Positions 1 through 64,000 of a stretch of 64,000 nt of DNA are shown in pieces. A program made the position numbers and the translations under genes. Within the stretch, counting starts at the first letter, position 1; every line of letters starts with the position of its first letter. Location: contig CAVZKL010000009.1 of assembly GCA_963775895.1 (NCBI GenBank), positions 1 to 64,000 of the forward strand, written 5' to 3'. The DNA is from Candidatus Bathyarchaeota archaeon. GTDB taxonomy: Archaea; Thermoproteota; Bathyarchaeia; Bathyarchaeales; Bathycorpusculaceae. Under the pieces are notes generated by a model. The model ran no database searches and had not been told where the DNA came from. It saw only the letters and a list, made by a program, of their open reading frames with translations.

Positions 1-1
1 C

Positions 2-13
2 TAGCGCGCGCTA
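2..13. repeat. Site S1, TAGCGCGCGCTA (perfect 12-bp palindrome)
   Basis: Read directly; sits at the very start of the window. Confidence 0.8.
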
Positions 14-140
14 TTGGTCTTAGGTTCATTATGAGGGGGTAAGTTTTTGAGTGAATTCTACCCCTCGTAGCAGCAACTGACTATCCTATCCTTGTCTTGT
101 TCCACTGGTATCCAAGTGTATCCTGAATTGGGTATACACC

Positions 141-195
141 ATCGTCCGTCGTGGTCGTCGTGGTTCGTGGTCGTGGTCATCGTCGTCCGTCGTCG
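141..195 (+). repeat. Low-complexity (GTC/GTG)n microrepeat
   Basis: atcgtccgtcgtggtcgtcgtggttcgtggtcgtggtcatcgtcgtccgtcgtcg. Confidence 0.6.
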
Positions 196-229
196 TTTTG
201 GTTGGTTGGTTGTTGGGGTAAAGTTTTAT
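196..229 (+). repeat. Direct repeat copy A, TTTTGGTTGGTTGG-(TTGTT)-GGGGTAAAGTTTTAT
   Basis: Near-identical to 1747-1774 apart from a short indel. Confidence 0.75.
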
Positions 230-276
230 CCCACACACACAAAAAAAACTGGTTGAAAAACTGTCAAAAGACTATT

Positions 277-978
277 CTAGCTTGAATGATGCCAGCCGTA
301 TTCTTCATAAATCTTCTTACCGCTGTCGGACACGAGGAAGTCGATGAATTTCTTTGCAAGGTCTTTGTTCTTGGAGAAAGTGATAACCCCTATTGCTGTG
401 CTTCTGTGCACTTGAAGGTCTTTCGGCAACTCTATTCTATCCATAGTTTCCATGTTCAAGTTTTTGAAGGCATTCCATCCAAGAATTGCATCCACTTTCT
501 TCTTGTTGATAAAAGACATCAATTCGCCACATCCATCGGCATAAGCAACGGTATTCTTTCTGATTTGCTCGGCAAATCCAGCTTTAGTTGCTAAATCATC
601 CCAGACTCCAGTCAAACAGCCACTTACAGAAACACCAAGAAGCATTCCTTCTCTTGCCAAATCGGACATTGACTTTATCTTCTTAGGATTTCCAGTTTGC
701 ACAAGAATGGCAGAGGTTCTTGAACCAAGGCTTCTTCTTGTTTCTTTAAGAACTAATCCCTTCAACTGTGCATGGTCAAGTATATACTCTGAACCACAGG
801 TTAACAAGTCGCCTTCTTTAGTTTCTGCGATTTCTTCTATGAGGTTTTCGGCTTTTCCGACAGTAAACTCAAATTCTGTTCCGAATTTTGTTTTGAACTG
901 TTCCGCACATTTCTTTATCGGTGGTGCTACTGCACCAGCGGAAAAAACATGGAGATTGTTTTGTTTCGACATATTCAT
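277..978 (-). CDS. modA: ModA-like molybdate/tungstate-binding protein with no apparent signal peptide
   Basis: LHVFSAGAVAPP start, GNPKKIKSMSDL, C-terminal AKKFIDFLVSDSGKKIYEEYGW typical of ModA; start at 978 or 972 after a GGTG SD. Confidence 0.75.
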   Translation of the reverse strand: MNMSKQNNLHVFSAGAVAPPIKKCAEQFKTKFGTEFEFTVGKAENLIEEIAETKEGDLLTCGSEYILDHAQLKGLVLKETRRSLGSRTSAILVQTGNPKKIKSMSDLAREGMLLGVSVSGCLTGVWDDLATKAGFAEQIRKNTVAYADGCGELMSFINKKKVDAILGWNAFKNLNMETMDRIELPKDLQVHRSTAIGVITFSKNKDLAKKFIDFLVSDSGKKIYEEYGWHHSS

Positions 979-1005
979 TCTCACACCGATCAATTGTATG
1001 AATAT

Positions 1006-1206
1006 TCAACTTTGCATTTCTTTGATTTTCTCTTCGACTGCTTCAAGCTCCTTCTTCAATTCTTCTGCGTAGTTCTTCAGCTTCTCAGTCTTCTCAGCTT
1101 TGGTAAGGAAGCGTCTTCTGTAACCATGCTCATGTCCATGCATACCCCACCCACAATAGTTGTCATGTCTCCCATGATGCATACCACAACCACATTCATC
1201 GTTCAT
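1006..1206 (-). CDS. Small protein with Gly/His/Cys-rich N-terminus and coiled-coil C-terminus (DUF5320-like)
   Basis: CGCGMHHGRH...GYRRRFLTKAEKTEKLKNYAEELKKELEAVEEKIKEM; GAGGTGA SD upstream. Confidence 0.75.
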   Translation of the reverse strand: MNDECGCGMHHGRHDNYCGWGMHGHEHGYRRRFLTKAEKTEKLKNYAEELKKELEAVEEKIKEMQS

Positions 1207-1254
1207 GTATTTGTTTCACCTCACTTTTCGTTTAACTATAGAAAGTAAAGTATT

Positions 1255-1270
1255 TAAACTATCAAGTTTA
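1255..1270. promoter_or_regulatory. Candidate operator palindrome TAAACT-N4-AGTTTA in the divergent promoter region
   Basis: Perfect 6-bp inverted repeat overlapping a TTTAAA TATA-like box between the divergent regulator and the DUF5320/modA genes. Confidence 0.4.
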
Positions 1271-1308
1271 TAGTGTAATAGCCGCTATTGACAGCGAAAG
1301 TGACGGTT

Positions 1309-1716
1309 ATGCAGAACAAGAATGAAGTGGTTTGTTATTGTCCGCTTGAAGGAGTCATAGATGTGATTAGCAAGAAATGGGCACTTCTTATCATAAATGT
1401 AATCGGGAACTACAGTTGTCTCAGATTCAACAAACTCATGGAAGAACTGCATGGCATCAGCCCAAAAACTCTTGCAGACACGCTGAAACAACTTCAAAAT
1501 GAACAGTTGCTCAAAAGAGAGTCATTCGCTGAAATCCCACCTCGTGTTGAATACTCATTGACAAAAGACGGACAAGGGCTAAGAGAAGCGGTGGTGCCTA
1601 TCCTAAAGTGGGCAGCAACGAGGCAAGGCTCCAAAAGGAAGTGCTCCCTATCTTACAGGAAAATGCCCGCACACAGGATAAGAGACAAAGTCACTCAAGA
1701 AAGCACGAAGAAATAG
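1309..1716 (+). CDS. HxlR-family winged-helix transcriptional regulator
   Basis: CP..G..DVISKKW, LRFNKL, ISPKTLADTLKQL, PPRVEYSLT motifs. Confidence 0.92.
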   Translation: MQNKNEVVCYCPLEGVIDVISKKWALLIINVIGNYSCLRFNKLMEELHGISPKTLADTLKQLQNEQLLKRESFAEIPPRVEYSLTKDGQGLREAVVPILKWAATRQGSKRKCSLSYRKMPAHRIRDKVTQESTKK

Positions 1717-1739
1717 AGGACTTTTTTATCAGTCCCTCT
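1715..1739 (+). terminator. Possible terminator after the HxlR gene (T-run in an imperfect hairpin)
   Basis: AGAGGAC-TTTTTTATCA-GTCCCTCT at the stop codon. Confidence 0.35.
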
Positions 1740-1746
1740 TAAGCCA

Positions 1747-1774
1747 TTTTGGTTGGTTGGGGGTAAAGTTTTAT
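1747..1774 (+). repeat. Direct repeat copy B, TTTTGGTTGGTTGGGGGTAAAGTTTTAT
   Basis: Matches 196-229; the pair brackets modA-DUF5320-hxlR. Confidence 0.75.
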
Positions 1775-1912
1775 TTTTTATCAGTTACTCCTCTACCCCC
1801 TCCAGATAACGATGATTTGCATGGTTAATGGGAGTTTTACTCCTCTTTTTGGAGTTTGTTTGGCAGAGAACTAGATTTTCGGGGTGGTTCTGCGTTCAGG
1901 GTGAAACCATGA

Positions 1913-1924
1913 TAGCGCACGCTA
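1913..1924. repeat. Site S2, TAGCGCACGCTA (1 mismatch to S1)
   Basis: Read directly; intergenic. Confidence 0.7.
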
Positions 1925-2033
1925 GTAGCTATGCGTGTGGAGAAAGCTGAAGAAAAGCTAATCAAAGAAGGTTTAGATACTTGGGGTTACATATTAAGCG
2001 TTAAGAATTGTCTGCAATTCCTACGTGAAATGA

Positions 2034-2270
2034 ATGTCGCCTCCAGATGTTTTGATTGAAATCAATCGACCAGGACAAATCTTTGAACGATTTAGAGTTC
2101 ATATCATAAAGAAAAGAAATGTAGAGCCAGAATACTTTAAGGTAGTTCCAAAGACACACCCTGCGTTAGCTATTAAACAGGTGAATGTTGGACTTAAAGT
2201 GAAAGATGAAGATGTTATTCAGTTTCTCAAAAGTTACTACGGAACAGATATCTTGATAAGAACTGTCTAG
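2034..2270 (+). CDS. Hypothetical 78-aa protein whose stop codon is the TAG of site S3
   Basis: Open frame with ATG and an upstream TATA-like TATTAAG; no family recognised. Confidence 0.65.
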   Translation: MSPPDVLIEINRPGQIFERFRVHIIKKRNVEPEYFKVVPKTHPALAIKQVNVGLKVKDEDVIQFLKSYYGTDILIRTV

Positions 2271-2279
2271 CGCGCGCCT
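2268..2279. repeat. Site S3, TAGCGCGCGCCT
   Basis: Read directly; overlaps the stop of 2034..2270. Confidence 0.75.
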
Positions 2280-2328
2280 TAAGGAACCGCGAGCGTGATG
2301 GGAAGCTTTGGTACAATAGGCATCATTT

Positions 2329-2394
2329 CTACTTCATTGCTTCTTTCTTCTTTTTTTCTTCTTTCATCCTTTCTTTCTTTCTTTTAGTTGTCAT
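2329..2394 (-). CDS. Putative 21-aa Lys/Glu-rich micro-peptide MTTKRKKERMKEEKKKKEAMK
   Basis: Hand translation; GAAGGTGA SD 4 nt upstream of the ATG; the only ORF I found between S3 and S4. Confidence 0.45.
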   Translation of the reverse strand: MTTKRKKERMKEEKKKKEAMK

Positions 2395-2476
2395 CGCATC
2401 ACCTTCTATTTACCATTTATCTCTAACAATTTCGTAGACTTGTTGTAAAGAATATCTATTTCTATGTTTCCTTGCT

Positions 2477-2490
2477 AAGCGCGCGCGCTA
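2477..2490. repeat. Site S4, AAGCGCGCGCGCTA
   Basis: Read directly; its CTA is the minus-strand TAG stop of the integrase remnant. Confidence 0.8.
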
Positions 2491-2681
2491 ATTTCTCTTT
2501 TTGAACAGCGTTGTTTCGTTATGGGTGCAGACGTAATCAAATCCTGCTTCGATGAGTTTTTGGCCTCATCGCCATTACTGGCCACTGCTGAGCAGTACTC
2601 ATCGCTCTCAAACTCTACTAGCTACGTGTAGATCTAGGTATTCGCGATGTTCTTGTGCCTCAACAACATCACGTCCAGCAC
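2488..2681 (-). pseudogene. Decayed tyrosine recombinase/integrase C-terminal fragment
   Basis: Hand translation VLDVMLLRHKNIANT*IYT*LVEFESDEYCSAVASNGDEAK, frameshift, LIEAGFDYVCTHNETTLFKKRN*; matches box II LLGHxxxxxTxxYT including the catalytic Tyr (2628-2630); two internal TAG stops. Confidence 0.8.
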
Positions 2682-2780
2682 GCGCTTGAACCTTAACGTG
2701 TTTATGATGCTACAATAAATCTAATGTTCCACATTCGCTTCTAATGGCACACTCCTGCAAACCAGACCCTGAAAAAGGAA

Positions 2781-2792
2781 GAGCGCGCGCTA
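2781..2792. repeat. Site S5, GAGCGCGCGCTA
   Basis: Read directly; left border of the ABC-exporter module. Confidence 0.8.
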
Positions 2793-2885
2793 ATTTTGCG
2801 CCCGCCCAACCATAAAAAGAAAGACCTAAATCGTGGTTGGTTTTTCTGAACCGTTTATTCGTTTGACTGAGGTGCTTGGTGGAAT

Positions 2886-3881
2886 ATGGAGTTCGCTGTT
2901 GATGTTAGAGGGTTAACAAAGGTTTATGATGGTAAGGTAAGGGCCCTAGATGGTATTGATTTGCAGGTCGGGGCCGGTAGGGTTTTCGCTTTGCTTGGCC
3001 CTAACGGGGCTGGCAAAACTACTCTGATGAGGATCTTAACCACGCAGCTCAAGCCCACTTCTGGCGAAGCTTACGTTTTCGGACTAGATGTTGTCCGTGA
3101 GAACGCTGAAATTAGGAGGCTTGTTGGCTATATTCCCCAAGAAGTGAGTGTCTGGACCGATATAAGTGGCTACGAAAATCTTCTAATCTATGCTAAAATC
3201 TACGGCGTTTCCCCTTCTAAAAGAAAAGAGATCATTAAGGATGCCTTAAAAATAATGGGGTTGAGCGAAGTTGCTAACGATCTCGTTAAGACGTACTCTG
3301 GTGGAATGATAAGAAGACTTGAGACCGCAAGCACTATGCTAATTAAGCCCAAGATTCTGTTTTTGGACGAGCCCACCATAGGCTTGGATCCCTCCGCTAG
3401 AAAGGCTGTTTGGGAGGAACTCACATCTTTCAAGAAAGAATACGGGGCAACAGTCTTCTTCAATACGCACTATATGGATGAAGCTGACCTCTACGCTGAT
3501 GAGATAGCCATAATCAACGACGGGAAGATCGCAAAGCGGGGTACTGCCGAAGAGCTCAAGCGTTCTGTTGGAGGAGAAGTCATTCTATTAAGCGCGGATA
3601 ATAATATCAACGAAGATTGTTTGAACAAAGTTAGAAGGTTGAGCTTGGTCAATGATGTTATCGTAGATGATTCGGAGCTAAGTGTCGTCGTCAAAGACGC
3701 AGAGACGGCTTTGCCTGATATTATGGAGGTTTTGAGAGTAAGTTGCGTTACCGTAAAGAAGATTTCAATAACCAAGCCGACTTTGGATGACGTCTTCTTG
3801 AAGTATGCTGGAACCAGACTTGAGTCTGGTGGCAGAATCAGCGAGGTTAGACAAGTTAGAGGCAGGATCAGGAGGGGATAG
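2886..3881 (+). CDS. ABC exporter ATP-binding subunit (DrrA family)
   Basis: GPNGAGKT Walker A, YSGGM signature, LFLDEPT Walker B, THYMDEA, C-terminal KPTLDDVFL. Confidence 0.95.
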   Translation: MEFAVDVRGLTKVYDGKVRALDGIDLQVGAGRVFALLGPNGAGKTTLMRILTTQLKPTSGEAYVFGLDVVRENAEIRRLVGYIPQEVSVWTDISGYENLLIYAKIYGVSPSKRKEIIKDALKIMGLSEVANDLVKTYSGGMIRRLETASTMLIKPKILFLDEPTIGLDPSARKAVWEELTSFKKEYGATVFFNTHYMDEADLYADEIAIINDGKIAKRGTAEELKRSVGGEVILLSADNNINEDCLNKVRRLSLVNDVIVDDSELSVVVKDAETALPDIMEVLRVSCVTVKKISITKPTLDDVFLKYAGTRLESGGRISEVRQVRGRIRRG

Positions 3882-3883
3882 AT

Positions 3884-4648
3884 TTGATGGACTCTTTGAG
3901 AAACATGCTTGTCATGATTGAACTTGAGCTTCGGAGACTCAAGCACGATAGAACAGAACTCTACACTAGGGCTGTTCAACCTATCTTATGGATCGTCATC
4001 TACGGTCCCATTATGAGCGCCGTCAAGGCAATACCCACTGGCGGTATACCTTATACAGACTACATTACTCCAGGTGTGCTGATACAGTCGACAACTTTTG
4101 TCTCCATCTTCTATGGTTTAACCATCGTCTGGGAAAGGGAGTCGGGCATTTTGAAAAAGCTCCTAGTCACACCTGCCTCGAGATACGCCACTGTCATAGG
4201 CAGGTCGATGGCGTCAGGTGTTAGGGCAATATTTCAAGCCCTAATCATCGTTCCAGTAGCGTTACTCATCGGAGTCAGGTTTGTACCTAATATTGCGTAT
4301 TTTGCTTCAGCTTTTCTGATAATATTCTTTGCTTCCGGAGGCTTTGCAGCAATATCGATCCTCATCGCGTCTTTCATGAAGACTAGAGAAAGATTCATGG
4401 GCATAGGCCAAGCCATAACCTTCCCACTCTTCTTTGCGAGCAACGCGTTATATCCTGTTCAAATGATGCCGCCCATCTTGCAGTGGTTTTCACGCGTTAA
4501 CCCCATGAGCTACATAGTCGACGCTGTAAGGAGCTTGATGATTAGCGGGAACTTGGTCAACCTTCCAATCGATTTGGCAGCCATTGCACTTTTCGATGCA
4601 ATAATGTTTGTCCTAGCCTCAGCAAGCTTCAAGAGGATTATAGAATAG
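3884..4648 (+). CDS. ABC-2 type permease (DrrB family)
   Basis: About 6 TM segments, WERESGILKKLLVTP, NPMSYIVDAVRSL. Confidence 0.93.
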   Translation: MMDSLRNMLVMIELELRRLKHDRTELYTRAVQPILWIVIYGPIMSAVKAIPTGGIPYTDYITPGVLIQSTTFVSIFYGLTIVWERESGILKKLLVTPASRYATVIGRSMASGVRAIFQALIIVPVALLIGVRFVPNIAYFASAFLIIFFASGGFAAISILIASFMKTRERFMGIGQAITFPLFFASNALYPVQMMPPILQWFSRVNPMSYIVDAVRSLMISGNLVNLPIDLAAIALFDAIMFVLASASFKRIIE

Positions 4649-4665
4649 GTCTTGACTTCGAGGAT

Positions 4666-4677
4666 GAGCGCGCGCCA
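4666..4677. repeat. Site S6, GAGCGCGCGCCA
   Basis: Read directly; between the convergent permease and DUF3795 gene ends. Confidence 0.75.
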
Positions 4678-4701
4678 GGCATTTCTATAATTCTCTTCCC
4701 A

Positions 4702-5127
4702 TTACAGCTCTGATTCTTCTTTAGACTTTTTCAGCCTGTCTTCGCATTCTCTCTGGAGCCAGAGCCATTTCTTCCGGTACCAGTCGTTGCTCCATGCTTT
4801 CTTTTGTTCTTCTAGCCATCTTCCTGTTCCGACGGCTCTACGTCTCCTCAGGTTCTCGATGACTGTCAAGTGATGCTGCCACACGGGGTTGTAGCAGAAT
4901 TGTATGAGCCGAGAGCAGGGAAACTCTTCGCACTCGCCGCAGGCTTCAAGACTCCGTTGTTCAACGCAACACTCGTAGATGTCGCATTGCTTGTGATGGT
5001 TTGAAGCAGCGCATGAGTCGCAGTTGCAGCCGCAGCCATGACAGTTTTTGTAGACCAAGTGGTCGATGCAAGCGCCACAGTAGAGACCGCAGGGTGCAGC
5101 TTGTTTGCTGTCTTCGTTTGAAGTCAT
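4702..5127 (-). CDS. Cys-rich DUF3795-like protein
   Basis: APCGLYCGAC, CHGC, CDIYECC, CGECEEFPC, ENLRR motifs; GAGGGAGG SD. Confidence 0.85.
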   Translation of the reverse strand: MTSNEDSKQAAPCGLYCGACIDHLVYKNCHGCGCNCDSCAASNHHKQCDIYECCVEQRSLEACGECEEFPCSRLIQFCYNPVWQHHLTVIENLRRRRAVGTGRWLEEQKKAWSNDWYRKKWLWLQRECEDRLKKSKEESEL

Positions 5128-5250
5128 GCATCCTCCCTCATTCGCTGATGATGGCTCGTTCTTTGCAGTATTTCAACATTGCGACAATGTGAAACAAGTA
5201 GCAGTCCCCGTGTGCTTGATTATTGCGTTTCTCGTCAAGCTTAACTTTAA

Positions 5251-5262
5251 AACGCGCGCGTA
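5251..5262. repeat. Site S7 (divergent), AACGCGCGCGTA
   Basis: (CG)4 core between divergent genes, directly 3' of a TTTAAA box; flanks differ from the consensus. Confidence 0.5.
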
Positions 5263-5285
5263 GTTATAGTTGCCTTGATGAGCTT

Positions 5286-6071
5286 ATGAAGGAAAGCAGA
5301 AAGACCCTACTGGTTCTAGTAATGCTTCTAGTTTGCGTGTTTATTCCATCTTTTGCCGCTGTGCCTTTCTCTCCGCAAGACAGCTCACTTGTGATTAAAG
5401 ACGTCCTGATCCAAACCTCTGCTGCGTACCTGTGGCTCAGCCCAATAATTCACGTTATCACTATTGTACTTCTCATAGCCTTGTATCTATACGGATCGAA
5501 AATAGGCAGAGTTACCGACGCCTTTTTCGGAATCCTGTTCTTCTTCTTTGCTTTCAGCAATCACATCGCTGTGACTGAACACTATGGGCTTGCCGTGATA
5601 ACAGGTAATTTGGTCCCTATTTTTGTCGTGGGCCTGTTCTGGATGTGGGAAGTCTACAGACCCCATAACGAGTATACTTTTGAGAGGCTCCCCGCTTGGA
5701 GATACTGGGTTTTGCCCTTTGTTTTCCTAGCTTTTTGGTCTCCGATAAACGCTAGTCTGAATCCAGACTTCAATCCTTTGTTGGTACTCACATCTTCCTT
5801 TGGAGTGATGTACTGTCCCACCACGCCCCTCATAATAGCCATCCTAACCCTAATCTATCCGAAGGTAAACATGTTTGTTCTAAGAACCACAAGTTTCGTT
5901 GGCCTGGTAATCGGTATGTTTAACGCCATGTCATTTTTCATGATGCCAGGCTATACCTTATGGAATTTGATCCTGCACACACCACTCATATTCATCTCAG
6001 CGTACGGCTTACTCATTCCAATCCTAGTGAAGAAGAATATTCCGCCGGAAACATCGCAAGAGCGAAAATAG
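5286..6071 (+). CDS. Hypothetical multi-pass membrane protein
   Basis: About 8 hydrophobic segments; ATG 5286 preferred over TTG 5223 because of the TATA position. Confidence 0.85.
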   Translation: MKESRKTLLVLVMLLVCVFIPSFAAVPFSPQDSSLVIKDVLIQTSAAYLWLSPIIHVITIVLLIALYLYGSKIGRVTDAFFGILFFFFAFSNHIAVTEHYGLAVITGNLVPIFVVGLFWMWEVYRPHNEYTFERLPAWRYWVLPFVFLAFWSPINASLNPDFNPLLVLTSSFGVMYCPTTPLIIAILTLIYPKVNMFVLRTTSFVGLVIGMFNAMSFFMMPGYTLWNLILHTPLIFISAYGLLIPILVKKNIPPETSQERK

Positions 6072-6148
6072 GATAGAGTTGCAGGCACTAGACGACAAGC
6101 AGACTGCTCCACATTAACCTATCAATGGAATATTGTTAGGTACTATGT

Positions 6149-6160
6149 TCGCGCGCGTTA
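6149..6160. repeat. Site S8, TCGCGCGCGTTA (right border of the island)
   Basis: 6151-6180 matches 2481-2510 at 24/30 positions. Confidence 0.75.
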
Positions 6161-6184
6161 TTTTCGTTTTCTGAACAGCATCAA
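6158..6184 (-). pseudogene. Second integrase 3'-end remnant (LMLFRKRK*), possibly traceable to about 6260
   Basis: Similar to the LFKKRN* tail at 2488-2508, and its stop is also followed directly by CGCGCG. Confidence 0.55.
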
Positions 6185-6386
6185 TGGGCACAACGAATCA
6201 TCTTGCGACAGAATCACAAATTCAAGATCCCATCTCGCCGAGTTCATGAACTAGTTTCTTGAATACAAAGGGTGCCAGAAGAAAAAAACCCGCAAGGGCC
6301 GACACTTCTTGTCTTAGACTTAAATGTAACTTGACATCTCTATCATTTGGACTTAACATATCTTGGAAATCTGGTGGACGACAAAC

Positions 6387-6818
6387 ATGGACGAGATACT
6401 GGAGATACTCAGAAAAACTGCATCAAGAACGCAGAAACTCTTTGACGAAAGCAAAGATCCAGCGTTGAAGAGAATAGAGAGATACGACAGGACACTCAAA
6501 TCAGAAGAGACTTCTGAAGCCCAAAAAGTCCAAGCTTCGATCATGAAGAAAATCGAATATGACCGATTGGAACAATTGTCTTCACAGCTGAGCCTCCTGT
6601 ACATTCTTCAGATGTTTGCTTTCAAAGTTAAAATAGTCCAGATATCGATCGCCAATCTTCAGGAGCAACTTCAAAAATCTGAGTTGCTTGGGAAGACCAA
6701 GGAAATTGAGGACGCAAAGAATGACGTGGAAAAACTGAAGATACTGTTGGAGGCCCAGTACGAGCTGATAAGGCAAATCGGAGAAGGACGAAAAGAGGAT
6801 CTGAACTATATAACCTAG
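6387..6818 (+). CDS. Hypothetical coiled-coil protein
   Basis: Helical E/K/L/Q-rich ORF; GGTGG SD before ATG 6387. Confidence 0.7.
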   Translation: MDEILEILRKTASRTQKLFDESKDPALKRIERYDRTLKSEETSEAQKVQASIMKKIEYDRLEQLSSQLSLLYILQMFAFKVKIVQISIANLQEQLQKSELLGKTKEIEDAKNDVEKLKILLEAQYELIRQIGEGRKEDLNYIT

Positions 6819-6932
6819 AGAATTAGACTGAAAACGACGGCTGACCTGCTTCTTTCAAGAGTCCTCGCTTCAATTTTGTTCTATACTTATAAATTCCCGA
6901 ATAGTCCTTCTTAAAACAGGAAGGACGATAGG

Positions 6933-7536
6933 TTGCCCAAGGAACTGAAGTTCGAAGCTCCGACGTGGAATCAGATATACGACATGCTGTTGAACCTGGC
7001 TGATAAAATCCGAAGCGGATGGCTTCAAGCCGGACATTATTGTCGGCATTTCAAGAGGAGGATGGCCACCAGCACGAGTCTTGTCTGACTTGCTAAGCAA
7101 TCCCAACTTGGCGAACGTCAGAGCAGAGTTCTATCTCGGTTTTGCAGAGACGAGAGACGAACCAAGTCTCACCCAGCCACTCTCGATTCACGCTGCCGAT
7201 AAGCGAATATTGATCGTGGATGAAGTCGCAGACACAGGGAAGAGCCTGCGCTTGGTGAAGAAACACGTCTGTGAACAAGGCGCAAAAGACTTGAAGATAG
7301 TGACCGTCTATTACAAACCATGGAGCATCGTCAGACCAGACTACTACGCGAAGGAGACGAGTGATTGGATAGTCTTTCCTTGGGAAATAAAGGAAACAAT
7401 CTGTAAAATCTTGAGAAGCTGCAGGAAAAACGGAGAGCCCTTTGAAAAAGAAACACAGAAGCTGGTCAAAGCGGGGATACCAGCCAAGCTAGTGAAACGT
7501 TTTGTGAAAGAAATCACTGAGGAAAATTATTGCTGA
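6933..7536 (+). CDS. Type I phosphoribosyltransferase (purine PRTase-like), frameshifted near 7014
   Basis: MPKELKFEAPTWNQIYDMLLNLADKIR, then in the +1 frame ADGFKPDIIVGISRGG...ILIVDEVADTGKSL...WIVFPWE. Confidence 0.85.
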
Positions 7537-8096
7537 AATTCATCGAGGAATTTCGCAGATACGCTGAAATCGCTGGCTTCAAGAACGTCAAGATAGGGAA
7601 CCCCAAGCGGTTTTTGCTCTCGTTTGAAGAACAAAAGCCGTCAAACGTGGATGTTCAATTTTTCGATGCCAATCGAGTTGCAACCTGGGAACACCTGTAC
7701 TTTGCGGCTTTGAACGCGCTGACAGCGTTCGAGACCCACAAGAATATTTCAAAGAGTCTTCCCATGGAGACTTTGCTTTACGCTGCGGCTGAGAAACAGA
7801 TAGTCAAGGCAACTGAACTCATGGGGATCAGATCAACCTCACGATGTATAGCGGTTTTAATTATGGGAAAACAGCTCAAGACAGTAAGATCAACATTATC
7901 GCTGATTTCAAAGTGCTTTGCTCAGCAACCAGAAGACGGAGTGCTCGAACTGTCTGAAGACAAAATGCCACTCATTCAAAGGATTTTCAACATTGGAAGC
8001 GCAGAGCTTCAAACAGTCATGCAAAACTGTGATGAGAAAAGAGCTCTGACCGATTTGGTCATTGAAATGATGGCTTTGTCGACTACCAAACGCTAA
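7530..8096 (+). CDS. cgi121: KEOPS complex subunit Cgi121
   Basis: VQFFDA..V....HL..A..NAL.AF...KNISKSL.ME.LLYAA...QI.KA pattern. Confidence 0.85.
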   Translation: MLKFIEEFRRYAEIAGFKNVKIGNPKRFLLSFEEQKPSNVDVQFFDANRVATWEHLYFAALNALTAFETHKNISKSLPMETLLYAAAEKQIVKATELMGIRSTSRCIAVLIMGKQLKTVRSTLSLISKCFAQQPEDGVLELSEDKMPLIQRIFNIGSAELQTVMQNCDEKRALTDLVIEMMALSTTKR

Positions 8097-8617
8097 AGGA
8101 CTTTCTCTTTGAGGACAGAAAGGATTTCATCAGGTTTTGCTACGCAAATTCCCGTCAACCGCCCCACCACTTCTATGAGCAGGATTTTGTCAGGATTTGA
8201 CAGATTCACCTTTCTCTTCACGTTCATTGCGGCAGCCTCAATGATGTCTTTGGAAGAAGTTGTCGTGAAACGTTTTTCAACAGTAACTCGGAAAGTCTCG
8301 TTATCCGCGATTTCTGAACTCATTTCCTTCACTGCACTCTGAATTTCTTCAATATCGGTGTGCACCACCCTCTCAACAGGAAGGACTCGAAGCAAAAAGC
8401 GAAACTCGTAGGGACGCGCCTGAAGGATTTCACGCAATTTCCTTATTGCTTCAGTGGATCGAATCGTTGTCTTGGCAACGACCACGCCGGAAATTCCTGT
8501 CCGATCTGCAAGCGCAGTCGGGTCGCCTATCTGTTCGAGAAGATAACGTAATTCTGAACGAGCTTGGCCCTCGGATCTCCGATACGTGGTTCCGATGAGG
8601 TTGAAGTCCTTCAGCAC
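8093..8617 (-). CDS. THUMP domain RNA-binding protein
   Basis: ETFRVTVEKR...KVNLSNPDKILLIEVVG; likely GTG start at 8617. Confidence 0.88.
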   Translation of the reverse strand: MLKDFNLIGTTYRRSEGQARSELRYLLEQIGDPTALADRTGISGVVVAKTTIRSTEAIRKLREILQARPYEFRFLLRVLPVERVVHTDIEEIQSAVKEMSSEIADNETFRVTVEKRFTTTSSKDIIEAAAMNVKRKVNLSNPDKILLIEVVGRLTGICVAKPDEILSVLKEKVL

Positions 8618-8861
8618 TGTACACACCACTGCCAGAGTTGTCACGCTGAAATTTAACCGTTTCAAACGTAAGCTCTGAAAAATCTGGTTTCAAGGGTCAG
8701 TGTGGATTTGGCTTTTTCATTGCTAGAAGCTCCCAGCCGTCGCCTCACATCATCCCATGAATAGTGTTCCATTGCAGAGATTTATCCATTTTGACGGTTC
8801 GAGGCGCTACGCTTAAATTTCGATTACTTGGCTAGCATATCAGACTTGAAGTGATAGAAAC

Positions 8862-9824
8862 TTGCCAGAAAAGCAGAAACCAGTAATAGTAGTACAGGGT
8901 GGCGCCGGGAGATGGCAGCCTGAACGCAATCAACCCGGCATATTAGGCGTCAAGAAAGCCGCTTCCGTGGGTTTCGATATTTTGAAGAAAGGCGGAGAAG
9001 CCCTCGACAGCGTGACAGAAGCAGTTGCCATACTGGAGGACGATGGAACCTTCAACGCAGGTTATGGGTCAAGTCTGAACGTTGACAAACAAGTTGAGAT
9101 GGAAGCCTCAATAATGGATGGGAAAAATCTGAAGGCTGGCGCAGTTGGACTCTTACGAGACATCAAGAATCCCGTCCGTCTGGCGAGGATCGTGATGGAA
9201 GATTCAGATCACGTTTTTGTCGTGGGAGAAGGAGCTGAGAAACTTGCCAGGCTGCACAACCTTCCGAGAAGAAATCCCGTAAGTGAGCTTAGACTTCGCT
9301 ACTATGAAGAACAGAAGAAAGCTTTACTGGAAGGCAGGTACGAGCTCCCGAAACTCGGCGAACTGGTGAGTAAGCACCCCGAACTCTTCAACCTTGAAAC
9401 CGTCGGATCAGTAGCGTTAGACAAGAACGGAAACGTGGCCGCCGCAACCTCAACTGGCGGCTTTCCCATGAAGCTTCCGGGCAGAATCGGGGATTCGCCT
9501 TTGATCGGATGCGGAACTTACGCGGACAACCGGGCTGGGGCCTGTTCCGCCACGGGTGTAGGTGAAATTGCCATTCGATTGGTCTTGTCAAAGACCGTCT
9601 GCAACTACATGGAAAGCGGAAAATCTGCAGAGAAGGCTGTTGAACTTGCGATCAAGATTGTGAACGACAGAATCAAAGCAGAATACAACGCGATGGGTTT
9701 GGTTGCCATCGACACCCAGGGCAGAATCGGGGCGGCGCACAACTCATCGAACATGTGCTGGGCATATTTGACACCGGATATGAAGGAGCCAATTGCTTCC
9801 TTGACTGGAAGAATCGTGAAATAA
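8862..9824 (+). CDS. iaaA: Isoaspartyl peptidase / type 2 L-asparaginase
   Basis: FNAGYGS, MEASIMDG, ETVGSVA nucleophile, ATSTGG, GRIGDSP, ATGVGE. Confidence 0.93.
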   Translation: MPEKQKPVIVVQGGAGRWQPERNQPGILGVKKAASVGFDILKKGGEALDSVTEAVAILEDDGTFNAGYGSSLNVDKQVEMEASIMDGKNLKAGAVGLLRDIKNPVRLARIVMEDSDHVFVVGEGAEKLARLHNLPRRNPVSELRLRYYEEQKKALLEGRYELPKLGELVSKHPELFNLETVGSVALDKNGNVAAATSTGGFPMKLPGRIGDSPLIGCGTYADNRAGACSATGVGEIAIRLVLSKTVCNYMESGKSAEKAVELAIKIVNDRIKAEYNAMGLVAIDTQGRIGAAHNSSNMCWAYLTPDMKEPIASLTGRIVK

Positions 9825-9951
9825 AGTCTTTGAAAGGACCATTCATTCAAAACTCATCGTTCGGTTCTCGACAATTGACGAATGACAATGTTTAAAGATT
9901 TCATGAGCGTCTCCACTCTACCTATTCGGAATGCGACGGAGGTGAAAACGA

Positions 9952-10029
9952 ATGGTGTTTGAGGAAGACTGGGAAGAAGAAGAGGAATGGGAAGAGGAAG
10001 AGGAAGACTGGGAAGAAGAGGAATGGTAG
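9952..10029 (+). CDS. 25-aa hyperacidic micro-protein MVFEEDWEEEEEWEEEEEDWEEEEW
   Basis: Perfect GGAGGTGA SD 6 nt upstream, TTTAAA box at 9891, T-rich tract downstream; mixed GAA/GAG codons. Confidence 0.7.
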   Translation: MVFEEDWEEEEEWEEEEEDWEEEEW

Positions 10030-10044
10030 GTTCAGCGTTAATCA

Positions 10045-10066
10045 CTCTTTTTTGTGTTTTTTTCTT
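10045..10066 (+). terminator. Oligo-T archaeal terminator after the acidic micro-ORF
   Basis: ctcttttttgtgtttttttcttt tract. Confidence 0.5.
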
Positions 10067-10156
10067 TGGCGACAGATCGGATAGAAACTTTGATCCTGTT
10101 TTTCAAGGTTCACATTTATAAACCACCATTAGCCAGCGTTCACTGTCGGATTGATA

Positions 10157-11950
10157 ATGACGAGAGTCGCTGTCCTAGACGCAGACAGGTGCAAACCAAA
10201 GCGTTGCAATCAGCTTTGTTACCGTTTTTGCCCAATCGTGCGCAGCAAAGTGGAAGCTATACGATTCGAAAACGAAAAAGCCATCATAGTTGAGTCGTTG
10301 TGCACAGGGTGTGGAATATGCGTTAAGAAGTGCCCTTTCAAGGCGATTTCCATTGTCAACCTGCCGGACGAGTTAGAAAAGGACTGCAGTCACCGGTTTG
10401 GAGAGAACAGTTTCAAACTTTTCAGGCTCCCCACGCCATCCCCTGGGACGGTTCTGGGTTTGCTCGGACAAAACGGCATAGGCAAAACAACCACCCTCAA
10501 AATCCTTTCAGGAGACGTGAAACTGAACCTCGGTGACTATCGGAACCCTCCAGACTGGACCGAGATAATCCAACATTTTAGAGGTTCAACGCTCCAAGAC
10601 TATTTCCTGAAAATGAGCGAGAACAAGCTCAAGATCTCACAAAAACCTCAGTACGTCGACAAGATTCCCAGAGCCGTGTCAGGAAATGCACGAGAACTCT
10701 TGGAAAAAGTGAATGAAAGAGGCACTCTTGACAAAGTGGCTGAACAGCTTGAACTCAAGCAGGTCTGGGACCGGTCGATCGATGTTCTCAGCGGCGGCGA
10801 ACTGCAAAGACTGGCTGTGGCTGCCACAATATGCCGTGAAGCGGATGTATATCTCTTCGATGAGCCCTCAAGCTACTTGGACGTGAAGCAGCGCCTCGTC
10901 GTAGCCAAGGCAATTAGAAGCCTCAAATCAGAACAGAAAATCGTCATCGTCGCCGAGCACGATCTAGCCATAATAGACTATCTGTCAGACCAAATCTGCG
11001 TTTTCTACGGAGAACCCGGTGTCTACGGCATAGTCTCAAACGTTCACGGAGTTAGAACCGGAATAAACATTTACCTTGAAGGCTACATCCCAGATGAGAA
11101 CGTTCGATTCAGAAAAGAACCGATAATCTTCCATGAAAAACCGCCCGCCCAAAGAGTGGAAGCAGGCGAAACGCTTCTACAATGGGACAAAATAGAGAAA
11201 ACGTTCAAAGGATTCAAGCTCACAGCCCACTCTGGAGAAATCAAGAGAGGAGAAATAATCGGAATTCTGGGTGCCAACGGCACCGGCAAAACCACATTTG
11301 TGAAGATTCTGGCTGGAATTGAAGAGCCTGACAACGAAAAGAAGTTTGGCCAGCTGAAGGTGAGTTATAAGCCTCAATACATTTCGGCGGAATATCAAGG
11401 GACAGTTCAAGAACTTCTCATGCATCTTGCAAAAGAGAACTTCGAATCAGGATGGTACAGAAGCGAGATTCTTCTGCCCCTGCGCATAAACACGTTACTT
11501 GACAGAGATGTGGCAGAACTCAGCGGTGGAGAACTTCAAAAAATAGCCATTGCAGCATGTCTGTCACAAAATGCTGAACTTTACCTGCTGGACGAGCCCA
11601 GCGCTTACTTGGACGTTGAGGAACGTCTGAACATGGCAAGGGCAATCAGAAGAGTTGTTGAAAGCCGCAATGTTACAGGCTTCGTCGTAGAACATGATGT
11701 TGTCACGCAGGACTTCATAGCCGACCATCTGATGATCTTCACAGGAAAACCCGGCGTAGAAGGCGTTGCTAACCAGCCTACAACTTTGAGGAAAGGAATG
11801 AACACGTTCCTGAAAGAGATGGAAGTTACTTTCAGAAGAGACCCGACCACCAAGAGACCGAGAGTGAACAAGGAAGGCTCGAAGCTTGACAAATTCCAAA
11901 AAGAAGTCGGAGAATACTATTACACACGCTTAGCGAAAGCAAAACACTGA
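10157..11950 (+). CDS. rli1: Ribosome recycling ATPase ABCE1/Rli1
   Basis: N-terminal double [4Fe-4S] domain, two ABC domains (LSGGELQ), TFRRD...RPRVNK. Confidence 0.97.
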   Translation: MTRVAVLDADRCKPKRCNQLCYRFCPIVRSKVEAIRFENEKAIIVESLCTGCGICVKKCPFKAISIVNLPDELEKDCSHRFGENSFKLFRLPTPSPGTVLGLLGQNGIGKTTTLKILSGDVKLNLGDYRNPPDWTEIIQHFRGSTLQDYFLKMSENKLKISQKPQYVDKIPRAVSGNARELLEKVNERGTLDKVAEQLELKQVWDRSIDVLSGGELQRLAVAATICREADVYLFDEPSSYLDVKQRLVVAKAIRSLKSEQKIVIVAEHDLAIIDYLSDQICVFYGEPGVYGIVSNVHGVRTGINIYLEGYIPDENVRFRKEPIIFHEKPPAQRVEAGETLLQWDKIEKTFKGFKLTAHSGEIKRGEIIGILGANGTGKTTFVKILAGIEEPDNEKKFGQLKVSYKPQYISAEYQGTVQELLMHLAKENFESGWYRSEILLPLRINTLLDRDVAELSGGELQKIAIAACLSQNAELYLLDEPSAYLDVEERLNMARAIRRVVESRNVTGFVVEHDVVTQDFIADHLMIFTGKPGVEGVANQPTTLRKGMNTFLKEMEVTFRRDPTTKRPRVNKEGSKLDKFQKEVGEYYYTRLAKAKH

Positions 11951-12041
11951 TCTAACATTAAGAAACACGAATGCCAGACAGCATTCCGTGGAGAATTCTT
12001 TAATAAAAGATCAATTGAAATCCTTGGCCTAGTGCAATCGA

Positions 12042-12473
12042 ATGAAAAAATCGTTTTTGCTTCGCAAAGAAGAACGGGTTCTGTTGGAAGAAGCCTTGAA
12101 GGCTATGAAAAAAGCACACGTACTTTGGGGCCTTGCGGTAGGTGCGGCTGTACTTGCTGAAGATGGAAATGTGTATGAAGGCTGCAACGTGGAGAGCTGG
12201 GTTTCAGGTATTGGTACTTGTGCTGAAAGATGCGCAATCGATCATGCGATTTTGCATGGCAACAAGAAGATCAGGCAGGTGGCCATCGTGATGGGAGCGG
12301 AAAGGCAGAAACCGCCCAGACCATGTGGGGCTTGTCTGCAGTATATCCACGACTTTGCGTTCAGCCCCGAGATAAAGATAATCATGGCACAGGCTAAGGG
12401 ACACAGAATCGTCCCTGACTCGGTTGACATTAAGACTCTTGCAGAGCTGTTGCCTTCTCCTTACGAAAAATGA
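12042..12473 (+). CDS. cdd: Cytidine deaminase
   Basis: VGAA, GCNVE, CAER, PCGAC. Confidence 0.88.
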   Translation: MKKSFLLRKEERVLLEEALKAMKKAHVLWGLAVGAAVLAEDGNVYEGCNVESWVSGIGTCAERCAIDHAILHGNKKIRQVAIVMGAERQKPPRPCGACLQYIHDFAFSPEIKIIMAQAKGHRIVPDSVDIKTLAELLPSPYEK

Positions 12474-12555
12474 CAAATCTGTGGTAGTTAAGTTAAAGAA
12501 CGAGCGGAGCATATCACACTGAATATTCCGTTTGGAGAAGGCTGGGAAGGCTTAA

Positions 12556-14079
12556 GTGGCTCAGACGTTTGAGGAAATCTCTGCTGCAGACTTTTTCTAC
12601 AGGAATAGAGACATCGCGGGCTTCACAAACCCGTCCAGAGCCATTTTCGTGGCGGTCAGAGAACTCGTGGAAAACTCGTTGGACGCCGCGGAAAGCCACA
12701 GAATACCTCCAGACGTTTATGTCCGCTTGTCCTACGAGGGAGAGGCAACTAAAGACACGCAGATTTACAAGTTGCGCGTCGAAGACAACGGCATCGGAGT
12801 CCCGCCGCGACATATACCGTCTGCTTTTGGACAGATTCTTTTCGGTTCAAAATACAAGCTGAAACAGCAACGAGGCACGTTCGGACTCGGCGGCAAAATG
12901 GCAATCCTCTACGGACAGATCACGACGCATCAGCCGGCAACGATCATCTCCAGCACGGGCATCTCGAAGACTTACATTTACAAGTTGATGATCGACATCC
13001 AGCGCAATCGTCCGCTCATTCTTGACCGAAAAGTGATAATAAACAAGGAAATGTGGCGAGGAACCATCGTTGAATTCACGCTTGAGGGCGACTATTTTAG
13101 GGCTATGCCCAAGATACTGGACTACTTCCAACAAACGGCCATGGTGAACCCATACGCAAACCTCACTTTTGTCGACCCCAAAGGCAGACTTTACGAGTTC
13201 ACCCGGGTTACCAAGGATATGCCAACTCCGCCCAAGGAGACCAGACCGCATCCTTACGGCGTGGACGTTGAACTGCTTCAGCGACTGATTCAAATAACGC
13301 CTTACAAGAACATGCTGGATTTTTTGAGGAATCATTTTCACCGAGTGGGAGACATCACCGCGCGGAAGTTCTTGGAGTTCAGCAATCTCGCTCCGTCTAA
13401 GAACCCCAAGAGACTCGATCACGAAGAGATCGTTAGGCTTATGCACATGCTGAAGAAGTTCAATGACTTTCTGCCTCCAGACGCAAGTTGTCTATCGCCT
13501 CTTGGCGAAGATCTGCTGAGAACAGGAATCCTGAAGGAACTAAAACCCGAGTTCGTGGCTGTTCACCAGCGCAAACCTGCAACGTATGCTGGGCATCCCT
13601 TTATCGTCGAAGTCGGCATAGCGTATGATGGTGAAATCCCGGCAAGAGGCAACTTTATCGTTTATCGTTTCGCTAACAGGATACCGCTCCTGTATGATGA
13701 AGCAAACGATGTTACACTCAGAGTCATACAAGCCATGAACTGGCGCAGGTACAGGGTTACGCCTGAGATGCCTGTTGCCATTCTTGTGCACATCTGCAGC
13801 ACCAAGGTTCCTTACAAGACCGTAGGCAAAGAGTTCATTGCTGACAGACCCGAGATCAGGAGGGAAATAGCCAATGGACTACGAGAAGTTGCCCGCCAAA
13901 TCCAGCTTTTCCTGTCAAAAAGGGAGCACGTGGACAAAGACAGGAAAAGGCTGGGAGTCTTCAGCAAGTATCTCCCGAGAATCGCGGAATTCTCAACTCA
14001 ATTAGCCAAAAAGAAACAGGTCCCTGACATTGAGAAGCTTCTTGCGAGTGTGAGAAAATATGGATCAGAAGAAGCGTAA
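12556..14079 (+). CDS. top6B: DNA topoisomerase VI subunit B
   Basis: RELVENSLDA, DNGIG, RFANRIPLLY, STKVPYK. Confidence 0.97.
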   Translation: MAQTFEEISAADFFYRNRDIAGFTNPSRAIFVAVRELVENSLDAAESHRIPPDVYVRLSYEGEATKDTQIYKLRVEDNGIGVPPRHIPSAFGQILFGSKYKLKQQRGTFGLGGKMAILYGQITTHQPATIISSTGISKTYIYKLMIDIQRNRPLILDRKVIINKEMWRGTIVEFTLEGDYFRAMPKILDYFQQTAMVNPYANLTFVDPKGRLYEFTRVTKDMPTPPKETRPHPYGVDVELLQRLIQITPYKNMLDFLRNHFHRVGDITARKFLEFSNLAPSKNPKRLDHEEIVRLMHMLKKFNDFLPPDASCLSPLGEDLLRTGILKELKPEFVAVHQRKPATYAGHPFIVEVGIAYDGEIPARGNFIVYRFANRIPLLYDEANDVTLRVIQAMNWRRYRVTPEMPVAILVHICSTKVPYKTVGKEFIADRPEIRREIANGLREVARQIQLFLSKREHVDKDRKRLGVFSKYLPRIAEFSTQLAKKKQVPDIEKLLASVRKYGSEEA

Positions 14080-15151
14080 GTTCACCATAAGTGAGAGAAA
14101 GAAAGAGGTTCTGAAGAGTCTTGAGAAACTTGGAATTGACATCTATGATCAACTTGACAAGAGCAATTTTCCGTCAATTGACATGCCGAGCCGTTCGACT
14201 GACAACATCATGTACGATGAAGCACTCAGGCAATTCATTCTGGGCGACAGAAGAGTCCGCAGAAGCGCGCGGAACATCAGCCACCTGAAGCCTTTCACAC
14301 AGTTGGTTTGGGCTGCCCTTTTCTCAAACGAGTTGTCTTCGCAGCGCAAGACTTCAACCTTGAGAGATGTCTACTACTCTGCCCAAGCTTACGAGATGAC
14401 TTTCAAGGATCAACAAGAATCAAACAACATCATAACCGACTTGGAGACGATTCTGGGCTTTTCCAGAGAGGACTTCAACATTTTCCCCGAAGAACGTTCA
14501 GCCGTGTTCGGCAATCTAACAATCGAGTACACCGTGCCAGGTTACGAAGGAAAAACCTTGGATTTGACGTCTCACCCAGACGGCGTTTTGATCGGCCCTG
14601 CCTTGACCTCGTCTGAATTTGTAAAAACCTCCGCAGACAAGGTGATAGCTATCGAGAAAGGCGGTTTGTTCACTCGATTCATCGAAGAAAACGTACATAA
14701 GAAATACAATTCCATCCTCGTTATGACCGCAGGACAGGCGCCGAGAGCGACTCGACACTTCATAAGAAGACTGAGCGAGGAGCTTAACCTTCCAGTCTAC
14801 ATCTTCACAGACGGCGACCCGTGGGGAATGCACATAGCCATGGTCATAATCTCAGGGTCGGCAAACGCTGCACACCTAAGAGAACTGAACACGCCTGACG
14901 CAAAATGGAGCGGAGTGTGGGCAACCGACATCGTAAATTACAAGCTGCCCACGGACCCACTTGATGATGTGGACATGAAGAGACTTTACGAACTGCAGAA
15001 AGACCCAAGATACAAAGATCCTCTGTGGCGAAGAGAAATAAAGACATTCATGAAAATAAAACGCAAGGCGGAACAAGAGGCTTTCAGCAGATACGGTTTA
15101 ACGTACATTGTTGATGAGTACTTACCTCAGAAACTTGAAGAAACGAAGTGA
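14060..15151 (+). CDS. top6A: DNA topoisomerase VI subunit A
   Basis: TLRDVYY, IEK, TDGDPWG, KAEQEA. Confidence 0.97.
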   Translation: MDQKKRKFTISERKKEVLKSLEKLGIDIYDQLDKSNFPSIDMPSRSTDNIMYDEALRQFILGDRRVRRSARNISHLKPFTQLVWAALFSNELSSQRKTSTLRDVYYSAQAYEMTFKDQQESNNIITDLETILGFSREDFNIFPEERSAVFGNLTIEYTVPGYEGKTLDLTSHPDGVLIGPALTSSEFVKTSADKVIAIEKGGLFTRFIEENVHKKYNSILVMTAGQAPRATRHFIRRLSEELNLPVYIFTDGDPWGMHIAMVIISGSANAAHLRELNTPDAKWSGVWATDIVNYKLPTDPLDDVDMKRLYELQKDPRYKDPLWRREIKTFMKIKRKAEQEAFSRYGLTYIVDEYLPQKLEETK

Positions 15152-15387
15152 TCAGTGCACATCATCGGATAATCATGGTCCCACACTAATCACAAATGAA
15201 AGGACCTAAAGTAGCGATTGGCGAACCAACGAAGACGAACTTCTAGACAACCGACGACAATGCAGATTCACCATACATTTCCTTGAAAAGCATGGAGAAA
15301 GCCCTTGGACTGCCATTGTTGCAGCGAAACCATAAAATAACTGTATATCGTTCTAAGTGCGGAGTATACCGCAAGGAATGGACTAAG

Positions 15388-15585
15388 ATGAGCGATGAAG
15401 GCAGTTTCGGACTAAATACAGCCGAGAAATTTTTCGGTCTTTTAATGTTAGCAGTAGGAATCATAGCGCTTTATTATACTCTTACGAGCGCTGGCACCCT
15501 GAAGATGTTCACCGATTTCTTTGGTCTCCTGAGCGTTCTGCTTATGGCCTTAGGGTTAGTCCTGATAATAGCCAAACCTGAGTAG
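15388..15585 (+). CDS. Small two-TM membrane protein
   Basis: MSDEGSFG... with two hydrophobic helices. Confidence 0.65.
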   Translation: MSDEGSFGLNTAEKFFGLLMLAVGIIALYYTLTSAGTLKMFTDFFGLLSVLLMALGLVLIIAKPE

Positions 15586-15906
15586 CTATTGCTCCCTTCT
15601 TTCAACGACTATCTTGCAGTTCGTAACCAGAGCAGCGATAACTCCGAGAACCGCCAGCCAAGGTGCGATAAAAACGCCTATCACACCTATCGTTGCAGGT
15701 ATCTCCAGGAGAACTCTACCGCTCATGTCTTTGATTATGACCCTAGTGACGTTTCCTTCGTGAAGCAGTTGCTTCACTCTATCGGTAAGGTTGTCAGCGG
15801 AAACCGTGAATTCTTCGCGTGTGATCTTGGCGACCTTTGCGCCGCAAGTCGTGCAGAACTTGTCTCCCTCGGCAAGTGGGGCTCCACATTTCCAGCAGTA
15901 GGACAC
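15586..15906 (-). CDS. Zinc-ribbon plus DUF4342-like protein
   Basis: YCWKCG...KFCTTCG, then VKQLLHEGNVTRVIIK...LEIPAT.G. Confidence 0.85.
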   Translation of the reverse strand: MSYCWKCGAPLAEGDKFCTTCGAKVAKITREEFTVSADNLTDRVKQLLHEGNVTRVIIKDMSGRVLLEIPATIGVIGVFIAPWLAVLGVIAALVTNCKIVVERREQ

Positions 15907-16002
15907 TTGTTTCGCCTCTTTAACTGAGGATTTATTAGGACAAGTATTTATTAAGCTTCAATGTGCCGCCTTGTTCACCGCAACTAACGGAGAAATGTTG
16001 AA

Positions 16003-17784
16003 GTGCCGATTCGTCAACCGATCGTGTGTGTTCTTGGACATGTTGACAGCGGCAAGACTTCCCTGTTAGACAAGATTCGAAAGACAAGCGTGCAGGCTCG
16101 AGAAGTCGGCGGAATAACACAGCACATAGGCGCCAGCTACTTTCCAGTCGAAACCCTCAACCAACTAGTTGGCCCCATGCTGACGAGAATGAAGGGCGAA
16201 ATAGAAATTCCAGGCTTACTCATCGTGGACACGCCAGGACATGAAGTGTTCACAAACCTGCGCAGAAGAGGCGGAAGTGTCGCTGACATAGCAATCCTCG
16301 TAATCAACGTCCTGAGAGGCTTTGAAGCTCAAACCTCTGAGTGTATTGAGATTCTGAAAGCCAGAAAAACCCCGTTTCTCGTTGCAGCAAACATGATTGA
16401 TCGCGTACCAGGCTGGAATTCCTACCCAGACACACCCTTCTCAAAATCTTACTCCTTGCAAGACCCGTACGTCAGAGAAGATTTGGACAACAGAATTTAC
16501 GACATCATAGGCACGTTCTCACGAATGGGATTCAAAGTAGACCGCTTCGACAAAATCAAGGATTTCATGTCAACCGTCGCCATAGTGCCAACAAGCGCCA
16601 AAACCGGCGAGGGAATACCCGAACTAATCATGGTCCTCGTGGGACTGACTCAGCAATTCCTCAAGAAACAGCTGCAAACGACAGAAGGCCCCGCAAAAGG
16701 GACGGTTTTAGAAGTCAAAGAAGAACCAGGACTCGGATTGACACTCAACACGATAATCTATGACGGAGTCCTGTCCAAGGATGACTTGATCGTTGTCGGC
16801 GGTCGGGAAAAACCGATCGTGACACGGACACGCGCGATTCTTGTTCCAAAACCGTTGGACGAAATAAGGGACCCAAGAGACAAGTTCACCTCTGTCGACG
16901 TGATCTCAGCAGCGGCTGGAGTGAAGATAGTCGCTCCTGATCTTGAAGGAGTTTTGGCCGGCGCAACTCTCTACGCGGTTCCAAAACATGGAGATCCAGA
17001 GAAGTATGCGAAGTTGATCTCCGAAGAAATCGAGAAAATAAGAATCGCCACAGACATAGACGGAGTCGTCGTAAAAACTGACACGTTAGGTTCGCTCGAA
17101 GCCATGGCGGAAATTCTCAAACAGAACAAAGTGCCGATCAGGCTGGCGGACGTTGGAGACATTTCAAAACGGGATGTGGCGGAAGCATCAGCCGTCAAAG
17201 AACATGAGCCGCTGTACGGCGCAATATTGGCGTTTAACGTCAGAATCCTTCCAGATGCAGAAGAAGAAGCCGCCGTTCGAGGAGTCACCGTTTTCCGAGA
17301 CAGAATAATCTATCACGTGATAGAAGAATACTTGGATTGGTACAAAGGAAAGCGGGAAGCAGGGCTTGAACAGGACTTCGAAGCAATCGTGAAACCTGCT
17401 AAACTTAGAATTATGGAAGGTTACATATTTCGAAGGGCTAAACCCGCCATATTCGGAATCGAAGTGCTCGCAGGAAGCATTAAACCAAAATACTCGCTCA
17501 TAAGAGCCGAAGACGGTCAAGAGATAGGGGAAATCCAGCAAATTCAAGACAAAGGCGAGGCAATATCCTGCGCTGGAAAGGGAATGCAGGTGGCAATTTC
17601 CGTGGACAAACCCATGGTGGGAAGACACGTCTTCGAAAAAGACGTGCTCTACGTTAAAGTGCCAGAATCGCACGCCAAAATTCTGCAGACAAAACTTGCG
17701 GAAAGATTGACACCTGAAGAGCAGGAGGCACTCGGCGAGTATGTCAATATCATGAGGAAAAAAGTGCCCTTCTGGGGAGCATAA
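16003..17784 (+). CDS. infB: Translation initiation factor aIF5B (IF-2)
   Basis: IRQPIVCVLGHVDSGKT, GGITQHIGA, DTPGHE, DTLGSLEA. Confidence 0.97.
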   Translation: MPIRQPIVCVLGHVDSGKTSLLDKIRKTSVQAREVGGITQHIGASYFPVETLNQLVGPMLTRMKGEIEIPGLLIVDTPGHEVFTNLRRRGGSVADIAILVINVLRGFEAQTSECIEILKARKTPFLVAANMIDRVPGWNSYPDTPFSKSYSLQDPYVREDLDNRIYDIIGTFSRMGFKVDRFDKIKDFMSTVAIVPTSAKTGEGIPELIMVLVGLTQQFLKKQLQTTEGPAKGTVLEVKEEPGLGLTLNTIIYDGVLSKDDLIVVGGREKPIVTRTRAILVPKPLDEIRDPRDKFTSVDVISAAAGVKIVAPDLEGVLAGATLYAVPKHGDPEKYAKLISEEIEKIRIATDIDGVVVKTDTLGSLEAMAEILKQNKVPIRLADVGDISKRDVAEASAVKEHEPLYGAILAFNVRILPDAEEEAAVRGVTVFRDRIIYHVIEEYLDWYKGKREAGLEQDFEAIVKPAKLRIMEGYIFRRAKPAIFGIEVLAGSIKPKYSLIRAEDGQEIGEIQQIQDKGEAISCAGKGMQVAISVDKPMVGRHVFEKDVLYVKVPESHAKILQTKLAERLTPEEQEALGEYVNIMRKKVPFWGA

Positions 17785-17909
17785 CGAAGAAAGAGCAGCG
17801 CAAACGCTCAACTTCAACGAACACCAAGAAGACGAAATCTCCCACTTATGCACAAATCCGAAAGCGCACACTCATGGATTGCGCCTTCTTCCAGCACGAC
17901 AAGTTTGCA

Positions 17910-18852
17910 CTACTTCTTCGCTTCGAAATACTTGGCTGACGAAGCCACCAAATCCAGTATCGGTTCCACAGCTTCTCGACAGGTAGGTCTCATTCCACAG
18001 TCCGGGTGCACCAACGCAACCAACTCGTCTCCCAATGTCTCCTTGACGATCTCAAGCCTTCGAATCACTTGCTCAAAACTCTCCACTTCTTCCTTCTTCC
18101 TTACCTGCACTGAAACACAGCCCAATCCCAACTTCTTTCCGTTCGACACGAGAGACGACTTCGAAACCACATTCAAGTTTGCTCTTACGTTTGGAGCACT
18201 GAAAGCCAAGCTTAGAACAGACGCCTCCAAGCCCATGAGATCACGGTACAAGGAATTCGTCAGCGGACCGCAAACGTGAACAACGAGTCTGTCCTCGTCT
18301 CGAATTGAACTGGGAAGATCCGACAGCGTTTGGTTCACGATCTTGACAGCTTGTGAAGCTTCCATCACCCTTATCGAAAGACTTGGCTCGTCAATCTGAA
18401 CGTAACACCCAGTTTTCGCGACTTCATCTACCAGCGGTTTGAGCGCTTGCAGCAAAATCTGAATAAAGCCGCGTGTCTCTTAAGCCGTTGTAGTGCTCCA
18501 CGCCGTTGCAGGCGCACGCAAAACCCAGAGTGATTGGTCCAGTTATCGAAACCTTGACTCTGACGTCTTCTCTTCCTTTCCGTCTCAAGTAGTTTCTCAC
18601 AAAACGAAGATCCTGAAGCTTAACGTGGTTTTCAGGATTACTCGGTGGAAGAATCGCGGATTTGACGTAAGGTCCAGTCGGTTTCATTCCCAGCCCTGGC
18701 AAAGAGCTGAAGTAACTTATCATGTCTGTTCTTTGTTCGCCGTCCGAAACTACGTCCATGCCATGTTCTAGTTGAAGATCAACGGTCCATTCAATCGCCT
18801 GTTCCAATGGGAGGTCCCAGGGTGGAAAGCTGCCGACGACGGTTTTCAACAA
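17910..18852 (-). CDS. Core (C-terminal-domain-only) MetE-like methionine synthase, frameshifted near 18452
   Basis: TVVGSFP, SDGEQR, ITGPITL in one frame; QIDEP, HVCG, HPDCG Zn ligands in the next. Confidence 0.82.
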
Positions 18853-18901
18853 TTCTGTTGAGCGCTCCTACGTTTTTTCCGAAATGACCATAACAACTGC
18901 T

Positions 18902-19195
18902 TTAGCCGCCGCTGACGGGTGGAAGAATCGCAAGAACATCACCGTCTGAAAGAGAAGAATCCATCGCCTTGGCTCCAGATACGCTGCGCCCGTTCACGAG
19001 AAATTGCAGAAAGCCCTTCACCTCTCCGCTTTCTTGATCGTACACATATTCATCGAAGGCTTTACCGTACTTCTTCCTCAAGCGTTCCAGAACACTATTT
19101 ACGGTCACCTTTTCGCCCTTTGGCAACACAAGCGTTTCTTCTTTCTTCCCTACGATCTCCCGCAGCACCGTGAAGTATCGAACGGAGACACGCAA
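18902..19195 (-). CDS. MoaD/SAMP ubiquitin-like sulfur carrier
   Basis: [26 protein letters not shown] terminus; start approximate. Confidence 0.92.
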
Positions 19196-19408
19196 GATCC
19201 GATCACCAGCAATCAACACCGTAAGCCAAGATTTAAGCTGTTACACTCTAAACTCCGAAGCCAACGTGGGCACCTGATCGGACGGCTCGATCAACAAAAG
19301 AGAACACTGCCCATTTGGGGATCGAAAGAAGCAAAGGTAAGATTTATATTATCGAGCATTTCTGCTTATTTGCGATTAGTAAATTCTAGGATTAAATGGA
19401 GGGTATGT

Positions 19409-21064
19409 ATGGCTTACTTAACGACGACAGCCTCGGGACAACCAGTCCTGATCCTGAAAGAAGGAACAACTAGAAACAGAGGTAAAGAAGCTCAGAGAAA
19501 CAACATCACGGCTGCGAAAGTCATCGCGGAAGTCCTTAAATCAACGTTGGGACCACGCGGAATGGACAAGATGCTCGTCGACAGCCTCGGAGACATAACC
19601 ATAACAAACGACGGTGCGACGATACTGAAGGAGATAGAGGTCGAACACCCCGCAGCAAAAATGATGGTGGAGATTGCAAAGACCCAAGACGACATGGTGG
19701 GAGACGGAACAACAACCGCTGTTGTTTTGGCGGGTGAACTTCTCAAGAGGGCAGAAGAACTGCTGGACCAGAACATCCATCCCACGATATTGGTCAGCGG
19801 CTACCGCAAGGCGGCATTAAAAGCGATTGAAGCTATCAACAAAGTCGCAATGCAAGTTGAATCGGATGATCGGGCAACTCTCAAGAAAGTCGCCATGACA
19901 TCAATGTCAGGCAAAGCAGTCGGGAACGCAAGAGAACACCTGGCTGACATAGCGATTGACGCTGTACTGCAAATCGTAGAGAAGCGCGGAGACAAGAACG
20001 TCGCTGACATAGACAACGTGCAAGTCATAAAGAAAACGGGAAAGAGCTTGTTTGAATCGCAATTGGTTAAAGGCTTGGTTATAGACAAAGAAGTGGTTCA
20101 CCCAGGCATGCCCAAACGGGTAGAAAGAGCGAAGATAGCATTGATTGACACCGCGTTGGAAATTGAAAAGACAGAAATGAGCGCTGAAATCAGAATACGC
20201 GATCCAAACCAGATGAAGGCCTTTCTAGACCAAGAAAACAAGATGCTACAGGAAATGGTGGAAAAGATAAAAGCCTCAGGTGCGAATGTCGTTTTCTGCC
20301 AAAAAGGTATCGACGACATGGCTCAACACTTCCTTGCAAAAGAAGGAATCCTCGCAGCGAGGCGCGTGAAACAATCAGACATTGAGAAACTTGCAAAAGC
20401 CACTGGCGGAAGGATAAGCACAGACCTCAACGATCTAAAGTCTCAGGACTTGGGCATAGCAGGACTAGTAGAAGAGCGTAAGCTTGGCGAAGACAAGATG
20501 GTGTTTGTCGAGAAATGCAAAGATCCACGCGCGGTAGCCGTAATCTTACGCGCTGGGCTCGAAAGAATGGTCGACGAAGCGGAACGAGCGATGACTGATG
20601 CGTTATCGGTTGTGTCGGACGTCATAGAAAACAACAAGATAGTCGCAGGCGGCGGCGCGATCGAGATCGAAGCAGCTAGGGAACTGCGCAAGTACGCAAT
20701 GAACGTCGGCGGAAGGGAGCAACTGGCAATAGAAAACTTCGCGGACGCGATGGAAGTAGTGCCTAAGACGCTTGCTGAAAACGGTGGACTTGAAGCAATA
20801 GATGTACTCGTGGAACTAAGAGCGGCCCATGAAAAGCCAGAGGGGCAATACAAGGGAATAAACGTCTTCACCGGCAAAGTCGAAAACATGAAAGAAAAAG
20901 GCGTCATCGAGCCATTGATAGTGAAGGAGCAAGCAATAAAATCAGCTACAGAATCCGCGGCAATGATTCTGAGAATAGACGACGTCATAGCCTCAACGAA
21001 ACCGAAGGAAGGACCAGGCGGCGCAGGGAAACCACCAGGCGGCGGAATGTCCGAAGAAGACTAA
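19409..21064 (+). CDS. ths: Thermosome subunit (group II chaperonin)
   Basis: [34 protein letters not shown]; real start ATG 19409. Confidence 0.97.
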
Positions 21065-21290
21065 CCTCCCCATAACTTTTTTTTAGTTTCAAATCCATCT
21101 TGCAGTCTTTCGTTGCACCTTCTCGTCAGAACACTGTTTCCCATTTTTAGGGTCTATATGAGCTTCTGTGTTTCGTGTCATTGCTAGATTTGAGAATTGA
21201 CAAACCAGACTTGAACTGTCTGAAAGACAGGTGTGGCAAAATGAAAGCCGATAAAAGCCTGATTCGCACAGACTCTTTGAGGACTCGCGA

Positions 21291-22221
21291 ATGATAACAG
21301 CGCTCGCAGGCGGAGTCGGTGCCGCAAAATTTCTCCAAGGACTTGCCAAAATCGTTCCACTCGACAGGATAACAGTGATCGTCAACACGGGAGACGACAT
21401 TGATTTTCACGGCTTGCACGTTTCTCCCGACTTGGACATCATCATGTACACGCTCGCAGGCGTTGTCGACGAAGGAAAAGGATGGGGAATTAAGAACGAC
21501 ACTTTCAATTGTCTCAAGATGCTTGAGCAGTATGGGCAGGAGACTTGGTTCAATCTAGGCGACAAAGACTTTGCCACCAGTGTAAGAAGGACTTATTTCT
21601 TAAGAAAGGGGTTCAGCCTATCTCAAGCCACCGATTTTCTCTGCAAATCTCTCAATCTTGACGCGAAGATTCTGCCCATGACAGATAACGAGTTCCGAAC
21701 ATTCGTTCTTACGCGTAACGGTAGAATACACATTGAGGAATACTTGATCAAAAGACAGGCCAAAGACCAAGTATCAGGAGTCGACTTCGAAGGCGCTGAA
21801 AAGGCTGTACCGGCGAAAGGAGTCCTTGAGGCCATAGAACAATCCGAAGGAATCATCGTTTGCCCCAGCAACCCGATTGTGAGCATTGGCACGATCCTTT
21901 CAGTGAAAGGTGTCAGAAACGCACTGAAGAAGACGAAAGCCACCATAGTGGGAGTTAGCCCAATAGTAGGTGGTGCCACAATTAAGGGTCCCGCAGATAA
22001 GCTAATGCGCGGTTTGGGTTTGGACGTCTCTGCCTATGGTGTAGCCATGCTTTACAAGGATTTTCTTGACGGCTTCGTTATAGACACAGCTGGATGAGAA
22101 TCTGAAGGAGCGAATTCAAGGCCTAGGGATGAGAGTTTCTGTGACCGACACCATTATGAAAGGTCTTGATGACAAAGTTCGGTTAGCCAAAACAGTCCTA
22201 GAAATGATTGGAAAACAATAG
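21291..22221 (+). CDS. cofD: 2-phospho-L-lactate transferase, frameshifted near 22092
   Basis: LAGGVGAAK, VNTGDD, SPDLD, LGDKD, PSNP, KGPA; C-terminus DENLKER...TDTIMK...RLAKTVLE continues in the +1 frame. Confidence 0.92.
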
Positions 22222-22249
22222 AGAAAGAAGCGAACTGAGATCGACCAGT

Positions 22250-23014
22250 CTAACTCTGTCTGAACATATCCTTCTCTTTTGGCCTTGCAAGTTCCGTCGC
22301 TTTTGCTGTTTCTGACTTTGGATAACTGTACCCTCTGATGATGGCCACAGGAATTCCTTCGTTCGCCTGCCCTATGACAAGCTCCGCGGCAGATGCCAGT
22401 TCATCTGCGATGGCAGTCTGCTTTATTCTCAAGACATAACCAAACAGGTCCTTTTCTCCCCTTCTGTCCCTGATCGGCTTCAGACCTGACACGCCAACGG
22501 CAACGTTCACTTCACCCATCCTGAATGGGCGTCCATGCGTATCGGAGACAATGACTGCAACGTCACGTCCTGTAAGCTTCTTTATGCCCTGTCTGATCCT
22601 TCTAGCCGACAAGTCAGGGTCTCTGGGCAATGGCGCGACGTTTCTCGCTCCTTCAATGTTGGACTGGTCAACGCCAGAGTTAGCACTGACAAAGCCTTGT
22701 CTACTCTCTGTGATCAACACACCCTTTCTCATGCGCACGATGTCTTTCGATTCCTTAAGAATCACTTCGACAAGTGCCGGATCTTTTCCCGTCTTTTCAG
22801 CCACTTCTCTCGCCATTTTGCGTGGAGTTACCGTGTCAAGGTTTATGACGTTGCCTTCAGCTTTCGAAACAGCCACGTGAGTGACAACAAGAACGTCTCC
22901 GCTTTGGATTGAATTATGCTGTTTTTCTACCGCACTGCAGATGAGTTGAGCAAGGTTGTCTCCCTTTTTTATAAGCGGCAAACCTTCAACGGCGATCACT
23001 TCAACAGGATTCAT
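22250..23014 (-). CDS. cofE: Coenzyme F420-0:L-glutamate ligase
   Basis: VSKAEG, ANSGVDQSN, SDTHGRPFR, DELASAA. Confidence 0.93.
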   Translation of the reverse strand: MNPVEVIAVEGLPLIKKGDNLAQLICSAVEKQHNSIQSGDVLVVTHVAVSKAEGNVINLDTVTPRKMAREVAEKTGKDPALVEVILKESKDIVRMRKGVLITESRQGFVSANSGVDQSNIEGARNVAPLPRDPDLSARRIRQGIKKLTGRDVAVIVSDTHGRPFRMGEVNVAVGVSGLKPIRDRRGEKDLFGYVLRIKQTAIADELASAAELVIGQANEGIPVAIIRGYSYPKSETAKATELARPKEKDMFRQS

Positions 23015-23222
23015 GAAAAAATCCCTTTAGGACTATGATGTTCTGAACGCGTAGTTGTGCATCATAGCCAAGATTTAAAGCTTGTCAATAACGCAATTGG
23101 GCCGGCTCCTTACATAGCCAAGTCGCCTCATGCAAAATCGTAACAGTAAATGAATCTAAATATAGGCGCGTTTGGCGATAAGATACCGAGTCTGAAGCGG
23201 AAAATCGAAGGCGATAATGTAG

Positions 23223-23898
23223 ATGGTTGTTAAGGCTGTGATCTTCGATCTTCATGGTACAATAGTGGAGTACAAGGTGAATTCAAAAGCGGCACGCGCT
23301 GAAGTGACAGAGTACCTGATCAGTCAAGGAATTCTGCCATCCTTTTTTTCGCCCAGCGAAAGTTATTTTGAAGCACTTAACAAGCTTGAGGAATACTTGC
23401 GAGATAGGCCAATAGAGGGCAAGACCTATCATCAACTAAGAGACGCCGTCTTCAACATTCTGGACAGGTACGAGTTGGAGAACATAGCGTCTACGCGCTT
23501 GACCCCAGGAATGCTTGACACTCTTAAAACTTTGAAAAAGAGAGGGCTCAAACTCGGGCTGCTCACCGTTAATGGGCAAAAAGCCACAGATCGCCTACTT
23601 TCCAAGTTCAGGCTGAACGGATACTTTCAAGCCGTGATCACGCGGGAATCAGCTCCTCGACTCAAACCTCACCCGTTACACCTGGAAATCCTGTTGAGAC
23701 TACTGGAAGTCTCACCGCAAGAAGCGGTAGTCGTAGGGGACAGCATCTTCAGACATAAAGGTAGCCCATGCACTGAAAGCCTTGGCTGTGAGCGTCCTAG
23801 GAGGCATCGCGCAAAAGGAGGAATTAATTCGCGCTGGAGCCGACTACTTAAGCAATTCACCCGCAGACTTGGTCGCTCTGATCGAGAAACTGAGTTGA
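23223..23898 (+). CDS. HAD-superfamily hydrolase (phosphoglycolate phosphatase-like), frameshifted near 23748
   Basis: IFDLHGT, KPHP, VGDS, then in the +1 frame SDIKVAHA...AGADY. Confidence 0.85.
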
Positions 23899-24068
23899 CG
23901 GCAAAACCACAAGCACTTATTCACTGAACGGATGGATGATTTGGTAAAAGGCGGTTCGAAATCAACGTTGAACCTTGCATCGCTTCTCGAGAGAGCTCTT
24001 TTCGAAGGCGGACCACACAGAATTGACGGAACAAAAATATACTGCAAGCGCAAGTAGTCTAGTCCAGT

Positions 24069-24167
24069 GCTCCGGTAGTATAGTCCGGTCAAGTATAGCG
24101 GCCTCTCGACGGTCTCAAACATGGGAGAAAGCCGCGGACCCGGGTCCGAATCCCGGCCGGAGCACCA
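24069..24167 (+). tRNA. tRNA-Glu(CTC) with a 21-nt intron at 37/38 (24109-24129) and encoded CCA
   Basis: Acceptor stem GCTCCGG/CCGGAGC, anticodon stem GCGGC/GCCGC, BHB helix CTCT/GGAG, T arm CCGGG-TCCGAAT-CCCGG. Confidence 0.93.
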
Positions 24168-24187
24168 AAAACACGCGGCTTGTCTGC

Positions 24188-24477
24188 TCAAATGGCTATT
24201 CCGAAGGCTTCCGCGAACTTCTCGACTTTAATGAACTCTAGAACAAACGCCCTGCCCTTGTCGGTCAATTTGAAAACGTTCTCTCCGTCCACTTTCTCTT
24301 CCTCGACCAGATTCAACTCGATGAGCTGGCCAAGATGCTTCATCAAACGATCATAAGACAGGTTGGCACCATAAAGAATGCGCGTGGCCCGGATCTCCCA
24401 CCGTGTTTCAAAATGGAATTGAGGATGTCAGCGTAGATGCGAGCCTTTGACCGGTATTCCTTGTGCTCCCTACTCAT
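24188..24477 (-). CDS. Archaeal winged-helix regulator, frameshifted near 24397
   Basis: YRSKARIYADILNSI...GG, shift, IRATRILYGANLSYDRLMKHL..L...FKLTDKG. Confidence 0.8.
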
Positions 24478-25136
24478 GCGTCCTGCTCACCTTGGCCAGC
24501 ATCACTGACAGACAGAGAAAACCAGCTAGTTGGGTCACCTCTCCCACGAACAGCAGCAATTCTTCAAGAGGCAGAAACAGGAAGAAGACGTGGCTCAACA
24601 GTATGAGTCCAAAACCCAGAAGCACAAGCGCTGATTCGCTGCTCTTTCTGAGATGCCAGTTCATAAAAGTGCTCACGACGACAAACGCCAGCATCGTCAC
24701 AGCCACGAGTTCAAGCCATGGAATGAAAAACAACCTGTAAATTGGAAAGACCGCAGCAGCAGCCGCAACGACAGTTCCCGTTACCGCAGCTTTCTCGCCA
24801 GTAGAGTCTGGACTGGAAAACGTAAGTCGCAACAAAAAGACTGTAAGCCACCAACTGCGTTATGCTGTAAATTAATGCAACGAGGTTGATGAGACTGACC
24901 AATTGTGCACGGGCTTGGTGCCCAATCATAACGTTAATGTACGTGGCAGTGAAAACTCGCAGAAAAGTGCCGACCCCGAGAATTATGAAACCCCAGTACA
25001 ATAGAAAAAGTCCTCTCGCCGACGTTGCCCTATAAGCCTTCAACGCATAGTACCCGATGATGAAACTTATGAAACTGCTCGCGAATTCCATGATGACAGT
25101 TATCAGATTCAGCAATGGAACGGCCAAGTTTAGCAT
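24470..25136 (-). CDS. Multi-pass membrane protein, frameshifted near 24810; overlaps the start of the wHTH gene
   Basis: Two hydrophobic partial ORFs (24711..25136 and 24470..24835) join with a one-base shift. Confidence 0.7.
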
Positions 25137-25270
25137 TCACCTAGCAAAGAGAACTGTGTCAGTCGCTTCTTTAGGTTGTGTACGAATCATCTATCTTAAT
25201 CTTCCTCTTGAACAGCTGGGAAAACTTTAATTCTGAGGCACTTTTCTGTCATAAAGAACGAGGAAAAAAA

Positions 25271-26332
25271 TTGGCAGGACTCTCTCAACTCAGACTCGCA
25301 ATGGGAACAAGCATATTTCTTGTTGCCCTCATTTTCGCAAGTTTTCTAGCAATCATCCTGTTCATCGTCCAAGCGTTCGTTGTGGACATCGGACTGGCCT
25401 ACTGGGCGATCCTAATCGTAGGTCTTCCATTAGTTTTCATTCTATTCCAGTACCTGATCGGACCCGCGATCGTCAGAATGTCGACGCACCTCCAATACTT
25501 GGAGCCCGGCCAAAACCCGTGGCTCGAATCAACAGTCAAAGAACTGGCAGACAAAAGTGGACTAGTCATGCCCAGACTGGCCATAGTTCGCGATGAGACA
25601 CCAAACGCCTTCGTATTCGGAAGAACAGCCAAGAGCGCTACTCTGGCAGTCCATGAGGGCCTGTTGAAAAATCTGAACGAAAACGAAGTCAAAGGCGTCA
25701 TCGGACACGAATTAGGACACTTAAAACACAAAGACTACGTCGTCATGACGGTGATATCAGCACTGCCGTTGGTTGCCTATCTCATCGCAAGGGGAACAAC
25801 AACGGCGGCATGGATGTCAGGAGGCTCAAGGAAGAAAGGAGAAGGCGACGTTGGAGCCGCGCTGCTCGCAATAGGAATCCTTTCCTACGTCGTCTACATA
25901 ATCTCACTTCTCTGCGTGCTGAGACTAAGCCGATTGCGGGAACACTTTGCCGACGCCTACTCAGCCTACGTCACAAATTCGCCCGACAGCCTTGAGAGCG
26001 CATTAGCAAAGATCACCTACGGACTCTCGCTCTCACCGAAGGCACCGTCAGGCGTCAGAGCCTTCTACATAGGAGACCCTTCCATGGCAAAGCAAGAGAT
26101 CTCCGAGATAATGAGCAAAAAAGACGAATACGACCTAGATCACGACGGCGTGCTCGACGATAGAGAACTCGAACTCGCAATGGAAAAAGAAGCCCAATCC
26201 ACGTGGAAAACGATAAACAGCTGGTTCTCAACACATCCGCCCACGTTCCGCAGGATACTGCTTCTCAAAGAGATAGAACAAGAAATGCAGACTGGAAAGT
26301 ACACCAGCAACCGCGTCTACGCCCACGTCTAG
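25271..26332 (+). CDS. htpX: Zinc metalloprotease HtpX (M48)
   Basis: PNAF, HELGH, SRLREHFAD, STHPP. Confidence 0.92.
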   Translation: MAGLSQLRLAMGTSIFLVALIFASFLAIILFIVQAFVVDIGLAYWAILIVGLPLVFILFQYLIGPAIVRMSTHLQYLEPGQNPWLESTVKELADKSGLVMPRLAIVRDETPNAFVFGRTAKSATLAVHEGLLKNLNENEVKGVIGHELGHLKHKDYVVMTVISALPLVAYLIARGTTTAAWMSGGSRKKGEGDVGAALLAIGILSYVVYIISLLCVLRLSRLREHFADAYSAYVTNSPDSLESALAKITYGLSLSPKAPSGVRAFYIGDPSMAKQEISEIMSKKDEYDLDHDGVLDDRELELAMEKEAQSTWKTINSWFSTHPPTFRRILLLKEIEQEMQTGKYTSNRVYAHV

Positions 26333-26435
26333 ACGACAACAGCGCTATTTTATATGCGCAGGCAGACAAATACTACAGAAAATTCAGACAGCAGATTGAA
26401 TCAGACTTTGCGTTGGGAAAATAAGGGGTGAAAAA

Positions 26436-27134
26436 GTGAAAGTCAAGCTTCTTCGTCACACAGCAGACGCAGAATTACTGTGCGGCACTGCGGCGCTGAC
26501 AACGATAAAGAGCGGGAGACCCTCACAAATTCTGGAAAAAATAGACCGCGAAACAGCCAAAGAAAAAATCAAGAAAGTAACTGGTTATGGGCACGCATCA
26601 ATCATAGAACACGCGTCATTCACATTCAGCATTGAAGATGTTTCAAGAGCAATGACACATCAACTTGTCAGACACCGCATCGCCTCATACACCCAGCAAA
26701 GCCAACGCTATGTAACCTACGACACGTTGGCAAAGTACGTCACTCCTCCATGCATAGCCAAGAATGAGGACGCCAAGAAAGCCTTTGATGAAACGCTGGA
26801 AAGGATTTCCGAGACCTATCAGAAACTGCTGAAAGCGGGAATTCCGAAGGAGGACGCCCGGTTCATTCTTCCAAACGCCGCAAAAACCAATATAATAGTT
26901 ACGATGAACGCTAGGGAACTCAGACACTTCTTCAATTTAAGATGTTGCGCACGCGCCCAATGGGAGATTCGGGAAGTCGCCGTCGAAATGCTTAAGCAAT
27001 CGAAGAAAGCGGCCCCTGCATTGTTTGAAGACTGTGGTCCGACATGCGTTGAACTGGGTTTCTGTCCTGAAGGAAAAATGAAACCGACAGAATGCAACGT
27101 AATTGAAGTAAGAGAAAAGTTCCGAGCCCTGTAG
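26436..27134 (+). CDS. thyX: Flavin-dependent thymidylate synthase
   Basis: GHASIIEH, THQLVRHRIASYTQQSQRY, EDARFILP, AQWEIR. Confidence 0.96.
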   Translation: MKVKLLRHTADAELLCGTAALTTIKSGRPSQILEKIDRETAKEKIKKVTGYGHASIIEHASFTFSIEDVSRAMTHQLVRHRIASYTQQSQRYVTYDTLAKYVTPPCIAKNEDAKKAFDETLERISETYQKLLKAGIPKEDARFILPNAAKTNIIVTMNARELRHFFNLRCCARAQWEIREVAVEMLKQSKKAAPALFEDCGPTCVELGFCPEGKMKPTECNVIEVREKFRAL

Positions 27135-27170
27135 ACCCTTAATTTTCTTCATTGCATTGGCGCGATACAT

Positions 27171-28013
27171 ATGACGAAGTACAAGTTTCTGCCGGTGACC
27201 ACAGAATATTGGAAACCTGGACAAAACTACCTACGAATAATAGTCAGAAGCATAGACGGGAAAGTCGCCGACAACGACCTCATCGTCGTTTCAGACAAAG
27301 CAATTTCAACCGCGCTGAACAGCATAGTGGATGAAAGCCGAGTCAAACCAACCTTGAGTGCAAGATTCATAGCCGCGTTCTGGATGCGCACGGCCTGGGG
27401 TTATTTCTTAGGCCCCGTTTGCCATCTTCGAACAAGTCTGCTGAAAAGGCTGAGAGAATACCCTCGTGAGAAAGGAAGCCAACACAAACAGGTTGCCCTT
27501 CGACACGCAGGTTTGCTTCAAGCATTGATGTTCGGGTCGGAAGGCGGCATCGACGGAAGCAACCTGCCATACGCCTACGTGAGTATTCCTCTGAAAAATG
27601 CCGGTTGGATAGCCTCAATGATACGCAGACAAGTACAACTTGACCTTGGGAAGAGAGTTTCAGTGATGATAGCAGACACAGACAAAACCTATTCTTTAAA
27701 CAAATTCCACTTCACGCCACGTCCGAGACCGATCAGGGGCATTCATTCATTTGGAGGATTTCTTTCCTATGCTTCTGGACGTTTCTTCAAACTCGAGAAG
27801 AGATCGACACCGTTGGCAGTTTCTGGAAATAGACTGTCTATGGATGAAGCGTTGCACCTTGCCGAAATGGCCAATCGCTCCCGAGGATTTGGAGCCGGAA
27901 GAACGGTATGGGAAATGGCCGATAACTTCCAAGTAGGGCTCGCTGACGTAAGTTGGCAAATGCTTGAGAGAGTAAAACATAAACCCATAGTTATTGTAAG
28001 AAGAAAGCAGTGA
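27171..28013 (+). CDS. CofE-like gamma-glutamyl ligase paralogue
   Basis: IVVSDKAIS, EGGIDGSNLP, VMIADTD; divergent from the canonical cofE. Confidence 0.75.
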   Translation: MTKYKFLPVTTEYWKPGQNYLRIIVRSIDGKVADNDLIVVSDKAISTALNSIVDESRVKPTLSARFIAAFWMRTAWGYFLGPVCHLRTSLLKRLREYPREKGSQHKQVALRHAGLLQALMFGSEGGIDGSNLPYAYVSIPLKNAGWIASMIRRQVQLDLGKRVSVMIADTDKTYSLNKFHFTPRPRPIRGIHSFGGFLSYASGRFFKLEKRSTPLAVSGNRLSMDEALHLAEMANRSRGFGAGRTVWEMADNFQVGLADVSWQMLERVKHKPIVIVRRKQ

Positions 28014-29530
28014 AAACGCCCATGGAAGAAACGACGAAGGTCCTCGACGCTTTTTTCAACCCTTCATCAGTCGCGATCGTTGGAGCCACAAAAAGAACCG
28101 AAAAAGCAGGACAAATAATATTCAAGAACTTTCTTGAGAACCAACGAAGGCAGGTTTTCAAGGGACAGATATACCCTGTCAATCCAAACGAAAAATCAAT
28201 CTTAGGTGTAAAATGTTATCCTGCCTTGACGAAGATCCCGGGGGAAGTTGAGCTAGTAGTCATAGTTGTTCCAGCAAACGTGGTACTCCAGATTATGAAA
28301 GACGCGGCTGCCAAAAAGGTGAAGGTCGCTGTAATAATCACCGCTGGATTCGGAGAAGTTGGAAACCACGAGCTTGAAAATCAAGTCAAGACCATAGCCA
28401 AAGAAGCGGGAATACGAGTCTTGGGACCAAACTGTCTCGGAGTCTACGATTCCAGAACAGGCGTCGACATGCTGTTTTTGCCCGAGACGAAAGTCCTAAC
28501 CACAGGAGACGAAGTCGTTGCGACCCCACGCCCAATGCCCGGAAACATATCCATCGTCACGCAGAGCGGGGCTTTCGGAATCGCAGCGCTCGACTACCTC
28601 ACTGGTCTGCACACAGGAGTGAGCAAGTTTGTCAGTTTTGGCAACAAGATCGACGTGGACGAGGCAGAAATGCTCAGTTACTTGTACCACGACAGGGAAA
28701 CAAAGGTAATACTGCTCTACGTCGAAGACATAAAATCGGGAAGAAAGTTCCTTGAAGCAGCTGAAGAAATCACCGCCAAAAAACCCGTGGTGGCCCTAAA
28801 ATCCGGCAGAACAGAGGCAGGTGCACGTGCCGCCGCTTCACATACAGGAGCCATAGCCGGCTCAGACAAGATTTACGACGCCGCCTTCAAGCAAACGGGA
28901 ATCCTGAGAGCAAATGACATGGACGATTTCTTCCACTCTGGAAAAGCGTTGTCGATGCAGATACCCGCCCGAGGAACAAATGTCGGCATAATCACCGACG
29001 CAGGAGGCCCCGGAATAATGGCGGTTGACGAGTGTGGGGTGAAAGGACTAACAGTCAAACGCTTTTCCGAAGAAACAATCGAGAAGTTCGAAAAGTTGAA
29101 GATCGAAGGCAGACTTCCGAAGTTTGCAACAAACTCGAACCCGGTGGACATCACTGGTTCAGGAACCTCAGAGATGTTCGAACTCGCAACAGAGATTCTG
29201 TTCCAAGACCAAGAGATTCACGGAATAATATTTCTTGGCTTACACCAGATGCCGTCCTTGCAAGAGGACTTCGTCGACAGGGTCGTGAAAGTAGCCAACA
29301 AATACGAGAAACCAATAGTTGCGTGCGACATCGGCGAGACAGAAATGGCGCTGAGCATTCGCCTCAGGTTCGACAGATTCGGCGTCCCAGCTTTTTCATC
29401 ACCCGAGGACACCGCAAGAGCAATGAGTGCGCTGGCGAGATACGGCGTTTACCTTGAGAAGAAAGGAAAGCTTGACGAGTACATCAGAGAATTCATGGAG
29501 AAAAAGCGGGGAAAACCTGCCAAGACATAA
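28010..29530 (+). CDS. acdA: Acetate/acyl-CoA ligase (ADP-forming) alpha subunit
   Basis: FNPSSVAIVGA, LGPNCLG, QSGA, AAASHTGA, NPVD. Confidence 0.93.
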   Translation: MKTPMEETTKVLDAFFNPSSVAIVGATKRTEKAGQIIFKNFLENQRRQVFKGQIYPVNPNEKSILGVKCYPALTKIPGEVELVVIVVPANVVLQIMKDAAAKKVKVAVIITAGFGEVGNHELENQVKTIAKEAGIRVLGPNCLGVYDSRTGVDMLFLPETKVLTTGDEVVATPRPMPGNISIVTQSGAFGIAALDYLTGLHTGVSKFVSFGNKIDVDEAEMLSYLYHDRETKVILLYVEDIKSGRKFLEAAEEITAKKPVVALKSGRTEAGARAAASHTGAIAGSDKIYDAAFKQTGILRANDMDDFFHSGKALSMQIPARGTNVGIITDAGGPGIMAVDECGVKGLTVKRFSEETIEKFEKLKIEGRLPKFATNSNPVDITGSGTSEMFELATEILFQDQEIHGIIFLGLHQMPSLQEDFVDRVVKVANKYEKPIVACDIGETEMALSIRLRFDRFGVPAFSSPEDTARAMSALARYGVYLEKKGKLDEYIREFMEKKRGKPAKT

Positions 29531-29619
29531 ACATGAATTAACGTGCACCCGTTTCGACCTTGCTTCACCCGTACGGAGGGGTTAGGCACCAAAAATGGAA
29601 GCCGAAGGGAAATAACCGT

Positions 29620-29988
29620 TCACTTCTGCTCTTTCAACCAAGCCGCAACTTTCTTGAAGAGTGCATTTGAATTCATGTCGACGATTGGAACGATCATCTT
29701 CTCCCGTGTTTCAATTATCGATAGATACTTGGGCATGAAGGAATAACCGAGAAAAGTCCAGTAAACCCGCCCCTTCTCCAAAAGCATTTTGGCAGTCGTT
29801 TCAGTCGACGCCGGAAGTGGGAAGTACAGAAAGACCACCCCTTCAGCCCAGTACAACCCAGCAGCCTTGCCGCCGGCGATTATCGAAGCAAACCTCGCAA
29901 TGTCGTCGGGTGTTGCGAAGTAATTACGGTCCATTATGACAACTTCTTTGAAGGGTTCATATCTCACGAGAATCTCGTCTCCGCTCAC
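29620..29988 (-). CDS. Hypothetical protein
   Basis: Clean 122-aa ORF (LYWAEGVVF, IVPIVD); no function recognised. Confidence 0.75.
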   Translation of the reverse strand: MSGDEILVRYEPFKEVVIMDRNYFATPDDIARFASIIAGGKAAGLYWAEGVVFLYFPLPASTETTAKMLLEKGRVYWTFLGYSFMPKYLSIIETREKMIVPIVDMNSNALFKKVAAWLKEQK

Positions 29989-30098
29989 GGTGCTCAGCCT
30001 CTTTTTCCCTCTGTCTAACTAGTTCAAGCTCCCTTTTAATTTTGCCATGATCCCAGAAAAAGTTATACAGCAGACGCTCTTTAAGGCTTAGACCAAGC

Positions 30099-31199
30099 AT
30101 GCTCAAAGGGGTAACCTTCAATTTGTCAGAAATTCATGTAGCGCTGGTTGGAGTGGGCAACTCAGCGTCTGCCCTCGTCCAAGGAGTACAATACTACAAG
30201 AATGCGAAAGAGGGCGCGGACGTGCCGGGGTTGATGCACGTCAAATTTGGCGCCTATCACATAAGTGATGTGAAGTTTGTAGCGGCTTTTGAAGTCAACA
30301 AAGACAAGATAGGAAAAGACCTGTCCGAAGCCATTTTCACAGCACCGAACTGTTGTGCCAAGTTCGCCAAGGTGCCCAACTTGGGGGTTAAGGTCACCGG
30401 CGGGCCGATTCTTGACGGCGTAGCGAGCCACATGAAACAAATCTTTAACGTTTATGAAAATGAGGTCAAGCCCGAACACGTTGTGGACGTATTGAAGAAC
30501 AGCAAAGCGGACATACTCCTAAATTACTTACCCGTTGGAAGCCACAATGCTGCGAGGTTCTACGCGCAAGCTGCTTTGGATGCTGGATGCGCTTTCATAA
30601 ATTGTATGCCAGAATTCATTGCGTCAGACGCAACGTGGAGCAAAAAGTTCGAGGACAAGAAACTTCCAATCGCGGGAGACGACATCAAGAGCCAACTTGG
30701 CGCAACCATTCTTCATCGAAACATCGCAAGACTCTGTGTGGATAGAGGTGTCATAATCGACGAGACATACCAGCTGAACCTCGGAGGAGACACAGACTTT
30801 TTGAACATGACCGTTGAGGAACGGTTGAAGACCAAGAGGATCAGCAAGACGGAGGCGGTAACAAGCATGGTGCCTTACGAGTTGCCCACGCGCATCGGAC
30901 CATCAGACTACGTGCCATTCTTGGGCAACAAGAAAATCTGCTATCTTTGGCTCAAGGCAAGAAAATTCGGAGACAGACCCTTGACGATATCCGTCAAACT
31001 TGAAGTAGAAGATTCTCCAAACAGTGCGGGCGTCGTCATCGACCTAATCAGAGCCGTGAAGATAGCCTTAGACCGCAAGATCGGCGGAGCATTGCTAAGC
31101 ATATCATCATACGCTTTCAAACACCCACCGATTCAAGTGCCCGACTCATCGGCCAAACAAGCAGTTGAAGACTACATCCAAGGAAAAAGAGAACGTTGA
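30099..31199 (+). CDS. ino1: myo-Inositol-1-phosphate synthase
   Basis: GVGNSAS, NYLPVGS, GDDIKSQLGAT, GGDTDF, EDSPNSAG; start may be TTG 30123. Confidence 0.95.
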   Translation: MLKGVTFNLSEIHVALVGVGNSASALVQGVQYYKNAKEGADVPGLMHVKFGAYHISDVKFVAAFEVNKDKIGKDLSEAIFTAPNCCAKFAKVPNLGVKVTGGPILDGVASHMKQIFNVYENEVKPEHVVDVLKNSKADILLNYLPVGSHNAARFYAQAALDAGCAFINCMPEFIASDATWSKKFEDKKLPIAGDDIKSQLGATILHRNIARLCVDRGVIIDETYQLNLGGDTDFLNMTVEERLKTKRISKTEAVTSMVPYELPTRIGPSDYVPFLGNKKICYLWLKARKFGDRPLTISVKLEVEDSPNSAGVVIDLIRAVKIALDRKIGGALLSISSYAFKHPPIQVPDSSAKQAVEDYIQGKRER

Positions 31200-31318
31200 C
31201 CATCACATATGCATGAACTCCATTTTGAATTCAAGTGTTCCGTTCTCAGGGAAAATAACAGTTAATCTTAAAGGCTGAGATGTGAAGAATAACTGCACTA
31301 ATCTAAAGGTGAACAAAC

Positions 31319-31729
31319 ATGGTCAAAGTAGAAGGATACGAAGTACCCGAAGGACTATACTACACTAAAGAATTCGAATGGGTGAAAATTGAAGGGGACA
31401 AAGTTCGCGTAGGCATAACAGACTACGCCCAAAAACAGCTGAGAGAAATAGTGTATGCGGAACTACCAAGCACTGGATCACAAACAAAACAAAATGAGCC
31501 TTATGGCACAGTCGAATCGGTCAAAGCAGTCTCAGACCTGGTGGCACCGATAAGTGGAACAATAGAAGAAGTGAACGCCGAAGTACAGTCAAAGCCTGAA
31601 CTGCTCAACGAGGATCCATATGCAAAAGGTTGGCTTCTCGTGGTGAAACCCTCAAACCTCAATGCAGAGCTAGCCAACATAATGGATTTCAACAAGGCAG
31701 TTGAATGGCACAAAACACAGAAGAAATGA
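31319..31729 (+). CDS. gcvH: Glycine cleavage system H protein
   Basis: VGITDYAQ, VESVKA lipoyl motif, NEDPY..GW. Confidence 0.95.
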   Translation: MVKVEGYEVPEGLYYTKEFEWVKIEGDKVRVGITDYAQKQLREIVYAELPSTGSQTKQNEPYGTVESVKAVSDLVAPISGTIEEVNAEVQSKPELLNEDPYAKGWLLVVKPSNLNAELANIMDFNKAVEWHKTQKK

Positions 31730-31739
31730 AGGCAACTGA

Positions 31740-33086
31740 ATGGGCAGACGCATAGTAATCATCGGAGCACACGCGGCAGGTGTTGACGCTGCATCGGCCG
31801 CCAGAAAAACCGACCGTCAAGCAGAAATCACCATAATAACCAAAGAGAAGAATCCTGGATACTCACGTTGCGGCTTGCCCTTTGTCATAGGGGGTCAGAT
31901 TCCAAGCTTCAAAGACCTGATAGTCTTCCCGCCCAGCTATTTCCAAATGATGAAGATCAACCTCAAAACTGAAACGGAAGTCACAGCTCTGGACACCGCA
32001 AAGAAAACCGTTGAAGCGGTTGGCAAAGATGGGCAGAAAGAGATTACACCTTACGATGCCCTCATAATTGCAACGGGCGCCAGTTCCTTTACGCCTCCAA
32101 TCAAGGGAAAAGAAAAGCAAGGAGTGTACTCTCTTCGAACTCTTGAAGACGGAGACAGAATCGATCAAGAAGTACGAAAAGGTGCAAAAACAGCAGTCGT
32201 GATGGGCGCAGGGCTGATAGGCCTTGAAACCGCGATAGCACTCCACGAAAGAGGATTAAAAGTAACGGTAGTAGAAATGCTGCCCCAAGTACTGCCCCTA
32301 CCGCTGGATCCAGAAATGGCCAAAATACTGCAAGACATGCTTGAGCAGAAGGGAATAAGAATACTCACCGGAAAATGCGTCGACGAATTCCTTGGAACCG
32401 ACAAGGTAACAGGCATAATGGCCGGCGGAGAAAAAATAGAAGCAGATCTGTTCGTGAGCGCCTTCGGAGTCAGATCAAACACTCAACTTGCAGTGAGCGC
32501 AGGCATAGCTCTAGGTGAAACCAAAGCTATCAAAACTAACGCGCGAATGGAGACAAGCGTCAAAGACGTCTACGCGATAGGCGACTGCGCCGAGACGTTT
32601 AACATAGTGACGCAGAAACCCACACTGCCACAACTGGGCACGGTGGCGGTGAGAACTGGAAAAGTCGCTGGAATCAACGCCGCAGGAGGATACTCAGTCT
32701 TCACGGGTGCACTGGGATCGGCGATCTCGAGACTTTTTGAAACTGACTGCGGTTGGACAGGACTGACGGAAACGGCTGCAAAGAAAAACAGCATCGAAAC
32801 AGTAACAGGTACAATTTCCTCAAAAACCAAAGCTGACTACTACCCAGGAGCCATGCCAATAAAGGTCAAGTTGGTGGCCGAAAAGGAATCACAGCGCATC
32901 ATCGGCGCTCAAATAATCGGCGGAGAAGAGGTCACCCAACGCATCAATGCGATATCACTCGCTATACAAAGAGGAATGACTGCAAGAGACTTGTCAAAAG
33001 CAGACACGGCTTATGCACCGCCCGTTTGCGAAACATGGGAACCGTTCGTGCTAGCAGCGGAAATGGTACTGATGAAGTTCCGCTGA
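31740..33086 (+). CDS. CoA-disulfide reductase / NADH oxidase family flavoprotein
   Basis: YSRCGLP redox Cys, ATGA, GAGLIGLE, YAIGDC, YAPP. Confidence 0.9.
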   Translation: MGRRIVIIGAHAAGVDAASAARKTDRQAEITIITKEKNPGYSRCGLPFVIGGQIPSFKDLIVFPPSYFQMMKINLKTETEVTALDTAKKTVEAVGKDGQKEITPYDALIIATGASSFTPPIKGKEKQGVYSLRTLEDGDRIDQEVRKGAKTAVVMGAGLIGLETAIALHERGLKVTVVEMLPQVLPLPLDPEMAKILQDMLEQKGIRILTGKCVDEFLGTDKVTGIMAGGEKIEADLFVSAFGVRSNTQLAVSAGIALGETKAIKTNARMETSVKDVYAIGDCAETFNIVTQKPTLPQLGTVAVRTGKVAGINAAGGYSVFTGALGSAISRLFETDCGWTGLTETAAKKNSIETVTGTISSKTKADYYPGAMPIKVKLVAEKESQRIIGAQIIGGEEVTQRINAISLAIQRGMTARDLSKADTAYAPPVCETWEPFVLAAEMVLMKFR

Positions 33087-33175
33087 ACTCAACCTCCTCT
33101 TTCTTTTGTACGCTTGCGGAAAATTAAATAACCTCCCTTCTTAGAATATTTCCGAACAAATAACGGTGAACATAA

Positions 33176-34189
<1,014 letters not shown>

Positions 34190-34261
34190 CAAAATCAAAA
34201 ACTCTATCCAAAATCTAAAATACCCTCCCTCATTTTTCCTCTTTACGAGGAGGACACCCAA

Positions 34262-35491
34262 ATGGCAAAATTCCTCACTTTAGATGATATCAAAGTCAAA
34301 GACAAAGTTGTTCTCGTCAGAGTCGACTTCAACTCCCCCATAGACCCAAAGACCCAAAAAATACTTGAAGACACAAGAATTCGCGCGCACGCTGAAACCA
34401 CGATTAAAGAACTCGCGGAAAAAGGCGCGAAAACGGTGATTCTCGCTCATCAAGGACGCAAAGGCGACCCTGACTTCATTCCGTTGAAACAGCACGCTGA
34501 AATATTGGGCAAAATACTGAAAAAACCAGTGAAATACGTTGACGACCTTTACGGAGAAAAAGCCAAAGCAGCGATAAAAACTCTCAGAAGCGGCGAAATC
34601 CTTGTTCTAGAAAACGTAAGAAACTTTCCACTCGAAACCAAAGATGGAACACCTGAAGACCAAGCGAAAACGGACCTTGTCAAGAATCTTGCGCCCCTCG
34701 CGGACTTTTTCGTCAATGACGCTTTTGCAGCTGCCCACAGAGCCCACGTATCCATGGTAGGTTTCACGCCCGTGTTACCAAGTGTAGCAGGACGTATAAT
34801 GGAAAGAGAACTCAAATCGCTGAACAAAGTGCTCGAAAACCCAAAGAAACCATGCGTCTTCATCTTTGGAGGAGCCAAGGCAGACGACTCTCTTGAAATT
34901 TCCAAGTACGTGCTAGACAAAGGAATCGCGACTCAAGTTCTCACCGGCGGAGTGATAGGACAGGTTTTCACCGTTGCAAAAGGCTATGACCTAGGCAAAG
35001 CAAACATGGAATTCCTAGAAAAGAATGACTCTATGAAACTCGTACCAGGCATAAAGGAACTCATGCAAAAGTACAAGGACAGCATCAAAACCCCCGAAGA
35101 TTTCGCCGTTGAAGAAGATGGAAAAAGAAAAGAAATCACAGCAAAAGAGTTGCCCACGAAATATCCGATGTTTGACATCGGAGCAAGAACAGTGAAGAGT
35201 TACGGGGAAATCATAAGCAAGGCAAAGTCCATAGTTATGAGTGGACCCATGGGAAAATATGAAGACAGCAAGTTCGCTTATGGAACAAGAGGCGTGTTAG
35301 AGAACGTCGCAAACTCCAAAGCATTTTCACTTGCTGGAGGCGGACACACGATAGCCGCTATAGAGCTTTTCAAATTGACTGACAAAATCTCTTACATAAG
35401 CACAGCCGGCGGAGCACTCATAGAGTTCCTCATGGGCAAAAAGTTACCAGGAGTCACCGCTCTAGAAAAAGCAGCATCAAAAAAACCCTAG
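34262..35491 (+). CDS. pgk: Phosphoglycerate kinase
   Basis: RVDFNSP, AHQGR, LENVR, NDAFAAAHR, GGGHT, STAGGA. Confidence 0.96.
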   Translation: MAKFLTLDDIKVKDKVVLVRVDFNSPIDPKTQKILEDTRIRAHAETTIKELAEKGAKTVILAHQGRKGDPDFIPLKQHAEILGKILKKPVKYVDDLYGEKAKAAIKTLRSGEILVLENVRNFPLETKDGTPEDQAKTDLVKNLAPLADFFVNDAFAAAHRAHVSMVGFTPVLPSVAGRIMERELKSLNKVLENPKKPCVFIFGGAKADDSLEISKYVLDKGIATQVLTGGVIGQVFTVAKGYDLGKANMEFLEKNDSMKLVPGIKELMQKYKDSIKTPEDFAVEEDGKRKEITAKELPTKYPMFDIGARTVKSYGEIISKAKSIVMSGPMGKYEDSKFAYGTRGVLENVANSKAFSLAGGGHTIAAIELFKLTDKISYISTAGGALIEFLMGKKLPGVTALEKAASKKP

Positions 35492-35652
35492 CCTCTAATT
35501 TTTCCTTCATCGTTTGTGAGCAGGTTTTCTCCAGATTGCCCAATCAACTGGAAAATCCATTGCATGTTATCTTCGATGACTAGTATCATCTGGTCGAAAT
35601 AGCAAGTCAAAAATAAAGAGCCCACAGATAATAAAGACACAGAGGACAAACA

Positions 35653-37200
35653 TTGACCGATGTAATGTTGATTTTCGAGGTTCATCAGCCTCACCGGATC
35701 AAAAAAGACTTCTTCTGGGAGAACAGAATCTTCCGGCACGTGAAAAAAGAAGAGTTCTTTGAGTATTACTTTGACAAAGAGGGAAACAAGGAGATCTTCG
35801 ACAGAGCAAGCAGAAAATGTTATTTCCCATCAAACAACATTCTGCTCGAACTGATTGACAGGTACAAGAACGATAAGAAAAAGGTCAAAGTGTCATTCAG
35901 CGTATCGGGCGTTTTTCTTGAACAATGTGAAATGTTTAACACTGACCTGTTGGAAACCTTCAAACAGCTCGCAGAAACTGGTTGTGTCGAGTTTCTGAGC
36001 CAAACCTACTTTCATTCACTTGCCAGTCTGTACCCTGAAAGAGACGAATTCATTGAACAAGTGAAGATGCATCAACAGGTAATGAAAGACTTGCTTGACT
36101 ATACTCCAACAGTGTTCGAGAATACTGAATTGCTTTACAATAACGCGGTGGCACGCACCGTGGAAAAGTTAGGATACAAGGGAATTTTCACAGAAGGCGT
36201 CGAAAGAATACTACAAGGAAAATCACCAAACTACCTGTACTCGCCCAAAGATTCCAAAAAGATCAAAGTGCTCCTCCGCAATTACAAGCTGACCGACGAC
36301 ATAGGGTTCAGATTCTCAGCAAGGTGGTGGAACGAATGGCCACTCACTGCCGACAAGTACGCAAACTGGCTTTCATCCACACCAGGTGAATGCATAACCA
36401 TCTTTCCCGACTACGAAACCTTCGGAGAACACCATTGGCCTGAAACCGGCATCCACGACTTCCTTCGACACTTACCGAGTGAGATATTGAAATGGTGGAA
36501 CCTTCACATGTCCACTCCGTCAGAAGTTGCCGACAAATACACTTCCTCTGGTGAACTTGACGTTCCAGAACTTGGCGGAACAGTTTCTTGGGCCGACCTG
36601 GAAAGAGACGCGAGCTGTTGGCTCGGAAACGCCATGCAATGGGCGTATTACACAAGCCTTCGACGACTAGAACCGCTTGTGAAGGAAACGGAAGATGAGC
36701 AGTTCCTGAAGACGTGGAGATACTTCCAAACCAGTGATCACCTGTACTACATGTTTACTTCCGGAGGAGGACCAGGTGAAGTTCATTCTTATTTCAGCCC
36801 GTTCGGAACACCAGCAGACGCTTTCGTCACTGCGCAGGCAGCCATATTGGACTTCGAAAACAGGGTGAGAGTTGCGGCCGTCGTCGCCGATGAACCTTTC
36901 CTCTTCTACACGGGAGCAGGTGAGAAATACTACACTGGAACAATGATCTGGGGGCTGAGGGCTTTTGCAAAAGCCATCGCAAAAATCAGTTCGAAGTCAC
37001 TCGAATTCCACATTAAGCGTGGAGACTTCGAGAAATGGGCCGAAAAATCATTACAAGACACCGCGCTAGCCAAGGAACTCGAGAAAACAGCCCTTACCAA
37101 ACTGAAAGGAGAAGAGCTAAGAAAAGCGTTAGTGAACCTTCTAAAGAGAAGACTGGATGGTCTGAACACCGAAATTCAATCAGCAACTCGGTATTTCTAG
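35653..37200 (+). CDS. GH57 alpha-amylase with a C-terminal DUF5752-like domain
   Basis: FEVHQP, NTEL, DYETFGEH, SWAD, TSDH; tail EPFLF...SLEFHIKRGDFEKW. Confidence 0.9.
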   Translation: MTDVMLIFEVHQPHRIKKDFFWENRIFRHVKKEEFFEYYFDKEGNKEIFDRASRKCYFPSNNILLELIDRYKNDKKKVKVSFSVSGVFLEQCEMFNTDLLETFKQLAETGCVEFLSQTYFHSLASLYPERDEFIEQVKMHQQVMKDLLDYTPTVFENTELLYNNAVARTVEKLGYKGIFTEGVERILQGKSPNYLYSPKDSKKIKVLLRNYKLTDDIGFRFSARWWNEWPLTADKYANWLSSTPGECITIFPDYETFGEHHWPETGIHDFLRHLPSEILKWWNLHMSTPSEVADKYTSSGELDVPELGGTVSWADLERDASCWLGNAMQWAYYTSLRRLEPLVKETEDEQFLKTWRYFQTSDHLYYMFTSGGGPGEVHSYFSPFGTPADAFVTAQAAILDFENRVRVAAVVADEPFLFYTGAGEKYYTGTMIWGLRAFAKAIAKISSKSLEFHIKRGDFEKWAEKSLQDTALAKELEKTALTKLKGEELRKALVNLLKRRLDGLNTEIQSATRYF

Positions 37201-37272
37201 ATCGCAGACACGCATTGTTTAATAACAAAAACTCAGAGAGTATGTCCCAGTAGTCAAATTGAAAGTGGGAAA

Positions 37273-37524
37273 ATGCGAGAAGAACTCCCTCTCTCAGAGA
37301 AAATCCTCCAAACACTGCACAACCTTTGTGCAACGGCTCCAGACCTTGCTAGAAGAAGCGAAGAACTCTCTCAAGTTATGGGTGTGAACCTTAATGAACT
37401 AGAAGGAATTCTCGATAATTTCAAGGCACAAGGGTTCGCGCAGAGTTTCACAGACAACGAAGGAAAAAAGCGCTACTACCTGACAGGAAGCGGAATAATA
37501 AAAGTCTGTGCACTTTTCACGTAG
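37273..37524 (+). CDS. Small winged-helix-like protein
   Basis: EELSQVMGVNLNELEGILD...YYLTGSG. Confidence 0.65.
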   Translation: MREELPLSEKILQTLHNLCATAPDLARRSEELSQVMGVNLNELEGILDNFKAQGFAQSFTDNEGKKRYYLTGSGIIKVCALFT

Positions 37525-37534
37525 GGAAAAGCTG

Positions 37535-38158
37535 ATGCAAGTAATAGTGTTCTCATGGGAATACCCACCGCGAATTGTCGGGGAACTTGCAGATTACGTG
37601 AAGAATCTTGCATCTCAGCTCGTGAAGTATCAAACTCAACCGTACGTGGTCACTTATCATGACTACATTTCAGGAGAAAATGACGGGCCCGACGGAGTCA
37701 AAGCCTTTTGGGTGACGAACCCGGTTCACACACACATAGGTGTGCTCACATGGGTCTTAACCTTAAATCAAGAAGTTGAGAGAGTCGCGGCAAACATCTA
37801 CTATGACACAAAGAAGCAAGTAGACCTCATAGACGTGCACGACTGGCATTTCATTCCTGCCGCAACTACGTTGAAAAAAGCTCTAGGAATCCCATTTGTG
37901 TATTCGGTGGAAAGTCTAGAGGACCACAGATCTCACTTCGTCAACACGCCGTTCAACATGGCCATAAAAAGTATCGAATGGCTTGGATCGTACGAGGCGC
38001 AAGAGCTCATCGTCAAATCAGCATGGATGCGCAACGAGATCACAAGGTTGTACCAGACTCCGCGAGAAAAAGTAAAGGTAATCCTGCCACAGTCGAATGA
38101 CTGGGTGAAGGAAATCCTCAAAGTCTACCAAAACGTGGCAGAAAAGGGAGCAGACTGA
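37535..38158 (+). CDS. GT4 glycosyltransferase N-terminal domain only
   Basis: SWEYPPRIVG, HDW; similar to the N half of the next gene and lacks the EPFG..LEA domain. Confidence 0.8.
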   Translation: MQVIVFSWEYPPRIVGELADYVKNLASQLVKYQTQPYVVTYHDYISGENDGPDGVKAFWVTNPVHTHIGVLTWVLTLNQEVERVAANIYYDTKKQVDLIDVHDWHFIPAATTLKKALGIPFVYSVESLEDHRSHFVNTPFNMAIKSIEWLGSYEAQELIVKSAWMRNEITRLYQTPREKVKVILPQSNDWVKEILKVYQNVAEKGAD

Positions 38159-39375
38159 TGAACAATGCTTTGAGCGTAATGATGTTCACATGGGAATTTC
38201 CGCCAAGAATCATTGGCGGGATCTCTCCGCACGTGTACTACCTCTCAAAGAGCCTCGCTAGAAACGGCGTCAAAGTGTACGTGGTGACTTGCGATTTTCC
38301 TGGAGCACCCCAGCACGAGGTCTTGGACGGAGTTGAAATCTTCCGCATAGACTCCTACAAGAATCCATCACCTGATTTTGCCACATGGGTCTACATGATG
38401 AACGTGAACATGCAAAAGGAAGCAGCAAGCATCATAAGAGGGTTGGATGGTAACATCGACATTCTTCACGCTCACGACTGGCTCGTTGCCACCACAGGAA
38501 TTGGCCTGAAACATGTGTTCAGAAAACCGCTCTTCGCCACGATGCACTCAACAGAAATCGGACGCCGAAACGGAATACACTACGATTATGAAAGGATGAT
38601 TCATGAAACAGAAGCGTGGCTTACGTACGAGGCTTGGAAGGTGATATGCTGCAGCGAATACATGGTTTCACACGTTCGCTGGGCCTTCGGGCTTCCGCCA
38701 GACAAACAGATAATGATACCAAACGGCGTTAACTCCGAGGTCTATGCTGGCATTGAAAAGCAGAATTTGACGCAGTTCAGAAGCAGGTTTGCTTTGCCAG
38801 ATGAGAAAATCGTGCTTTTCGTCGGCAGACTTGTGTATGAAAAAGGAGTTCATGTGCTGGTAAACGCCGCTCAAAAAGTGCTTGACAAGGTGAACGCCAA
38901 ATTTATCATCGTCGGCAACGGCTACATGAAAGAACAGTTGTCAGCTCTTGTTAAGAGCATGGGAATAGACAGTAAAATCATGTTCACGGGGTTCGTTGAC
39001 GACGAAACACTCAGGAAACTGCAGACGTGCGCTGATGTTTCGGTCGTGCCATCACTTTTTGAGCCGTTCGGAATAGTTGCACTCGAAGCCATGGCGGCGA
39101 AGAGTCCCGTAGTAGTTTCAGACACAGGGGGACTCGGAGAAATAGTCGACCATGACGTCGACGGAGTGAAGGTTTATGCAGGAAACCCGGACTCATTGGC
39201 ATGGGGAATTATCAGAGTCTTAACAGACGAACCCAAGGCAAATAATCTGAAAAACCGGGCGTACAAGAGAATTCAGGAAAAATACAGTTGGGACAGAATA
39301 GCCCTACAGACACAAGACTCTTACAAGAGTGTCTTGAACGAATACTCTAGGAGTTTCTGGGCTCAGAAAAACTGA
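38158..39375 (+). CDS. GT4 glycosyltransferase (alpha-glucan synthase-like)
   Basis: WEFPPRIIGG, HAHDW, VGRLVYEKG, EPFGIVALEAMA. Confidence 0.92.
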   Translation: MNNALSVMMFTWEFPPRIIGGISPHVYYLSKSLARNGVKVYVVTCDFPGAPQHEVLDGVEIFRIDSYKNPSPDFATWVYMMNVNMQKEAASIIRGLDGNIDILHAHDWLVATTGIGLKHVFRKPLFATMHSTEIGRRNGIHYDYERMIHETEAWLTYEAWKVICCSEYMVSHVRWAFGLPPDKQIMIPNGVNSEVYAGIEKQNLTQFRSRFALPDEKIVLFVGRLVYEKGVHVLVNAAQKVLDKVNAKFIIVGNGYMKEQLSALVKSMGIDSKIMFTGFVDDETLRKLQTCADVSVVPSLFEPFGIVALEAMAAKSPVVVSDTGGLGEIVDHDVDGVKVYAGNPDSLAWGIIRVLTDEPKANNLKNRAYKRIQEKYSWDRIALQTQDSYKSVLNEYSRSFWAQKN

Positions 39376-39387
39376 CCGACTGAACAT

Positions 39388-40341
39388 TCACGGGTACGTT
39401 AGCTTGATAGCACCATGCTCACATGCGTCAACGCATTTCATGCAGTATATGCATTCTGGATGACTGAACTTTTCCCAAGGAAGATCTAGTATCGGTACAC
39501 GAGTCGGACACACCAAAACACAAGAGCGACAACCGCCCTTCTCGCATTTGAACGGTTCACGGCGCAAGCCGATGAAGCTGAACGTGTTCATGAAAGCCAT
39601 TATGGCACCGTGCGGACAAAGGTATCTGCAGAAGCTTCGGGGTACATAGGCAGCGAAAACTAAAACTAAGATCACAATGGCAAATTGCACCCAAAAAAGT
39701 GGTGGTAAACCAGAAATCCCATTCAGAATGTCGGAGCCCACATTTGCGGAAATCTGAAAACTCGAGACCAATCGCGGTATGGTCGCAAACAAAGTTTCTG
39801 AAGGACTGAGAACCGTGAAAGGTGCTTGTGCAAAAACGCCCAGAGCATTCGCATAAGAGGAACCTGATCCGGTCAGTTTTGACGCTGAAAAGGTCCCACT
39901 GATAAACAGGGTCGCTGCAAGCACAAAATACTTGACGTAAACCATGGTGTCGTGAGTTCGCGCCGACACGTCCGTCTGTCTTCTGCGGAAGTATCCAACA
40001 AGATCCTGAACAAAACCGAAAGGACACATCCATCCACACAACGCTTTGCCGATCAACACACCCACTATTACGAAAGACGCTAGGGCAAGCCAAGGAAACA
40101 GTACATATGTGAGGTTCCACCCGCCAAGCATAAGTTGCATGGCAGTAAAGGCATCGCCCACAGTGTTTGTCTTCAGCCCCCAAGTCCATAAGACTGGAAA
40201 CAAAACTGCCAAGGCGCCCACGTTGAACACGATGGCACTGAAGAAGACGAATGACAATAGCTGCACTATTCTGCGAGGCGTGTTGTATTTCAATAGTCTT
40301 TGCCGAATGTTTTTGTCACTCAATCGCTTCGCCTTCTCCAT
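39388..40341 (-). CDS. Membrane 4Fe-4S protein (NapH/YccM family)
   Basis: CGWMCPFG, CRYLCPHGA, two C-terminal ferredoxin motifs, TM helices. Confidence 0.88.
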   Translation of the reverse strand: MEKAKRLSDKNIRQRLLKYNTPRRIVQLLSFVFFSAIVFNVGALAVLFPVLWTWGLKTNTVGDAFTAMQLMLGGWNLTYVLFPWLALASFVIVGVLIGKALCGWMCPFGFVQDLVGYFRRRQTDVSARTHDTMVYVKYFVLAATLFISGTFSASKLTGSGSSYANALGVFAQAPFTVLSPSETLFATIPRLVSSFQISANVGSDILNGISGLPPLFWVQFAIVILVLVFAAYVPRSFCRYLCPHGAIMAFMNTFSFIGLRREPFKCEKGGCRSCVLVCPTRVPILDLPWEKFSHPECIYCMKCVDACEHGAIKLTYP

Positions 40342-40493
40342 GCTCTAATGAAGGCCCGAGTTATTTATTTTCCGATGAGTTAAGCCTTTCTGAAAAATCT
40401 CAATGATTATGAATTGACAAAGCTATAGCCCGCAATAAAAAACTAACATTCGTAATTCGCTAAGACGCAAATATATGACTCATAAGAGGCTGT

Positions 40494-40832
40494 TTATGAC
40501 CCTTTGACCAGAAGCCTCATTTCAGTAACGAAGCTCGCCGTGTTTCGAGGCCTTTCAATTTGGAGTTTGCGTACTGACCCGTAGCTTGTCCAAATGTCTT
40601 CCAAGATCTTGCCCTCTATGACATATGCGCCGGATTTGCAGAAGTCCTCAAGACCCTTGGCGAACAACTCCAGCTTTTCGCCTATCTCATCCCGTTTTAC
40701 CGAGTAGTTCCTTTCCAAGTGCTTGTAGATCAGAAGAGTAGCTTCTTTTCCGAATATCTGCGTGAGGACTCGGTCTATGACCTTTGAGATTTTATCGTCT
40801 TTTGCAGCTGCTTGCTTCGTTAGGACTTGCAT
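40494..40832 (-). CDS. Hypothetical protein
   Basis: IDRVLTQIFG...IYKHLE...FAKGLE...GAYVIE pattern typical of small TACK proteins. Confidence 0.7.
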   Translation of the reverse strand: MQVLTKQAAAKDDKISKVIDRVLTQIFGKEATLLIYKHLERNYSVKRDEIGEKLELFAKGLEDFCKSGAYVIEGKILEDIWTSYGSVRKLQIERPRNTASFVTEMRLLVKGS

Positions 40833-40924
40833 TGGACTACCAGCACGTATCTTGTCTATTACGACTTAATAAGTCTTGTCGTACGTCTGTTTTACACATC
40901 TACAGAAAAACCACGGTCACAAGC

Positions 40925-42214
40925 CTACAAAGTGAAGTCTCCAAGATTCAACTGTTGAACTCTTTTGGAGACTATTTTGGTTTCAGAGTGTTTCTCTGCG
41001 AGCACTAGCTGCCCGTAGACTCCATCATAACCAGGGATGACTTTGGCTTTCCGCTCGCGCACTCTCACGACGACGTCGGCAATCTCGTCGCCTGCAACCT
41101 CGCGCAACTGTTCTCGTGGAGCATCGATAACAACGGCATATTCGTTGCCAAACTTTGCCACAAGCGAATTGTAGATACTCCACACCTTCTGAGTGTAGGG
41201 AGAGTCCGAACCCAAGACCGTTGCAATTATCTCCGAAAGAGGCAACAAGCGCATGAAACCTATGGCTCCCTCAGGAGTGAAACCTTCGGGTCTGTCAGCC
41301 AACTCTTCGACCCGTTGTTCAACGCCTTTCGTAAGTTTCTTGCGACACACTGGGCAGATGTTCGCAAACTTGGTCGCTTCCTTCGATGAAAGAGACACAT
41401 TGCAATTTCTATGCCCAGTCCAATGATATTTCCCATAAGCCGGGTCTGTTTCTATCGTGAATCTAAACCGTAAAGGATCCTTTAGCTTAATAGCTTCGGT
41501 AATCTGCTCATAGCTTGCCTTTTTCAATTCGAAGACGTTGGACTCCCGTCCCATACGCCACGGCCAGAAGCTGTGACTGTCACTGTTGGATACCAATGCG
41601 AATTTGTCAAGCTTACTAAGGCGCCAGTTCATCGGGGGGTCGGAAGAGAGCCCTGTCTCTATAGCGTGAATGTGCTTGGTCATATCTTCGTAACATTCTT
41701 CAACACTTTCAAAACCGCTGAACGCACCGAAGATGCTGAACCATGGTGTCCAAGCATGAGCTGGAAAAATCATGTTAGCCGATGACGATTCCATGACCTC
41801 CTCAACTAGATTCGAAGCTGAAATGTTAAGCGTGGGCCTGCCGTCAATTCCCAAGTTTCCGTGCTTTGAAAGCCCATCGTTGATTTGTGCAGCAGCCTCG
41901 AGACTCGGCGAGAGTATGACATGGTGAACTTTCTTAACGTCGTTCTTGTGTTGGAAAATGGTGCAGACTTCAGTGGTTATCATGAAACGCACGGTTGGCG
42001 AGCTGTTATCTTTGAGTCTGTAAAGATGCGTATCCACATCTGGAACAAGGTTGTTGCGAAGCTCCTCAAACCATCGTGGGTGCGTGAAATCTCCTGTCCC
42101 CACAACGTTAAGACCCTTGATCTGTGCAAAACGTGCTATTTCTGAAACGCACATTCTTTCACTGGTCGCACGACTATAAGGGCCGTGAATGTGCAGATCA
42201 GCAATTACTCTCAA
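40925..42214 (-). CDS. Endonuclease Q family (PHP domain plus Zn finger)
   Basis: ADLHIH..YSRATS, GTGD, PAHAWTP, ETGLSSD, SNSDSHS, GKYH..GHRNC, CPVC; start TTG 42214 after GGTGA. Confidence 0.9.
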   Translation of the reverse strand: MRVIADLHIHGPYSRATSERMCVSEIARFAQIKGLNVVGTGDFTHPRWFEELRNNLVPDVDTHLYRLKDNSSPTVRFMITTEVCTIFQHKNDVKKVHHVILSPSLEAAAQINDGLSKHGNLGIDGRPTLNISASNLVEEVMESSSANMIFPAHAWTPWFSIFGAFSGFESVEECYEDMTKHIHAIETGLSSDPPMNWRLSKLDKFALVSNSDSHSFWPWRMGRESNVFELKKASYEQITEAIKLKDPLRFRFTIETDPAYGKYHWTGHRNCNVSLSSKEATKFANICPVCRKKLTKGVEQRVEELADRPEGFTPEGAIGFMRLLPLSEIIATVLGSDSPYTQKVWSIYNSLVAKFGNEYAVVIDAPREQLREVAGDEIADVVVRVRERKAKVIPGYDGVYGQLVLAEKHSETKIVSKRVQQLNLGDFTL

Positions 42215-42540
42215 ATCATTCACCCATCCTACACTAGTCGTGTTTTCGTGAATACACGTTCCACGAGTTTTCCTGCATCTCCTTACAGTAGAATAGCGGT
42301 CATGAAAGTTATACGATTTGCGCGCAGAGAATGAAGAACAGCAGAATTCAATGAACCTACTTCCCTGAAAATACGCTCTAAGCCCTCGAATCCTACCAAG
42401 CAACTGCAATGCTAAGAAGCACGCGTCACGCCTCTCGGGTACCTCGTGAATCAGAACGTATACCAATTGAACCATGGTGGCATCAGACTTAAATCAAGCC
42501 CGCAACTAAGAACAACAAGATTCTTCCAAGAGGTTTAGGA

Positions 42541-43068
42541 TTGGCATCGAAAAAAGAGCCTATCTGGATAGCAAGAGAACTATCGAAATGTAGCGGATGC
42601 AGAAAATGCGAAATTGCATGCTCACTCTTCCATGAGAACCGAATTTGGCCCACAGCTTCAAGAATAACAGTCTTCATGCTGGCTCCCGGGTTGGAGTTCC
42701 CACACTTCTGTGCGCAATGCGAAGATTATCCATGTGTTGGATCATGCCCGACCAAAGCCCTCTCGATAAGCAAGAAAACAGGCGCCGTACTCGTCGACAA
42801 CAAAAACTGCGTCGCCTGCGGCAAGTGCATAGTCGCCTGCCCTGGCAGAATCCCCCATATGCATCCTAGGGAGAAACACATCGTCATCTGCGATCTGTGC
42901 AATGGTGACCCACAATGCGTGAAAGCCTGCCGCGAAGGAAACTGGAACGTGCTCAAAACCGTCCCGAGAAACGAAGACGGCAACAAACTCTACGCAAGGA
43001 AGCCAGAAGAAATAGCCAGAGATCTGGGCGCCAAGATCTATGGAGACCAAGCGGAGGAATACTTGTGA
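42541..43068 (+). CDS. Polyferredoxin-like Fe-S subunit of the adjacent oxidoreductase
   Basis: Four Cys clusters: CSGCRKC..AC, CAQC...PC...C, CVACGKC...C, CDLC...C...C. Confidence 0.92.
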   Translation: MASKKEPIWIARELSKCSGCRKCEIACSLFHENRIWPTASRITVFMLAPGLEFPHFCAQCEDYPCVGSCPTKALSISKKTGAVLVDNKNCVACGKCIVACPGRIPHMHPREKHIVICDLCNGDPQCVKACREGNWNVLKTVPRNEDGNKLYARKPEEIARDLGAKIYGDQAEEYL

Positions 43069-43070
43069 TT

Positions 43071-45068
43071 ATGGGATATGCAGGCAAGTTTCTCGACGTT
43101 AATCTATCAACCCAAACCATCAGAGAAACAAAGTTCAGCGACGAGATACTCGAAGATTACGTTGGCGGCAGAGGCCTTGCCACAAAAATCCTCTGGGACA
43201 GAATTGGCAAAAAATGGGACAGAATAGACCCACTCGGACCCGACAACCTTCTGTTATTTCTAACGGGACCGTTAACGGGATATTATCCGGGAGGGAGAAC
43301 ATGCGTTTCAGGCAAGTCGCCTCAGAGCAATGGAGTCGTAGGCTCCACCCTTTCTGGCGAATTCGGCGTCGAATTGAGATGCGCCGGATACGATGGTATA
43401 ATCGTGAGCGGAGAATCGGCGAAACCCGTTTACTTGTTCATCAAGGATGCTGACGTTGAACTTCGAGACGCTAGCCACTTCTGGGGTAAAAATGGAAAAC
43501 AAACAGTAGCAACGTTGACAAAAGAATGCAGAGGGCTTCTGAAAAAAAAGTATCCTCTGTTTGGCGAATGGAAAGAACCTGCAATGCTCTACACGGGGCC
43601 TGCTGGAGAGAAAAAAGTCAGAACTGCTGTTGTCATGACAAAATGGTCCCATGCGGCAGGCTACGGGGGCTACGGCGCAGTAATGGGCACAAAAAAACTC
43701 AAAGCGGTGGTCGCAAGAGGAACTGGCCCGCTGCCAGAAGCGGCGGATATCCGCAGAGTTAAGAGATTAATCAGGATCATATGCAAGAACGTGTACAAAT
43801 CGGAAATGTGGCGAAGATGGGGAACCGCAAGTGCAGGTTACGTCGTGGGAGCCAAACTGAGTTCAGAACCCGTTCGCAACTGGCAAGAAGAATGGCATGA
43901 CGAAAAGAGCTTCGGTGTCGACAAGTTCGAAAACCGGCTCTGGGTCAAACAGTACTGGGGTGATTTCGGCTGTCCAACCACCTGTCTAAAACTCTCAGTC
44001 GTCAAGAATGGCAAGTACAAAGGAGCAATCACGGACAACCCGGACTACGAGTTGCAGGCATACTTGGGGCCCAACTTGGGGATATTCACGCCTGAAGAGA
44101 ACGTTTTTCTATCGTCACTGATCGATGATCTAGGACTCTGCGGCATACAAACAGGAAATGTAATGGCGTTTACTGCCGAACTGTTCCAAAAAGGAATTTT
44201 GACCAAAGAGGATCTGGGTGGCTTGGAGCCAAAATGGGGCGATACCGACGCTTTCGCTGAATTGGCAAAGAGAATAGCCACTCGAAAAGGAATAGGGGAT
44301 GTATTGGCAGAAGGAACTTACCGTGCGGCACTGAAGATCGGAAAGATGAAGAAAAAGGATCTGCTTGCTTACGCGGTGCAAGCTAAAGGCATAGCAATCG
44401 GCGCTCACGGTATACGCAGCGGCAAAGATTATCCTGAAACAATCTCATACGCATGCTCGGTGCAATGTGGGGATCACACCTCAACGACAGGACTGCCACT
44501 GGACAAGAACAGTGAACTAATCGAGATCTTCAACGATTCAGGAGTCTACTGCGACTTTAACTGCTTCTCGGTTCCGAAGAACGCAAGATTTGACCTCTAC
44601 TCAGCCGTAACTGGCCTAAGATTGACTCTGAAAGAGTGGGTGAAAACCAAGGCGCGGAAGACTCTTCACCTTCAGAGAACCCTTCTTCTTCTAGGCGGTC
44701 CGGACACGAAATGGAACCCCACGATAGACGACGATAACCCTCCAAGGTTCTATGAACCCTTGCCTTCAGGTCCCTACAAAGGAAAAACAGCTGACAAAAC
44801 CGCGATCGAAGAATACAAAAGCAGGTACTACAAAGCAGTCGATTGGGACGAACACGGCATCCCAACTAGAAAAGCTCTAGAGAAACTTGGTTTGAAAGAC
44901 GTAGATCTAGTACTGGAGAAAGTTCGAAAGAGCAGCCCAGTGAAGACTGCCCGAATTGAAAAAAGAAGAAAGGAACTGAAACTCAGATTATATGGAGTTC
45001 TTTTCCGATTTTCTCGAAAGCGTTTATGGCGAAATCGAGATCCTTCTTGGTTAACGCTGCGTTCATGA
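43071..45068 (+). CDS. Tungsten aldehyde:ferredoxin oxidoreductase family protein
   Basis: GYAGKFLDVNLS, GGRG, KSP, GAVMGTKKLKA, DDLGLC; real start ATG 43071; C-terminal extension suspect. Confidence 0.92.
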   Translation: MGYAGKFLDVNLSTQTIRETKFSDEILEDYVGGRGLATKILWDRIGKKWDRIDPLGPDNLLLFLTGPLTGYYPGGRTCVSGKSPQSNGVVGSTLSGEFGVELRCAGYDGIIVSGESAKPVYLFIKDADVELRDASHFWGKNGKQTVATLTKECRGLLKKKYPLFGEWKEPAMLYTGPAGEKKVRTAVVMTKWSHAAGYGGYGAVMGTKKLKAVVARGTGPLPEAADIRRVKRLIRIICKNVYKSEMWRRWGTASAGYVVGAKLSSEPVRNWQEEWHDEKSFGVDKFENRLWVKQYWGDFGCPTTCLKLSVVKNGKYKGAITDNPDYELQAYLGPNLGIFTPEENVFLSSLIDDLGLCGIQTGNVMAFTAELFQKGILTKEDLGGLEPKWGDTDAFAELAKRIATRKGIGDVLAEGTYRAALKIGKMKKKDLLAYAVQAKGIAIGAHGIRSGKDYPETISYACSVQCGDHTSTTGLPLDKNSELIEIFNDSGVYCDFNCFSVPKNARFDLYSAVTGLRLTLKEWVKTKARKTLHLQRTLLLLGGPDTKWNPTIDDDNPPRFYEPLPSGPYKGKTADKTAIEEYKSRYYKAVDWDEHGIPTRKALEKLGLKDVDLVLEKVRKSSPVKTARIEKRRKELKLRLYGVLFRFSRKRLWRNRDPSWLTLRS

Positions 45069-46176
45069 TTGTCCGTATTCTGGCCTTGTCTCTTGCAACC
45101 ATCGGGAAAACAATGGGCAATGCAAATATTCCCTCTTCGAAGAGTCGACTGCTCAGTCTCTTGGCTAGACCGCTTTCGCCAACGATGACCGGCGTGATTG
45201 GCGTTTCACTGTTTCCTATGTTGAAGCCCAGATCTTTCATAGCCTTCTTGAAACTCCTAGTGTTTTCCCAGAGTGTCCGCACATGCTGAGGCTCGCTTTC
45301 TAATACGTCCACTGCAGCTATGCATGCGGCTGCCACGGCTGGCGGATGTGATCCGCTGAGGAGCCACGTTCGTGACTTGTTGTAGGCGAAGTTGAAGAGG
45401 TCCTTTGACCCTGATACGTGTCCGCCTACTACGCCGAAGGCCTTTGAAAACGTGCCCATTTCCACTTGGACTTCGTCGCGACCGAGTTTGAAGTGCGAAA
45501 CTATTCCTCTGCCGCCTTCACCCAGCACTCCTTCACCGTGAGCATCATCGACGTAGACCATTGCGCCATGCTCGGCAGCGATTTTAGCGATCCGATCAAG
45601 CGGAGCGATGTCTCCGTCCATCGAGAATACGCCGTCGGTGATTACCAGAATTCGCCTGTAGGGTGGTGAGTGCTTCTCTGCTTCGTCCAAGACGCGTGCC
45701 AGATCATTCGCGTCAGAGTGCTTGTAAACGGCCCTTTCGGCGTGCGCGAGCCGAACACCGTCAATTATGCTGCCGTGATTGAGTTCATCGCTGATTATCA
45801 AATCCTCTTTGCCAACTAGCTGTGGAATCAATCCAGCATTTGCCGCGAAACCCGTCTGATAAACAAGTGAGGCTTCGGCGTGCTTGAATTTTGCGAGGCG
45901 CTTCTCTAACTCGACGTGTAAGTCCATTGTTCCTGCGATAGGTCTTACCGATCCAGATCCTGCGCCGTGCGTTTGGACAGCCTTGAGCGCGGCTTCTTTA
46001 AGCTTGGGATGGTTGCTGAGTCCAAGATAGTTGTTGGAGCAGAACATCAGAACTTTCTTTCCGTCAACAGTGCACCAAGGAGTGCTTGGACCTTGTAGAA
46101 CTCGGATTTTCCAGTCAAGTTCGCTCTTCACCAGTGCTTCATATTCTTCGCGCAGAAATCCTGTTGGGTTTCTCAT
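44983..46176 (-). CDS. kbl: Glycine C-acetyltransferase (2-amino-3-ketobutyrate CoA ligase)
   Basis: SNNYLGL, DELNHGSIIDG, DGVFSMDG, DDAHG, GTFSKA; downstream of tdh. Confidence 0.88.
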   Translation of the reverse strand: MRNPTGFLREEYEALVKSELDWKIRVLQGPSTPWCTVDGKKVLMFCSNNYLGLSNHPKLKEAALKAVQTHGAGSGSVRPIAGTMDLHVELEKRLAKFKHAEASLVYQTGFAANAGLIPQLVGKEDLIISDELNHGSIIDGVRLAHAERAVYKHSDANDLARVLDEAEKHSPPYRRILVITDGVFSMDGDIAPLDRIAKIAAEHGAMVYVDDAHGEGVLGEGGRGIVSHFKLGRDEVQVEMGTFSKAFGVVGGHVSGSKDLFNFAYNKSRTWLLSGSHPPAVAAACIAAVDVLESEPQHVRTLWENTRSFKKAMKDLGFNIGNSETPITPVIVGESGLAKRLSSRLFEEGIFALPIVFPMVARDKARIRTIMNAALTKKDLDFAINAFEKIGKELHII

Positions 46177-46240
46177 GTTTGTCCTTCCGTTTTTGCTGTA
46201 TTTTTTGTTCTCCTTCACTTAACTCTTTCTCGCTGAATTG

Positions 46241-47218
46241 CTAAAGTTTGCCATCAGCAAACTTTTTTGACAGTTTCTCTATCATGTCTTTGGTCATTCT
46301 GCGCAAGTCGTAGACGGGTTTGTGGCCCCAGTCTCGACGAGCGGTGCTGTCATCGATGGACATCGGCCACGAGTCAGCAATCTTCTGCCTGAAGTCGGGT
46401 TTGTAAGTACATTTGAACTCCGGAATGTGCTTTTTGATTTCTGCTGCCAATTCAGCCGCAGAAAAGCTCATTGCCGTTAGATTGTAGCTATCGTGACGTT
46501 TCACTTGTGAAGGGTCAGCTTCCATGAGGTCTATGGTCGCTTTGACGCAGTCGGGCATGTACATCATAGGCAAAACCGTGTCCTCACGCACGAAACACGT
46601 GTATTGCTTCTTTTTTATTGCCTCATAGAATATTCCCACCGCGTAGTCCGTGGTTCCCCCTCCCGGAGGGGTCTCACTGCTTATTATGCCTGGGTAACGC
46701 AGTCCTCTAACGTCTAGGCCAAACTTCGCGAAGTAGTAATTGCAGAGAAGTTCTCCTGCAACTTTGGCCACTCCGTAAATTGTTGTGGGGATCAACACCG
46801 TCTCTTGGGGCGTATTAACTCGAGGCGCAGTTGGCCCAAAGACGGCGATTGAACTCGGCCAGAAAACTCGCGTCAACCTCTGTTCTCTCGCAGTCTCCAA
46901 AATGTTGTAGAGGCTGCCCATGTTCACGTTCCAAGCGAGTTGCGGGTCTTGTTCTCCGGTTGCAGAAAGAATGCCGGCCAAATGGTAGATTGTGTCTACG
47001 TCGTATTTCTCAACCGCTTCTTTGACTTTTTCTTTTTGACTGGTATCGATGACTTCGAAGGGGCCTGAATTCATCAGCGCGTCAGTCGGTTTCCTCTTGT
47101 GACCTGCCGCAATAACGTTCTCGTTGCCGTATTTCTTTCTCAAAGCAGGGGTGAGTTCTGAACCTATCTGGCCAGTGGCGCCCGTCACGAGAAGCTTTTT
47201 CATGTTCCGCCTGACCAT
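46241..47218 (-). CDS. tdh: SDR-type L-threonine 3-dehydrogenase
   Basis: GATGQIG, LSATGE, SSIA, YGVAK, PGGGTTDYA, RQKIADSWP. Confidence 0.88.
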   Translation of the reverse strand: MVRRNMKKLLVTGATGQIGSELTPALRKKYGNENVIAAGHKRKPTDALMNSGPFEVIDTSQKEKVKEAVEKYDVDTIYHLAGILSATGEQDPQLAWNVNMGSLYNILETAREQRLTRVFWPSSIAVFGPTAPRVNTPQETVLIPTTIYGVAKVAGELLCNYYFAKFGLDVRGLRYPGIISSETPPGGGTTDYAVGIFYEAIKKKQYTCFVREDTVLPMMYMPDCVKATIDLMEADPSQVKRHDSYNLTAMSFSAAELAAEIKKHIPEFKCTYKPDFRQKIADSWPMSIDDSTARRDWGHKPVYDLRRMTKDMIEKLSKKFADGKL

Positions 47219-47376
47219 CTGACGTTCTCCTTTTGTGAGCAACGGTCTAAGATTTCTAGATATAAGAGTTTTCAGACCAAACAGGCTTTTCCACTATTCT
47301 TGAACGGCTTAGTCAACCTCACCATTTACCCAGAATATTCCTGAATGATAAACGGTTTATACCCGCTCTTCTTCAT

Positions 47377-48510
47377 TTGAAGATGACTGAAATGCTTCTA
47401 GGTTTCATCGTTAATCCAATAGCAGGAATGGGAGGTAAAGTGGGACTCAAAGGAACAGATGACGTGCTGAACGAAGCAATATCCAAAGGAGCAACGCCCA
47501 TAGCGCCAGCCAGAGCCATCGAGTTCCTTGAGAAGCTGAAAAAGAATCTGAACGGAGAGTCCATTGAAGTCATCACCTGCCCCGGCATAATGGGTGAAAA
47601 CGAAGCGAGAACTGCGGGCTTCAAGGTCAAAATCCTTCCTATGAAAATCAGAGAAAGAACCACAGCGAGGGACACGAAAACCGCGGTTGACCGTTTAATA
47701 ACCTCAGAAGCGGACTTGATAGTGTTCGTCGGCGGAGACGGAACAGCGAAAGACATCTTCGACGCGATGCAAAGGCGTCGCCAAACACCCGTGCTCGGCG
47801 TACCTTCCGGGGTGAAAATGTACAGCGGCATCTTTGCAGTCAACCCCACGGACGCAGTGGAAGTGGTCCTAGCCTATGCACAGGGGCGTGCAAAACCAAC
47901 GGACTTGGAAATAATGGATTCTGACGAGAAAGCAATACGGGACGATGTCTTCGCCGTGAAACTTCACGGCTTCTTGAAAGCGCCGTTTCTTCCGGCGCAC
48001 ATTCAAGGGAGCAAAGAGGTGAGTCCCGACACTGACGACGAAGCTGACAATCAGAAGGCAATCGCTAAATTCATAATGGAGGAATTGCCTCGTCGAGCGA
48101 CTTTGATTCTCGGTCCTGGAACCACCGTAAAACATGTTGCAGAAATGTTAGGAGTCAAGAAAACGGTTTTAGGAGTTGACGTCTATCAAAACGGACAAGT
48201 TGCTCTTGACGTTGACGAAAAGGAGATTCTGAACCTGATCAAGAGTTGGGAAAACACTTGGATTGTTCTTTCGCCGATCGGACACCAGGGTATACTGTTG
48301 GGAAGAGGAAACCAGCAGATAAGCCCCAGCATAATTGAGAAAGTCGGAAAAGCCCGAATCATCGTTGCGGCAACGAAAAGCAAACTGCAGAATATTGAAG
48401 GCAAAGTCTTGCGGGTTGACACAGGCGATGGTGAGACGGACAAAATGCTCAGAGGCTACGTCAGAGTGGTCACCGATTACAGAGAATGGAGATTGATGCA
48501 AATTCTTTAG
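47377..48510 (+). CDS. ATP-NAD kinase family protein
   Basis: NPIAGMGG..GLKGTD, GGDGT, GVKM.SG, LGRGNQQ. Confidence 0.85.
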   Translation: MKMTEMLLGFIVNPIAGMGGKVGLKGTDDVLNEAISKGATPIAPARAIEFLEKLKKNLNGESIEVITCPGIMGENEARTAGFKVKILPMKIRERTTARDTKTAVDRLITSEADLIVFVGGDGTAKDIFDAMQRRRQTPVLGVPSGVKMYSGIFAVNPTDAVEVVLAYAQGRAKPTDLEIMDSDEKAIRDDVFAVKLHGFLKAPFLPAHIQGSKEVSPDTDDEADNQKAIAKFIMEELPRRATLILGPGTTVKHVAEMLGVKKTVLGVDVYQNGQVALDVDEKEILNLIKSWENTWIVLSPIGHQGILLGRGNQQISPSIIEKVGKARIIVAATKSKLQNIEGKVLRVDTGDGETDKMLRGYVRVVTDYREWRLMQIL

Positions 48511-48520
48511 CGCGTTTGTG

Positions 48521-49768
48521 TTAGGATCCAAACTTCTTGGTTTTACCGATGAAACTCATCATAATCGACATAAGGTCAATGCCTCTTATTCTGTTCAATC
48601 CGCCCATTGCGCACGTTCTTTCACCGAATTCGGTCACATCATCACGGCGGACGTCTAGCCCCATTATCGCCACGGGAACGGGATCACCCTCATGATTTCT
48701 CGTCCGCAAGGAGGTGGTGTGATCAGCAGTGACTGCGAGATACGTGGACGTCATGTCGGCGTGATCGATAATGTAGCTGAGCATCTCGTCAACGTGCTCT
48801 GTCGCATCTATTTTCAAGTGGGCGTTCCCGTCGTGACTAGCAACATCAGTCGCCTTCACGTGAACCAATACAAAATCGTTTGACTTCAATGCACGTACAG
48901 CAGCTTTTGCCTTTGCTTGGTAATCAGTTTCCAGGGTTCCGGTGGCACCCTTAACGTCGATCAATTTCATTCCTGCGACTCTGCAAACTCCTCTTATTAG
49001 GGAAACCCCGGCGATGCATGCAGATTTGATGCCGAACTTTTCTTGAAGCAAAGGTATTTGCGGAACAGTGCCAGCGCTTCTGCACAGAATGATGTTAGCT
49101 TCTGGGAGTCCGCGTCGGGCCCTCGCCTTGTTGACTGGGTCCTCTGTCAAGACTTCGTGGAACTTGTCCATGAGCGCGTTAACGATAGCCGCTGTCCGTT
49201 GAGCCTCCTTGGTTCCGTCCAGAACCTTTATTTCCAAAACTTTCTTCCCAGCGGATTCTGGGTCAGAGTCGCTCACTGCGGTAGACAGTTTGGGCCCATG
49301 GATGATGAGGGCTGCTCGATGTTGAACAGCGTTTTTGAACGTGAACTTGACGTCTGGATATTTAACGAGTTTGACCTTCTGAAGTTTCGCCGAAAGTAGC
49401 GAAGCATCTTCGTTAGCGATTCTTCCTGCTCGTCTATCTAAGACAACTAGGTCTTTATCGACGGTCGCAAAATTGCACCTGAAAGCAACGTCTCCGGAAA
49501 GAACCTCAAGACCCATGCCCAGTGCTTCGAGCGCGCCTCTCCCCCTGTAAACCTTTGACGGGTCGTATCCAAGCATTGCGAGCGTCGCAGTATCGCTTCC
49601 TGGTGGGATGCCTGGAGCAATCGGATCGATTATGCCGCAGATGCCGTTTGCAGCTATTCGGTTCATTGCAGGCTTTTTAGCCACTTCCAGAGGCGTCTTC
49701 CAACCCAATTCTTTCAAGGGCCTATCCGCCATTCCGTCAGCGATAAGTAAGATTGCTTTGGGACCCAT
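48521..49768 (-). CDS. apgM: Cofactor-independent phosphoglycerate mutase
   Basis: DGMADRP, KTPLE, PGSD, GRGALEA, D..SHDG, TADH. Confidence 0.94.
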   Translation of the reverse strand: MGPKAILLIADGMADRPLKELGWKTPLEVAKKPAMNRIAANGICGIIDPIAPGIPPGSDTATLAMLGYDPSKVYRGRGALEALGMGLEVLSGDVAFRCNFATVDKDLVVLDRRAGRIANEDASLLSAKLQKVKLVKYPDVKFTFKNAVQHRAALIIHGPKLSTAVSDSDPESAGKKVLEIKVLDGTKEAQRTAAIVNALMDKFHEVLTEDPVNKARARRGLPEANIILCRSAGTVPQIPLLQEKFGIKSACIAGVSLIRGVCRVAGMKLIDVKGATGTLETDYQAKAKAAVRALKSNDFVLVHVKATDVASHDGNAHLKIDATEHVDEMLSYIIDHADMTSTYLAVTADHTTSLRTRNHEGDPVPVAIMGLDVRRDDVTEFGERTCAMGGLNRIRGIDLMSIMMSFIGKTKKFGS

Positions 49769-50015
49769 TCTGAGTTCATTCCTCTTTGTTGAAAACTAGT
49801 GTTGAATTTGCTGCGTTGAGATTAAAGCGTTTGCGCATGTGGCTCCATGCTCCGGGAGAAAATGTTTAATAGTTTCTTCGTCGATGTGGTTGCAAGTGGT
49901 CAAAATGGGCGATTGCGTTCCACATCGCTGAATTCTGTGAAAACGCAGCCCATTCTATGAAAAAATCCACGGAAAAACTATATTCTACCTCTAGAAAACA
50001 AAGGGAGAGATCTTA

Positions 50016-51479
50016 ATGGCAAGAACAACAAGAACGGATGAAAAAGTGATCTCGAGAGAAAAATGGAGCAAACATTTCGGCAAATGGTTTAGAAAAGTTT
50101 TGATTGAAGGAAAAATCTTCGATTACAGGTATCCGATTAAAGGACTGGGAGTCTGGCTTCCTTACGGGTTCAAAATACGTGAAAGCGTTTTCAGGGTGAT
50201 TCGAAATCAGCTGGACTCGACAGGACACGGTGAAGCCTTGTTTCCACTTCTAATCCCAGAAGCATCCTTGCAGAAAGAAGCTGAACACGTTGAAGGATTT
50301 GAAGCTCAGGTCTTCTGGGTGACCCAAGGCGGACAAGCGCAGCTAAAATCGCGACTGGCCCTAAGGCCGACGAGTGAAACCATCATAGGTCCTATGCAGC
50401 ATTTGTGGATACGCTCATACACCGATCTGCCGTTGAAGCTCTACCAAATAGTGACTGTTTTCAGGTACGAGACAAAAGCAACCAGACCGATTCTGAGGAT
50501 GCGAGAGTTCGATTTCAAAGAGGCGCATACTGCACATGCTACAGAAGACGAGGCTGAAGCAGAAGTTAGAGAAGAAATCGACAACTACAAGAAAATCTTT
50601 GACAAACTGTGCGTGGCCTACTACATCTCAAGAAGACCCGAATGGGACAAATTTGCTGGCGCAAAATACACGACTGCCTTCGACATGATTTGCCCAGACG
50701 GCAGAACGCTGCAAATAGGCACGGTGCACAACCTCGGTCAACACTTCTCAAAAGCATTCGACGTCTCATACGAAACAAAAGACGGCGGCAGAGAATACGT
50801 GTGGCAGACATGCGCCGGCATTTCAGGAAGAGGAATAGCATCAGTACTGATCATGCATGGCGACGACCATGGAGTGACATTACCGCCTGAGATCGCGCCA
50901 ATCCAGATCATAATTATCCCAATTCCGTACAAGGGAAAAACAGAACTCGTGAACAAAGAATGCCAGAAAGCCGCACATGAACTGGAACAGAAAGGGTTCA
51001 GAGTGGAAGTTGACCTCAGAGAAGACATCACACCGGGCTCAAAATACTTTGACTGGGAACTGAGAGGAGTGCCAATTCGGGTTGAGATAGGCCCGCGAGA
51101 CATCGAAAGAAACGAGGTCACAATCGTCAGAAGAGACAACCTTACAAAACAAATCTGCAAGCGAAATGAACTGCCAGAACTCGTCAACAGCATCGCGAAC
51201 GTCATGACTGATGACCTGAGACAAAGAGCGTGGGAGTGGACGAATCGACACTTTCACCGAGCTAAAACTCTCGAAGAAACAAAAGGACTCCTTGAAAAAC
51301 ATGCTGGAATCGTTGAAGTACCTTGGTGTGGAAAAGCAGAGTGTGGCCACAAACTCGAAGAAACTGCCAACGCCCGAGTGTTAGGCACTCCGGAAGATGC
51401 AGAACAAGAAACAAAGGGAACGTGCGTAGTCTGTGGTGAAAAAACTGAAACCGTGGTCAGGACAGCAATCGCTTACTAA
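50016..51479 (+). CDS. proS: Proline--tRNA ligase (archaeal type)
   Basis: [33 protein letters not shown]-terminal AIAY. Confidence 0.97.
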
Positions 51480-51499
51480 CGTGAAGGATGCGCGCTTCG

Positions 51500-53335
51500 C
51501 TACAGCGAAAGCTTCACCCTTCCACTGAGTTCTCTTGCCACATCCTCCAACCCTAGTTTCGTCAACGTTGACCCTGAAGGTATCCCACGTTCATCCCATC
51601 CTCGTTTTTGATAATATGCCTGTAACATATTGGTAAATTGGGCTTTGTCGAGTTTCTTGCCTTTCAACGGTCCTTGGGTCAAGGGCTCCTCAAACCAGCG
51701 CGCAGGAGGAAGGTCCATTTCAGCGCTCCATTTGCTGCCAAATTCGCGGACCCAGAAAGCCCTGATTAGGTTGAAGACTCGGTCGGCGATCAAGTCCAGA
51801 GTCTTCCAAGGCATTTCCACTCCTGTCACTGCACGCAAGAACTTTGGGTACCACTCAAGCTCAAACCCCACTTCGATCCACGGTAACCGACAAACCGTTA
51901 AACATTCGAAAACTCCTCCGCGGATGCGTTGCAACTCGATGACTTTGTCAACCTTCTCGGTCGTGTATCCTTCTCTGCCGGTTTTCACTTCCCAGGAAAT
52001 CACCCATGCGTCTTTGTGATGAGCGCCGATGGAAGATGTCGCGTAGGCGAGAGCCATGGCGGGTGTTGTGTGACAATCGTACGCCGAAGTTTCCAGACCT
52101 TTAACATGCATGGCCCACCGATCCGATCCGTTCCCTATTTCTTGTGAAGCCGCATAGACTCCATCGGCTAGCATATTGCCCAAGTAGCCTTTCCGGTGCG
52201 CAATGTCCGTGATTAGGGCCCTGGTTGCTTTGTATTTGCCCCACGGCAACCTTTCTTTGATAAGTCCCTTTTCAGATGCTTCCATGGCGAAGCCAAGAAC
52301 GTTGCCTAACGAGATGGCGTCCAAACCGTACTCGTCAGCCACTCTGTTTAGTGCCGCGACACTCTTGAGGTTGCCCAATCCGATGTTTGATCCAAGCATG
52401 GCGACGTTTTCATAATCAAGTTCGGACTCCTTTCTGTCTGAATCTTTGACGACGTTGCCGCAGGTCATGTTGCACATGGGGCAACCACGGTTGGAGACTT
52501 TCATTTTCTCCATGGCAAAGCCTCCTATGCCGTTTGCCTTTTTGAAAACTCCCTCGCGGTAGTTGCACGTTGGAAGCACACTGTTCTCTTGACTCCATTC
52601 GATCGTACTCATCGTGCCTTGACGTTTCCAGAAAACATAGTTAGGCTTCGCGAGAACTTCTCTGTACGCTTCATCTCCGAGATCCTTGATTTCCTTAGCA
52701 TCGGCAGATGGCAACTCGTTAGAGCCGATAAAAATCACCGCCTTCAGGTTCTTGGAGCCCATGACGGCGCCCATGCCAGGTCTACCTCCAGCGCGGCCTT
52801 CTTGGGAAACGATATTAGCGTATTTCACGAGGTTTTCTCCAGCTTGGCCTATGCATAGAATGCCTGCCATCCGCCCGTAGGGCTCCGCGAGTTTTCTTTC
52901 GGTCTCAAAAGAGTTGGCACCCCACAATTCCCTCGCGTCAAAGAAGTCTGCGGCATCATCCCGAATCAGTAGAACTATCGGGTTTTTGGCCTTGCCTTCA
53001 ACGACAACGGCGTCATATCCAGCTTTGCGCATTTGAACGGAGGCGAGGGTGCCTATGTTTCCGTCTCCGTAACCCCAAGTCAGTGGGCTCTTGGCAGCTA
53101 CGATTAGTTTGCCACTGCTTGGAAGTGCAAAGCCTGTTAGTGGTCCTGCAGCAAAGACGAGTCGATTTTCAGGCGAAAGTGGGTCCACCCCAGGTTTGAG
53201 TTCATCCCAAAGGATTTTGGCGGCGAACCCTCTGCCCCCCAGAAAATTCTTTGCCATTTTGGCGTCGTACTTGTCTGCGACCGCTTTTTCTTTGCTGAGG
53301 TTCACGTGCAAAATTCTTCCGTTCCAACCGAACAT
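51500..53335 (-). CDS. aor: Aldehyde:ferredoxin oxidoreductase
   Basis: GWNGRIL, GAVMGSKNLKA, CPMCNMTC, DYE, DEYGLD, YYQKRGWD. Confidence 0.94.
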   Translation of the reverse strand: MFGWNGRILHVNLSKEKAVADKYDAKMAKNFLGGRGFAAKILWDELKPGVDPLSPENRLVFAAGPLTGFALPSSGKLIVAAKSPLTWGYGDGNIGTLASVQMRKAGYDAVVVEGKAKNPIVLLIRDDAADFFDARELWGANSFETERKLAEPYGRMAGILCIGQAGENLVKYANIVSQEGRAGGRPGMGAVMGSKNLKAVIFIGSNELPSADAKEIKDLGDEAYREVLAKPNYVFWKRQGTMSTIEWSQENSVLPTCNYREGVFKKANGIGGFAMEKMKVSNRGCPMCNMTCGNVVKDSDRKESELDYENVAMLGSNIGLGNLKSVAALNRVADEYGLDAISLGNVLGFAMEASEKGLIKERLPWGKYKATRALITDIAHRKGYLGNMLADGVYAASQEIGNGSDRWAMHVKGLETSAYDCHTTPAMALAYATSSIGAHHKDAWVISWEVKTGREGYTTEKVDKVIELQRIRGGVFECLTVCRLPWIEVGFELEWYPKFLRAVTGVEMPWKTLDLIADRVFNLIRAFWVREFGSKWSAEMDLPPARWFEEPLTQGPLKGKKLDKAQFTNMLQAYYQKRGWDERGIPSGSTLTKLGLEDVARELSGRVKLSL

Positions 53336-53406
53336 GTCGTTTACCTTCCTGAAAATCAGTTTGTGAATATATTCAGTTGACGGCAGATAAGGCTAACCCT
53401 TTGCCG

Positions 53407-54693
53407 TTAGATCACCAGTTTTTCTGGTTCTACGTTTCTGTTCTTCAGCCCCAAGTCGGTGACTTTGAATTTCTTGTCGCCGTAAAGATAGGCATATTCT
53501 TCTCCCCTGTAAAGGGCTGCCGCTATTCTCCCAATTGCGTCAGCTTTGAGTATTCCACTTCCACTGGCACCGCCAGCAACCATGACGCCGTTCTCTTCAA
53601 AAATCAACGGTTGACCGTCGATGCTATTGATTTCATACAGCCCTGCAAAAGCTGAAAAAGGTTGGCTGCCAGTGAATTGAGGGAAGTACTTCACCATGAC
53701 CTGGTAAAGGCCATACGTGTAGTAGTTTTCTTCAGGTTCAGGTTCATCCTCGATCTTGAAGGCACGGGGAAACTCGTCAGCATAAGCAAGCCACAAGGCG
53801 TCTTCTTCAGGTGCTGGACGAATGTAAGCCGTGGGCTTTGGAAGAATCGTGAATGGTAGACATCCCGCTTTGCTGAACTCCCTGCAGAAGAGCAACTTCC
53901 TCAGTTCATCAGTCTTCGCTTTGATGGAGAATATCTGCCTCTTTTTCGCCTTGATAAAACATTCAACACCAACTGGGTCCAAAAGTTGGGAAGCCCATGC
54001 CCCCGTTGCAACTATCGTCTTCTTGGCTTTTATCGGGCCCTTTGCAGTTTCTACCCCCGTGACGGATGCGTCTTGCCAGAAGTACGGTTCGCCAGGCATT
54101 CCTAAAGGTTGACGAGGTTCGACTATAAGTCTATTCACTTCCGTGTGGTATTGTATTTTTCCACCGAGTTTGAGAAACTCGGACTCATAGAATTTGACGA
54201 GCGAATCAACATCGATCAAGCCTGCCTTTGGGATTAATACCCCTTTGTGAACGCCGCCCAAACCCATCATTTTGGCTTCATCATCATTCTCGAAATCAGT
54301 CCGCATGCCAAGTTTCCCAGCCAAGTCTGCGGAATCGTATTCAACGTAATTGAAGCCTCTGCCCGCCAGTTCTTTCAAGACTGGAAGCATCCTACGGTAG
54401 CCGTCTTGATCAAAAAACCACAGGTAACCAGCCCAGCGCAGTTTCAAGTCAAACCTCAAATCGTCCTGTACGTGACGGTAAAACTCTGCTGACGAGTCTG
54501 CAAGAGCGAAGTTTGTGCCTGAGGTGAAAAGACAACGAAAAGCAGCTGCGCTCTTCGCTGTGCTGCCCTGTCCTGCGGCGCCGAGTCGGTCGACAATCAG
54601 GATGTTGAGGTCAGGGTTTGCTTTCTTGAGGTGGTATCCTGTTGATAAACCGACTATTCCTGCGCCCACTATTGCGGCATCGACCTCTACCAT
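53407..54693 (-). CDS. FAD-dependent oxidoreductase (DAO / proline dehydrogenase beta-like)
   Basis: VGAGIVG, ATGAW, AGLYE..S.DGQP, SGSGI; start ATG 54693. Confidence 0.85.
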   Translation of the reverse strand: MVEVDAAIVGAGIVGLSTGYHLKKANPDLNILIVDRLGAAGQGSTAKSAAAFRCLFTSGTNFALADSSAEFYRHVQDDLRFDLKLRWAGYLWFFDQDGYRRMLPVLKELAGRGFNYVEYDSADLAGKLGMRTDFENDDEAKMMGLGGVHKGVLIPKAGLIDVDSLVKFYESEFLKLGGKIQYHTEVNRLIVEPRQPLGMPGEPYFWQDASVTGVETAKGPIKAKKTIVATGAWASQLLDPVGVECFIKAKKRQIFSIKAKTDELRKLLFCREFSKAGCLPFTILPKPTAYIRPAPEEDALWLAYADEFPRAFKIEDEPEPEENYYTYGLYQVMVKYFPQFTGSQPFSAFAGLYEINSIDGQPLIFEENGVMVAGGASGSGILKADAIGRIAAALYRGEEYAYLYGDKKFKVTDLGLKNRNVEPEKLVI

Positions 54694-54957
54694 AGGAAAC
54701 CCATCGAATTTTGAATTCAAATATTGAAAACGTACGAGATTTAAACTTAGCTGTCTCGTTGCTATGAAAAGCATTTGAAGCAAACCATGGCTTCATACCA
54801 GAAGATTATGAATCATGAGTTATTCAGCGACGTTGGAATGGTTTGAACCCTTTTCCCCATAACACCCATCGTGAAGGGAGGACAGTCTCGTTCTGAAATG
54901 CTTATTTACCCCTGAGAAATATGTTCTACAACAAACGTTCAAAATTGAAGGAGCAAT

Positions 54958-56589
54958 TTGCACATGAAACGTCGAACCCTGGCAGTTTCCACCGTTTTTA
55001 CAATCATCTTGATCTTGATTGCCGCCATAGTAGGCGCAATAATATCTTATGGATGGACCATGTCATCTTTCTTTCTGGAACCTGAGAAAGTCATCGACGT
55101 GACTATCACTGATCTGAATTTTCAGGTGAGCAACGCGAGACACTTTGGCGTAACGATCATGAACCCTTCTCACTCTGTCTCTGACACGAACATAACAGAG
55201 ATCTACGCGACGGCAACGGGATTGAACACGACGGTCGCGTCAGCCACCGACCCGGCACTCCCATTCATTCTCGCGCGGGGTACGGTTCAGACCTTTAACT
55301 GTTCACTGGTGTGGGGGGACGCCGCTGGCCAGGTTATAACTGTGCACGCGTTAACGAGCAATGATACGGAAGCCATACGCTCGGTGCAGACACAAAGCGT
55401 CCGACTAGTGATGAGCGCAGTTTTCAACGCGTCGGAAAGCGTCAACTACTTCAACGTAAGCGTCACGAGCGTGAACGCACCCATCGACCTCACTCTGAAC
55501 CGAGTGTTGTTCGACTTCAACGCCGTGAACAACACGAACTTGAATTTTATTACTCTTCCCCAGGTGATTCATTCAAATGAAACGATAAACTTCACCTGCA
55601 ACGTTGCGTGGGAAGGATACGTGAACCCAGTTCTGAGAGTGGAGACTGAAGAGGGCTATGCGGTTCAAATAACAACGGAGGCGAATGCAATCGTTAGCCT
55701 GCAAGTTGCTGGAATCAGCTTCAACGCTACGAACACCAATGAAGTTGACGTGACGCTGTTCAATTCGAATGAATCAACCAACAGTGTAGACGTTTCAAAC
55801 ATGACATTTTCATATGATAACAGCACTTTCGTAATAAACGGAAGTCTTTCAAACCCGACCTTACCAGCAACGATTGGCATAAATCAATCAGTTGTTTTTG
55901 CGTGCAAGTGGGATTGGAGCAACTTGCGTAATATGACCGTAACGGTGAACGCCTACACCTTGCAAGGATTCGTCGGCGTCTCCAACACCACGGTAACGCC
56001 TCTAAGCGTGGCCGCAAACATAACAGCTGTGAATTTCGATTTGAGCGACACAGGAATTTTCTCAGTCAACGTGACCAATATGCCCTACTCGCTCAGCGCC
56101 GTCAATGTTACCAGCATCTATATCAACCAAGCTAATGCCAGCTTCAATCCAACGACGTTAAGCGCAGGACAGCAAGCCACAGTAGCGTGCAACTATAACT
56201 GGTCAGGCTTTATAGGACAAGACGCGAGAATAACAGTCTACTTCAATTCCGACTCAAACGGATTCTCAGAGGTCTACAATTTCCACATCCCGTACATCAA
56301 AGTCACAGGCGCAACCTTCTTGTCCAATTCAGACAACAGCTTCTACGTGAATGTCACCGTCCACAACAGCGAGTTTTCCAAGGTCAACGCCACGATCACA
56401 ACCGTGCAAGTCAGTACGAATAACACAACAGTTCCAATCACTGGAGTCACAGGATACACGATCAACGTGGGATCAGATATTGCAATAGTCTGTCCGTGGT
56501 ATTGGAAGCAGTATTCGACCCAAAACATAACTGTGACCGTTTACACTGCGGACGGAACAGTAGCGTCAGCAACCTTTGAAGTCCCGTAG
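54958..56589 (+). CDS. Membrane-anchored or secreted surface glycoprotein with about 5 beta-rich repeats
   Basis: Basic then hydrophobic N-terminus, many NxS/T sequons, recurring CxxxW motif. Confidence 0.85.
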   Translation: MHMKRRTLAVSTVFTIILILIAAIVGAIISYGWTMSSFFLEPEKVIDVTITDLNFQVSNARHFGVTIMNPSHSVSDTNITEIYATATGLNTTVASATDPALPFILARGTVQTFNCSLVWGDAAGQVITVHALTSNDTEAIRSVQTQSVRLVMSAVFNASESVNYFNVSVTSVNAPIDLTLNRVLFDFNAVNNTNLNFITLPQVIHSNETINFTCNVAWEGYVNPVLRVETEEGYAVQITTEANAIVSLQVAGISFNATNTNEVDVTLFNSNESTNSVDVSNMTFSYDNSTFVINGSLSNPTLPATIGINQSVVFACKWDWSNLRNMTVTVNAYTLQGFVGVSNTTVTPLSVAANITAVNFDLSDTGIFSVNVTNMPYSLSAVNVTSIYINQANASFNPTTLSAGQQATVACNYNWSGFIGQDARITVYFNSDSNGFSEVYNFHIPYIKVTGATFLSNSDNSFYVNVTVHNSEFSKVNATITTVQVSTNNTTVPITGVTGYTINVGSDIAIVCPWYWKQYSTQNITVTVYTADGTVASATFEVP

Positions 56590-56638
56590 CGCATCCACAA
56601 CCTTTATTTCATTTTTCGAGCCAACCACACGAAGAAGC

Positions 56639-57853
56639 GTGACACTCTTGACAAGCGTCAAACCTACAGAAAGAGTGCGCGAAGTTGAATATCCAATTCG
56701 TGACGTCATTCCATACGCGAAACAGGTCGCGAAAACAGGCAAGAAGATCTACTATCTAAACATCGGCGACCCAAACGCATTCGATTTTGACACGCCAATC
56801 CACATAAAACAAGCCTTAATCAAAGCAGTTCAAGAGAAAGCGAACGCTTACTCACCTTCAGAGGGACTGCAAGAGCTCAGAGAGGCGATAAGTCAAAAAG
56901 AGAAAAGAGTCAACGATGTTGAATTCTCACCAGACGACGTCATTGTAACCTCTGGAATTTCTGAAGGTATCCAAATGGTGATGGCAGCACTCATCAACCG
57001 TGGAGACGAAATTCTCCTTCCAGGACCGACGTACCCACCATACATTGCCTATGCAAAATTCTTTGGTGGAATTCCCATCACATATAGAACCGTCGAAGAA
57101 AAAGGCTGGCAACCAGACACCGACGACATTAGAAAGAAAGTGTCCAAGAAAACCCGCGCCATAACAATAATAAATCCAAACAACCCATGCGGGGCACTGT
57201 ATGACGAAAAAATAGTAAGAGAAATGTCCGACATAGCCGCCGAGCACGACATCCCAATCGTTGCAGATGAAATCTACGACCGAATAGTCTTCGAGAAAAA
57301 ACTCGTTAGCACAGCTCACTTGGCCAAAGACGTACCAGTTATAGGGCTAAATGGCTTCTCGAAAGTCTATCTGATGACAGGCTGGAGACTCGGCTACGTT
57401 TATTTCCACAGTTCAGATGGTCGGTTAAGAGAAATGAAGGAGTGCATAGAGAAAGAGGGCAGACTAAGACTCTGCGTAAACACGCCAGTCCAAAAAGCCG
57501 GAGTAGCCGCCTTGAATGGCCCTCAGGACCATATTGGACCAACCGTCGAGAAAATTCGACAGAGAAGCCTTTTTGCATGGAAAAGGCTGAACGAGATTGA
57601 AGGAATCAGCTGCGCAAAACCGCAAGCAGCTTTTTACGTTTTTCCCAAGATTCACGGTGTAGGGTCGAAATGGAAGACAGATATGGAATTTGTACTCGAT
57701 CTCCTGAGAGAGACGGGTGTGCTTTTTGTCCATGGATCTGGCTTCGATCCTGTTTACGGAGCTGGACACGTGAGAGGAGTTGTCCTTCCCCCGCCTGAGG
57801 ATCTAACGAAGGCACTTGATGAAGTTGAAGGCTTCATGAAGAAACATGGGTAG
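56639..57853 (+). CDS. Class I/II aminotransferase (alanine aminotransferase-like)
   Basis: VEYPIRD, LNIGDP, NPNNP, DEIYD, GFSK...TGWRLG; start approximate. Confidence 0.92.
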   Translation: MTLLTSVKPTERVREVEYPIRDVIPYAKQVAKTGKKIYYLNIGDPNAFDFDTPIHIKQALIKAVQEKANAYSPSEGLQELREAISQKEKRVNDVEFSPDDVIVTSGISEGIQMVMAALINRGDEILLPGPTYPPYIAYAKFFGGIPITYRTVEEKGWQPDTDDIRKKVSKKTRAITIINPNNPCGALYDEKIVREMSDIAAEHDIPIVADEIYDRIVFEKKLVSTAHLAKDVPVIGLNGFSKVYLMTGWRLGYVYFHSSDGRLREMKECIEKEGRLRLCVNTPVQKAGVAALNGPQDHIGPTVEKIRQRSLFAWKRLNEIEGISCAKPQAAFYVFPKIHGVGSKWKTDMEFVLDLLRETGVLFVHGSGFDPVYGAGHVRGVVLPPPEDLTKALDEVEGFMKKHG

Positions 57854-57883
57854 AAATAGGCTGAAACTCTCTTAATTCTGGCG

Positions 57884-58774
57884 TTATTGATAGATGACTA
57901 TTCCTTCCTTTGGGTCGCGAACGAGTTTCGTGAATTCTGCCTGCAATCGTCTTGTGATTGCACCAGGCTTGCCGTCATTTATCTGTCTCTTGTTTATTTC
58001 TCTGAGTGGTATGATTTCCGAAGCTGTTCCGGTGAAAAAGACTTCGTCAGCGTTGAAGAGCTGAAACGGAGTGATGATTGTTTCTTTCACATCATAACCC
58101 AATCGCTTTGCCAAGTCCTGAACCGCTTCCGCGGTTATGCCGCGCAACGCCCCCGTGTAGGTTGGCGGTGTGCACAGCTTCCCCTTTTTCACCATGAATA
58201 TGTTCTCGGCTACTCCCTCGCACACAAAGCCGTTCTTATCAAGGACTATTGCTTCGTCTACTCCCCATATGTTCGCCTCGATCTTGGCTAGAATGCTGTT
58301 GAGGTAGTTGAGAGATTTTATTTCGTGCGACGTAGCATCAACGGGATCTCTCTTAACCCATGAAATCAGCGCGGCTATACCTTTTTCCTTGGCATCGTCG
58401 CCATGCAGCATGATCGAGTCGGTTATTATTATTATCGTCGGTTTGGGGCATCTGCGCGGGTTCAGTCCAAGGTCTCCTTTGCCTCTTGTGACCACAAGAC
58501 GAATGTAGGCATCTTTCAGTTTGTTTCTGCGCAGGGTTTCAAGCGTTCTCTGTATCATTTCCTCTCTACTAATGGGGATTTGAAGCATTATCATGTGAGC
58601 TGAACTGTAAAGTCTGTCTATGTGTTCCTTTAACCTGAAAACCACTCCGTTGTAGGCGCGGATGCCTTCGAATATGCCATCACCATAGAGTAGACCATGA
58701 TCGAAAACTGAAATCTTCGCTTCAGACTTTGGATAGAAGTTTTCATCTATATAGACCTGCAGCTCGCTGTCCAA
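57884..58774 (-). CDS. ilvE: Branched-chain amino acid aminotransferase
   Basis: DHGLLYGDGIFEG, KSLNY, EG..ENIF, LRGIT, DEVFFTGT. Confidence 0.95.
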   Translation of the reverse strand: MDSELQVYIDENFYPKSEAKISVFDHGLLYGDGIFEGIRAYNGVVFRLKEHIDRLYSSAHMIMLQIPISREEMIQRTLETLRRNKLKDAYIRLVVTRGKGDLGLNPRRCPKPTIIIITDSIMLHGDDAKEKGIAALISWVKRDPVDATSHEIKSLNYLNSILAKIEANIWGVDEAIVLDKNGFVCEGVAENIFMVKKGKLCTPPTYTGALRGITAEAVQDLAKRLGYDVKETIITPFQLFNADEVFFTGTASEIIPLREINKRQINDGKPGAITRRLQAEFTKLVRDPKEGIVIYQ

Positions 58775-58859
58775 ATTGTTCCCTCCTGAAACGCGAATTT
58801 AGTCTAAGAAGTCAAGGTTTCATATATCTTTTGGAAAGACCCACCAGTTCTCACCGTCA

Positions 58860-60731
58860 CTAACCGTAGAATTGAGGTCTTTTCGACAGATATTTAGGTA
58901 AAGGCAGAGGTCTGAACGGTTTGCTTTTGACTGTCTTTTCAACTTCAGACACAAAGTCCGCCAACTTGAGCCTGCGCAGTTCTCCAGTTGAACGGTCCCG
59001 TACAGGAAGCACTCCGGATTCAAGTTCTTTCTGACCTACAACGATTACGCATGGAACCCATTCCATTTCGGCCTCCCGCACTTTCTTCTGCAGTGTGAGC
59101 GTGCGATCGTCAATGTCTACGCGTATGTGATGTGCTTCTATCTGTTCGGCGATTTTCTCTACTTCTTTGAGAAAGCTGTCGGACACGGGGACGAGACGGA
59201 CCTGCGTGGGAGAGAGCCAAAAGGGAAGCATTGGCGGTTTGCCTTTTTTCTGCATCTTGTAGGCTTTTTCCAACAACGCGTAAACGTCTCTTTCGATAGC
59301 TCCGCTTGGGGAACAATGCAGTATGAGCGGATATTGCTTCTCTCCTTTCTCGTCAACAAACGTTATCCCATATCTCCTGGCGTTCTCAACGTCAATCTGA
59401 TCTGTTGAAAGAGCCGCAGCCTTGTCCTGATTGTCGACGTAGTTCATGTCCCACTTCATCACGTAGTAGAAGAAACGTTCGTTCCACATTTCGACCAACA
59501 TGGGCTTAGCGAAAATCTTTGCCAAGGAGGCTATGAACTTCTTGTTTTCTTCATAGAAATCCTTGGTGAATCTGATCCCCACTTCAAAGTCGTCTTTGTT
59601 GAGTCCAATCTCTTCCAGGATTTTCGTGCTCAGTTTAAACCGAACCTCGAACTCCTTCTTTGCTTGTCGTAAGTCTTCGCAGAACGCGTGGCAGTCAGGC
59701 ATGCTGAATGCTCTGAGTCGCCTCAGACCCACAACTTCACCGCTTTTTTCTTTCCTGAAACTGTACCGGGTTAACTCGTAGACTTTCATGGGTAATTGCT
59801 TGTAGGAGAACTGAGCATCATGCACCATCAAGAATTGTCCGAAGCACGCGGCGAACCTCAGGAAGAGCTCCTTATCCTCGGATTTCAGCAAGTATTGTCT
59901 GGCTGGGAAACGGTTCAGGTAATCTGCCAAGCTTGGGTGCTGAAAATCATACATCACTGGAGTCTCGACTTCCATGGCCCCATACTCGTTCATCTTCGCA
60001 CTGACAAAAGTCTCAAGTAGAGCCTTGATGAGGCGCCCCTTTGGGTACCAACGGATGTTGCCTGGATCGCTTCCAAGCTCGTAATCCGCGATTTCCAGCT
60101 TCTTCATAAGTGTTACGTGAGGAGGCATCTGCTGGCTCGCTCTCACCTTGGATATCTCGTATCTAGAAAACTTTTGCAGATTCTCGTGCCCTTTGAATTT
60201 GAACTCCTCCACCGGCACGAGTTTTCCGTCTGTCTGTAGAATGTACCAGTAGGATCTGAGCTTCTCCTCAGCCTTCACCGCTTCGGAAATCTTTTCTTCA
60301 TCCTTCTTCGCCTTACTGGTTGTTGGTAGAATTTCACGTGACTGTTCCGCGAGAGGATGCCCCTTAACCGAGATCGCAAATTGCTTGTTCCACCCGAAAG
60401 GCGCACGGTGTGTTTCTATGCCTTTCTCGGACGCGTAAGATTCCATCGCTTTCACGATCTTCAGTGCTTCTGAAGGCTTTGCCAACTTGCTGCTCAAGTG
60501 AGCGTAGGGGTAGATTAGAATGCGGTTTACTCCAAGTTTTCCGAGGAAGGCTTGGACCTCGTCAATTGCCTTCTGTCCGACTGATATATCGTCGCCTTCT
60601 TCTACGGCTGTGAAGAGCACGATCAGTTCCTCTAGACGATTCTCTCTCTTGTCTGCTTCCTCAGCGAGCGCAATCTCCTTTTCAACTGGTTTGTACACGA
60701 TGAAATTAGAATGCAACTGTAAAATTCTCAT
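58860..60731 (-). CDS. thrS: Threonine--tRNA ligase (archaeal type with editing domain)
   Basis: MRILQLH, YPYAHLS, APFGW, GHPLAE, LRFAACFG, HCSPSGAIER. Confidence 0.97.
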   Translation of the reverse strand: MRILQLHSNFIVYKPVEKEIALAEEADKRENRLEELIVLFTAVEEGDDISVGQKAIDEVQAFLGKLGVNRILIYPYAHLSSKLAKPSEALKIVKAMESYASEKGIETHRAPFGWNKQFAISVKGHPLAEQSREILPTTSKAKKDEEKISEAVKAEEKLRSYWYILQTDGKLVPVEEFKFKGHENLQKFSRYEISKVRASQQMPPHVTLMKKLEIADYELGSDPGNIRWYPKGRLIKALLETFVSAKMNEYGAMEVETPVMYDFQHPSLADYLNRFPARQYLLKSEDKELFLRFAACFGQFLMVHDAQFSYKQLPMKVYELTRYSFRKEKSGEVVGLRRLRAFSMPDCHAFCEDLRQAKKEFEVRFKLSTKILEEIGLNKDDFEVGIRFTKDFYEENKKFIASLAKIFAKPMLVEMWNERFFYYVMKWDMNYVDNQDKAAALSTDQIDVENARRYGITFVDEKGEKQYPLILHCSPSGAIERDVYALLEKAYKMQKKGKPPMLPFWLSPTQVRLVPVSDSFLKEVEKIAEQIEAHHIRVDIDDRTLTLQKKVREAEMEWVPCVIVVGQKELESGVLPVRDRSTGELRRLKLADFVSEVEKTVKSKPFRPLPLPKYLSKRPQFYG

Positions 60732-60752
60732 CGACTATGCTCCTCCCAATGC

Positions 60753-60959
60753 TTAGGCGCTGTACCGCCACTTCTCAAGTTGCTTGTCTTTTTTCGTTTT
60801 CTTCTTGTACTCCTTGTAATGTTCCTTGCACAAGTATGCGTGTCTTTCGTCGGTCACTTTCAACCCTGCTTTCTTTACCTTTGGAGCTGAAAGCGAGCGA
60901 ACAGCACTCCCGCCGCAACCGGATATGTTGCATTTCACGCCTTTTTCTATACGTCCCAC
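60753..60959 (-). CDS. Small basic zinc-finger-like protein
   Basis: CNISGC...YLCKEHYK. Confidence 0.8.
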   Translation of the reverse strand: MGRIEKGVKCNISGCGGSAVRSLSAPKVKKAGLKVTDERHAYLCKEHYKEYKKKTKKDKQLEKWRYSA

Positions 60960-61005
60960 GTTCAGTGCCTCTCTTGAATCAAATTATGTTGCAATAGAAT
61001 ACACT

Positions 61006-61919
61006 TCATCCCTTAATTTCTTTTTCATACAGAACTCGAGCCCTTCGGTAAATCTCATCACCATTGCCGAAACAAGTGGGGCCCACACCTTCAACCACGA
61101 GCGAAGCAACCGCAGAACCGACGTATGAACACCAAGAGATATCCTCGCCACGAACGTATTCTGCCAGAAAACCTCCGATGAAAGCGTCTCCAGCACCAGT
61201 GGGATCAACAAGTCTTTCAGGCGTGAACGCAGGAACTTCGTGAATCGCTCCTTCGACCGAAACAACAGCACCTTTAGCCCCCAAGGTGACTACGACGATT
61301 TTGGCACCACGATCATGAACCGCCTTGATGGCCGAGGTCAATTCAGACAACCCAGTCACAGCTTCAATTTCAACGAGTGAAGATTTGAAGATGTCAACGA
61401 GTTCTAAAATGCGCCTGTCGGTTAAGGGAACGATAGTTACGGTCCCTGCATCATCGAAACTCCTTACGAGTCCTTGTGGGTCAAGGGAAACGACTTTCCC
61501 GCAGCCTTTCAGCTCTTGGATTCCGTCAAAACCGATTTCGTGGGCTATAGATCCAACGTGAACTGCTTCAGCTTTGGGAACATGCGACAGGTCTTCAATA
61601 GTTATTGGAGAGGCCCTGCATTCTGACCGCAGAGATCGTTCTGACAAATCAGCACTGTACTTCAGTTCAAAACGGGTCGTTTGCGAATTAACATCTTTCG
61701 TAACGTTTGACAGGTCAATGCCTTCTTGCCCAAGCCACCATCTGTAAGCCTCTGGGAAGTCACAGCCAACTTTGGAAACCACGGCGACTCGAGCACCCAG
61801 ACGCCGAGCCGCAAGTGAGACATACGCGGAAGCACCGCCTAATACAACGAATCGGTTTTTCCTATCAGGTAGCAGAATTGAATCTATAGAAAGTGCCCCA
61901 CTGACACAATGTCAAACAC
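61006..61919 (-). CDS. PfkB-family carbohydrate/nucleoside kinase, frameshifted near 61890
   Basis: MFDIVSVGHF, shift, IDSI...LGGASAY...SKVG; DPTGAGDAF. Confidence 0.88.
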
Positions 61920-62162
61920 GCGCGTCTCTGACCTCGCCAACAATATCAGAGCATATTGAACTTAAAACCAGCGGAATCCTCGTTTCTTAAGCTCAGAACT
62001 CCATGCTGAGTTCCTGCACTTGACAACATTTCCATTTGTTTTTCTCAGATAGATTCTGCAGATGGTTGCGCCAATTCTGTTTTCCTCGATCGCAGTTTCG
62101 AAACACAGTTCTAACGCTAATTTTGCGCAGCGACTGGTCAACTGAAAGACGCAAAAGCATTT

Positions 62163-62516
62163 TCAAAACTTTGTTTGCAAAAGAAGAATCGCTTTGGCCA
62201 GATCTCCACCGCTCTCTTCCAGCGCCCTGCGAGCCTCGTCCAAGCTCTTCCCAGTCTGGTCGGCGACAAGCCTAACGTCCTCTTCAGCTATTCCGGCCGC
62301 TTTGTGCTCAGCGGCCTTCTCAGTGACCTTGCCTCCAGTGACCTGAAAAATCTTCTGTCCCTGCACGTCAAGTATCGCAACTTCAGGTTCTTCAATCTTG
62401 ATTTCCTTGCTGTTTGTTCTTATCACAACCTCTTGAACGTCGGCGACCGCATCCATACTCATGCCCATTCGTTGCATCATTCTCTTGGCTTCTCTTGGAT
62501 TAACACGTCTCTGCAT
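62163..62516 (-). CDS. nac: Nascent polypeptide-associated complex protein
   Basis: NPREAKRMMQRMG, UBA tail EEDVRLVADQTG...GDLAKAI. Confidence 0.93.
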   Translation of the reverse strand: MQRRVNPREAKRMMQRMGMSMDAVADVQEVVIRTNSKEIKIEEPEVAILDVQGQKIFQVTGGKVTEKAAEHKAAGIAEEDVRLVADQTGKSLDEARRALEESGGDLAKAILLLQTKF

Positions 62517-62560
62517 GATACCACCTTGACTTCAATCCTTACTATTGAATACTCATATAC

Positions 62561-63037
62561 TTAACCTTCATCCAGACAGCCTCGTCTCACCTTAACGGCG
62601 ACGCCTCGCTTAAACGCCTTCATTTCATCCCCTGACAACAAAGCGCGTCCAACAGCAAGGACCTTGCTGTTACTATCAAGGATTATCACCTCGTCTTTCG
62701 CGCGTATTTCGCTATCTGCCCTGATGACGTGCGCGGCAAACACGTCGCCTCCTTCGATGATGAATTTTGAAACGTCATCTCGAATGGTTACAAAACATTT
62801 TGCGGAAGGTGCTTTTTGGGCGATGCGGTTAGCGCCTTCGATGCTGAGGGAGAACAAACCGTCTGTCGGACGCATCGTGGCGATCCGCTTTTCACCCGAG
62901 AATACGTACCGGATACGGCCTGTTCGCATTGAGAAGGAGATTTTGACTCCATTTGGAAACAGTTTGGCGCCTACACCTCGGCCAAACTGATAATCTCCCA
63001 CGGCTCTTATTCGCACTAGAGCGTCTTCCAAACTCAC
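62561..63037 (-). CDS. PUA-domain protein (archaeal TGT C-terminal-like)
   Basis: DYQFG, TGRIR, DVFAAHV..AD..IR..DEV, GVAVKVR. Confidence 0.88.
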   Translation of the reverse strand: MSLEDALVRIRAVGDYQFGRGVGAKLFPNGVKISFSMRTGRIRYVFSGEKRIATMRPTDGLFSLSIEGANRIAQKAPSAKCFVTIRDDVSKFIIEGGDVFAAHVIRADSEIRAKDEVIILDSNSKVLAVGRALLSGDEMKAFKRGVAVKVRRGCLDEG

Positions 63038-63103
63038 GCACCGTTTGCTAAGCTTATTCGTTCGACAACTATAAAGACGACCTCAATATTAAGAGCAACT
63101 CAG

Positions 63104-63652
63104 GTGCGACAATTGCGGTGCGAAGTCTGCGGATGCAGAATCGGCGGAAAACCTTTCAACGTTATCATCGAGGGAGCAAGGCTGACCGTCTGCGGTGAAT
63201 GCGCAAAGCATGGAAAGATCTGTTACGATGAACCTAAGCCTAAACTGACATTCGCGAAGCCAAAAGCAAGACCGGTGATGTTGAGGGTTCAGCCAAAACC
63301 TAAGCCCCCATCCGTGGACACTAGCTTGGAGTTGGTTGAAGATTACGGTGTCAAAATAAGAAAGGCAAGAGAGCAACTTGGACTTTCCCACGAAGAACTG
63401 GGCAAGCGAATAAACGAGAAAGTCTCTCTCCTCCGGAAAATCGAAACTGGAAAAATGACGCCTGACGATAAGCTTGCGGCGGCACTAGAACATGCACTGA
63501 AAATCAAGCTGATCGTGCTTGCGAAGGAAGTTAAGGTCATTGAAGCCAAAATACCCAAGAAGCCAAGTCGGGAATTGACTTTTGGAGACTTGATTCAGCT
63601 GAAGAAGAAAGGCGGGGATGAGGAGGAAACTGCCGAACGAAAGCGATCCTAG
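63104..63652 (+). CDS. mbf1: Multiprotein bridging factor aMBF1
   Basis: CEVCG...IEGA.L.VC..C, ELVEDYG..IRKARE..GLS.EEL HTH, LTFGD. Confidence 0.93.
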   Translation: MRQLRCEVCGCRIGGKPFNVIIEGARLTVCGECAKHGKICYDEPKPKLTFAKPKARPVMLRVQPKPKPPSVDTSLELVEDYGVKIRKAREQLGLSHEELGKRINEKVSLLRKIETGKMTPDDKLAAALEHALKIKLIVLAKEVKVIEAKIPKKPSRELTFGDLIQLKKKGGDEEETAERKRS

Positions 63653-64000
63653 TTCAACGCCGATGGCACTTTGAAAAGCCAGCCCTTGATGAACTTGAAA
63701 GTCTCGCGAAGACCGCAGACTACGAAGTTGTTGGAAGACTGGAGCAAGTCAGAGAACCGGATGCACGTTATCAAATAGGCGCCGGAAAGGTTGAGGAACT
63801 AGCCGAACTCGTGAAGAAAAACGGCGCGGAAAAAGTCATATTCGACAACCTGCTAAGACCTCTTCAATCTTACAACCTTGCCAAAGCCACAAATGTTGAG
63901 GCCATCGACCGTTTTCAACTAATCCTCGAAATCTTTACGAGAAGAGCCACAACCACCGAAGCAAACCTACAAATTCGTTTAGCGAAACTCCAATATGATC
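63618..64000 (+). CDS. hflX: GTPase HflX, 5' part (runs off the window; start appears frameshifted near 63636)
   Basis: KAILVQ...LDELESLA.TADYEV...IGAGKVEEL...DRFQLILEIF.RRA.T.EA.LQ..LA.LQY. Confidence 0.9.

What the first reader, a model, noticed from the sequence alone, without database searches (positions are those of the whole stretch)
1..6184. Candidate integrase-linked cassette array punctuated by palindromic TAG-CGCGCG-CTA sites
Seen: eight related sites at 2, 1913, 2268, 2477, 2781, 4666, 5251 and 6149. All are intergenic or overlap a stop codon. Each interval holds one self-contained module: modA/DUF5320/hxlR; a 78-aa ORF; a micro-ORF; an integrase remnant; a DrrAB exporter; DUF3795; a membrane protein. 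By eye I found no alternating CG run of 8 nt or more in the other ~58 kb. The sites at 2490 and 6160 start exactly at integrase-remnant stop codons. Known: tyrosine recombinases exchange strands across 6-8 bp spacers, and a palindromic spacer allows either orientation, which fits the mixed gene orientations here. Integron attC sites are long hairpins with GTTRRRY cores, which I do not see. Inference: an integron-like or dif-module-like gene-capture platform, or a tandem-insertion hotspot, using a (CG)3-4 core next to the integrase 3' end.
Basis: partly seen in the sequence, partly recalled or inferred. Interest (0 to 1): 0.92.

Follow-up and report, generated by a model that had tools for sequence, protein, structure and literature searches.

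The report
Genome-wide GCGCGCGC joints between gene modules
The short GCGCGCGC palindromes are real, but they are not tied to the integrase fragments beside them: they occur hundreds of times across this archaeon's genome and mark the seams where pieces of accessory DNA have been inserted, cut back or deleted, a pattern I could not find described in print.

Summary
Seven are (GC)4-5 or (CG)4 runs and one is decayed. The rest of the 64-kb window has no run of 8 nt or more.

The array is not special. The genome, a Bathyarchaeia MAG of 1.77 Mb, has 263 such runs. GCGCGCGC is its most over-represented octamer, and 193 of 263 runs are intergenic. The excess is patchy among related genera.

The sites are seams. 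Modules bounded by them recur elsewhere at 94-99% identity. Of 214 internal homology breakpoints, 67 coincide with a site, against about 0.5% per position by chance. In 52 of those 67, only one partner has the site. Three of six deletions between paralogues carry a new (CG)n that the undeleted copy lacks at both edges. None of 61 small indels is a clean (GC)n insertion.

Intact integrases are not followed by the motif, and no integrase, transposase, reverse transcriptase or C5 methylase tested tracks it. A Ku-LigD end-joining operon tracks it only partly.

Best reading: a lineage-specific break-and-join process writes or regenerates (GC)4 at new DNA joints. The enzyme is unknown. An integron-like, cassette-borne minimal site is not excluded.

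The parts
4..11 (.). Site 1, GCGCGCGC inside CTAGCGCGCGCTAT, 3 nt from the start of contig C9
   Evidence: It is one of 6 of 56 contig ends that lie within 40 nt of a run.
277..1716 (.). Module 1: modA-like binding protein (277-993, minus), DUF5320 (1006-1206, minus), HxlR regulator (1288-1716, plus)
   Evidence: Pfam. The same 1.4-kb module is in G008 at 86%, flanked by (GC)5 and (GC)4 in an unrelated context. In G009 it is at 83% and is joined directly to an integrase fragment through a decayed TGCGCGTG.
1912..1924 (.). Site 2, decayed: TAGCGCACGCTAG
   Evidence: The paralogue on C22 has CTAGCGCGTGCTA at the same place, and the sequences to its left are unrelated.
1928..2269 (+). Module 2: 78-aa ORF (2034-2270) with no Pfam family. 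Its TAG stop overlaps site 3.
   Evidence: There is a 96% copy at G000 C22:56914-57464, together with module 3. One Logan contig of run X6 joins 1912 to 2268 and skips this module, with 6 shared letters (laid at likeness 90, so read with care).
2270..2277 (.). Site 3, GCGCGCGC
2278..2478 (.). Module 3: truncated copy of a non-coding element of about 240 nt (it holds a 21-aa basic micro-ORF on the minus strand)
   Evidence: Copies at 94-97% in G009, G005 (two), G002 and G000 C22. The other copies run 31 nt further, to ...CCCTTACGGAACCCGCGCGCG. Here the element is cut at 2478 and capped by site 4.
2479..2488 (.). Site 4, (GC)5, starting right after the TAG stop of the integrase fragment
2489..2690 (-). 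C-terminal fragment of a tyrosine integrase with frameshifts and stops (...LGHKNIxNT..YT...LIEAGFDYVCTHNETTLFKKRN*)
   Evidence: Translation. 82% to a fragment at C7:2687-2813, which abuts a tRNA 3' half.
2681..2782 (.). Conserved non-coding element of about 100 nt that ends at a site
   Evidence: 8 copies in G000 were aligned, several with a run on both sides. Hits in G001, G002, G004, G005, G008 and G009. No Rfam family.
2783..2790 (.). Site 5, GCGCGCGC
2791..4667 (+). Module 4: DrrAB-like ABC exporter (drrA 2886-3881, drrB 3884-4648)
   Evidence: Pfam. 97% to G004:C115 and to metagenome locus L090, from 2791 to 4675 exactly. The right edge is at GCGCGCGC in all three. At the left edge, G004 and L090 keep 35 more nt before their own run. 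Copies at 87-90% (L091, L092) have no run and lie next to a tRNA gene.
4668..4675 (.). Site 6, GCGCGCGC
   Evidence: Logan contigs of X1, X2 and X6 stop matching the window here (table 8).
4677..5192 (-). Module 5: DUF3795 protein (4702-5127)
   Evidence: Pfam. 95% copy at C17:151160-150646, where the run lies 22 nt further out.
5253..5260 (.). Site 7, CGCGCGCG
5286..6071 (+). Module 6: multi-pass membrane protein with no Pfam family (ORF called from 5223; an ATG lies at 5286)
6150..6157 (.). Site 8, CGCGCGCG, starting right after the TAA stop of a second integrase fragment
6158..6260 (-). Second integrase C-terminal fragment (...LMLFRKRK*)

Best explanation
The (GC)4-5 palindromes are a genome-wide, lineage-specific junction motif of this Bathyarchaeia lineage. 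They are not the att sites of the neighbouring integrase fragments. They sit at the seams between blocks of accessory DNA. Window 1-6184 is one of 19 clusters of 4 or more such seams, at a place where several small modules have been stacked and then eroded.

Shown:
- The sites bound modules that recur elsewhere.
- They coincide with homology breakpoints about 30 times more often than chance.
- They lie in lineage-specific extra DNA and never in DNA conserved between species.
- At many breakpoints, and at 3 of 6 paralogue deletions, the site is present in the rearranged copy only.

Inferred mechanism: a trans-acting break-and-join process writes or regenerates a fixed self-complementary octamer at each new joint. 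Two ends are each capped with, or tailed to, (GC)n and are held together by pairing of the palindromic cap. Re-cutting at an existing site trims 10-100 nt from the neighbouring module and rebuilds the site. That would explain genes truncated flush with a site and sites flush with stop codons.

The genus carries a complete Ku / LigD-polymerase / ligase-phosphoesterase operon, which is a candidate machine but is not proven to be it. The integrase fragments are eroded bystanders inside these islands.
For: Scale and specificity
- There are 263 runs of 8 nt or more.
- GCGCGCGC is the top octamer by observed/expected: 254 against 18.5 under an independent-bases model.
- AGCGCGCGCT occurs 56 times against 1 for its reversed control.
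- 193 of 263 runs fall in the roughly 15% of the genome that is non-coding by an ORF proxy.
- The flanks carry no information beyond A at -1 and T at +1. Each is about 66% and the two are independent: 56 observed with both, 54.7 expected.

Seams
- 25 of 775 self-HSP ends lie within 6 nt of a site, against 2.3 for random positions.
- Of 214 internal breakpoints at 85% identity or more, 15 have a site in both partners, 52 in one and 147 in neither. By chance 0.5% of positions lie that close to a run.
- Of 353 distinct breakpoints, 51 lie at a run (1.9 expected) and 45 have a run 9-100 nt outward (6.2 expected). Only 3 have one 8-100 nt inward (5.7 expected).

De novo sites
- 3 of 6 collinear paralogue indels carry a (CG)n in the short copy that is absent from both edges of the long copy: C16:2989, C2:6573 and C27:5952. 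They truncate real ORFs.
- 0 of 61 indels of 5-14 nt is a clean (GC)n insertion.

Across species
- In 57 syntenic gaps between G000 and the closed genome G001, sites sit in the genome with the longer gap: 9 of 27 gaps longer by 300 nt or more, against 7 of 87 other gaps (Fisher p = 0.0025).
- 0 of 78 G001 sites lie in the 190.8 kb (of 400 kb) that aligns to G000.

Population
- 6 of 56 contig ends lie within 40 nt of a site, against 0.4 expected (P = 3e-6).
- Logan contigs diverge at the sites and show other sequences joined through AGCGCGCGCT.

Candidate machine
- The PolDom-Ku-ligase/PE operon lies at about C22:27.4-30.4 kb.
Against: - No enzyme is identified. I know of no end-joining system that adds a fixed octamer.
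- Ku/PolDom does not track the motif cleanly. It was found in 8-9 of the 11 genomes of genus g1, and Ku also in G138, G108, G124, G142 and G141. It was not found in the site-rich G024, G059 (100% complete), G151, G045 and G030. It is present in the site-poor G016, G040, G078 and G114.
- The ligase ORF of the operon in G000 lacks an in-frame adenylation part.
- 15 breakpoints have the site in both partners, and one orthologous gap shows 1 site in G000 against 2 sites flanking 600 nt in G001. That is what insertion into an existing site would give.
- The breakpoint counts reuse the same few families of elements, so they are not independent events.
- G000 and G001 are only about 72% identical, so an 'empty' gap may have lost a site.
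- The maximal-order Markov expectation for GCGCGCGC is 228 against 254 observed. The excess therefore belongs to the whole (GC)n family rather than to the octamer alone.
Confidence: 0.4

Rival explanations
1. Cassette-borne minimal recombination site (integron-like in logic). Each module carries one (GC)4 as its own recombination site. An unidentified trans-acting recombinase integrates circular modules next to existing sites, and at low frequency at secondary sites that prefer A/TA. Site-by-secondary-site deletions leave a lone site and create new cassettes from chromosomal DNA.
For: - The arrays have the form site-module-site-module.
- Modules are bounded exactly by sites in several species.
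- An X6 contig joins site 2 to site 3 with 6 shared letters.
- An orthologous gap has one site in G000 and two sites around 600 nt in G001.
- Cargo is typical of cassette arrays: toxin-antitoxin genes (PIN, MazE, CcdA), acetyltransferases, glycosyltransferases and transporters.
Against: - There are no conserved binding arms or folded attC-like structure around an 8-bp core.
- No recombinase tracks the motif. The count of tyrosine recombinases is the same in site-poor genomes. The XerC-like integrase next to a site at C9:72332 was not found in G001, G004, G005 or G008. No hit reaches the IntI cut-off.
- Of 149 inter-site intervals of 3 kb or less, 50 hold no gene, 50 hold one and 49 hold two or more, so the one-ORF cassette rule fails.
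- Gene orientation is mixed.
- 152 of 263 sites are outside clusters of 4 or more.
Confidence: 0.25
2. End-protection signal (Chi-like) or uptake signal. (GC)4 pre-exists in intergenic DNA of donors and recipients. It stops resection of broken or incoming DNA, or biases uptake. Fragments therefore begin and end at sites, and joints pile up there.
For: - It is an octamer, lineage-specific and hugely over-represented, like Chi and DUS/USS (the properties of Chi and DUS are recalled, not checked here).
- Runs lie at or just outside the ends of homologous segments and almost never just inside.
- The distribution is patchy among lineages that share wetland and sediment habitats.
Against: - Three deletions carry a site that is absent from both edges of the undeleted paralogue.
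- Sites are concentrated in accessory DNA and none of 78 lies in conserved DNA. That is the opposite of uptake sequences as I recall them.
- No RecBCD- or AddAB-type reader was sought or found.
Confidence: 0.12
3. Footprints or target-site duplications of a cut-and-paste transposon that is missing from these assemblies. Either 8-9 bp duplications of a (GC)4 target, or GCGC|GCGC excision scars.
For: - The unit is sharply 8 nt, with 9 and 10 nt less common.
- The two half-sites behave independently.
- MAGs often lose repeated elements, and contigs break at the sites.
Against: - No DDE_Tnp_1, Y1 or TnpB match over the curated cut-off in G000 (one sub-threshold TnpB zinc-ribbon-domain hit).
- No TnpB in G001, G002, G008, G009 or G024, and rve only in G001 and G008.
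- No multi-copy element of IS size in the first 400 kb of the closed genome G001.
- No simple 8-nt footprint among 61 small indels.
- The modules have no common ends.
Confidence: 0.08
4. A functional or mutation-driven iterated palindrome (HIP1-like, protein-binding site or Z-DNA former) that is simply intergenic. Its coincidence with module edges follows from both being between genes.
For: - It is a GC-rich 8-bp palindrome with a lineage-specific excess, like HIP1 (abstract of PMC4390886, seen in the listing).
- Decay is by CpG transitions: GCGCACGC, GCGCGTGC, CACGTGC.
Against: - Sites lie flush with truncated genes and at deletion joints inside former ORFs.
- The inward/outward asymmetry at breakpoints is not expected of a mere intergenic signal.
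- C5 methyltransferase (PF00145) was not found in G000 or G001 and was found in only 4 of 41 genomes.
- Sites are absent from conserved intergenic or coding DNA.
Confidence: 0.08
5. Assembly or sequencing artefact.
For: 6 of 56 contig ends lie at sites.
Against: The same sites occur in a closed single-contig genome (464 GCGCGCGC), in MAGs of many species, in JGI metagenome contigs and in Logan contigs of four laid runs from four studies.
Confidence: 0.02

Closest known systems
Integron cassette arrays (attC/attI with IntI), including the archaeal integrons of 10.1101/2022.02.06.479319 (passages read)
   Same: Arrays of small accessory-gene modules separated by a repeated site. The modules recur in other contexts and species. 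The cargo is rich in toxin-antitoxin, acetyltransferase and transporter genes.
   Different: - The site is 8-10 bp with no folded 55-140-nt attC.
- No IntI with its extra domain was found.
- There is no single platform next to an integrase.
- Orientation is mixed, and there are many empty or multi-gene intervals.
- Sites are scattered genome-wide and appear de novo at deletions.
dif/pdif modules of Acinetobacter plasmids (recalled, not checked here)
   Same: Modules bounded by short recombination sites, in either orientation, moved in trans by host recombinases.
   Different: As I recall, pdif sites are 28 bp, with two 11-bp Xer arms and a 6-bp spacer. Here nothing is conserved outside (GC)4 plus A/T.
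HIP1 (GCGATCGC) and other highly iterated palindromes of cyanobacteria (PMC4390886, abstract only)
   Same: A GC-rich octamer palindrome, lineage-specific and over-represented more than tenfold.
   Different: As I recall, HIP1 is spread through coding and non-coding DNA and is linked to cognate methyltransferases. Here 73% of sites are intergenic, the sites mark rearrangement joints, and no C5 methylase was found in G000 or G001.
Palindromic GC clusters of yeast mitochondrial DNA (PMC4478555, abstract and introduction read)
   Same: GC-rich palindromes scattered in intergenic DNA, with a sporadic distribution among relatives, horizontal spread, merging and shuffling, and no transposase of their own.
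   Different: GC clusters are longer (for example 42 nt) and propagate as elements in their own right. Here no stand-alone (GC)n insertion was seen (0 of 61), and the motif comes with larger insertions and deletions.
Bacterial-type Ku-LigD non-homologous end joining (known in a few archaea; recalled)
   Same: The genome has PolDom, Ku and ligase-C/phosphoesterase genes side by side. The rearrangements look like end joining, with variable trimming and no homology at the joints.
   Different: As far as I recall, known NHEJ adds at most a few untemplated nucleotides, not a fixed octamer. Presence of the operon and of the motif overlap only partly.

Membership tests
Integron | Integron integrase (tyrosine recombinase with the IntI-specific extra domain) next to the array | tested here: not met
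   The window holds only two C-terminal fragments of an LFRKRK*-type integrase. Three integrases of G000 (two LFRKRK*-type, scanned without part of their N-terminal region, and one XerC-like) score 38-70 bits on the integron-integrase model TIGR02249 (cut-off 265) and 85-104 bits on XerA (cut-off 220).
Integron | attC sites: imperfect inverted repeats of 55-140 nt with RYYYAAC / GTTRRRY cores that fold as single strands | tested here: not met
   Positional information around 258 sites is 0.03 bit or less at every position from -25 to -2, and 0.42 bit at -1. No attC covariance model was available (IntegronFinder was not run).
Integron | One mostly promoterless ORF per cassette, in a common orientation | tested here: not met
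   Of 149 inter-site intervals of 3 kb or less, 50 hold no gene, 50 hold one and 49 hold two to five. In the window the orientations are mixed, and modules carry about 100 nt upstream of the start codon.
dif/pdif (Xer) modules | 28-bp site with two conserved 11-bp arms around a 6-bp spacer | tested here: not met
   There are no conserved arms. The two flanks vary independently.
Highly iterated palindrome (HIP-like) | An octamer palindrome over-represented genome-wide in one lineage | tested here: met
   254 observed against 18.5 expected, ranked first of all octamers. The excess is patchy among 151 genomes of the order.
Highly iterated palindrome (HIP-like) | A cognate DNA methyltransferase in genomes that carry the motif | tested here: inconclusive
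   PF00145 was not found in G000 or G001 and was found in 4 of 41 genomes. N4/N6 methylases were not tested, and no methylome is available.
Transposon target-site duplication or footprint | A transposase and element ends associated with the repeat | tested here: not met
   Searches found no tracking transposase and no IS-size repeat. There are no common module ends.
Ku-LigD NHEJ scars | Ku, a polymerase domain, a ligase and a phosphoesterase encoded in the genome | tested here: met
   At about C22:27.4-30.4 kb: LigD_Prim-Pol (E 9e-81), Ku (1.4e-40), and DNA_ligase_A_C plus LigD_N. The ligase adenylation part is not in frame.
Ku-LigD NHEJ scars | The motif occurs where the operon occurs, and the enzymes add it | tested here: inconclusive
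   The overlap is partial. The biochemistry cannot be tested here.

The most novel reading that the evidence does not exclude
Some Bathyarchaeia possess a DNA-joining system of a kind not yet described. It stamps a fixed self-complementary octamer, (GC)4, onto every new DNA joint. It could work by tailing or capping ends that then pair, or through an arm-less recombinase whose whole site is 8 bp. This system would both assemble and erode the accessory genome in gene-sized modules. The motif would then be a readable scar, recording each insertion and deletion event in these genomes.
Probability: 0.35. Interest if true: 0.92.

Novelty: new variant of a known kind. Interest (0 to 1): 0.8.

Why it matters
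Bathyarchaeia are among the most abundant archaea in sediments and wetlands, and almost none are cultured. How they gain and lose genes is largely unknown.

Here a single 8-bp motif marks about a third of all recent homology breakpoints. It appears at deletion joints where nothing like it stood before. It is switched on in some genera, and even in some species of a genus, but not in their relatives.

This gives a sequence-readable record of rearrangement history. It also gives a clean comparative design for finding the responsible enzyme: genus g54 has 91 and 121 copies against 4, and genus g33 has 14 against 0-3.

If the enzyme writes or needs only (GC)4, it would be a new kind of end-joining or recombination activity. 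It could be useful as a tool. It would also be a new route, beside integrons, by which prokaryotes build modular gene arrays.

Tried and rejected
- Rfam on window 1-8000 at E up to 1 gave only a sub-threshold DicF hit. None of the small conserved elements is a known RNA.
- Reverse-transcriptase or retrocopy idea. This was prompted by constant 3' ends and variable 5' truncation of integrase fragments and modules. PF00078 was found in 0 of 41 genomes, so I dropped it.
- HIP-like methylase idea. PF00145 was found in 4 of 41 genomes and not in G000 or G001.
- The XerC-like integrase whose stop abuts a site at C9:72332 was found in 8 of 41 genomes and not in G001, G004, G005 or G008.
- The count of tyrosine recombinases does not separate site-rich from site-poor genomes.
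- Transposases gave nothing that tracks the motif. PF01609 and PF01797 gave no match in G000; PF07282 gave one hit below its cut-off in G000 and none in the five handles; PF00665 matched only in G001 and G008.
- Cas1 appears only as fragments in four genomes of genus g1 and was not found in G024.
- A tiny self-inserting (GC)4 element: 0 clean cases among 61 small indels.
- Scan of viral contigs with a 14-mer. All loci dense in runs have 65-68% G+C, where such runs are expected more often. None resembled these genomes.
- The look-up of sequencing runs: no listed run holds more than 0.46 of the sampled words of window 1-6400. I draw nothing from parts without cover. The joints there were laid at likeness 90, and several have short sides, so only the X6 joint 1912->2268 (side 37) is used, and only as weak support.
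- Literature. Nine answered searches, (which combined GCGCGCGC or GCGCGC with archaea, palindrome, intergenic, overrepresented, Bathyarchaeia, integrase, mobile genetic elements, highly iterated palindrome and methyltransferase), found no paper describing this motif in archaea.
- The run-length argument is my own arithmetic on the counts, not a tool result. It says that the excess starts at 8 nt, and that the 77 9-mers and 11 C...G 10-mers are about what random flanks around a (GC)4 core would give.

Full report
**1. The observation**

- Runs lie at 4-11, 2270-2277, 2479-2488, 2783-2790 and 4668-4675 (GC phase) and at 5253-5260 and 6150-6157 (CG phase).
- A decayed copy, TAGCGCACGCTAG, lies at 1912-1924.
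- The remaining 58 kb has only two 7-mers.
- GCGCGCG occurs 18 times on both strands, against 5.4 +/- 3.0 in shuffles, and 0 of 100 shuffles reach 18.
- The gene content is as stated.
- Both integrase fragments end LFKKRN*/LFRKRK* with the run beginning right after the stop codon.

The window is the first 64 kb of contig C9 of a 1.77-Mb assembly with 28 contigs and 47.6% G+C. Site 1 therefore lies 3 nt from a contig end.

**2. The motif is genome-wide**

- The genome has 694 alternating runs of 6 nt or more, and 263 of 8 nt or more. By length: 155 of 8 nt, 79 of 9, 26 of 10, 2 of 11 and 1 of 14.
- GCGCGCGC is the most over-represented of all octamers, 254 against 18.5 under an independent-bases model. 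CGCGCGCG is second.
- Under a maximal-order Markov model the octamer is expected 228 times. The excess is therefore that of the whole (GC)n family.
- By my own arithmetic, runs of 6 nt are not in excess and the excess starts at 8 nt.
- With an ORF-based proxy for genes (85% coding), 193 of 263 sites are intergenic.
- Sites occur in all kinds of intergenic space. They lie closer to stops than to starts: 46 of 207 stop-side flanks are within 20 nt, against 10 of 172 start-side flanks.
- Around 258 sites nothing is conserved except A at -1 and T at +1. Each is about 66%, and the two sides are independent. The sites are therefore not the tips of a longer repeat.
- They are moderately clustered. 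31.6% of neighbour distances are 1 kb or less, against 19.1% (maximum 24.5%) for random placement.
- 111 of 263 sites lie in 19 clusters of four or more.

**3. Who has it**

Record titles of related loci place the organism in the Bathyarchaeia. The runs that hold parts of the locus are wetland, peat and sediment metagenomes.

- All 11 genomes of the genus have 29-464 copies of GCGCGCGC, including a closed genome with 464.
- Most other genera of the family and order have 0-7. The exceptions are G024 (227), G030 (53), G019 (30) and G039 (19).
- G024 has 40% G+C and shows the same kind of isolated, A/T-flanked runs.
- Across 151 genomes of the order, the 10-mer AGCGCGCGCT was compared with its reversed control. 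G000 has 56 against 1. High counts appear in scattered genera of four families: G059 30/0, G138 35/1, G151 40/3, G142 14/1, G045 23/0, G108 91/3, G124 121/6 and G141 12/1.
- Most other genomes have 0-4.
- There are contrasts inside genera. In g54 the counts are 91 and 121 against 4. In g33 one genome has 14 and eleven have 0-3.

**4. The sites are seams between movable blocks**

- The DrrAB module matches another species (G004) and a metagenome contig (L090) at 97% from 2791 to 4675, that is from site to site. The rest of the locus is 72-86% identical to relatives or absent from them.
- The 210-nt block between sites 3 and 4 is 94-97% identical in G009, G005 (two copies), G002 and on C22.
- The 78-aa ORF block and the DUF3795 block have 95-96% paralogues on C22 and C17.
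- The modA-HxlR block sits between two runs in an unrelated context in G008. In G009 it is joined directly to an integrase fragment through a decayed run.
- In the genome's self-comparison, 25 of 775 HSP ends lie within 6 nt of a site, against 2.3 by chance.
- I then pooled everything held: the genome, relatives' loci, 400 kb of G001 and 80 metagenome loci. Of 214 internal breakpoints of alignments at 85% identity and 200 nt or more, 67 coincide with a run of 7 nt or more in at least one partner. Only 0.5% of positions lie that close to a run.
- These breakpoints come from a limited set of element families and are not independent events.
- Contigs of this MAG end at sites far too often: 6 of 56 ends, P = 3e-6.
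- Logan contigs from four runs of four studies stop matching the window at sites 3 and 6. They show other sequences joined through AGCGCGCGCT. In one case (X6) they join site 2 to site 3 without the 78-aa module (laid at likeness 90).

**5. The site often belongs to the joint, not to the parents**

- Of the 67 site-bearing breakpoints, 52 have the run in one partner only.
- Of 353 distinct breakpoints, 51 lie at a run (1.9 expected). A further 45 have a run 9-100 nt beyond the end of homology (6.2 expected). Only 3 have one 8-100 nt inside (5.7 expected).
- This is the signature of a truncation series: one copy is cut back by 10-100 nt and carries a run flush with the cut.
- The series is visible for DrrAB. 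L092 has no run, G004 and L090 have a run 35 nt upstream, and the window has a run at the cut. It is also visible for DUF3795, for the 240-nt element and for the integrase fragments of about 100, 40 and 37 residues.
- The clearest cases are two 90%-identical paralogous regions on C2 and C16. Each has a deletion the other lacks, of 434 nt and 1.33 kb. Each deletion removes part of an ORF. Each is bridged by GCGCGCG or CGCGCGCGC. The undeleted copy has nothing like a run at either edge.
- A third case is on C27. In all, 3 of 6 such indels carry a new run.
- Stand-alone insertion of the motif does not occur: 0 clean cases among 61 indels of 5-14 nt.
- Between G000 and the closed genome G001 (about 72% identity over 400 kb), 57 syntenic gaps were compared. 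Sites sit in the genome whose gap is longer: 9 of 27 gaps longer by 300 nt or more, against 7 of 87 others (p = 0.0025).
- Examples of gap lengths are 812 against 47 nt, 4250 against 128 nt, and 1536 nt with five sites against 120 nt.
- None of 78 G001 sites lies in the 190.8 kb that aligns.
- One gap shows the opposite pattern, expected of insertion at a site: one run in G000, and two runs around 600 nt in G001.

**6. Integrases are bystanders**

- G000 has about ten tyrosine-recombinase matches.
- The intact LFRKRK*-type integrases lie next to tRNA genes and are followed by T-rich terminators, not by runs. Four fragments are followed by runs.
- In relatives, 1 of 22 integrase matches that end in an F/Y-[RK]-K-x-K* tail has a run after its stop. 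The other two of the 24 loci checked are a 45-residue fragment (L046) and a match that stops short of the C-terminus (L030).
- None reaches the IntI or XerA cut-offs.
- Integrase counts are similar in site-poor genomes.
- Island genes are ordinary accessory cargo: glycosyltransferases, ABC transporters, radical-SAM enzymes, PIN/MazE/CcdA and acetyltransferases. No transposases were seen among the 127 ORFs scanned.

**7. Search for the enzyme**

The following do not track the motif:
- reverse transcriptase, 0 of 41 genomes;
- C5 methylase, 4 of 41;
- the XerC-like integrase;
- TnpB, Y1, DDE_Tnp_1 and rve;
- Cas1, present only as fragments.

The closed genome shows no repeat of IS size in 400 kb.

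One lead remains. G000 has LigD-type polymerase, Ku and ligase-C/phosphoesterase genes side by side.
- Ku was found in 8 of 11 genomes of the genus and PolDom in 9 of 11. In the first sample, only G016 and G040 had them outside the genus.
- Among the further site-rich genomes, Ku is present in G138, G108, G124, G142 and G141. It was not found in G059 (100% complete), G151, G045, G024 or G030.
- Ku is present in the site-poor G078, G114, G016 and G040.
- The association is therefore partial and is confounded by relatedness.

**8. Reading**

The shown facts fit a break-and-join process that leaves (GC)4 at new joints and re-uses old ones.

I favour an end-joining type of mechanism (confidence 0.4).
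- The motif is self-complementary.
- Its two halves behave independently.
- It appears where neither parent had it.
- The trimming is variable.

The main rival (0.25) is a minimal, cassette-borne recombination site used by an unknown recombinase, with secondary-site events. It accounts for the arrays, for the shared sites and, with more steps, for the scars. It lacks any recognisable protein or binding arms.

The other readings fit less of the evidence: a Chi- or uptake-like signal, footprints of an unseen transposon, a HIP-like motif, or an artefact.

**9. Comparison with known systems**

The locus works somewhat like an integron array or pdif modules, but it fails their defining features (see the membership test).
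- As a hyper-abundant GC-rich octamer palindrome it resembles HIP1 (PMC4390886, abstract).
- As a GC-rich palindrome scattered through intergenic DNA, with patchy phylogeny, it resembles yeast mitochondrial GC clusters (PMC4478555, abstract and introduction).
- It differs from both in being only 8-10 bp, in never inserting alone, and in marking larger insertions and deletions.
- Nine answered literature searches, plus 94 and 95, found no description of it. Supplements could not be read.

**10. Caveats**

- Gene calls are an ORF proxy.
- Breakpoint counts are not independent.
- Relatives are 72-86% identical, so 'empty' sites are uncertain.
- MAG incompleteness limits every 'not found'.
- The mechanism is inferred, not shown.

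Noticed in passing
window 197-239 and 1747-1775: A direct repeat TTTTGGTTGGTTGG...GGGGTAAAGTTTTAT flanks the modA-DUF5320-HxlR module. The same motif has short hits in G001, G002, G004, G006, G007, G008 and G030. Its summed contig depth is above 1000 around 209-215 in the laid runs, and it often stands next to a (GC)4 site (loose ends; C22 copy). It may be a second, independent repeat family or an att-like sequence.
   Followed up: partly
window 2681-2782; G000 C10:42105, C10:46094, C10:47918, C18:71359, C18:73363, C7:31719, C20:26361: A conserved non-coding element of about 100 nt (TTGAACCTTAACG...AATAAATCTAATGTTCCAC...CCTGCAAACCA.ACCCTGAAAAAGGAAG) ends at a (GC)4 run and is sometimes preceded by one. 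It has 8 copies in G000 and hits in six relatives. It matches no Rfam family. It could be a small RNA or a mobile promoter.
   Followed up: partly
window 2278-2478; L013, L014, L015, L016; G000 C22:57255-57502: An element of about 240 nt with CCTTACGGAACC near both ends and a 21-aa lysine-rich micro-ORF is 94-99% identical across species whose genomes are otherwise 72-86% identical. That suggests recent spread or strong constraint.
   Followed up: partly
G000 C22:3000-6200 (L185): A 3-kb near-perfect palindrome. The arms are about 1.5 kb with only 13 nt between them. Identity is 97-99% near the centre and falls to 81-92% at the outer ends. It duplicates a membrane-protein gene, an HTH gene and one (GC)4 site in mirror image. 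This is an inverted duplication of the kind that fold-back repair produces, or possibly an assembly chimera.
   Followed up: no
G000 C22:27400-30400 (L174:5401-8453): A complete bacterial-type NHEJ gene set in an archaeon: LigD primase-polymerase, Ku, and a ligase C-terminal domain fused to the 3'-phosphoesterase. The ligase adenylation part upstream is not in the same frame.
   Followed up: partly
G001:C1:227778-228074, 862528-862974, 2026633-2026785, 2258379-2259146; G008, G009: Cas1 in these genomes appears mostly as short or stop-interrupted fragments. Like the integrase fragments, this suggests pervasive erosion of mobile and defence genes.
   Followed up: no
G000 C7:2695-2830; C18:104650-104740; C23:15671-15760: LFRKRK*-type integrases, and one 40-residue fragment, lie directly beside tRNA 3' halves. 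Contigs C6 and C9 end inside tRNA-like sequence. This points to classical tRNA-targeted integrated elements that coexist with the (GC)4 seams.
   Followed up: partly
G000 C2:4697-7138 and C16:1905-5208: Two 90%-identical paralogous regions with small membrane and zinc-ribbon proteins, possibly two copies of an integrated element. Each has its own (GC)n-bridged deletion.
   Followed up: partly

Follow-up and report, generated by a model that had tools for sequence, protein, structure and literature searches.

The locus and its cassette array

The window, that is, the whole analysed stretch of 64,000 nucleotides, is positions 1-64000 of contig C9 in a Bathyarchaeia MAG of 1.77 Mb, 88.8% complete (G000, below "this genome"). 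Positions 1-6157 form an array of seven units parted by (GC)4-5 tracts (Table 1), and core DNA starts at about 6386. One of the units carries the 3' end of a tyrosine integrase gene. The unit next to it, the 201-bp cassette, has its copies in G009:C15, G005:C10, G005:C9 and G002:C9, and contains, on the minus strand, a Lys-rich mini-ORF of 21 codons with GGTGAT ahead of it. On the other side lies the 97-bp unit, of which this genome has no fewer than 8 copies; others are in G001, G004, G005, G008 and G009. It folds no better than its shuffles (z -0.46), and the Rfam scan of window positions 1-7000 yielded only a sub-threshold DicF match (24.7 bits vs 48), taken as chance. Farther on, the unit 4677-5192 with the Cys-rich ORF is duplicated at C17:150646-151160 with 95% identity, a GC tract being situated near the boundary in both copies at differing offsets. 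The membrane ORF of the last cassette runs to 6071.

Homology blocks end at the tracts. Between species, the block 2269-2478 is 94-97% identical and the block 2791-4675 is 97% identical, while the core at 6386-9000 is 67-76% identical. Since the units are so much closer to each other than the core, they must move between species, the integrase stump being one of them. The arrays swap whole genes, as is seen for the ABC transporter, 97% identical to its counterpart in G004 where the core DNA of the same pair of genomes is 70% identical. When empty and filled sites were compared with five genomes of the genus at C17:112000-120000, synteny was found to be lost past the first 2.7 kb.

Of the words sampled from window positions 1-7000, no public run contained more than half, and the Logan contigs from 4 runs with 90% likeness to the window were short pieces only. 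Three X8 contigs match up to 2780 and then pass through AGCGCGCGC into other sequence; joints seen in single contigs also adjoin tracts (1912/1924 to 2268, and 2788 to 5127). These are weak hints on the tract joints, the sides of the contigs being shorter than 40 nt and maybe derived from other organisms. Several contigs of the MAG themselves begin or end at a (GC)4-5 tract (window 4-11, C11:3, C26:13, C8:14340, C26:12154), and the assembly seems to break where the cassette content varies in the population.

Table 1. Features of the array at the start of the window, of the integrase remnant and of related fragments
Feature	Position	Strand	Remark
GCGCGCGC tract at contig start	4-11	.	left limit of the array as assembled (contig end)
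GCGCGCGC junction tract	2270-2277	.	
201-bp cassette	2278-2478	.	94-97% identical at four loci of three other species
(GC)5 junction tract	2479-2488	.	G at 2488 doubles as the third base of the remnant's TAG
Integrase stump unit	2489-2680	-	between the (GC)5 and the degenerate GCGCG tracts
Terminal TAG stop of the remnant	2488-2490	-	overlaps the (GC)5 tract at its third base
Frame B	2491-2556	-	22 codons, LIEAGFDYVCTHNETTLFKKRN; family-specific C-terminal extension with LFRKRK-type tail
Frameshift site, A5 run	2557-2561	-	1 base short vs in-frame paralogue C7:2698-2820
Frame A	2562-2681	-	40 codons, VLDVMLLRHKNIANT-stop-IYT-stop-LVEFESDEYCSAVASNGDEA; box II of tyrosine recombinase
Second in-frame TAG	2622-2624	-	at the family's Gln/His position in YTQL/YTHL
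Catalytic Tyr codon TAC	2628-2630	-	kept
First in-frame TAG	2634-2636	-	at the family's Leu position in NTLIYT
His of box II	2655-2657	-	kept (CAC)
Gly to Arg in LGH motif	2658-2660	-	AGG; Arg-His at 2655-2660, Gly-His in the family
Degenerate junction tract GCGCG	2681-2685	.	5' limit of integrase similarity
97-bp non-coding cassette	2686-2782	.	repeated in this genome and across the genus
GCGCGCGC junction tract	2783-2790	.	
ABC-transporter cassette	2791-4667	+	two genes (2886-3881, 3884-4648); 97% identical to G004:C115
GCGCGCGC junction tract	4668-4675	.	
Two further cassettes	4676-6157	.	Cys-rich ORF unit and membrane-ORF unit
Cys-rich ORF, 141 aa	4702-5127	-	in unit 4677-5192
CGCGCGCG tracts	5253-5260 and 6150-6157	.	
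Tract-abutting fragment starts, this genome	window; C26:8677; C17:77403; C11:3866		VLDVM; YDINNP; LRYIHL; VLEHGF, respectively
Tract-abutting fragment starts, G009	L052; L050		KATIEY; SAVAS, respectively

The integrase remnant

Translation and profile searches demonstrate that, on the minus strand, 2488-2681 codes for the C-terminal ~67 of the ~409 positions of a tyrosine integrase, or ~16% of the gene. The minus-strand reading given in the preliminary description was reproduced exactly. For the similarity searches we used a profile built from 12 integrase C-termini of other genera only, to avoid circularity, and applied it to 66,153 six-frame pieces of the genome. Taken singly, frame B scores 31.4 bits (E 5.7e-7) and frame A 14.1 bits (E 0.14). 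Read through, with X in place of the two internal TAGs and at the frameshift, they reach 84.4 bits (E 1.6e-23) and cover profile positions 18-84 of 85. The identity to the relatives from other genera is 51-59% over 66-68 residues, and that to the sister fragment C7:2698-2820 is 76% (28/37). The similarity to integrases is far beyond chance. Thus the tyrosine recombinase similarity on which the preliminary description had staked its identification is present in the translated profile search, and its reading of the locus as a decayed C-terminal remnant, with Gly replaced by Arg in box II and the Tyr retained, holds. The remnant is a relic of a PF00589 family member and not a working member. The Pfam search proposed at the same time gave a divided answer: the intact paralogue on C22 is matched by PF00589 (E 7.9e-21), but the remnant and its pieces are not, because only the last ~25 Pfam positions are kept and the pieces are too short.

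That the decay is real, as had been claimed, follows from two in-frame TAG codons, a frameshift, a missing codon and the absence of the N-terminal part from the contig. The missing codon is in VM-LL, and the final Lys of the family is Asn in the remnant. The frame break marked earlier as K/L is there, but its nature has to be corrected: one nucleotide has been lost from an A-run, at a place where the fragment C7:2698-2820 reads GCA AAG AAG CTA in frame. The N-terminal ~340 positions are nowhere on contig C9, where the full-length profile of 409 positions has a sole match, to positions 386-408. Hence, of the catalytic set, the remnant has only the last His and the Tyr positions, the other catalytic positions having gone with the lost ~340 of 409.

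Both limits of the remnant coincide with tracts. At the 3' side the terminal TAG overlaps the repeated GC tract, as noted earlier, the G at 2488 being common to both and serving as the first base of GCGCGCGCGC (2488-2479). At the 5' side the tract is degenerate; in a copy at C10:47961 it is complete, GCGCGCGCG, and leads into TGCTG just as GCGCG does in the window. The non-integrase neighbour units are bounded by tracts on both sides in the same way.

The integrase family in this genome and its relatives

The integrase family was found in 125 of the order's 151 sampled genomes, and its trait is a C-terminal extension of ~40 residues ending in LFRKRK. The intact paralogue in this genome (C22:61629-62648) is 339 aa long, with the C-terminus ...LGHRNINNTLIYTHLVKFNDKEEYYSATAKTVDEAAKLIEQGFDYVTDVDGVKLFRKRK. 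Among solved structures, XerA is its best match (5HXY, E 5.2e-13; 4A8E, E 4.7e-12). The comparison with archaeal XerA-like models, recommended in the preliminary description, went the other way: the paralogue scores 105 bits in the curated XerA model (NF040815), below the cut-off of 220, so it is not XerA. Its scores are also below the cut-offs of the integron integrase models, 68.7 vs 265 bits for TIGR02249 and 39.4 vs 435 for NF011946.

In other genera, 13 loci were inspected past the integrase stop. Within ~20-50 nt of it they have the 3' end of a tRNA in reverse complement, and in 11 of them ARAGORN predicts a convergent tRNA gene at the stop (Pro, Cys, Ile or Leu). In this genome, the paralogue on C18 adjoins tRNA-Arg(gcg). 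By this arrangement, the members of the family are ordinary tRNA-targeting integrases of integrated elements. C-terminal stumps are expected debris, because the 3' end of the integrase gene forms the edge of the element. Window positions 1-12000 contain no tRNA gene according to ARAGORN.

The C18 locus (L006, G000 C18:102331-105786, gene at 1366-2397) has a further peculiarity. The tRNA-Arg(gcg) overlaps the 5' end of the integrase gene, and here, as well as at G000 C23:15671-16774, same-family frames continue in frame into tRNA-derived sequence. This layout suggests SSV-type splitting on integration for some members of the family.

No intact member of the remnant's own subfamily (HKNIANTLIYTQLVEFE) was found inside the genus, hence its native 3' flank is represented here by that of relatives that are 51-59% identical. 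The sister fragment on C7 (L014, G000 C7:1187-4313) and the locus L050 (G009:C14:14287-17392) are situated just downstream of a tRNA 3' end, the upstream tRNA being a full tRNA-Ile(gat) in L050 and partial in L014. The two loci have a common GGTTCAGGT linker, with a GC tract between the linker and the fragment, degenerate in C7. To go by L050, L109 and L112, the native neighbour of the subfamily would be tRNA-Ile(gat).

GC tracts in the genome and across the genus

The sequence GCGCGCGC occurs in 254 copies (234 runs) in this genome, compared with ~18 expected. Its 13.7-fold excess is by far the largest of any palindromic 8-mer (3.3-fold for the next non-GC one); (ATGC)n and other palindromic 8-mers are not enriched in this genome. 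By crude longest-ORF gene calls, 164 of the 234 runs are intergenic, although non-coding DNA makes up only 14% of the genome. The runs are clustered, half of the spacings being at most 2 kb vs 23% expected, and of the 495 positions where an intragenomic repeat block ends 23 have a tract, vs 0.2% of random positions. All 10 other genomes of the genus have 29-464 copies. The numbers are 0-14 in eight sister genera, and 53 in one genome from another part of the order. The feature is specific to the genus.

Next to the tracts, position -1 is A in 59% of the flanks and position -2 is T in 35%, with the mirror images on the other side. There is no conservation beyond 1-2 nt on either side of the tract, no binding arms and no extended palindromy, the complementarity of the flanks being at background beyond the first position. 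Because of the preference for A at -1 and T at -2, a TAG is created in both directions. Nine other crude ORFs have their TAG in common with a tract, and four more stop flush against one. A tract is situated within 30 nt on 67 of 187 sides facing a gene 3' end, compared with 22 of 141 facing a 5' end. Thus TAG-in-tract arises from the TA-(GC)n-TA context preference and the closeness of tracts behind gene ends.

A separate element of ~80 bp occurs in 36 copies that are 87-99% alike and always end in ...GGATCCAAATATG (e.g. G000 C10:104280-104377, C4:7882-7966, C9:68942-68998). In four copies, a (GC)3-4 tract is situated 7-23 nt past the ATG. The element looks like a shared promoter or leader-plus-start module.

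Relation of the integrase family to the tracts

It had been proposed that the remnant supplies a candidate enzyme family for the array, and that the sequence after the stop codon of the closest intact paralogue be inspected. Past the stops of the intact relatives one finds tRNA-side sequence and no GC tract. A run of (GC)3 or longer within 70 nt of the stop was found in 0 of 13 family loci from other genera, and a GC tract at the stop in 0 of 7 same-family loci in this genome. In G001, a genome of one contig with 464 tracts, a tract within 10 nt of the stop was seen in 0 of 6 loci, one locus having a tract 49 nt off. Moreover, across 31 genomes the counts of PF00589 matches do not track the counts of tracts: there are 11 matches and 14 tracts in G012, 8 and 0 in G020, and 0 and 29 in G006. 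With the stops of intact relatives free of tracts, the counts uncorrelated and the coincidence of TAG and tract generic, the proposal finds no support.

Some observations do link the two. The tract follows the TAG at 0-4 nt in the closest copies of the fragment (0 nt in the window, 1 nt at C7:2687, 4 nt in G009 L052), and a fourth, G004 L048, has the degenerate GCACGTGC after the TAG. We read this as shared descent of an already joined unit, but it may also point to a site that belongs with the remnant's subfamily, which would count against our main reading. The same direction is indicated by 7 of 10 integrase loci of this genome being within 1.5 kb of a tract, all in tract-dense regions. Finally, the intact relative L100 ends in TAGCGGGTGC, and one may speculate from this one sequence that a GC-rich native flank favoured a joint at that point.

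Two other candidates were considered and rejected. A second integrase family, represented by C9:71561-72331, was tried as the array enzyme; five of its six members examined have no tract in the locus, and it was not found in six of the 10 genus genomes, G001 with its 464 tracts among them. A restriction-modification system acting at GCGCGC was tried with the C5 cytosine methyltransferase PF00145 as the marker; searches for the latter gave nothing in G000 and G001, nor in eight of the 10 genus genomes.

Under the most serious alternative, this family or the remnant's subfamily would itself be the tract-acting recombinase, with the tract at the stop as an attI/attP-like site of its own; the pseudogene would then be a spent copy of the array's enzyme. 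We regard it as unlikely. It would explain the tract, or its degenerate form, 0-4 nt after the TAG in all four closest fragment copies and the clustering of tracts around integrase genes, and the second integrase C9:71561-72331 does end in TAG followed by GCGCGCGCG; a precedent exists in PAISt (PMC4057263), where the tyrosine recombinase IntSt acts at an 8-bp palindrome with modular excision. But none of the intact-family loci in the three sets above (0/13, 0/7, 0/6) has the tract at the stop, a tRNA gene being there instead in 11 of the 13 loci from other genera, and the second family, with a tract in one locus of six and found in only four of 10 genus genomes, is not seen in G001. The lack of relation between the PF00589 and tract counts points the same way, as does the absence of binding arms, with nothing conserved past 1-2 nt around the tract; and the position of the junction is imprecise between copies of one cassette, the offsets being 0 vs 36 nt and 6 vs 28 nt.

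The fragments might instead be complete in themselves, the C-terminal ~40-80 residues forming a self-standing module, e.g. a small DNA-binding protein, of which the remnant would be a recently inactivated copy. In the order, very many of the family's matches do fall in open frames of only 75-170 aa; in this genome, short fragments (8) outnumber long genes (~5); and the copies C7:2698-2820, C26:8676-8897 and L052 are open and in frame. What makes this very unlikely is that the 5' limits of the fragments vary from copy to copy with no shared start codon or upstream signal, that the copy in the window has two stops and a frameshift, and that short frames are expected of remnants at element edges and contig ends. 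It is extremely improbable that the remnant represents Int(C), one half of an SSV-type integrase gene that integration itself has split and that excision could rejoin: the C18 and C23:15671 frames that run into tRNA-derived sequence indicate that the split-gene layout exists in the lineage, but the 5' limit of the remnant is a GC tract with no tRNA- or att-like sequence, there are internal stops and a frameshift, and neither a tRNA gene in positions 1-12000 nor an N-terminal half on the contig was found. Reading the two TAGs as an amino acid, by recoding of the pyrrolysine type, would make the frame less broken, and all three stops of the remnant are TAG; still, this can hardly be credited, as TAG is a normal stop here, ending 754 of 2,523 crude genes, the TAGs fall on the Leu and Gln/His positions of the family, and even with recoding the frameshift would stand and ~340 positions would still be gone.

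Origin of the remnant and nature of the joints

The remnant is thus very probably the dead end of a tRNA-targeting integrase, cut out at GC tracts and carried as a passenger in the array; it would make no enzyme and would not be the array's recombinase. The proposed sequence of events is as follows. The 3' end of an intact integrase gene, situated at the edge of the element beside the target tRNA, would tend to survive the decay of the element. It would then have been severed on both sides by the GC-tract joining process of this lineage, ending up as one passenger unit, from GCGCG (2681-2685) to (GC)5 (2479-2488), of a seven-unit array, and would have decayed further after joining.

The truncation points of such fragments are informative because the sequence of the intact gene is known from relatives. 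Four of the 8 family fragments in this genome start exactly at a GC tract, and so do L050 and L052 among 7 loci of the genus (Table 1). The intact genes have no GC tract at the six codons where these fragments start. In cassettes, the offset of the tract differs between copies, 0 vs 36 nt for the ABC unit and 6 vs 28 nt for the 4677-5192 unit. Since the six cut codons are tract-less in the intact gene and the cassette offsets differ by 22-36 nt, the tract may have been brought to the break rather than serving as a pre-existing recognition site. The joints look imprecise relative to the cargo, yet always come with (GC)n.

Joints of this kind would fit a conventional site-specific recombinase badly; end joining or annealing of self-complementary (GC)n would fit better. 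In our opinion, (GC)n ends could pair with each other whichever way round they meet, and in more than one register, in the manner of adaptor-like or microhomology-mediated end joining. We offer as a tentative suggestion that the GC tracts are joints of an undescribed gene-shuffling process specific to the genus, and that the integrase fragments are its molecular fossils.

Comparison with known systems

Integrases of archaeal integrated elements include the pNOB8-type "intact" and the SSV-type "split" classes. The remnant has in common with tRNA-targeting integrases the PF00589 catalytic domain, the position of the gene at the element edge by a tRNA, and the frequent occurrence of truncated, stop-riddled remnants; in this respect it is routine integrase debris of a kind already known. 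In contrast to them, it is situated away from any tRNA gene and both its ends are GC-tract joints in a cassette array, so that its native flank appears to have been replaced by a GC-tract joint. Nor does it have the hallmarks of the SSV-type split, since the break is at GCGCG, with no tRNA-like sequence at it, and the contig lacks an N-terminal half.

XerA, the archaeal chromosome-dimer resolvase, has the same box II, LGHxxxxTTxIYTH, as the intact paralogue. The latter differs in its ~40-residue C-terminal extension, absent from XerA, and in being multi-copy and tRNA-linked. The pdif modules of Acinetobacter plasmids are moved at XerC/XerD sites, pdif being 28-bp Xer binding sites. The likeness consists in discrete gene modules between short recombination sites in many contexts; the difference is that here only A(GC)4-5T is conserved.

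Integrons, archaeal ones included, are another counterpart, as they too are arrays of small exchangeable gene units with a repeated site between them, and most known arrays have no adjacent integrase (CALINs; Ghaly et al. 2022, PMC9668308). As marks of an integron array we took a prevailing single gene orientation and attC sites, which are imperfectly palindromic over ~57-141 nt and form hairpins. The joints in the present arrays are 8-10 bp (GC)n without folded attC-like flanks: the complementarity of the flanks is at background, the 97-bp unit gives a fold z of -0.46, and genes occur in both orientations. The arrays are dispersed, with no fixed platform.

PAISt of Streptomyces turgidiscabies resembles the present case in its short palindromic crossover site, in modules bounded by copies of the latter, and in eroded integrase remnants in related islands; the palindrome on which its tyrosine recombinase IntSt acts is TTCATGAA, 8 bp long, and excision is modular (PMC4057263). 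As presented there, PAISt is one island with three sites and an adjacent active integrase, whereas here hundreds of tracts are dispersed with no conserved integrase adjacency.

No description of GC-tract cassettes was found in the literature searched. The value of the remnant is that of a control and a probe. As a control, it removes an attractive but wrong enzyme candidate for the GC-tract arrays of the genus. As a probe, its truncation points, with those of its relatives, display the joining process on a known target: the cuts are at arbitrary codons, always abutting (GC)n, and imprecise between copies. If annealing of (GC)n ends is indeed responsible, the mechanism would be unlike that of integrons, Xer modules or transposons.
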